Part shown: positions 1 to 32,895 of the stretch, piece after piece
How positions within the stretch are numbered: position 1 is the first letter of the stretch
How the letters are laid out: every line of letters starts with the position of its first letter
From: Stramenopiles sp. TOSAG23-2
Lineage: Eukaryota
Length of the DNA stretch: 32,895 nt
Reading direction: 5' to 3'
Assembly: GCA_900128395.1 (NCBI GenBank)
Contig: LT649361.1
Coordinates: forward strand, 1-32,895
Program-made: the position numbers and the translations under genes
The notes under the pieces: generated by a model
Databases searched by the model: none
The model's input: only the letters and a program-made list of their open reading frames with translations
What the model was told of the DNA's origin: nothing

Positions 1-411
1 ATCCATAAAAAGGTGCAAAAATGTAGAATTTTTTACAAAAAATGCTCTGTAGACTGCCAAGACTAAGATCCTATTTAAAATAGTGGAAAAAGTGTCAAAA
101 TATGAAAAAAATAACACTATTCATAATGGATGTTGGCGTTCTGGACCAGAGTAATCCACACCACCACCACAGCACACCAAAAGTCAACCAGGAACCAGGA
201 GGGCAACAGTATATTGTTTTTTCTTCTATAAAAATCCAATATTTTTTATTTCATTTTATGATAAAATTAGTGCTAGCTGGCTAGTACTATATAGAATGAA
301 ATTATAAAATATAGAGGTTTTCTAGATATTCGTAGTAAATTGCATCGTCTTAATTTCGGATATTTGTTTAATATAACATGTATATTTGGTATTCTAGTCA
401 ATAAGGCCTCC

Positions 412-677
412 CGCAGTGCTAGCTACCCTCTAAAACATGCCAAAACTGATGTGGACTTAACAAAATATCAAAATATAAAACTATTCACTATGGGAAATAG
501 GTATATATCGTTTTCTAAAATGCCAATATTTTATTTTTCATATTATATTTTTGTAAAAAATAGCAAATATCCGAAAATATAGAAAAAATGATTGAATATT
601 TTCCCCATAGTGAATAGTTTTAAGTGTACAATTTTGGCATGTTTTTGGAATGTTTTTAGGGGGGGTATAGCACTGCG
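412..677. mobile_element. MITE-like / foldback element with long imperfect terminal inverted repeats
   Basis: Perfect inverted blocks: CGCAGTGCTA 412-421 / 668-677; AAAACATGCCAAAA 432-445 / 632-645; TAAAACTATTCACTATGGG 476-494 / 604-622. Non-coding, no transposase. Confidence 0.6.
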
Positions 678-936
678 AACGTCGGCTGGTCCCTCTTCAA
701 ACATCATCTCTACAAATTACGGTTATTTATGTTTTTAACGTATAGGTACATCAATATCTATAGATAGTAATGGAACAACAAGTTTGTGTGGGTAGATCGT
801 AGAACTATATATGTACATACAATTTGTACAACGTTAATAGATAGTATATAAGTAAAGGAAATTCAAAGTTTTTTGTTCTCTTTTTCTTTTTCTTTTTCTT
901 TGTGTGTGTTTGTGTTTGTGTTTGTTTGTTTGCAAA

Positions 937-2862
937 ATGTCACATGGTGGTTCGAAACATAATACATCGCCAAATCGTAAACGGAGGCAATTATTATCAA
1001 CAACAACTAAAGTCAATCCACAAATAGAAAATGGATTTACTACCTCAAAAGCATTTTGGAAATTATTCAAAGCAAGTATGGGATTCATGCCACCGTCGTC
1101 TGGGTATATACCAGTATCGGACGATGGTGGGTATGCAAAATTTCAAGCAATGGTCTCTGATTTTCGTAAAAGGTATGGTATACGTTTAGATGAAAATGAA
1201 GAAGAGAAAATGAGTGGGGATCGTGAAGATCCTTCACGTGAGGAAGCAGACTCAAAACGAATGTTAGCAGATTTTGAGAAACGTTTATCGGAACAAGATA
1301 AGGAATATGAATATACACCACAAATGGAAGATACGTTAAATTGGTCCGATGAAGCAAAGCAATTAGCTGACTTAATTTCCAATGATTTGCGATTGGAAGA
1401 AAGAAGAAGGCCAGAGTTAACGACACGATTATTTATTACAAATTATTTTAAAACATTACGTATGAAAAATATGAATATAGTACGTATTGATGAAGGGTTA
1501 AATGTATTTACATCCTTACGTGAGTTAAGTTTAAGTGGAAATCCATTAGGATCTTTGCAAAGTTTACCAAAAACACTAGTCGTTTTAAATGTTTACAATT
1601 GCAATATACGTAATGTTGGTAGTGAAACATTGCCAAACTTATTGCATTTAGGTATAGGTTATAACGAAGTGGATGATGAAGTATTAAATAGTTTTCCAAA
1701 CATTTTTCCATCAATGCTTTCACTTGATATTTCGTATAATTATATATGTAATTTCAACAAAGCAATGGAAACGTTGGCTTCGATGCCAAAAACAACACAA
1801 TTGTTAATTTGGGGAAATCCATGTACATTGATTCGCGGATATACCAGTCGTGCATTAGTAGCATTGCAAAAAGTTACACGATTTGATGGAAATAAAATTG
1901 GTGCAGATGATCGTGATCATTATGCAGAAGAATTAAATAAATTAAACGAAGAAGAAGAAAATGCTAAACCACCAGAACCAGAACCAACGGAGGAGGAAGT
2001 AATGGCAGAAAAAGAAGAAGAAGAGACTGATGGAAAGGAACAAGAAAATGATGAAGGAAAAGGTGAAAAGGAGGAAGAAGAGGAAGGAAAAAAATTTGAA
2101 GAAACAGCAACGGAAGAGGAAGATAGTAATGATTACAAGACGATATTTAATATTAATATTAAAAATGTAACAAATCCACCGCCACCTAAAATACCACCAC
2201 CACCACCACCACCAGTTGAAGAAGAATCAAGTACGGAATCAACAAAAAGTAAAAAAGGTAAAAAAGGTGGTAAAAAAAAAGGAAAAACACCAGAACCGAG
2301 TAGACCAACATCACCTGAAGATATGACACCAGAGGATTATAAAACTTTAGCAGAAGAGCAAGATTTTCGTTATTTCGTCCGCATTGTACCACCATCTGAA
2401 GCTGCAGAGCATATTGCATATACGACAAAAGCAGTATCATGGGATACAGATGTAAATATTGGTGATGTGACTGAATTGGAAATACCTCGTACAGGAGATT
2501 TAGTTCCATGTATAATGTTTGATGGTTTAAAATTAGAATTATGGGAATCATTGCCAGGTGATAAGCCACAACCTAAAGAGGGAGAAGAGGATGCTGAAAA
2601 GAAAGGAGATGAGGAAGGGGAAGAAGGTGAAACAGTTGAAGAAGATATTCCACGTAAAGATAAATTAGTTGCAATTGCTGTAGTAAATTTAAATGAATTA
2701 ATTGATGCTAAATCAAATGGTGTGAAATCAATTGATAAAACATCAATATGGAAACCACCTCTTGGTACACGTAATAAAAAACTTAGTGAAGATGTTGTTG
2801 TTAATATTAGTATTGGTATGAATACAATTAAACCACTTGAGGATGCTGTTGTAGAGGAGTAA
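937..2862 (+). CDS. LRRC43: Leucine-rich repeat protein 43-like (probably cilia-associated), with Glu/Pro/Lys-rich low-complexity C-terminal half
   Basis: First ATG at 937, in the 904 frame. FITNYFKTLRM...LRELSLSGN...LLHLGIGYN...MLSLDISYN...LLIWGNP follows the recalled LRRC43 layout (YFRSLRV..LEELVLSAN..LQHLGLGHN..LVSLDLGFN..LVLQGNP). Confidence 0.75.
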   Translation: MSHGGSKHNTSPNRKRRQLLSTTTKVNPQIENGFTTSKAFWKLFKASMGFMPPSSGYIPVSDDGGYAKFQAMVSDFRKRYGIRLDENEEEKMSGDREDPSREEADSKRMLADFEKRLSEQDKEYEYTPQMEDTLNWSDEAKQLADLISNDLRLEERRRPELTTRLFITNYFKTLRMKNMNIVRIDEGLNVFTSLRELSLSGNPLGSLQSLPKTLVVLNVYNCNIRNVGSETLPNLLHLGIGYNEVDDEVLNSFPNIFPSMLSLDISYNYICNFNKAMETLASMPKTTQLLIWGNPCTLIRGYTSRALVALQKVTRFDGNKIGADDRDHYAEELNKLNEEEENAKPPEPEPTEEEVMAEKEEEETDGKEQENDEGKGEKEEEEEGKKFEETATEEEDSNDYKTIFNINIKNVTNPPPPKIPPPPPPPVEEESSTESTKSKKGKKGGKKKGKTPEPSRPTSPEDMTPEDYKTLAEEQDFRYFVRIVPPSEAAEHIAYTTKAVSWDTDVNIGDVTELEIPRTGDLVPCIMFDGLKLELWESLPGDKPQPKEGEEDAEKKGDEEGEEGETVEEDIPRKDKLVAIAVVNLNELIDAKSNGVKSIDKTSIWKPPLGTRNKKLSEDVVVNISIGMNTIKPLEDAVVEE

Positions 2863-3016
2863 AAAAAACCCAAAAAAGTTTTTTAAAACAAAATAAATTT
2901 ATATTAATGTGATATGTGCATACTACTCTATGATATAATGTATTTGTAATATGATATTAAATGACACACAGTAATGGCATACACACACACATCACACACA
3001 CCCTCATCGTCAAATA

Positions 3017-3766
3017 TCAACCTTTCTTTTCTTCCTCGTCATCTACAACATATTCATATTTTCCTGTATCAACTGTTTGAGTTGGTTCATTTAAAGGGTC
3101 AAAATCATAACGTCTCATTGCTTGTGTTGTTACTACCATCGAACCAATTATAGTAGCAACTATACATGAGATAAGTAATTGCCAATAATTTCTATTTATT
3201 GGTTGATTTGCATGGATTTCTGCTCTATATTGCATAAATATATAAAAACCATCAGGTATTAAATTTGTGCTATTGCTAGTTGCAATCGCTTTGACACTGT
3301 CTTTAAATAAAGTTTCAATTTCTGTAGGATCATCACGCATTTTATTAATTTTAAGTTTAAATACTTGTGCATTATTTAAAGTGGCAACATATACTTTAGT
3401 TTCTATTGTTGTTGAAACTCCTATTCCACCTCTCCCACCTTCCGGATTAAACTCTGAAACAGACGATATTTCGATGACATCAGTACTACCACTAACATTT
3501 CGTACGTTGGCTATTGTAGCGATTGTTTGCTCAATCGCCAATTTTTCAACCAATGTTATCTGGGTCGTTGAATATCCATAAAATCTAAAAATATTGCGGA
3601 CGTAGTATGGGTAGGAAGGTATAGCATATAAGGATTTTTCAGGTTGTGTTGCTAAATCATATCCACTAACATGGTTTACATTATTCAAAAATATGAATAA
3701 CAAGACAGAAATGGTTGCACGGATTATAGGATGATGGACAACTTTGTATTTATTTGTAGAAGACAT
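3017..3766 (-). CDS. Hypothetical single-pass membrane protein (signal peptide, extracellular domain, C-terminal TM, acidic tail)
   Basis: 249-aa ATG ORF. Hydrophobic N-terminal segment (ATISVLLFIFL..VSG-YD) and C-terminal TM (WQLLISCIVATIIGSMVV). Confidence 0.7.
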   Translation of the reverse strand: MSSTNKYKVVHHPIIRATISVLLFIFLNNVNHVSGYDLATQPEKSLYAIPSYPYYVRNIFRFYGYSTTQITLVEKLAIEQTIATIANVRNVSGSTDVIEISSVSEFNPEGGRGGIGVSTTIETKVYVATLNNAQVFKLKINKMRDDPTEIETLFKDSVKAIATSNSTNLIPDGFYIFMQYRAEIHANQPINRNYWQLLISCIVATIIGSMVVTTQAMRRYDFDPLNEPTQTVDTGKYEYVVDDEEEKKG

Positions 3767-4404
3767 TTTTAATTGATTGCTCTTTCTCTCTCAAGGGACT
3801 TTTGCATATGGTAGTCGTAGTAGTACTATAATGTATACGATACACAGTAAGTTAACAATGACTAGTAAACATGTCTCTCCACGCTATAGTATTAATATAT
3901 TTAATATACCTCATCATATAATGTGTTTTTAGTCTTTTTTTACCAGTTTTAGTTCCTCTCTCCCAGTCTCCGTATATATAGCAACAACAATACAACAATA
4001 ACAACAAAAGTATTACAGAGGACAAAATTAACACAGCACACAATGTAAACCACACAACTCACTATAACTACTGTAATACTCAATACATGTTATACCTAAT
4101 ACCAGTGTCGTCTGGCAATAAACTAAAGTTACTATTGATTGCTTTAACATAGACACACCATTACATACGATTCCCACAAAATGATGAAGAAGAAGATGTG
4201 ATGAGTTTCTTTACCTTCCTTTGTGCCTTTCCATACAAAAAATAATATACAAAATAATATAATAAAATAGATCAAGCAAGATACAAAGGCAATATATAGA
4301 TATTTCCACATTCATCATCATCGTCATCTTCTTATATATTACAACCATCTATCTCTAGGTATATGCTTTATACGATACATTGAAATAACACAGGTAAAGA
4401 AAGC

Positions 4405-6177
4405 ATGTCGGATTTTAATCGAAGAAAAATTAATTGTTTATCCAAAATGGATAAAAGTGCAGCGGGGAGAATTGATTATTATGCAGTTGAAATTTGCGAG
4501 TTAATTAATAAATTGGATGATTTTTATACAACATCATCATGTGCTGGTCGTTGCTTATTATGGAGAGGTGTAGGTATCAAAGGGACTACAAAAGGTACAT
4601 TTGAACGATTTCGTGTGAATCACGGCTTGATTGAAAAACCGGAAGAATATTTAAATATAAAAGTAGATAATAATAATAATAATGATAATAATAATAATAA
4701 TAATGAAAACAATAATAACAGTGAGGAAGCTATTAATCCATTTCATATCCATACGATGACTAGTACAAATACATCATCATCAACAGAAATCGATGGTACA
4801 TTATGGTTACGATGCGAGCCATTCATATTACATGTATGTTGTCGGACTTTATCTGCCGCCGAAGCGTTTATACAAGCCGCAAGAGCTGCATTTAAAAATA
4901 CAAGTTTACAATCATGGAAAAAAGAAAAATATATGGTATCAATATGGGGTGATGATGGATTGGATATGCCTATTACAATGCCAGGTAGTCAAGGAACACA
5001 AGAATTATTTCCATTATTAGAACAAAAGCAATGGATACAATCGATCGTAAATACGAAGCATAAACGTAATTGGGGTAAAATTGAAAAATTAGTACATTCA
5101 ATCAGAGAAAATTTAACTGGTAAACGATTTTTGAATGATATCATTTCAAGTAGTAATAATAATAATAATAATGGTGATGATGAAGGAACAACAACTACTA
5201 TTCCACGTCATTTTGATATTATTGGTGATGTTGCGTTGATACATAAATTACCAGCGGAATGTAAAACAGAACAAGATGAAAAAGATGTTGCAAATATTAT
5301 ATTGAAATCAAATAAAAAAATTCGCGTAGTTGCATTACGAAGTTCAAAACTTGTTGGAGATGTTAAACGTAGTGATATTCGTACATTAGCCGGTCATGTT
5401 CGCAAACCATTGATGACAACTCATTATGAATTTGGTGTTGCATATATTCTTAATATTGGTGAATGTTTCTTCTCACCACGTATGAGTATGGAACGTATAC
5501 GAATATGCAATTCGGTTGGTAAAGATGAAAATGTCCTTTGTTTATTTTCTGGTATTGGTGCAGAAGCATTACAAATTGCAGTAAGAACACAAGCAAAAAG
5601 TGTCGTTGCGATTGAATACAATGAAGAAGCAGTACGATGTACTAATGTATCGGTAGGTAAATTATTTGGTACGAAAAAGCGTGAAAAAAATCCTATTGCA
5701 GCAAGAAAAATTCAATTATTACAAGGCAAGGTGGAAGATATATTGATGTCATCAGATTCAGAATTTCCAAAAGGGCATTTCCATAGAATCTTAGCGCCAC
5801 GACCAAAAGGTGTAGAGCCTGGTGTAAATGGTGGTGGTGGTGATGGTGGAGCATTTTACTTGAAATTATTATTGCAATATTTAAAATCTGGTGGAGAATG
5901 TCATTGGTATGATTTTGCAGGAAAAGATGAATTGCCAAATTGTGTACGTTCAAGAGAATTTATTGAAAATATTTGCAAAGAGGAAGGGTATTCATGTACA
6001 TTTATACATGTTGGCAAAGCTGGAAAAAAAAGCATTGCTGCTGGCCAATATCGTATTTGTTTAGATTTTCAAATTTATCCAATTACAGAAGAGAAAAAAA
6101 TATTAAATGGTGAAAATATCGTTAATGAACGTATGTTAAATAGCACATCAAAAGTACAAATCGAGTTAAAGAATTGA
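4405..6177 (+). CDS. TYW3: Fusion: TYW3/Taw3 tRNA wyosine N4-methyltransferase + Trm5/Met-10-family SAM-dependent domain (archaeal Trm5a-like)
   Basis: N-terminal DKSAAGRID...INKLDDFYTTSSCAGR and EPFILHVCCR are TYW3 motifs. C-terminal FDIIGDVALI, FFSPRMSMERIRI, LFSGIG, AIEYN, PRPKGV, HWYDF, YRICLDF belong to the Trm5/Met10 fold. Confidence 0.88.
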   Translation: MSDFNRRKINCLSKMDKSAAGRIDYYAVEICELINKLDDFYTTSSCAGRCLLWRGVGIKGTTKGTFERFRVNHGLIEKPEEYLNIKVDNNNNNDNNNNNNENNNNSEEAINPFHIHTMTSTNTSSSTEIDGTLWLRCEPFILHVCCRTLSAAEAFIQAARAAFKNTSLQSWKKEKYMVSIWGDDGLDMPITMPGSQGTQELFPLLEQKQWIQSIVNTKHKRNWGKIEKLVHSIRENLTGKRFLNDIISSSNNNNNNGDDEGTTTTIPRHFDIIGDVALIHKLPAECKTEQDEKDVANIILKSNKKIRVVALRSSKLVGDVKRSDIRTLAGHVRKPLMTTHYEFGVAYILNIGECFFSPRMSMERIRICNSVGKDENVLCLFSGIGAEALQIAVRTQAKSVVAIEYNEEAVRCTNVSVGKLFGTKKREKNPIAARKIQLLQGKVEDILMSSDSEFPKGHFHRILAPRPKGVEPGVNGGGGDGGAFYLKLLLQYLKSGGECHWYDFAGKDELPNCVRSREFIENICKEEGYSCTFIHVGKAGKKSIAAGQYRICLDFQIYPITEEKKILNGENIVNERMLNSTSKVQIELKN

Positions 6178-6448
6178 CTGGGTGAGGATTGAGAGATTGT
6201 AAATTGTAAAAAAATTACGTATGATAAATAAATGTGAAAAGATTAAAACAATTTTAGTGGTATTTTATTAAAAAAAATTTTAAAAAATTTAAAATGATGT
6301 GTGTGTGTGTACATTAAAAAAGTTTTATACTCGTAATATATCATATTCGTACGAGAGAAGTATATATATATAAAAAAATTGGTGCCTGTTACCTGTGCGT
6401 GTCTCTTTTTTGTGGCATCTCTCCCTCCCTCCCCCTCTCCTTACCAAC

Positions 6449-7675
6449 TTATATTTCAGATAACTTTGCCTTACGTTTGTTTTCCACTGCAACAGCAACT
6501 TTACTATTTGGATTTGGTTTGTTTAATTCTTTGGATATAAATTGTCCAGCTTCTAATAATGCATCAAAATCAACTCCAGTCTCAATATTTAATCCATACA
6601 ACATATAAACTAAATCTTCGGTGGAAACATTACCAGTAGCACCTTTTGCATATGGGCAACCACCTAATCCAGCAACTGCACTATCAAATACAGTAATACC
6701 ATGTTGTAATGATATTACAACATTTGCCAATGCTTGACCATATGTATCATGAAAATGTCCAGCTAATTTTTCCACTGGAACTACTTTGATCACTTCATTT
6801 AACATTCGAATAGTTGAACCTGGATCACCAATACCAATTGTATCACCAAGTGATATTTCATAACAACCTAATTCATATAATGCTTTTGATACATGAGCAA
6901 CTGCTACTGGATCAATTGGTCCTTCATACGGGCAACCCAATACACAAGATACATATCCACGCACAGCGATGTTGCTCTCTCGTGCCGATTCCATAATTGG
7001 TTTAAAACGCTCTAAACTCTCTTCAATTGAACAATTTATATTAGTTTGACTAAATGTTTCTGATGCAGCAGCAAAAATGGCAACTTCTGTTGCACCTGCA
7101 TCCCGTGCAGCTTCAAAGCCTTTTAAATTTGGACATAGCACAGGATATACAACGCCTGGAAACTTTTTAATTTGTTGTAAAACATCTTTATGATCCGACA
7201 TTTGTGGTACCCATTTTGGAGAAACGAAAGCAGTTGCTTCAATTGCTGATAAGCCTGATCTAGATAATTTATTACACAACTCAACCTTAACGGAAGTATC
7301 AATTAATTGTTTTTCATTTTGTAAACCATCCCGTGGTCCGACTTCAACGATTTTTACCGCATTTGGAAATGCATTTATAGGATTTATTAAAAATTGATCA
7401 TTATCATTATTACTGCCCGTGTTTGTGATAGATGTCGATCGTGTATTTCTTGATATGGATGTTGATATATTACGATACGATTTATATTGATATGTATTAT
7501 TATTTATTATTGTATTATTATTATTATTTTGCTTCTTTATTATATTATTTTGATAAAAATAATTCTTTAAATTATTATTATTAGTAGTAGAAAAAGTAGA
7601 ATAATAATTACAATTCGTTGTTCTGGCATTGTTTTTCACCATACATGATGATACTGATTGTAATTTCCTTTTCAT
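6449..7675 (-). CDS. HMGCL: Hydroxymethylglutaryl-CoA lyase, mitochondrial
   Basis: [53 protein letters not shown]. Long Asn/Ser/Arg-rich N-terminal extension, likely a presequence. Confidence 0.97.
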
Positions 7676-8554
7676 GGTCTGTTATATAGTTGTTCTTACA
7701 ATTGTTATTACTATTTTTTGTTATACATACATGTATGTTCTTCTCCATCCATCTACATGTGAACTAATATTTATTTATTTTTACCTGCAATTTTTAAGTT
7801 GTTAGTTATTAGAGGAAGAAAGTTCAATTTGGACGACGACGGAAAGTTATAATAAAAGACCAAAATTACCATTTTTATCCAAATTTTCTTTTATGTACAG
7901 TACGAGGATACAATTAGCACGCTATAAAACCATCAGTCGAATGGTTTTGAACCCTTTTCGGAACAAATTTTTGTTGATCGTAGCTTGATACTGTGTCCAT
8001 GCTAAATAGACAGAACGTAGCAGCTGATATCGGCCTCTCTGTATGGTACGTAAAAAGTAAAAAGTAAAAAGGCAAAATTTAAGTCGAGAAAGACTATTAT
8101 TAATTGTACTTAAATATATAGGAAATTATTTTCATCTATTTTATCAAATATCACAAAAGAATATAGTCTAGTTATAATATCAATAAATATCCGAAAATGA
8201 GTCTATCTTTTATGTTTTATACAATAAGCATGTGATGTACATTTTGTGGATGAAATATTTTAATATTTTGACGATCAAATATCCACATTGGCTTTCCAGC
8301 TTTCCAAAAAAGTCTAATAATATATTGTTAACCCACACCAAAATGCGATATATAGACATAATAAATATACATGGACACATGAACATGGCCTAAACATGGA
8401 TCAAGATAACAAATAACTAATTTAATCAAATATAAACAACCCAGGAAGACGACAAGTGAAAAGATAAAATACGAATTATTTATTATTTTAAAAATATATA
8501 ATAATAGAAATATAAAAGAAACAAAAAAAAAAAGAAACAAAAAAAAAACGAAGG

Positions 8555-9040
8555 ATGAATAATTTAACAAGTTATAATAACAATATTACTGATGTACAAA
8601 GTATTGGTGAAGGATTAAAAACAAACAATATATTAACGCACTTGTACCTAGGTGATAATAATATTACTGATGATGGTGGAATACAAAGTATTATTGATGT
8701 ATTAAAAACAAACAATACATTAAGGAGATTGGACCTAGACAATAATAATATTACTGATGTACAAAGTATTGGTGAAGGATTAAAAACAAACAATATATTA
8801 ACGCACTTGTACCTAGGTGATAATAATATTACTGATGATGGTGGAATACAAAGTATTATTGATGTATTAAAAACAAACAATACATTAAGGAGATTGGACC
8901 TACGTAATAATCAACTTAGTTATAATATGATATCACAATTAAGACGTATACATCAATATAAAAGAGATGTACTCTGGCAAGTTAAAAAAGATGGATCAAA
9001 CGGGTATCAACAAGTGAAAGGGATGTGGATAAGCGTATAA
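8555..9040 (+). CDS. Short RNI-like LRR protein, probably an internally deleted relative (possibly a pseudogene) of the LRR gene at 25443-29017
   Basis: Repeats NNNITD(V/DGGI)QSI..LKTNN.L..L.L and C-terminal cap DGSNGYQQV..MWISV are shared with the long gene. 156 nt are identical at 8582-8737 and 8747-8902 (165-nt period). Confidence 0.65.
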   Translation: MNNLTSYNNNITDVQSIGEGLKTNNILTHLYLGDNNITDDGGIQSIIDVLKTNNTLRRLDLDNNNITDVQSIGEGLKTNNILTHLYLGDNNITDDGGIQSIIDVLKTNNTLRRLDLRNNQLSYNMISQLRRIHQYKRDVLWQVKKDGSNGYQQVKGMWISV

Positions 9041-9255
9041 TAAATTAATATTTATATTTATATACTACCAACTACAATATACCTATATATATAATACTAT
9101 TTTAAAGCTAAACAGCTTATACAGAACATCACAGAACTCATCTGGTCATCATGTCGATACCTTATACAAATATATATATTACATAAAGAACAAACAAAAG
9201 TTTACAAAGTAAAAAGAAAAGAAAAAGAACAACTACATACATATACGTAGAAACC

Positions 9256-9773
9256 ATGTTAAGTGCAAGTGCATTGACGGATTTTTTAAGCAGTGTATGT
9301 TCCGATGGAGTGGACCATGCAATCGTAGTGAATTCAGAAGGATCATTATTAGGTGTTGGTACAGCAGAAAATGTAACAACAAATGTAAGTAAAAAAAAAA
9401 GAACCCTTTCAAACATTTAATAATCTATTTCTAACAATACGTATCCATACAAATCATTTATTTACAGATATTACCTGAAATTACATCATCATTTTTGACA
9501 AATATATGGGAAAATTATGCTGGTACCACTGGTAATGGACAAAACAATATGGATACAAAATCATCGTCTACTATGAATAATAACAATAATAATAAACAAC
9601 GTCCATTAAAAGATGTTTATATCAAATTAGAAAATGGTGTTATTGCAATGGCAAAAGTAAATAATCAATACCTTGTATGTGTATGTGGTGCAACCAGTGT
9701 AAATGAAATGGCATTACGTGCTAGATTGTCCGGTTTGATTAAAGAATTAACAAACGCAATGGCAGGTCCATAA
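9256..9773 (+). CDS. LAMTOR2: Ragulator subunit LAMTOR2 (Roadblock/LC7 fold); exons 9256-9384 and 9468-9773, 144 aa
   Basis: Spliced product MLSASALTDFLSSVCSDGVDHAIVVNSEGSLLG...SFLTNIWENY...LENGVIAMAKV..YLVCV..LRARLSGL matches LAMTOR2. The 83-nt phase-0 intron has a GTAAGT donor, TTCTAAC branch site and TTTACAG acceptor. Confidence 0.92.
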
Positions 9774-9949
9774 AAATATATATATTATATATTCACTTAA
9801 TATGAAAATATATTGTTTAAAATCTAAAAAAAGAAATTTTATTATTTTACAACACGAATCTTTCCATCAAACTTTTTCTCACCACAAAATCTTTAAACAC
9901 TCCTTATTTATTAAATATATAAAATCTAATTTCATGTACGAATAGATAA

Positions 9950-10267
9950 TTATGACGCAGCAGCTGCAGGATTTGCAACGACAATGACTACGTTATCACC
10001 ACGCAAAAACATTTTACCAATATACCTATCTTTATGAGTTGCACTACCACCTTTCCTATTCGTTTCACTCCATAATTCTTTTACATTTTCAAGTACCATA
10101 TTGCAATGACGATCAAATGCTTTGACTCTTGCTAATAATTTATGGTTATTTCTTAAACTAATTAATATTTGTGTATTTTTCGTGACGCTATTCATTAATA
10201 TGGACAACGGACCTTTACTAAAATCTTCCGTCTCGTTGTCATCTTTCTCTACTACCATTGATGACAT
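9950..10267 (-). CDS. SNRPD2: Small nuclear ribonucleoprotein Sm D2
   Basis: GPLSIL...[34 protein letters not shown]...[14 protein letters not shown]. Confidence 0.97.
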
Positions 10268-10461
10268 CTTGTGTATCTTTCACTCTTCGTTGATTTCTTT
10301 TGATGATGATGATGGAGGATGATGACAAATACTTTTACCTCGTCTCTTCCCACACTTGTTTGTATAATATTAGAATATATACTAGTATTCAATTTTTGTC
10401 CATCAAAAATTCATTTTTTTAATTATAATAAATATCAAAAACCACCTTAACCTGATTGTGC

Positions 10462-10945
10462 ATCGTATTCACCTGCTAGAGACGGATAAAAACCTTTTCC
10501 CAAAATCGTGTGGGGTTCAGTTGCTTCAAATAAGTATAGATTTAGTATAATATAAATATATATTTATATAGGATAATAGGATAATATCAATAAAATCGGA
10601 TATTCTAGATATTTTCATCCAAATTAAAATTAACACATTGGTCATTATTGGATTTTATGAATTTAATTCTCGCCACCTATCAAATATTTATTTATACTAT
10701 ACTAAATCTGTACTAATTAGACCACGCCTGTTTTGAGGAGAGTTTCATCCGTCTTATTAACATGGATAAAACACTATATGCATAGCATGCGGGCATGGTA
10801 TAATGATATTATTTGCCTACTTTGTATACTTATACCGTTCATACTGTACTGTAATAATATATACCTACCAAATATATCGATATGGTATATGTCTATACCT
10901 TGTGTGCTATATCCATGTATTATCGTTATAGCAGGTGAATACGAT
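10462..10945. mobile_element. Putative MITE-like element bounded by perfect 17-bp inverted repeats
   Basis: ATCGTATTCACCTGCTA (10462-10478) and TAGCAGGTGAATACGAT (10929-10945) enclose 484 bp of AT-rich non-coding DNA between the divergent SmD2 and RPAC1 genes. Confidence 0.55.
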
Positions 10946-11213
10946 TGGGGCCTCTCCATCATCCCCACCTCGTTTCTTCCTATCCATCCATATATTATCG
11001 ACAAATATATGGTAATTATTGGCATAAATATAATAAATATTATGGATATAAATATTAATAAAGATGTATATATGTCGGTGTGTCGGTGTGTGTGTATAAT
11101 ACGTAAAGAAGCAAGAAAAACCACATCTAGAACTTTTTTTTTGAATCACATTTAATATCAAACGACAATTATATCATTGTATTATATTCATATACAACAA
11201 GTACATATCAACC

Positions 11214-12386
11214 ATGGCAACATTTACATATCAATCCAAAAATCGATATGATATATTACCAACAGAAGTATCGCAGCGTATTATGGAATTGGAGAAAACA
11301 TCAGATAATTACCATGATGAAATATTTGCTAAAAATTTCAAGTGTCAAAATGTAAAAGTAAAAGATGATGGAAAAATATTAGAATTTGAACTAATTGGAA
11401 TAGATGCAGCTATTGCAAATGCTTTTCGTCGTATATTGATATCAGAAGTTGCAACAATGGCAATTAAAACCGTATATTTCCATGATAATACATCAATCAT
11501 ACAAGACGAAGTCTTGGCACATCGCTTAGGTTTAATACCAATAAAAATTGATCCAAATTTATTTCAAATTTACAATGATTCGATTGATAAAACAGATTTA
11601 AATACACTTGTATATCGTTTAGATGTTACATGTAAAAAGAAAAAAAAAACAAATAAATATAATAAAAATGGTAAAAGTAATAAAAAAAATGCAACAGCAA
11701 AAAATGAAATTGATCTTTCATCAGATGATGTTCCTATGGCAAACGGTAGCAGTAGCAACAGCAATAACAATAGCAATACTACTACTAATAATAATGATAA
11801 TAGCAATGATGGTTTAGATATGGATTATGATACACTTGAACATGGTATTGTATATTCAAGTGATTTAAAATGGATTAAACAAGGTTCTCAAGAGGAGCGA
11901 TTGAATGGTGTTGAACCAAGGCCAGTATATGAAGATATTGTTATTGCAAAATTACGACCAGGCCAACACATATCATTTGAATGCCATGCTGTACGTGGTT
12001 TAGGAAAAGAACATGCCAAGTTTTCACCTGTATGTACAGCACATTATAGGATGATGCCAGAAGTACAATTAGTAAAAGATGTGTTTGATGATAAAGCAAG
12101 GAAATTAATGAAATTAATGCCAGGTGTTTTTGAACTGGAAAATGTTTCTTCCGGGAAAGTCAAAGCAGTTGTAAAACATCCACAAAATTGTAGAATGTCA
12201 AGGAATTATACACGAGATGATGAATTGAAAGAAAGTGTAGTAGTTACAAGAAGACCTGATCATTTCATTTTTTCAATTGAATCAGTTGGACAATTGCCAC
12301 CTGAAGTATTATTTAAACGTGCGGTACAAGTATTAGTTAAAAAATGCGATAGTGTGATTAATAGTGTAAGAGGTGGTGGTAATTAA
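11214..12386 (+). CDS. POLR1C: DNA-directed RNA polymerase I/III subunit RPAC1 (AC40)
   Basis: GIDAAIANAFRRILISEV, NTSIIQDEVLAHRLGLIP, IAKLRPGQ, GKEHAKFSPV, DHFIFSIES. Contains a Lys/Asn-rich insertion. Confidence 0.97.
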   Translation: MATFTYQSKNRYDILPTEVSQRIMELEKTSDNYHDEIFAKNFKCQNVKVKDDGKILEFELIGIDAAIANAFRRILISEVATMAIKTVYFHDNTSIIQDEVLAHRLGLIPIKIDPNLFQIYNDSIDKTDLNTLVYRLDVTCKKKKKTNKYNKNGKSNKKNATAKNEIDLSSDDVPMANGSSSNSNNNSNTTTNNNDNSNDGLDMDYDTLEHGIVYSSDLKWIKQGSQEERLNGVEPRPVYEDIVIAKLRPGQHISFECHAVRGLGKEHAKFSPVCTAHYRMMPEVQLVKDVFDDKARKLMKLMPGVFELENVSSGKVKAVVKHPQNCRMSRNYTRDDELKESVVVTRRPDHFIFSIESVGQLPPEVLFKRAVQVLVKKCDSVINSVRGGGN

Positions 12387-12761
12387 ATAATGATTTAAAT
12401 ATATATGATATATATGCGAATGATATATATGTTCCATTGGTGAGATGAGTATGATAGAGAGTGCAAAAAAATACAAAAAGAGTGAAAATGCACAACAAAA
12501 AATATTACGAGAGTATGATATCATAATTTTTGTGTGACACATTTAAGTAATTTTTAATTATTGCATACTTGGTTTATATTTCATATATAAAAAAATTTGT
12601 TTGTACATTTTCACTTCTCTCTCTCTTCATCACACACAAAATACGACTCGTACAAAATATAAAAGATACTCCCAAGGTAAAAATATATACGAACGTTCGT
12701 TTACAAGATTCTGCCCCTCGTGTATCGTGTATCATTCTGTAATGCACATATATATCATGCA

Positions 12762-13814
12762 TCACAATTTTGCACCTAAATGCAACTGACCAAAACGTTG
12801 CAATCGTTCAATTTGTAAATGTGTAGTATCATTAAAAAATTCAAGTCTGGTTTTCCATGGTGTCACGGAATGTGAACTACTACTACTTGGCCTTTCTCCA
12901 GGATATGAATATGTTGGCGATGGTAATAAAAACGAAGTTACTGATGTATTATAAATTGCATCTAATGCAATTGATTCCGCTTTTTCTCCTTTCTTATCAT
13001 TATTATTAGTATTCCAATTTACACCATTTGTTGTTAAGCGATTGGATATATTACCTATTGTCCCACCATGAGTGAACCATACAATTGTAATATCATCACC
13101 AGTTTGCCCACTTGCATTGTTTTGTAACGTTTGTATCCATTGAAACAATGTCATCATTCGCTTATGTTCCGCTTTATTTCCCTCCCATCCAAAATTATAC
13201 CATTTCGCATCATATGGTATTGGTAAACAATAGGATGAAATATCATTTGTTAATATTTTCTTTTCATCTGCATTTAAATCTTTTGGTTTTCGACTCCATG
13301 GAAAACGTTCCAACATTTCTTTACCAGTTTGTCCCATAGGTTGCCATTCAATGCTTTTTAATATCGCAATACCTTCTTTCCGTTTACCTTCTTTAATCAA
13401 TTTATTAACAGTATCTAGTTTGTCCAAATCTTTTTTATCTGCTAAACCTCCTTCTTCCATAATACTTGGTAATATCATTGCTTTATAGGATGGCACATAT
13501 TTTGTGATATATTTCATAATTGGATCAGCAGTTAAACAACAACGTTGAAATGGACTAACATACGTAATAAGTCGATTTTTCTTTGCTGCACCGACAAGCA
13601 ATGGTCCCCATACTTGGCCTAATTTTTCAGCTTGTTCAAATCCATGTGGTGATAAATTAGCATCCTGTCCCCCATTCGCTTCTTCTGGTCCATTTCTCAT
13701 AGTTTCATTAAAATCAGACATTGCTATTTCACCACGTCCAATTTTTTCCATAATAGATTCCATATATGCATTTTGCAACGATTGTGCATGTCGTATCATA
13801 ATTAATCGTACCAT
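12762..13814 (-). CDS. Histidine phosphatase superfamily (phosphoglycerate mutase-like) protein
   Basis: N-terminal LIMIRHAQS, LSPHGFEQA, VSPFQRCCLTA, FTHGG, NTSVT, FNDTTHL. Confidence 0.88.
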   Translation of the reverse strand: MVRLIMIRHAQSLQNAYMESIMEKIGRGEIAMSDFNETMRNGPEEANGGQDANLSPHGFEQAEKLGQVWGPLLVGAAKKNRLITYVSPFQRCCLTADPIMKYITKYVPSYKAMILPSIMEEGGLADKKDLDKLDTVNKLIKEGKRKEGIAILKSIEWQPMGQTGKEMLERFPWSRKPKDLNADEKKILTNDISSYCLPIPYDAKWYNFGWEGNKAEHKRMMTLFQWIQTLQNNASGQTGDDITIVWFTHGGTIGNISNRLTTNGVNWNTNNNDKKGEKAESIALDAIYNTSVTSFLLPSPTYSYPGERPSSSSSHSVTPWKTRLEFFNDTTHLQIERLQRFGQLHLGAKL

Positions 13815-14427
13815 CTTCTTTCACTTGTTTTCGTTTTCTGAATATGAATCTTTGTTCCTCTCTCTCTCTCCTTTGATCTATCTTTTTTTTTTATATATAT
13901 CGCTCGCTTTTGACACACTATATATATATATCAACATATGTGTCTTTCAATCCAAACAATATTTTTTTAATAGAGGGTTGGACGCGTCGTTTTTTTTTTT
14001 TTTGGTAATTTTTTTTGGTTATTAATTATTATGATGCGCGAAAAAAAGAGGTGGATATTGATAGGCATCCAGGCTCGGTAGTATACACACAAAATAATCT
14101 TTTTTGTGTATAAGATTTTAATTTAAAGGTGATGAACCAACACTGAAAGCAACTTCTTTGAAGTTGTTAATTTGTGCACTTGTATATATCAAAAAAATAA
14201 AATACCTGATGGTGTATGTAGACGAGAGATGTGTATAGAAAGAAAGAAGATGATGATATAAATACTTATAGATATAACTTATGGACATTCAATTTTAGAA
14301 TATTTTTTAAACATAATAAGATCAAAACGTATTAGGTTGAACTCTGTAAATAAATAAATAAATAAATTAATAAATACGAGATAATAATATAGTAATAATA
14401 AATAAAAAATTGGATTTTTAATAATAA

Positions 14428-15153
14428 ATGACAGATTTAGTAAATCATAATAATAACAATACAACTACAGATGTAAGCTCATTATCAACACCCGATACCG
14501 CTGTTACTGATAAAGTATACTTTCGCCCTGCATTATTTTATCAAATTGTACAACCATATCATATTGTAGATAGTGGATTGGAATTTAAAATGAACTTTGA
14601 TACAAAAGAAAACAAGGCCAGATTTCCAAATACGATAAATTTTGAAAATAATCCAGAACGTTTGGAGCAATTAAAAAAGCAAGCTTGTGCTATTGTAAAT
14701 CAAAATCAACAACGTGACGATCGGCGAATTTTAATACGGCGTATGAAAAATGCTGCTACTTGGAATGATATTAAAACCATTCAAATCATGATATCAACAT
14801 GTTATGTAACGCCAGAAGTTGCCATACCAACTTTAATTGAAGCTATTTCACATGGCCACATTGATATTGTTAAGTTTTTAATTGATGAAACAGGTTGCCC
14901 AATAACTAAATTTTGTTCTCAATCAACTATTAAAACTCCATTGCATCATGCTGCAGAGAGTGGACATGAAAATATATTAAAATTGTTATTATCAAAAATT
15001 GAAACAAAAGAAGAATGTTTACTACCAACAGCAGATTCAATAAATCAAACTATTATTGATATCTTACGTAACAATGATATGGGTATAATGGCTAGAAGAA
15101 TTTTACAAATTGTTAATGAAAAACAAAATGTATCTGCTCCAACAACAGCGTGA
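14428..15153 (+). CDS. Ankyrin-repeat protein
   Basis: LIEAISHGHIDIVKFLI and TPLHHAAESGHENILKLLL are ankyrin repeats. Confidence 0.85.
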   Translation: MTDLVNHNNNNTTTDVSSLSTPDTAVTDKVYFRPALFYQIVQPYHIVDSGLEFKMNFDTKENKARFPNTINFENNPERLEQLKKQACAIVNQNQQRDDRRILIRRMKNAATWNDIKTIQIMISTCYVTPEVAIPTLIEAISHGHIDIVKFLIDETGCPITKFCSQSTIKTPLHHAAESGHENILKLLLSKIETKEECLLPTADSINQTIIDILRNNDMGIMARRILQIVNEKQNVSAPTTA

Positions 15154-15566
15154 TTGATGAGAGATGAAAAAAAGAAAAATGATCAAAAAATTAAAAATAA
15201 GTTTTTAAAAATATTTTATGAATGCATTACTCGTGTAATAGATGATGACATGTGTGGATGGTCTAAAATAAAATATTTTTGCGCGTAAATATATATAAAT
15301 AATTTTTCGGTTTACACAAGTATACCCACACGTGTGTATTATATTTCGTGGTGTAATTTTAATTTTATGCACCTCTCTACACACGCCATATACTAGCCAC
15401 TATTAAGATACATTCAGAACATATATGATATATATATTTACTTTATAAGTTTATAAATATATGTTTACACGAAAAAAAATTCATTCTTTTAAATATATAT
15501 ATATATATATATATACATCATAATCATGTATATATATATATATTTAATATGCATGTAATACATCAA

Positions 15567-17606
15567 TTAACGTGTTGCTTTAACTGCAGCAATAATTTTG
15601 TCTACGATCGTTGAATCTGCTAATGTACTAATATCACCAAGACCATCTTCTTCACCACAAGCTACTTTTCTTAAAATACGTCTCATGATTTTACCACTAC
15701 GTGTTTTTGGTAAACCTGGTACAATTACAACTTGATCTGGTGTTGCAAATGGACCAATGCCACCACGTACAGCCATGCGCAAGCCTTTAATTAGCTCAGC
15801 ACTTTCTTCAACACCTTGGTTAAGAATAACGTAACAAAAGATACCTTGTCCTTTAATTGCATGTGGAACACCAACAACGGCGGCTTCTGCTGCACTTTCG
15901 TGTGCAACGATTGCACTTTCAATTTCAGCGGTACCAATACGATGTCCAGAAATATTCATAACATCATCAACACGTCCAGTAATCCAGAAGAAACCATCCT
16001 CATCAATAATACAACCATCACCGGTGAAGTAATATCCTGGATATGGTTTCATGTATACATTTAAGTAACGTTCATGGTTGCCAAAGACGGTACGTGCCAT
16101 TCCAGGCCATGGGCGTCTGATGCAAAGTACCCCTTCGGATTTGGAACCTTTGTTCCATGGGATTTCTACACCACTTTCTGCATTTACTAATAATGGATCA
16201 ACACCGAAAAATGGCAAAGTTGCACTACCTGGTTTGGTTGGTGTGCATCCTGGCAATGGTGTTAACATATTACCACCAGTCTCCGTTTGCCACCATGTAT
16301 CTACGATTTGGCATTTGCCTTTACCAACTACGTTGTAATACCATACCCATGCTTCCGGGTTAATTGGTTCGCCAACGGTACCTAATACTCTTAATGTCGA
16401 TAAATCATGTTTATTGACTGGATCGTCACCATATTTCATAAGTGCACGAATAGCAGTTGGTGCAGTGTAAAATTGTGTAATTTTATGTCTTTCAACCATA
16501 TCCCAATAACGTGATGGATTTGGGTACAATGGTGTACTTTCAAACATCAATGTTGTACCACCATTGCATAATGGTGCATATACAATGTATGTATGGCCCG
16601 TAATCCATCCACAATCAGCAACACATGCATATACATCGCCTTCACGATAATCAAATACATATTTTTGCGTCATTTGTGCATATAATAAATATCCAGCAGT
16701 AGAATGTGCAATACCTTTTGGTTTACCAGTGGAGCCAGATGTGTATAAATAAAACAAGGTATCTTCAGCATCCATCTCCTCGCATGGTACGTATGGGCGT
16801 GCATTTGGCATAGCATCTTCCACACCACGATTCATCCATAAATCGCGACCTTCAACAAAGTTAACATCTGCTCCAGTGCGTGTGAAAAGGAAACATTTTT
16901 CAACTTTACTTGGACCACCAGCACTTTCTGGGATATTTCCGATAGCCGTATCTGTGGTTTTTTTCAATGGAATTGCTCTTCCACCACGCATACCTTCATC
17001 GGCAGTAACAACGAATCTACTATTGCCATCAACAATACGATCTCTTAATGCATCTGCACTGAAACCAGCAAATACAACACTATGCGGAGCACCGATACGT
17101 GTCAATGCTAACATAACCATAGCACATTCTGGGATCATAGGCATATACAAAGTAACACAGTCACCTTTTCTTACGCCATTTTTTTTAAATACTTCAGCAA
17201 TTTGGCATACACTTCTTAATAATTCTTTGTAAGTAATTTTGCGCACATTGCCTGGTTCATCACCTTCCCAAATAATAGCAACTTGATCTCCGCGTGTTTT
17301 TACATGGCGATCAATACAATTGTATGAAACGTTCAATTTCCCACCGGTAAACCAAGCAACGTCACCGTTTTCAAATCCACCTTGTCTTACTTCAGTGAAA
17401 TCACGGAACCATGATAAATTATCACGTGCCATTTCACCCCAAAACGCACTATTTTCATTGATTGAGCGATCATACATTTTTTGGTATGCTTCCATACCAC
17501 GTACGTGTGCACCGGACGCCACACGTTCATTTACTGGGTACGTTGCCGTATTTGCATTTTCTTGTTGTTCCCCGTTTGACATTTTTGCTTTTTTTGAGCT
17601 GGACAT
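15567..17606 (-). CDS. ACS: Acetyl-CoA synthetase (AMP-forming)
   Basis: [51 protein letters not shown]. Confidence 0.98.
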
Positions 17607-18804
17607 ACAAAATGTATATAATAATTTATATTAATTGATAATAATATCACTATAATATGTTTTTTTAATTTGTATATATATGTTAAATGACTATATATAT
17701 ATCTGTATAACAATAATTATTTGTTTTCTTTTAAAAGTCATATGAATGGTATATATATAATTCTAATAATATCTTAATCTATTTCATAATATCTTTTCGC
17801 ACGCACGATATACTTCTTAGGGGGTATGTTTTTATGTCATTTTATGATAATAATTTGACTCATATGTAGATTATATTTAGCTACTATTTGTAATGTAATA
17901 AGAAATGTAAAATGACAATAAATATGTGGGGAGTGGAGAGGTAGATCGAGGCCTTCTTTGCGAATTGAACTTCTTCAAGCCAGGCTATTGTGCATGCTAT
18001 GTAATGCTATTTTTATATCTTTATCGAAATGTGGGGCTAGAAGTTGGATTGGCTATTTCTGGCTATGTATAGGGATAGTATAGGGATATATCGTACTTAG
18101 TAATGATAGGGAAAAGAAAGAAACTGTGAAAATATTTAAAGAATGCCGTGGCATCCTTATCCTGTGTGGGCGTGTGGCGATCCAAAAAGCTGTAGAGGTG
18201 AATTATCGTGCAGTATGCTTAGAAGTCTATTTTAGAATACCAGCCTTTTCCTATACATATCTATATCATCACACTATATACTATATACTATATCATATAT
18301 TATATCACACAACGAGATCTTTATTTTACTATTTTACTATTGGCGTGGTATGCTGTGGTATGCATGTGGTAAAAAATACACTAATTTTTGAACCAAGATG
18401 CCCCAACTGTTTACTGTATGATTTAAAGAGATACTGTAAGAGAGAGAAGTTAGTTGGCACGATTTGTAAATAATTCCAAGTAACATGCACATACCATTGT
18501 TGTTGGATCAAAATTTCATGGATCCACCATCCACACATAAGCTATATGTTGTTGAAACAATGATATGATAGTGTTAATTTTATTGTTTTAGAAGGCATAT
18601 AATAGCATGTTATTTTTATAGCATGATGCAGCATTATTATTAATTAATATTCTATTTATTACATCATATATACATATGAAAGCATGTATATATATACACA
18701 CACACACATATACATACAATACATAACTATTCTAACTACTTTGTAAAGAATCAATCGATAAATTATTAATATTAAACCATAACAATAATATTCGAATTTG
18801 AAAT

Positions 18805-19314
18805 ATGTCGGACGTAAAAGATGTTGAGTTAACTGAGGTTAACGAGGTAAAGCGTGGCGAAACCTTGTTGGAAGCAACTGAGGCAAAACGTGAAATGGAG
18901 GCAGTATTAAATAGACTTATGGGAGATTCCAACAGTTTAAAAAAATTAGAAGATGAATTCTCTATGGAGTGTAGAGAAGCTCGTACTGCTTTACGTGCGT
19001 TAAAAAAAGCACAAAGACCAGAAACCAGGCGTTTGATTGAAAAAGAGAAGAGAAGAAGTGCATGTGAAAAACAAACTTCTAGCACTCCTTTCGACTGGGC
19101 GATGTTTGCAGTGATGGGCTTGATTTTACATGGAATTACTGGTGGCCTTTTTTCACTCGGTTTGCTTACTTTCCTCGGTAGTCAAGACGATGACGCAACA
19201 TTATGGGTATGGTTTGTATTAGAAGGTTTCTTTGCAACACTTTTAATCTATGGAATTGTCCAAGCAAATAAAGCACGTAAAGCAAGAGAAGCAGAAGAAT
19301 TGGAAGCGGTGTAG
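18805..19314 (+). CDS. Hypothetical protein with N-terminal coiled coil and two TM helices
   Basis: 169-aa ATG ORF with coding-like composition. Charged helical N-terminus; hydrophobic segments WAMFAVMGLILHG... and LWVWFVLEGFFATLLIYGIV. Confidence 0.75.
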   Translation: MSDVKDVELTEVNEVKRGETLLEATEAKREMEAVLNRLMGDSNSLKKLEDEFSMECREARTALRALKKAQRPETRRLIEKEKRRSACEKQTSSTPFDWAMFAVMGLILHGITGGLFSLGLLTFLGSQDDDATLWVWFVLEGFFATLLIYGIVQANKARKAREAEELEAV

Positions 19315-19872
19315 GATATGTGGCGTTATAAGATCCAACAAAAGGAAATATATATATTATATAATAATGCTGATCATATAAAAAAAAAAAGAAATTGTGT
19401 CATGTATTTTAATATAAAACCAAAGAAGAGAGAGGGGGATAAAAAAAGATTTTCGTATTCTCCGTTAATTATATTAAAAGTTACGAGTATATTTTTTTAA
19501 CCATTTCACTATTTTAGCTATCATATTTTTAAACACGCATATATATTTAAATATGAGATATTTCCCCCCTCTTTTTTTTAAAACACAGCCATACATCGCA
19601 CACATTTTAAATATGATAAGATTAGCAAGACTAACTTTTTTTCATCTTCTTCATTTTAAATGTTACACCATATGATACATGTTTTTAGAAAGACTGCTAA
19701 TACATTGTACCTTTACCAGTACATATATTTAATAAAAATATAGACCGTTTCTTTCTTTCATTTTCTTCTTATACATACACATACACAGATGTATAATACA
19801 CACACACACACACACATAATAGCCATACATGCATCTGATAAAACGCATCATCATAATCTGACATGAGATGAT

Positions 19873-21285
19873 TTAATATCTTAACCAGTATGTACGACGA
19901 CGTAACCAATTGTAATCTGGCATTTCATGCACAGGACCGATAGATGCAGCTGCAACATCTTGATCATTTATAAAAGTATCAGCTGCTACTTTAACAGAGT
20001 TTGCATCAACTGCTTCGATTCTGGAAAAAATTTCAGCTGGTGTCATGCGACGTCCATATGTTAACATTTGACGACCAATATCTTCGCATACATTAGAGGA
20101 GCCATCTAATTGCATCATCATATTTGCTTTTAATTGTGTACGTGCACGTTCCACTTCTTCTTCAGAGGTTTCATGAACTAAACGTACCATTGCTTCCAAG
20201 GTATACCACATCAAATCTTGGACTTTATGTGGTTCAGCAACTGAGTAGACACCAAATAAGCCAGTGTCTTTGTAACATGTATTAAACGACATAACGCTAT
20301 GTGCCAATTGCAATTCCGCAACGGTTTGGCACAACTTCGATGCCATGTTACGTCCACTACCACCAGTCCTATCCCAGCAACCCAATAAATTATGCATAAC
20401 CATTAATGGAAATGCATGTTCACTCTGCCAGCCAGCACTTTCAACGGACAATGCGATGTGTGCCAATGGCATATCGTCCATACGGATGCGTACATCGGAT
20501 CCAGTGAAATATGCAGGATCTTCTGGCAATGCCAATCCAGTTGCAGGTGCTGTTGGCAAGCCACCAAAGCAGTTTTCTGCTAATTGTGCCAATTGGGAAT
20601 GTTCCACAGCACCTGCACCAGCAACTACCATACGTGGTGCCGTATAATGTGTTTTGATATAATTTTCCAAATCACTTTTTTGCAAATTACGAATATTTTC
20701 CTCTGGTCCTAATATGGTACGCCCCAAACCAGTGCCTTGAAATGCCGTTTCATGCAACCTATCAAAGATGACTTCTTCCGTTTGCTTTTCAACTTCTTGC
20801 ATTTCACGTAAAATAACATCACGTTCCCTGGTAATAGCACCTTCATCCAATAAACTATTTTGTAAAATATCTGATAAAATATCCATAGCTTGTGGTATAT
20901 CTTGTTTAAATACGTTTGCATAATAAACAGTTTGTTCCCTGGATGTGTAAGCATTTAAATGCCCACCTATGTTTTCAATCTCCACTTCTAATTGCTTTTG
21001 GGTCCGCTTCGATGTTCCTTTGAACGCCATATGTTCAAGGAAATGTGCAGCACCATTATTATTTGCATTTTCATAACGTGAACCAGCATCAATCCATACA
21101 CCAACAGTAGCAGTTTCACCATGTCCACCTTCTGATGCTACACGTAAACCATTGTCCAACGTGCTTACTTCCGTTGCAGGGGCATTTCTAACGGATTCTG
21201 GAAACGAATTCAATGCACTTGAAAAAGACCTAGCAAATTGCTTGCTGGTATTTGCATTAATGAAATTTTGTCTGAAACTTTGCAT
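19873..21285 (-). CDS. PMPCB: Mitochondrial processing peptidase beta subunit (M16)
   Basis: GVWIDAGSRYE, Zn motif AHFLEHMAFKG, LNAYTSREQT, C-terminal DYNWLRRRTYWLRY; Arg/Ser presequence. Confidence 0.97.
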   Translation of the reverse strand: MQSFRQNFINANTSKQFARSFSSALNSFPESVRNAPATEVSTLDNGLRVASEGGHGETATVGVWIDAGSRYENANNNGAAHFLEHMAFKGTSKRTQKQLEVEIENIGGHLNAYTSREQTVYYANVFKQDIPQAMDILSDILQNSLLDEGAITRERDVILREMQEVEKQTEEVIFDRLHETAFQGTGLGRTILGPEENIRNLQKSDLENYIKTHYTAPRMVVAGAGAVEHSQLAQLAENCFGGLPTAPATGLALPEDPAYFTGSDVRIRMDDMPLAHIALSVESAGWQSEHAFPLMVMHNLLGCWDRTGGSGRNMASKLCQTVAELQLAHSVMSFNTCYKDTGLFGVYSVAEPHKVQDLMWYTLEAMVRLVHETSEEEVERARTQLKANMMMQLDGSSNVCEDIGRQMLTYGRRMTPAEIFSRIEAVDANSVKVAADTFINDQDVAAASIGPVHEMPDYNWLRRRTYWLRY

Positions 21286-21617
21286 ATTGTGATTTTACTA
21301 TATATATGAGATATATATACTACTACTATATCTTGATATTCGTTAAATTGTTTTTTATATATAATAAAATGTGTTAAAAAAATTTTTATATATAATATTA
21401 ACAACAACTTGTATGATAATAATATATTTATATATATATATATATATTACAATTACTACAAATAATAATAATACTAAAAAAAATAAAATAAAGTGTTGAT
21501 GCGCTTTTTACTTTTGTTCAATATATTGTCCGGTATACATATATCCACGTGATGAATCGCATCGTTCATACAAAACTATATAAAGGTATATATGGAGGAT
21601 TTATTCATTATTTTTCC

Positions 21618-21648
<31 letters not shown>

Positions 21649-21859
21649 TAAAAAAAGGTCATAGGAGTATTTCTGTATTCTAATTTATCACTTAAGTATA
21701 AATTTGATCAGTATTTTTGACGGAGTGATTTTTCTATATCTAGTGGTGGTAACAACAATGCCAACCAGTCACTTTTTTGTGTGTTTTGTTGTTTAGTTGG
21801 TTTGTTCCCCCCTTAAATGGTTTTAAGGGAAATGTACGATAAAAATGTATAAATATACG

Positions 21860-22260
21860 CTATCAAAAAGGACACATAATTTATACTTAAGTGAAATTAG
21901 ACTATCAACAGAAAAATCACATCGCATTATCTCCTAATTTCACTAATCTAAATCTCCTAATACATTATCTCAATATCTCAGATTTCATCCTATCAAAAAT
22001 GACACATGATTTATACTTAAGTGAAATTAGACTATCAACAGAAAAATACTCATCATCTCATTCTCTCATTCTCTCATTCACCCTATCAAATGACACATAA
22101 TTTATACTTAAGTGAAATTACATTATCAATCACTCTTCATCGATTTATCCTATCAAATGACATATAATTTATACTTAATTGAAATTACATTATCAATCAC
22201 TCTTCATCGATTTATACTATCAAATGACATATAATTTATACTTGAATGGGAAATTAGAAT
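21860..22260 (+). repeat. Array of five ~40-bp conserved motifs with variable spacing
   Basis: CTATCAAA(AA)TGACAYATAATTTATACTTAAGTGAAATTA, with GACA starting at 21871, 22001, 22092, 22159, 22226 (periods 130, 91, 67, 67). A partial inverted copy lies at about 21680-21704. Confidence 0.85.
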
Positions 22261-22709
22261 ACCAACATAACATCCAAACATAGAAATTAAAACCTTAAAC
22301 CGACAAAAAAAATCAAAAAAAAAGAGGAAAAAATTTTATCGCTCGTCGTAGATTTAAAAAATTGATTTAATTAACATGCGATTACAATGGTGAGTCGTCA
22401 TAATAAACATTTTGTATTTCTATTATATATATATACATAGAATAATAATATTGATAGATTCTTTGCGTGCGTGTGTGTGTGTGTGTGTATGTGTCCGCGT
22501 GTATACTGTACCTATATCATTATCAACGAAGTGGAAGTTTGTTCGATACGTCCATATATTGTTAAATTTAGTATTGATTACTTTTGTTTGAATATACGTA
22601 TTGTTATTTATTTATAGAAAATATTTAAAATTATTATAACGAAATAATAATTATATAACAAGACGAGAAAGAGATTCATTTATATTTGTATTAAAAAAAA
22701 AGTAAAAAC

Positions 22710-24071
22710 ATGGAAACACCAGAAAAAGTTAGTAAAAATACCAAAGCAAATATAACATCAACACCAAATTGGGATGGGTTGCAAGATGAAATTGAACGGG
22801 ATAAAACAAAAGATAAAAACTTAAAAGCACCAAGTAGTGCTACATCATATGGTTTTTTATTAGTAGCATTGTTATTTTATTTAACATCGATTTTTACATG
22901 TGCTTATTTAGCAATTGCAAAATTTGATAATAAAGTTAAAATTACATGGGGTTTGTTATTTTTACCATTATGGTTATCAAATGGTATAATAATATTTTGT
23001 CATTTAGGCGCAATTGTATTTGCTGGGCTTTTAATTGCAAATGTAAAAGCACGTTATACAAATGAACATCAACCGATCACGGTGAAAAATGCCAAACAAA
23101 TATTTTATTGGATAACATGCGAACCATTTTTTGGTGTATTACCATCATTATTTAGTTTAATATTTATCATATGGCTTGAAGTGAATTTATTTCATTGGGT
23201 CAACAATGAAAAAATACGATATCATTATTCCATGTTATTGCCATTGTATATATTATTTGCGTTAAGTATTTTACGTGATATATTTGGTGGTGATGGATCA
23301 AATTTATCGATGATATTAGTTGTTTGTTTAACTGTATTTTTCGTTTTAGGACCTAGTAAAGCAGAAGGTAATTTCTTTAAAACAGTTAGTTGGCAATGGG
23401 TTTTTACACCATTAATTATTGTATTATGTTCATTCATTTTACAAACATTATGGATCTTGTATAATGATATGAAGTGGCAAAATGGTGGTGGTGTTTGCGC
23501 ATTTAAATCAAAAATACAACGTTTTGGTGTCTTTTTGTATTTAGTAGGTGGCATCGTCACATTAGTTGGTGTTATTAATGTCATGCAAAAATTAACAACA
23601 CCATCAACACCGACTATTTTTGTACCTGGACAAGTTGGAAATGGTATCGTTTCTATATTTATTGGAATTGGTATTATATTTTTCGCATTATATGTTTTAG
23701 CATGTAATTTTGCAATGGTATTGAAAAGTACGCCAGATGATGTCATGCGTGTACATAAAAAATCCAATGAAGATACAGATAAAGATATGATGCGTCGTAA
23801 ATCAAAATCATCATTGAATTTCAATGATCATGAAACTGGTCATGGTGGTGCAGAAAAAAACCCATTACTTGATGGTAGTGGAAATGCAAATAATAAGAAA
23901 GATACTAATAATGATAATAAAAATGCTACAATTGAAGGTGAAGCAGATTGGATATTTTATGGACGTATGAAAATTATCCATCAAAAAAATCGTGGTACAG
24001 ATTATGATGAAAAAGATACAAGAGGATGTTTATGTATTAATAAATGTTTAGATAAATATCTAGATGTTTGA
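22710..24071 (+). CDS. Multi-pass membrane protein, TMEM185 / transmembrane Fragile-X-F-like
   Basis: About 8 TM segments with recurring motifs KFD..ITWGLLFLPLWL and VSWQWVFTPL, typical of the Tmemb_185A family. Confidence 0.65.
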   Translation: METPEKVSKNTKANITSTPNWDGLQDEIERDKTKDKNLKAPSSATSYGFLLVALLFYLTSIFTCAYLAIAKFDNKVKITWGLLFLPLWLSNGIIIFCHLGAIVFAGLLIANVKARYTNEHQPITVKNAKQIFYWITCEPFFGVLPSLFSLIFIIWLEVNLFHWVNNEKIRYHYSMLLPLYILFALSILRDIFGGDGSNLSMILVVCLTVFFVLGPSKAEGNFFKTVSWQWVFTPLIIVLCSFILQTLWILYNDMKWQNGGGVCAFKSKIQRFGVFLYLVGGIVTLVGVINVMQKLTTPSTPTIFVPGQVGNGIVSIFIGIGIIFFALYVLACNFAMVLKSTPDDVMRVHKKSNEDTDKDMMRRKSKSSLNFNDHETGHGGAEKNPLLDGSGNANNKKDTNNDNKNATIEGEADWIFYGRMKIIHQKNRGTDYDEKDTRGCLCINKCLDKYLDV

Positions 24072-24390
24072 AAAGGGTGGATCGTGAAATGAGATGATGA
24101 TTGAAGCGAGTGCATAAACGGTACTCGTATATATAAGTAAATATTTTTTATATCATAAATAAAATATCATTATATTAGAGATAGAAAAGACATGCGGCAC
24201 AGTTCAAACGATTTATAAAGGGGGTAGAGGACGCGCCAGGTGGAAAAACGAGCGAGGATTAAAATTAAATACATGTACACACATTCTTTTTTTTATTATT
24301 TTTTCACGCGAATATTTCTTTTATTTAAATTTTACAACACAACACACACACACACAACTTCTTTTAGACCCTCTTTGTATTTTTATTACA

Positions 24391-24969
24391 CTACAAGATA
24401 TTACATTTAAATGGCTTCTTTTTTGGCATTTCTTCTTCTTTTTCCTTTAACTTTTCCTCTTCAAACTTTCGTATTTCCCTAACAATTTCATAAAATACTT
24501 CGTGATCATTTATTTTTGTCTTTGCACTTGTTTCAAAAAATGGCACACCCCATTGCTCTGCCAATGCCTTCCCTTCCTCTGCTGTTACTTCACGTTCTGT
24601 TTCACCTAAGTCGCATTTATTTCCTGCTAAAACTATTGGTATATTATCATCATCTCTTGCACGCGTCATTTCGTCCATAATAGTTTCTAACTCTTCAAAC
24701 GAACCACGGTTTGTGATTGAATATACAAGTAAAAAACCTTTTCCATTCCTAATCCAAGAGTCACGCATTGCGTTGAATTCTTCTTGCCCTGCCGTGTCGA
24801 CGATGTCTACCGTTGCAGGTATCCCATCGACTTTTATTTGTTTTCGATAACTATCTTCTATTGTTGGATCATAATGTTCAGCAAAGTTATCCGTGACTAA
24901 CCGTAATGTTAATGCACTTTTTCCTACTCCACCACCACCTAATACATATATCAACATATTACCCGACAT
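24391..24969 (-). CDS. RAS: Ras-family small GTPase (Ras subfamily), 192 aa
   Basis: GGGGVGKS, effector loop YDPTIEDSY, DTAGQEEF (Gln61, so Ras rather than Rap), NKCD, ETSAK, CaaX box CNIL. Start is the ATG at 24969. Confidence 0.95.
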   Translation of the reverse strand: MSGNMLIYVLGGGGVGKSALTLRLVTDNFAEHYDPTIEDSYRKQIKVDGIPATVDIVDTAGQEEFNAMRDSWIRNGKGFLLVYSITNRGSFEELETIMDEMTRARDDDNIPIVLAGNKCDLGETEREVTAEEGKALAEQWGVPFFETSAKTKINDHEVFYEIVREIRKFEEEKLKEKEEEMPKKKPFKCNIL

Positions 24970-25442
24970 GATGTATATATATATATATACAATATATACT
25001 ATATCGATGTTGTCGTTGTTCTTATTTAACAATTGAAATAATGATCTTATTCTGTTAGAATATCTTGTTCATCATGTTATATACATCTGGACGAGCAGCA
25101 TTTACATTGTTGATATATATTATAAATAATACCACCACACAACAAAGGTTTTTTACTTCATTTACTTGTTTTTTTATTATTTTTTTTTGGTTTAGTATAT
25201 TATTTTCATACTTAATAAATTCGCTATATCTCCCGGGAAATTAGGTTTGTGGAAGCTGGAAATAGCATTGTGGTGTGGCCAAAGAAAATTGTATTATCAG
25301 ATATCAGAGCCGCCAGAAGAAAATAGGCTGAGAATGTACAATATGTTGAAGGTTGAGGAACCCGCCATGGGAATAGTACGTAATATATGGTGTAGATAGT
25401 GATATTGTAGTTGGTAGTATATAAATATATATATATTAATTA

Positions 25443-28400
25443 TTATACGCTTATCCACATCTCTTCCACTTGTTGATACCCGTTTGATCCATCTCTTTTA
25501 TATTGTTTTATAGCATATAATTGTGATTTCATATTAGAACTAAGTTGATTATTACCTAGGGACAACTCCTTTAATGTATTGTTTGTTTTTAATCCATCAA
25601 TAATACTTTGTATTCCACTATCATCAGTAATATTATTATTCTGTAGGTACAATATCTCTAATGTATTGTTTGTTTTTAATCCTTCACCAATACTTTGTAC
25701 ATCAGTAATATTATTATTATTTAGGGACAACTCCTTTAATGTATTGTTTGTTTTTAATCCATCAATAATACTTTGTATTCCACTATCATCAGTAATATTA
25801 TTATTCCATAGGTGCAATTCCGTTAATGTATTGTTGGTTTTTAATGCGTCAACAATACTTTGTACATCAGTAATATTATTATTACGTAGGTACAATCTCG
25901 TTAATGTCTTGTTTGTTTTTAATCCTTCACCAATACTTTGTACATCAGTAATATTATTATTGTCTAGGTACAATGTTGTTAATGTATTGTTTGTTTTTAA
26001 TCCATCAATAATACTTTGTATTCCACCATCATCAGTAATTAATGTCTTGTTTGTTTTTAATCCTTCACCAATACTTTGTACATCAGTAATATTATTATTA
26101 TTTAGCCGCAATGTCTTTAATGTATTGTTTGATTTTAATAAATTTCCTAACACAATAATTTGTTTATCGGTTACGCCACATTTATTCAAGTTTAATGATG
26201 TACAATTTATTATATTTTCAAATGGTTTCTTTTTTTGTAAATAATTTCTTTCAAATATAGATTTCATTTCATCATCACGACCAAGATTCGATAACCACAT
26301 AGATTGATGGTTTCTTAAACTATCGCATAATGCATTATGACCCTTTTCTGTAATCTCGTCGTTATCCTCAAATTGGAGCACTTCTAACGTTGTATTTGTT
26401 TTTAACATTTCACTTAAATATTTACATCCTTCATCACTTATATTATTTTCTGTTATATCTAATCGTGCAGTTTTCATTACTTTACGTTTTCTCATCATTG
26501 CTTTACATAGAGCAATTACACCTTCATCGCCAATATGATGTTTCGTAAAATCTATCTGGGTTGATAAATAATTGTTTTCAAACCACATTGTTACTGTTGA
26601 TGCGGGTAAGCCGCTTCCAAGCATCAGCATCATTTCATTAAATTCGTTGTTGTCAATATTATTCTTAAACACTAATTTAACAAATATTCTGAACACTTTT
26701 GCAAATCCAGTTTTACCAACTGAATCAATAACACCAATAAATAATGCAACAAAATGTTTATTAAAAAAGTCATCATCATCTTCTTCAAACACATTTTTCC
26801 ATCCAATTTTTATAAAACATTTACGTATTAATGTCAAAATACCAATACCAAATGCATAAACAATTGTATATCCAATAACCAAACATTCCCATCCTATTTC
26901 AAATCCATTTAAAAATTTCTCACCATATAAATATGGTAATAATAAAATTTTTGTTGAATAATCAAATAATTTTTCATTTGGTTTAAATCGTTTCATATAT
27001 AAATGAATAATCCATACAAAATCTATCAGACGATCAAAAAATAATATACTTAATGAATACGCCATGACAATTTGTACATTCATAGTTAAATTAGTTGGCC
27101 ATGAAAAGACTAAATTAAAATCAAAACTAATAGTAAATTGAAATGATGGCGTGAAATCAAATTCTATATTATATGTGTGTATATATTAATATTAGAAAGT
27201 AATCTTGTTAGATTTTAATATATGAGGCATGCAATATATGTATATATTTCTACTTACCTAAACGTAAAGTATCCAACATTTCTTGAAATGTTGCTAAATG
27301 ATCAGGTGTATAAATTGCAAAGAAATACAACGACACAATTGTTGATACAACAAATAAAACAGTCATAGCTTTTAATGTTAATAATTCAGTATTTTCATTA
27401 CTTTCATTGTTACTTTTTCGTACGTGATTTATTATGTCATCTTCTTCTACATTGTGCCATTTTGCTACCTGCTCTATGTTTTCTCCACTAAATTTCTTCA
27501 AATCCGACTCTTTATAACAACACAAACAACAGCGACAACAAAATGCTTTTCCTTTCAAAACTTGCTGCAAATATATATATAACATTAAAATTGTTAGTAA
27601 AACACAACATATTACATAAAAAAATATATTGAAAACAGAATTCATTTAAATATCCAAAACATAGAAAAACAAATACATATACAAGAATACAAAGTACTAC
27701 TTACAACTGGCAAATATAAAAAAACAAATGTAATTATATATACCGCAGGAATTATTGCCCATGATGTCAATAACAGTAATGGAAAAAATATTAATAATCC
27801 TATCATATAAATAACCCAACAGAAACTTACTAATGTTACATATATAAGAGCAAGCCAATCTAATTTAAATGGTTGTTTACCAGGCAATACACGATTATTA
27901 TAATCACTTAATTTTGCACTTTTCGTCCTACTCCAATGAAGATATTGTACTAATGGCATTGCTGCTGGCCACATTGATATAGAAACAGGTTTATATAATG
28001 GCATAATAGACATATGTACCGCACGACACAATATTTGTGTTCCCATTTCTTTCTCACTTGAAACATGTAAAAGTGTATTCCAATAGTCGACCACAAAATA
28101 AATAGTTGCAATAGATTGTGAAATATTAAATACCATAGATAGATATTGTCGAAAGTCTGAATTTTTTGTGGTTTCAATGTCTTCTTCTTCTTTCATCTCG
28201 TCTTCTTCTTCTTCTCCTCCCTCCTCTTCATCATCTATCTCAGGATTGAATATATTTGGTAAATTCTCTTCTAAATTATTTATCTTATCGTCTTCTCTAT
28301 TAAATAATTCCGGGATCCGTTCTTCAATACTTGCGATGTTATCCTCAGCAGACTCAAGAACATTATTTTTTATCACATCCACTACATTTGTATCGTTTTT

Positions 28401-29017
28401 GCCGTCAGTCTTTCCAGAAATTGTAGCATTGGCAGTATTTATATCCTTTACATCTTTTTCTTTCTTCTTTTGTTTACATCCACTACATTTGTATCGTTTT
28501 TGCCGTCAGTCTTTCCAGAAATTGTAGCATTGGCAGTATTTATATCCTTTACATCTTTTTCTTTCTTCTTTTGTTTAATATCTTCTGACAAATTTTGTTT
28601 CAATATGGAAGTGGCGCGATTCATTGGCGTTACTTTTTTATTACTAGAATTCGACTTTGTTTTTTTAAATGCATCAACCACATTAACTCTATGTCGTGTA
28701 CGATGCCATGTTTTTTTAGCTTTTTTCTTTCTTTTCTTTTTATCTCCACTATGATGTAAATATTCTAATCCTGCTTTGACTGGAGCTAATAAAATTAACA
28801 CTGCATTCATTGCAACAACAAGTAAACATGTCGATATTAAAAAAGATAGTGGGGATAAATGATTCATCGTATCAACACTTTCAATTGGTACTTCACATGC
28901 CAACGATATTGTTTTTGCTAAAAAAAATTGATGTCCATCAAATTCATTTGTATCGATAGGGATAGGGATAGGAATGGTATTGTTTGTTGTGATATTATTC
29001 ATTGTTAAATTATTCAT
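25443..29017 (-). CDS. Large multi-TM protein with C-terminal RNI/NLRC3-like LRR array; exons 29017-27705, 27564-27258, 27163-25443; exon 1 contains a 101-nt tandem duplication (~1079 aa if removed)
   Basis: Four ORF-track fragments join in frame. Intron 27704-27565 (GTAAGT..TACTAAC..TTGCAG, phase 0); intron 27257-27164 (GTAAGT..TTCTAAT..TAG, phase 1). Removing one copy of the 28375-28576 duplication links the 29017 and 28382 frames. Confidence 0.8.
28375..28576. repeat. Exact tandem duplication, 101-nt unit
   Basis: 28375-28475 = 28476-28576; frameshifts the LRR gene. Confidence 0.92.
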
Positions 29018-29151
29018 ATTTTATTAAAATATATTTTTTTGTGTTTTTGTTTGTGGGTTTAAATTGATTACAAATATTTTGCTTAATATAGAAGAATTTG
29101 TTTTGTTTTTACCGAACTGTTTTATTAAAAACTATGTTTTTGCATGTAGAG

Positions 29152-29361
29152 CTAGTAAAGATAGTAAAAATATATATTATTATAACTAGAAGAAGAATGA
29201 AGAATAACTGCCCCAGAGAAGATACATAGAAGATGACCTTTTTTTTTTACCTCCTTCTAGTAAAGATAGTAAAAATATATATTATTATAACTAGAAGAAG
29301 AATGAAGAATAACTGCCCCAGAGAAGATACATAGAAGATGACCTTTTTTTTTTACCTCCTT
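29152..29361. repeat. Exact tandem duplication, 105-nt unit
   Basis: 29152-29256 = 29257-29361 (CTAGTAAAGATAG...TACCTCCTT). Confidence 0.92.
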
Positions 29362-29844
29362 GCCAGCCTTGCTTGTTGGTTTTTTTTTAAAAAAAAAAAA
29401 GAAAAGCTGTTGTAACAACATTTAATAGGTAAAGCTTATACTTATTAACATAATAAATATGAATGTATAATTGAAATAATGCTATGTCTATAATCATAGC
29501 TTTGCAACCAAAGTTGCGTTGCATTTTCTACTATCAGTATAATTTTGAGTGAAAAATATCTCAATGAAAAACTACTATTATTACTATTTAAATTACGAAA
29601 ACGACAAATAACTTGAAAAATTAAATTATTTAATCTAATAATATCCGAAAATACGCATCTCGTAAAAATAATAATAATAAAAAAGTCTCAACAACAAAAA
29701 CAAAATAGTTTTATACATATCGATATATTCTATATATATATATATATATATATTTCGAAATTAAAATGTAGAAGGTAAATATTGTGTGTAGATATATGAT
29801 ATGAAGATAAGAAAGTACGATCGTATGTATATAAATAATTGAAG

Positions 29845-31758
29845 ATGTCAACATTGAAAAAAACAATAACAACATTAAAAATTCCAAAATATTGTGGTTT
29901 GAAAGAACTTGCAAAAATATGTAATGTACCTGTAAAACAAGTTATGAAATCATTAGTGACACGAAAACATAAAAAATATTTCATTGCAAATGAGGAATAT
30001 GTATTTTCAACGAAGAATGCTATTATATTGCCGTTTGAATTATCTGCTCAGTTTGTTGAAACAAATATTAATTATAAAGGAAATAATAAAAATAATGTTG
30101 CGATTGAAGAAGATACTGTTGACCCTATAAATATTATGAATGAATTATTATTATTGGAAATGGAAGAAAACAATAAGAACAAGTTAAAAAAAAATGTAAA
30201 ACAATTAAATGACAAACCAATAACATTTGAACCAAATGCAATATTACCACCCACTGTAGTAGTCCTTGGTGAAAGAGATCATGGAAAAACAACATTAGTA
30301 AATGCATTAACTGGTAGACGTGTACGAGAAAAAGGTGGGATAACACAACGAGTTGGTGCTGCAAGATATTATTTCAATTATTTTGAAAATAATAATGATG
30401 ATACACATAATAACCAAATCTTAAATCGAGAAGCAAGCATAACATTATTAGATACGCCAGGACATCAACATTTTGTAGATATGCAACGTGAAAGTGCTTT
30501 TAATGCAGACATGGCATTAGTTGTTATTGCATGTGATGAAGGTATAACCCCTGGTACGGCAAATGTAATGCAACATGCATTTGATGCCGATATTCCATTA
30601 TCATTTGTATTTACGAAAATGGATTTATTAATAACTGATGATGAAAAAAAAAGATTTAATGAAATTGAAAATTATTTAAAAACTACGTTTCCAAACTCTC
30701 CAATGACAACTTTAAATAATTTAAATGATAGAGCGAATCCAAATAGAGCATTGGAATGTGGAAACATGTTAACTACATGGGCTGAAGAAAATCAAATGTA
30801 TGTACGTTCTAATGGATATGCATCCTGTTTTGTATTAGATTCATTTGCAGATCGATCTAGGGGTATGTTACTTCGCGTATTAATATTAGAAGGAAAGCTA
30901 AATATTGACGATTCATTTGTTGCAGGGACAATGCATGGTATTATTCGTAATATGTATTGTGTATTTAATCAAACAAATCCTATTGTAGGTAGTGGTATCA
31001 ATAATTATCAAAAAAGTAAAAATAATTATAAAAATAATATGAATGATTCTAGTCATCAGATGAAATATAATACTACATATGAAGTAATTGAGGCAAAGCC
31101 TGGAGATGTTGTTGATGTTATGTTACGAGGACATCAAGGTAAATTAAGAAATTTATCGCCACCACGTATGGGGGAAGGATTCTTTGCATTACCATTAGAA
31201 AATAGTAAAAAAATCGTTGAATATAGAATCATGGAATCAACGTTAGAATTGCATAAAAATAATCATAACAATAATACAGTTAATACTAATGGTGATGATG
31301 GAATTGTAATACAAGATAAAGATCCTCAAGGCAATGAATTGAGTGAATTAATGAATCAACAAATGAATAAGCAAAATGTTGTTGTTGTTGATAATAATAA
31401 TGATGATAATGATAGAATGATGGAAAAACATTATCCATTAGTTGTAAAAGCGGATACTAGTAGTGGTTTATTGTCATTAAATAGTATAATAGATACCACG
31501 TCAATTGATGTTGTTGTTGGTGGAATAGGACGTATAACAAAATACGATATTGATGTCGCATCATTATATGAAACTATTATTGTTTCATATAATATTCCAA
31601 TCTCAAAAGAAATACATGACTATGCCATGAGTAAAGATGTTTATATAGAGCAAGGCGATGTATTGCCAGAATTATTGGAACGAATATTTCAACATTTTGA
31701 TGTTGATATATCTGATGATACAAAGAAAGTTATGGGGGAAGAGGAAGAAGATGTTTGA
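29845..31758 (+). CDS. Divergent organellar/bacterial-type translation initiation factor IF2-like GTPase lacking the C2 domain
   Basis: IF2_N-like LKELAKICNVPVKQVMKSL, VVVLGERDHGKTTL, GGITQRVGA, LLDTPGHQHF, FTKMD, domain II (GKLNIDDSFVAG), C1 (VVKADTSSGL..GGIGRITKYDI..IVSYNI), then stop. Confidence 0.85.
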   Translation: MSTLKKTITTLKIPKYCGLKELAKICNVPVKQVMKSLVTRKHKKYFIANEEYVFSTKNAIILPFELSAQFVETNINYKGNNKNNVAIEEDTVDPINIMNELLLLEMEENNKNKLKKNVKQLNDKPITFEPNAILPPTVVVLGERDHGKTTLVNALTGRRVREKGGITQRVGAARYYFNYFENNNDDTHNNQILNREASITLLDTPGHQHFVDMQRESAFNADMALVVIACDEGITPGTANVMQHAFDADIPLSFVFTKMDLLITDDEKKRFNEIENYLKTTFPNSPMTTLNNLNDRANPNRALECGNMLTTWAEENQMYVRSNGYASCFVLDSFADRSRGMLLRVLILEGKLNIDDSFVAGTMHGIIRNMYCVFNQTNPIVGSGINNYQKSKNNYKNNMNDSSHQMKYNTTYEVIEAKPGDVVDVMLRGHQGKLRNLSPPRMGEGFFALPLENSKKIVEYRIMESTLELHKNNHNNNTVNTNGDDGIVIQDKDPQGNELSELMNQQMNKQNVVVVDNNNDDNDRMMEKHYPLVVKADTSSGLLSLNSIIDTTSIDVVVGGIGRITKYDIDVASLYETIIVSYNIPISKEIHDYAMSKDVYIEQGDVLPELLERIFQHFDVDISDDTKKVMGEEEEDV

Positions 31759-31943
31759 TGTAAAGTCATACAACCACACATGAAATATCATATATATATA
31801 TAAAAAATTCTCTTATTTCATAAGTTAAAAAGATTTTATTTACTCATACTGTTAATATTCACTATATATAATGTGTAATTACCAGAAATAATATAATAAA
31901 TTGAAAGATATAACTAAACCGGAAAGACCTATATATATGATAT

Positions 31944-32217
31944 ATGTATGATATTGTTTTATTGAAAAAATATTTTTTGACCATGATATGCATATATTTA
32001 TTGACGTAAAGATACATTATATCTTAACATTTTTAATCTCTCCTATCACACACCCATTTTATTCAGTTTTAAATATTAATATGTATGATATTGTTTTATT
32101 GAAAAAATATTTTTTGACCATGATATGCATATATTTATTGACGTAAAGATACATTATATCTTAACATTTTTAATCTCTCCTATCACACACCCATTTTATT
32201 CAGTTTTAAATATTAAT
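31944..32217. repeat. Exact tandem duplication, 137-nt unit
   Basis: 31944-32080 = 32081-32217. Confidence 0.92.
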
Positions 32218-32808
32218 CTTCTTTCTTGTTCACATTTTTAACAATACTCTTACCAAAAGGAATATAATCCCATAATAATTCATGTAAATATAAAATCAAT
32301 GTTTTCAGCGTAGTATCAATTGGACCAAGACGTAATGCAGTTGCTATTTCTCCTGTAACAATATATGTAATGCCCATGGATAAAGAGACAGCGACAACTT
32401 TCCAAAAGGAATATAATCCCATAATAATTCATGTAAATATAAAATCAATGTTTTCAGCGTAGTATCAATTGGACCAAGACGTAATGCAGTTGCTATTTCT
32501 CCTGTAACAATATATGTAATGCCCATGGATAAAGAGACAGCGACAACTTTCCATGATAACATCTTAATCAATCGTTTCATTTGCAGACTTTGCAAGGAAT
32601 CCATCAACCATATTCTCTCAAAAATATAATAACAAACAAATTTAAATGCAAAATCTGGTAGACCAACTTTAATGGCAACATTCAAAGTTCCAGTTAATAA
32701 AAATGCAATTAATATTGTTTGCCCTGTAGCAAAAATTCTCCACGACAACGATTTAAAAAACGTTCTTTGCCTTGTATGCACTTCAATATTTTCTGTTTCA
32801 GTCGACAT
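32213..32808 (-). CDS. Tandem DUF2061-like membrane protein (~148 aa once the 149-nt duplication is removed)
   Basis: Two DUF2061-type units: KSLSWRIFAT...KFVCYYIFERIW and KMLSWKVVAV...KTLILYLHELLW. Removing the duplication joins the 32808 and 32422 frames. Confidence 0.75.
32253..32550. repeat. Exact tandem duplication, 149-nt unit
   Basis: 32253-32401 = 32402-32550; frameshifts the DUF2061 gene. Confidence 0.92.
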
Positions 32809-32895
32809 GTTGTTGTAGTTGGAAATATATAATATGTACTTTGTATTTTTTCCTTTCTTTTTTCTTCCCAGTCAGTCTTGTACTTTTTATTATTA

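What the first reader, a model, noticed from the sequence alone, without database searches (positions are those of the whole stretch)
25540..26130. LRR repeats with a near-invariant DNA scaffold and four hypervariable codons (VLR-like diversification)
Seen: repeats read ACA TTA nnn nnn TTG nnn CTA nnn AAT AAT on the coding strand, and even the synonymous Leu codons are fixed. The four n-codons differ almost every time: AAG ACA/CGG/AAT, ACA ACA/TAC/GAC, ACG AGA/TAC/CGT, ACG GAA/CAC/TGG, AAG GAG/TCC/AAT, GAG ATA/TAC/CAG, AAG GAG/TCC/GGT. The paralog at 8555 adds ACG CAC/TAC/GGT, AGG AGA/GAC/GAC and AGG AGA/GAC/CGT. These codons often end in G or C, against the strong A/T codon bias of the window. 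Established: the x positions of LxxLxLxxN form the concave ligand-binding face, which diversifies in lamprey VLRs, plant NLRs and Ectocarpus LRR-ROCO genes. Inference: a protist recognition or immune receptor family diversified by repeat shuffling, gene conversion or targeted mutation.
Basis: partly seen in the sequence, partly recalled or inferred. Interest (0 to 1): 0.8.

Follow-up and report, generated by a model that had tools for sequence, protein, structure and literature searches.

The report
Hypervariable LRR cassette gene family
A marine protist carries a large gene family whose leucine-rich-repeat tails have almost identical DNA except at four surface codons per repeat, much like the recognition repeats of fungal immune receptors.

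Summary
Gene g1 (25443-27083, minus) and the short paralog g2 (8555-9040) carry RI-type LRR units whose DNA is nearly invariant except at four codons, x1-x4 of LxxLxLxxN. In 134 units from the window and 42 related loci, scaffold codons are frozen at rare codons: CTA 125/134 and AAC 128/134. The x codons read NNG, NNA, NNC, NNT, with near-random first two bases and 128 distinct four-codon sets.

The window is nuclear DNA of an uncultured marine stramenopile. The repeats belong to a C-terminal cassette (cap, units, conserved tail, about 45-65 nt of 3'UTR). It is fused to unrelated N-termini: TIR, caspase, kinase, XK-related, ankyrin, helicase.

Best reading (0.62): a germline family of intracellular recognition proteins. 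Exchange between copies keeps the scaffold uniform, and selection diversifies residues on the concave face. The closest known case is the highly conserved WD/ANK/TPR repeats of fungal NLRs, here in LRR form.

VLR-like somatic assembly and DGR-type mutagenesis are not supported. Somatic variation could not be tested, because only contigs were available. One collinear allele pair shows no speed-up at x codons, so diversification is episodic or driven by exchange.

The parts
25443..27083 (-). g1: 546-aa gene. It has a hydrophobic N-terminal region, older diverged RI-type LRRs, then the highly uniform LRR cassette and tail.
   Evidence: ORF. Pfam LRR_6 scores 75.2 bits against a cutoff of 23.4. 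Translation.
25554..26138 (-). Array of alternating 26-aa (A) and 29-aa (B) LRR units of g1. The seven x1-x4 clusters lie at 26100-26117, 25962-25979, 25884-25901, 25806-25823, 25719-25736, 25641-25658 and 25554-25571. One unit is truncated, with its junction at 26039/26040.
   Evidence: Codon listing. Tandem repeats of period 78 and 165. Variability test. The AF2 strands cover x2-L-x3-L-x4.
25446..25553 (-). Conserved C-terminal tail NNQLSxNMKSQLxAIxQYKRDGSNGYQQVxGMxIxx. It has further hypervariable codons, including W543 and S545 in the last strand.
   Evidence: Per-codon entropy across 34 loci. Last strand at E243-245 of the model.
25396..25442 (-). 3'UTR block shared by the cassette family.
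   Evidence: Conserved across 34 loci. Exact 25-mer at 25401-25425 and a one-mismatch copy after g2. Unrelated flanks join at 25402 and 25418 in runs X1 and X2 (table 7).
8555..9040 (+). g2: a 161-aa orphan cassette of four units plus tail, with no N-terminal domain. Its x clusters lie at 8636-8653, 8723-8740, 8801-8818 and 8888-8905. A 165-nt duplication is 99% identical.
9057..9081 (+). Copy of the family 3'UTR block downstream of g2.
   Evidence: one mismatch; 0 matches expected by chance.

Best explanation
g1 and g2 belong to a large germline family in an uncultured marine stramenopile. Each member ends in a modular RI-type LRR cassette: cap, n units, a last B unit, a conserved tail and a short 3'UTR block. 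The cassette is attached to many unrelated N-terminal domains, among them TIR, caspase, kinase, XK-related, ankyrin and helicase/ATPase.

The cassette DNA is kept almost uniform within and between genes. Exchange among copies does this: unequal crossing-over, ectopic recombination or gene conversion, together with birth and death of units. Natural selection on the protein diversifies the four or five outward-facing beta-strand residues of every unit and a few tail residues. The result is a repertoire of different concave binding surfaces.

The proteins most likely act as intracellular recognition modules coupled to signalling or cell-death effectors.

Shown here: the anatomy, the frozen scaffold, the codon-phase pattern, the family size and the domain fusions. 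Inferred: exchange as the homogenising force, selection as the diversifying force, and the immune or recognition role.
For: 1. The scaffold is frozen by descent or homogenisation, not by codon bias.
- Among 134 units, L23 is TTG in 133/134, L25 is CTA in 125/134 and N17 is AAC in 128/134. The next Asn is AAT in 112/112.
- In 14 other window ORFs, CTA makes up 2% of 448 Leu codons and AAC 12% of 413 Asn codons.

2. The signature follows codon phase.
- x1 is NNG in 101/134 units, x2 NNA in 89/134, x3 NNC in 114/134 and x4 NNT in 114/134.
- The first two bases are near-random: 14 of the 16 possible NNC codons and 14 of 16 NNT codons occur.
- At x3 the third base is T, the change that is always synonymous, in only 2/134 units.
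- Diversity at positions 1-2 of x2-x4 is 0.63-0.74. Diversity at scaffold third positions is mostly 0.00-0.13.

3. NG86 rates. dN at x1-x4 is 1.13 (91 A units) and 1.01 (41 B units). Scaffold dS is 0.125 and 0.037.

4. Homogenisation. g1 and its syntenic homolog L011 have dS 0.38, 0.30 and 0.36 in the N-terminal region and two upstream genes. Their LRR scaffolds have dS of only 0.03-0.05. The conserved block continues into the 3'UTR.

5. Selection on the product.
- Stops at x2 number 3, against 20.6 expected from the base frequencies.
- T at the second base, which gives hydrophobic residues, is rare: 15/134 at x3 and 4/134 at x4.

6. Structure. The AF2 model (pLDDT 74) places x2-L-x3-L-x4 in the strands. 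The best fold matches are ribonuclease inhibitor, NOD2 and NLRP1/3 LRRs.

7. Family.
- 66 loci encode the tail, 36 of them in one assembly.
- N-terminal domains found are TIR_2, ResIII/AAA, Peptidase_C14, SidE_PDE, XK-related, Pkinase and Biotin_lipoyl, plus ankyrin.

8. Exchange. In pairs with 97.9-99.4% identical downstream flanks, x codons are replaced wholesale while the scaffold stays the same. In L003/L018, 20 mismatches fall in 12 x codons, 10 in 9 tail x codons and 3 in the remaining coding positions.

9. The same regime is published for fungal NLR repeats (PMC1805685 abstract; PMC4986451 passages).
Against: - The one pair that is collinear on both sides (L037/L038, upstream flank 98.15% identical) shows no clear speed-up. 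There are 4 mismatches in 36 x codons against 14 at the other coding positions of 265 codons. A steady omega of 10 or more is therefore unlikely. Diversification must be episodic or come mainly from exchange.
- The four x codons of a unit are statistically independent across units. Pairs sharing 3 of 4 codons show no excess: 25 observed, 31.8 expected. Gradual divergence from duplicates would predict some excess, and whole-unit shuffling of a fixed set of unit types is not seen.
- Gene conversion tracts cannot by themselves homogenise third bases and the single Leu codons between x codons while sparing the first two bases. Selection has to do that sorting.
- The wholesale replacement in syntenic pairs, and the loss of synteny at the cassette (W versus L011; L003 versus L018), could come from chimeric short-read contigs. 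32 of 66 loci end inside or next to the cassette.
- No formal site model and no recombination test were run.
- The immune role rests on domain composition alone.
Confidence: 0.62

Rival explanations
1. Programmed diversification. Either a dedicated mechanism rewrites the x clusters, or functional genes are patched from orphan cassettes such as g2, as in VLR or chicken Ig gene conversion. It would act somatically or at particular life-cycle stages.
For: - The first two bases of x codons are saturated while neutral divergence is almost nil.
- The four codons are independent, and partly diverged unit pairs show no excess.
- Orphan cassettes without N-terminal domains exist: g2 and L019.
- In-frame stops occur at x positions in 5 of 149 units.
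- x clusters are replaced wholesale beside 99% identical flanks.
Against: - The pattern follows codon phase. Third bases of the x codons and the TTG and CTA codons between them are as frozen as the scaffold. No known mutator works that way, but selection on amino acids produces it automatically.
- Stops are strongly depleted, 3 against 20.6 expected, and the residue spectrum is biased.
- g1 is a complete ORF in the assembly.
- L037/L038 keep nearly all of their 36 x codons; only 4 nucleotides differ within them.
- No reverse transcriptase, deaminase or recombinase domain was found in 20 window ORFs.
- DGR-type adenine mutagenesis is excluded by invariant four-fold A positions: GTA 91/91, ACA 116/119, CTA 125/134.
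Confidence: 0.1
2. Neutral explanation. The x positions are simply unconstrained surface residues that have drifted for a long time. The scaffold is held by ordinary purifying selection on the protein plus codon bias.
For: In every LRR family the x positions of LxxLxLxxN are the least conserved (established knowledge). Amino-acid entropy is 2.5-3.7 bits at x1-x4.
Against: - Scaffold synonymous sites are fixed at codons that are rare in this genome: CTA 2% and AAC 12% of their amino acids.
- Synonymous change inside the x codons themselves is only a few per cent, while positions 1-2 are saturated.
- Scaffold dS is about ten times lower than dS of flanking genes in the same gene pair.
- A non-coding 3'UTR block is conserved as well.
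Confidence: 0.05
3. Assembly artefact. Short-read assemblers collapse or mis-join the repeats and so create uniform scaffolds and chimeric arrays.
For: - 32 of 66 loci end at the cassette.
- Logan contigs of runs X1 and X2 break at 25430 and at 26063/26109, and the array is covered only by pieces of about 60-130 nt.
- The window holds four exact tandem duplications of 101-149 nt, which look like join artefacts.
- Synteny breaks at the cassette.
Against: - Each x cluster spans only 18 nt, and every scaffold base lies within about 35 nt of a cluster. The within-unit pattern is therefore read directly and not assembled.
- The same pattern recurs in the window, four WGS assemblies and five metagenome sets.
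- It also appears at the protein level in proteins that sources label as GOS scaffolds (P0001, P0008).
- A single-copy-depth contig in X1 matches the window's last unit and tail with 0 differences (record 3).
Confidence: 0.05

Closest known systems
Highly internally conserved WD40/ANK/TPR repeats of fungal NLR-like genes (Podospora het-d/het-e/nwd family). Sources seen: PMC1805685 abstract and outline; PMC4986451 passages; PMC10197012 passages.
   Same: Repeats are nearly identical within and between loci (concerted evolution). About four positions per repeat on the binding surface are under positive diversifying selection. Repeat number varies, N-terminal effector domains vary, and the proposed role is non-self recognition.
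   Different: Here the repeat is an RI-type LRR; PMC4986451 reports no LRR in fungal NLRs. Most members seen lack a NACHT or NB-ARC domain. The uniform module includes a conserved non-repeat tail and a 3'UTR block. The host is a stramenopile. RIP, a fungal process, is not expected.
Ectocarpus LRR-ROCO and NB-ARC-TPR candidate receptors (PMC3341825, passages).
   Same: Stramenopile lineage. LRR units are shuffled between genes, positive selection acts on concave-face residues, and orphan units have been proposed as a reservoir.
   Different: In Ectocarpus each LRR is a separate 72-nt exon shuffled through introns and attached to ROC-COR. Here the array is one continuous ORF, there is no ROC-COR in g1, the LRR is RI-type, and the scaffold is far more uniform at synonymous sites.
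Tetrahymena 90-bp-exon LRR genes (PMC6564038, abstract and passages).
   Same: A very large, young LRR family in a protist, with nearly identical units in different genes. The authors attribute this to ectopic recombination or gene conversion.
   Different: That system is exon-per-repeat with phase-2 introns. The passages I read do not describe four hypervariable codons in a frozen scaffold.
Lamprey variable lymphocyte receptors (recalled, and as cited in PMC3341825).
   Same: Binding specificity sits in hypervariable concave-face residues of otherwise similar LRR units. LRR-only cassettes lie in the genome.
   Different: VLRs are extracellular LRRs with Cys-rich caps. They are assembled somatically from flanking cassettes into an incomplete germline gene. 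None of these features was found here.
Repeat-variable diresidues of TAL effectors (recalled; no call).
   Same: Near-identical DNA repeats with the variation confined to a couple of specificity codons.
   Different: TALEs use a small alphabet of diresidues that reads DNA. Here the codons are near-random and independent (128 distinct sets in 134 units).

Membership tests
RI-type (LRR_6) leucine-rich repeat superfamily | Pfam LRR_6 match above the curated cutoff | tested here: met
   g1 scores 75.2 bits and g2 44.1 bits against a cutoff of 23.4.
RI-type (LRR_6) leucine-rich repeat superfamily | Strand-helix solenoid resembling ribonuclease inhibitor and NLR LRR domains | tested here: met
   The AF2 model has alternating strands and helices. 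Top Foldseek hits are 1a4y, 4peq, 5irm (NOD2) and 4im6 (NLRP1), with E about 1e-8.
Lamprey VLR system | LRRNT/LRRCT cysteine caps and an extracellular stalk | tested here: not met
   No LRRNT or LRRCT family appears in the Pfam scan. The tail contains no cysteine.
Lamprey VLR system | An incomplete germline gene completed from flanking LRR cassettes | tested here: not met
   g1 is one uninterrupted ORF from the N-terminal domain to the stop. Orphan cassettes do exist (g2, L019), but nothing shows that they act as donors.
Lamprey VLR system | Somatic differences between cells of one individual or clone | not testable with these tools
   Only Logan contigs were available, and they break at the cassette.
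Diversity-generating retroelement (DGR) | Adenine-specific differences between template and variable repeat | tested here: not met
   Four-fold and two-fold A positions in the scaffold are invariant: GTA 91/91, ACA 116/119, CTA 125/134, AAA 126/127.
Diversity-generating retroelement (DGR) | A linked reverse transcriptase | tested here: not met
   No RT family was found in 20 of the 24 window ORFs of 120 aa or more. The other four are antisense overlaps and were not scanned.
Fungal-type highly conserved repeat regime (concerted evolution plus site-specific diversifying selection) | Repeats as alike between loci as within loci | tested here: met
   Scaffold distances are 0.05-0.10 for A units and 0.01-0.07 for B units, both within and between sources. 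Scaffold dS is 0.03-0.05 between g1 and L011, against 0.30-0.38 in their flanks.
Fungal-type highly conserved repeat regime (concerted evolution plus site-specific diversifying selection) | A few hypervariable codons per repeat on the binding surface, with dN far above dS | tested here: met
   The rates are counting estimates (NG86); no site model was run.
Fungal-type highly conserved repeat regime (concerted evolution plus site-specific diversifying selection) | Repeat-number variation among members | tested here: met
   Tail-bearing ORFs carry 0-8 recognisable units. Many of these are truncated by contig ends.
NLR / STAND receptors | A central NACHT or NB-ARC domain | tested here: not met
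   None in g1 or in 15 of the 16 cassette ORFs scanned. L017 has TIR plus ResIII/AAA_16/AAA_22.
Ectocarpus LRR-ROCO family | A ROC-COR GTPase and one LRR per exon | tested here: not met
   g1 has no Roc or COR domain. The array is a continuous ORF.

The most novel reading that the evidence does not exclude
The x clusters are written by a programmed process that replaces or randomises the first two bases of four spaced codons in one step. This could be templated patching from orphan cassettes such as g2, or an unknown site-specific mechanism. It would give a unicellular stramenopile an anticipatory LRR repertoire comparable in logic to VLRs.

The evidence does not exclude this. Neutral divergence is almost nil while the x positions are saturated, the codons are independent, no excess of half-diverged units was seen, and differences between cells could not be examined.
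Probability: 0.08. Interest if true: 0.95.

Novelty: new variant of a known kind. Interest (0 to 1): 0.68.

Why it matters
Uncultured heterotrophic marine stramenopiles are major grazers, and almost nothing is known about how they recognise viruses, bacteria or each other. This family joins dozens of TIR, caspase, kinase, scramblase-like and other domains to one hypervariable LRR module. It looks like a ready-made recognition repertoire.

It also shows that the regime described for fungal WD/ANK/TPR receptors, a uniform scaffold with a few diversified surface codons, arose independently with LRRs in another eukaryotic supergroup.

The contrast is extremely clean: four NN-plus-fixed-base codons in an otherwise frozen 78/87-nt unit. 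That makes it a good natural system for separating selection, gene conversion and possible programmed diversification. It is also a natural template for LRR binder design.

My searches of the held library found no description of it. Subscription journals and supplementary files were not visible.

Tried and rejected
- The whole genome of the window is not held.
- The look-up of sequencing runs was busy four times and then answered.

Read laying gave only Logan contigs.
- They confirm the unique flanks of g1 in runs X1 and X2 with 0-1 differences, and they break at the cassette. They cannot link x clusters to flanks or compare cells.
- The "other letters" inside the array come from short, high-depth pieces of paralogs. 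They are not evidence of variation at this locus.
- X2 has no laid contig over the last x cluster (25553-25568). That proves nothing.
- RNA run X17 has short pieces on the array with 4-8 differences each. This shows at most that relatives occur in an RNA library, not that g1 is transcribed.
- Summed depth over the array is 20-150 times the flank depth in X1, but the tool warns that this is not a copy number.

Other results:
- The viral-contig scan found no relative.
- The profile search of 1.84 billion representatives gave 6649 hits at E <= 1e-3. Most match only the generic LRR unit, so it gives no family size.
- The listing of cluster members gave no organism names.
- L058, which is 97.8% identical to window 9164-10342, holds about 1.8 kb more than the window between the tail and that stretch. 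It has no obvious mobile-element ORF; Pfam was not run on it.
- The idea of a TALE-like small alphabet of unit types was rejected by the independence test.
- Species-specific homogenisation was not seen: within-source and between-source scaffold distances are alike. The sources may be one species complex.
Full report
**What is at the coordinates**

The finding lies in the 3' half of a 546-aa ORF on the minus strand, g1 (25443-27083). Pfam reads g1 as RI-type LRR: LRR_6 scores 75.2 bits against a cutoff of 23.4.
- Its last 230 residues are an array of alternating 26-aa units (NNNITDVQSIGEGLKTNNTLxxLxLx) and 29-aa units (NNNITDDSGIQSIIDGLKTNNTLxxLxLx). Tandem Repeats Finder sees these as periods 78 and 165.
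- The array is followed by a tail, NNQLSxNMKSQLxAIxQYKRDGSNGYQQVxGMxIxx.
- A second ORF, g2 (8555-9040, plus strand, 161 aa), consists of four such units plus the tail and has no N-terminal domain.

I tested the 10 full units of the window, leaving out one truncated unit. Of the 12 x-codon columns, 11 vary; of the 33 neighbouring scaffold columns, 4 vary (P = 1.4e-6).

**What kind of DNA this is**

The window has GC of about 0.30 and is densely packed with eukaryotic housekeeping genes. These include TYW2/3, an HMGL-like enzyme, an RNA polymerase Rpb3-like subunit, acetyl-CoA synthetase, the beta subunit of mitochondrial processing peptidase, IF-2 and a CAAX-box Ras.

The best named relatives of the processing peptidase are oomycetes, labyrinthulids and diatoms, at 65-74% identity. 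An unnamed metagenome protein is 100% identical. I therefore read the window as nuclear DNA of an uncultured marine stramenopile.

No whole genome is held for the window.

**The family**

A protein search with g1 found no identical entry. It found many metagenome proteins that are 63-72% identical over the LRR part and have unrelated N-termini. Of the 120 listed, 14 carry the tail motif (sequences).

A back-translated scan of metagenome contigs with the tail profile returned 66 loci. Thirty-six come from one WGS assembly (prefix JACLAC01), 9 from JACLAD01 and 7 from JACKZZ01. The rest come from one further assembly and five metagenome sets.

Pfam on 16 cassette-bearing ORFs and three further hits gave these N-terminal domains:
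- TIR_2 (L005, L017)
- ResIII/DEAD/AAA (L017)
- Peptidase_C14 (L028)
- SidE_PDE (L027)
- XK-related (L002, P0374)
- Pkinase (P0342)
- Biotin_lipoyl (P0241)

Precomputed annotations add ankyrin and kinase. One short protein, P0118, joins a tyrosine-recombinase domain to a diverged cassette. No relative was found in viral contigs.

**The codon pattern across the family**

Anchoring only on QS[IV]...L..N gave 140 candidate units. Six lacked the Leu skeleton and were dropped, which left 134 units from the window and 42 loci.

Scaffold codons are almost fixed, synonymous choice included:
- CAA 134/134
- AGT 133/134
- GTA 91/91
- TTG 133/134
- CTA 125/134
- AAC 128/134, followed directly by AAT 112/112

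Codon bias does not explain this. In 14 other ORFs of the window, CTA is 2% of Leu codons, AAC 12% of Asn codons and TAC 16% of Tyr codons, and GC3 is 0.19.

The four x codons behave differently:
- x1 is NNG in 101/134 units, x2 NNA in 89/134, x3 NNC in 114/134 and x4 NNT in 114/134.
- The first two bases are close to random. Fourteen of the 16 possible NNC codons and 14 of the 16 NNT codons occur.
- There are 128 distinct four-codon sets among the 134 units.
- Where the third base departs from the common one, the change mostly alters the amino acid, for example TGG, AAG and GAA at x3. The C-to-T change at x3, which is always silent, occurs in only 2/134 units.

So silent change inside the hypervariable codons is as rare as in the scaffold. 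The single Leu codons between the x codons are frozen too. A fifth position (N27) is moderately variable, with the same NNT shape. The tail has further hypervariable codons, notably the two outward residues of its last x-I-x strand.

**Rates**

- Nei-Gojobori counting gives dN of 1.13 and 1.01 at x1-x4 for 91 A units and 41 B units. Scaffold dS is 0.125 and 0.037.
- g1 has a syntenic homolog, L011, which shares the N-terminal region and two upstream genes at about 80% nucleotide identity.
- In that pair, dS is 0.38, 0.30 and 0.36 outside the cassette and 0.03-0.05 in the LRR scaffold.
- The conserved DNA block also runs about 45-65 nt past the stop codon in 34 aligned loci. Its core 25-mer occurs after both g1 and g2 and nowhere else in the window.
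- Scaffold distances within a source equal those between sources.

Together these results show that the cassette is kept uniform at the DNA level. Protein-level constraint alone does not account for it.

**Selection or mutation**

A mutational process does not know codon phase. Here the variable bases are exactly the first two of each of four codons. The silent third bases and the intervening TTG and CTA codons stay frozen.

The product is also filtered. Stops at x2 number 3 where 20.6 would be expected from the base frequencies. T at the second base, which encodes hydrophobic residues, is rare. Tyr, Asp, Ser, His, Asn and Arg dominate.

DGR-type adenine mutagenesis is excluded, because silent A positions in the scaffold are invariant. 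I therefore attribute the diversity to selection on amino acids.

**Structure**

An AlphaFold2 model of residues 301-546 (pLDDT 74, no alignment) is a strand-helix solenoid. Its strands cover x2-L-x3-L-x4, and its last strand is W543-I-S545. Foldseek ranks ribonuclease inhibitor, NOD2 and NLRP1/NLRP3 LRR domains highest. By established LRR geometry, the x residues of the strand face the concave surface.

**How the diversity is distributed**

The four codons of a unit are statistically independent across units. Pairs sharing 0-3 codons match the shuffled expectation. Only 7 pairs share all four, and all of them are tandem duplicates or alleles. So there is no small alphabet of unit types.

Unit types keep some preferences of their own. 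For example, TAC at x2 occurs in 14/34 last B units against 7/90 A units.

**Near-identical pairs**

Three pairs have downstream flanks that are 99.4%, 97.9% and 99.1% identical, yet their x codons are largely replaced while the scaffold is unchanged:
- L003/L018: 20 mismatches in 12 x codons, 10 in 9 tail x codons and 3 elsewhere in the coding part.
- L011/L013: 19, 10 and 7, plus 2 at x5.
- L001/L049: 4, 3 and 1, confined to one tract of about 100 nt that starts between x2 and x3.

This looks like exchange with other family members. It could also be chimeric assembly, because synteny ends at the cassette in these cases and 32 of 66 loci end at the cassette.

The only pair collinear on both sides, L037/L038, has an upstream flank that is 98.15% identical. 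It shows 4 mismatches in 36 x codons against 14 at other coding positions. That is no clear speed-up, and it argues against continuous hypermutation or a steady, very high omega.

**Reads**

Two small runs of one organism (X1, X2) hold 88% and 84% of the sampled words of 24300-27300. Their contigs match the unique flanks of g1 with 0-1 differences and stop at 25430 and at 26063/26109. Inside the array there are only short, high-depth pieces. In X1, one piece at single-copy depth matches the window's last unit and tail exactly.

Contigs cannot link clusters to flanks or compare cells, so somatic variation remains untested.

**Comparison with known systems**

The closest published regime is that of fungal NLR-like genes with highly conserved WD, ANK or TPR repeats.
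- There the repeats undergo concerted evolution within and between loci.
- Four surface positions per WD repeat are under positive diversifying selection.
- N-terminal effector domains vary (PMC1805685 abstract; PMC4986451 and PMC10197012 passages).
- PMC4986451 states that no LRR motifs occur in fungal NLRs.

Ectocarpus LRR-ROCO genes (PMC3341825, passages) and Tetrahymena 90-bp-exon LRR genes (PMC6564038, abstract and passages) shuffle LRR exons, but through introns.

The present case works like the fungal one. It differs in several ways:
- It uses an RI-type LRR.
- It mostly lacks a NOD domain.
- It includes a conserved tail and a 3'UTR block in the uniform module.
- It sits in a marine stramenopile.

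Library searches for a description of it found nothing. Supplements and subscription journals were not visible.

**Verdict**

The mechanism I think most likely is concerted evolution of a modular cassette plus diversifying selection on concave-face residues (confidence 0.62). Programmed diversification remains a low-probability alternative that has not been excluded.

Noticed in passing
window 28375-28577, 29152-29361, 31942-32217, 32249-32553: Four exact (99-100%) two-copy tandem duplications of 101, 105, 137 and 149 nt lie within 4.2 kb, some of them inside ORFs. They look like contig-join artefacts, which bears on how far the assembly of repeats in this window can be trusted.
   Followed up: no
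window 22082-22256; L002 3248-3324, L005 1524-1573, L016 258-304, L021 863-924, L034 318-486: A 67-nt tandem repeat (2.6 copies) has relatives in five loci, in both orientations. They lie 50-290 nt downstream of the cassette stop, just beyond the conserved 3'UTR block. It may be a dispersed element associated with cassette ends.
   Followed up: partly
L011 1150-3198: The syntenic homolog of g1 reads through its first tail into a second complete cassette (cap, units, tail) within one 682-aa ORF. This suggests that whole cassettes can be added in tandem.
   Followed up: partly
L003, L010, L023 (x2 = TAA), L029 (x1 = TAG), L050: In-frame stop codons sit exactly at x positions in otherwise open arrays. 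All three TAA cases are followed by TTG TAC CTA, and two share the whole cluster GAG TAA TTG TAC CTA GAT in different loci. They may be pseudogenised units, C-to-A errors from TAC, or copies of one unit spread by exchange.
   Followed up: partly
L037 2668-2915 versus L038: Nineteen differences cluster in 250 nt of the array, mostly C>A or G>T. Elsewhere the pair differs by about 1.3-1.9%. This may be damage or amplification error, or a converted tract.
   Followed up: no
window 26039-26040 (g1 residues 348/349): One g1 unit lacks exactly the nine codons x1 to N29 (LKTNKTL|ITDDGG). This is a scar of unequal exchange between units or a mis-assembly.
   Followed up: no
window 904-2862 (+): A separate 652-aa ORF has a different LRR type, with weak hits to LRR_4 and LRR_9. 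It is not part of the cassette family.
   Followed up: no
L058 137-1896 versus window 9091-9164: A locus 97.8% identical to the window downstream of g2 carries about 1.8 kb more between the cassette tail and the shared stretch. This is an insertion or deletion polymorphism next to a cassette.
   Followed up: partly
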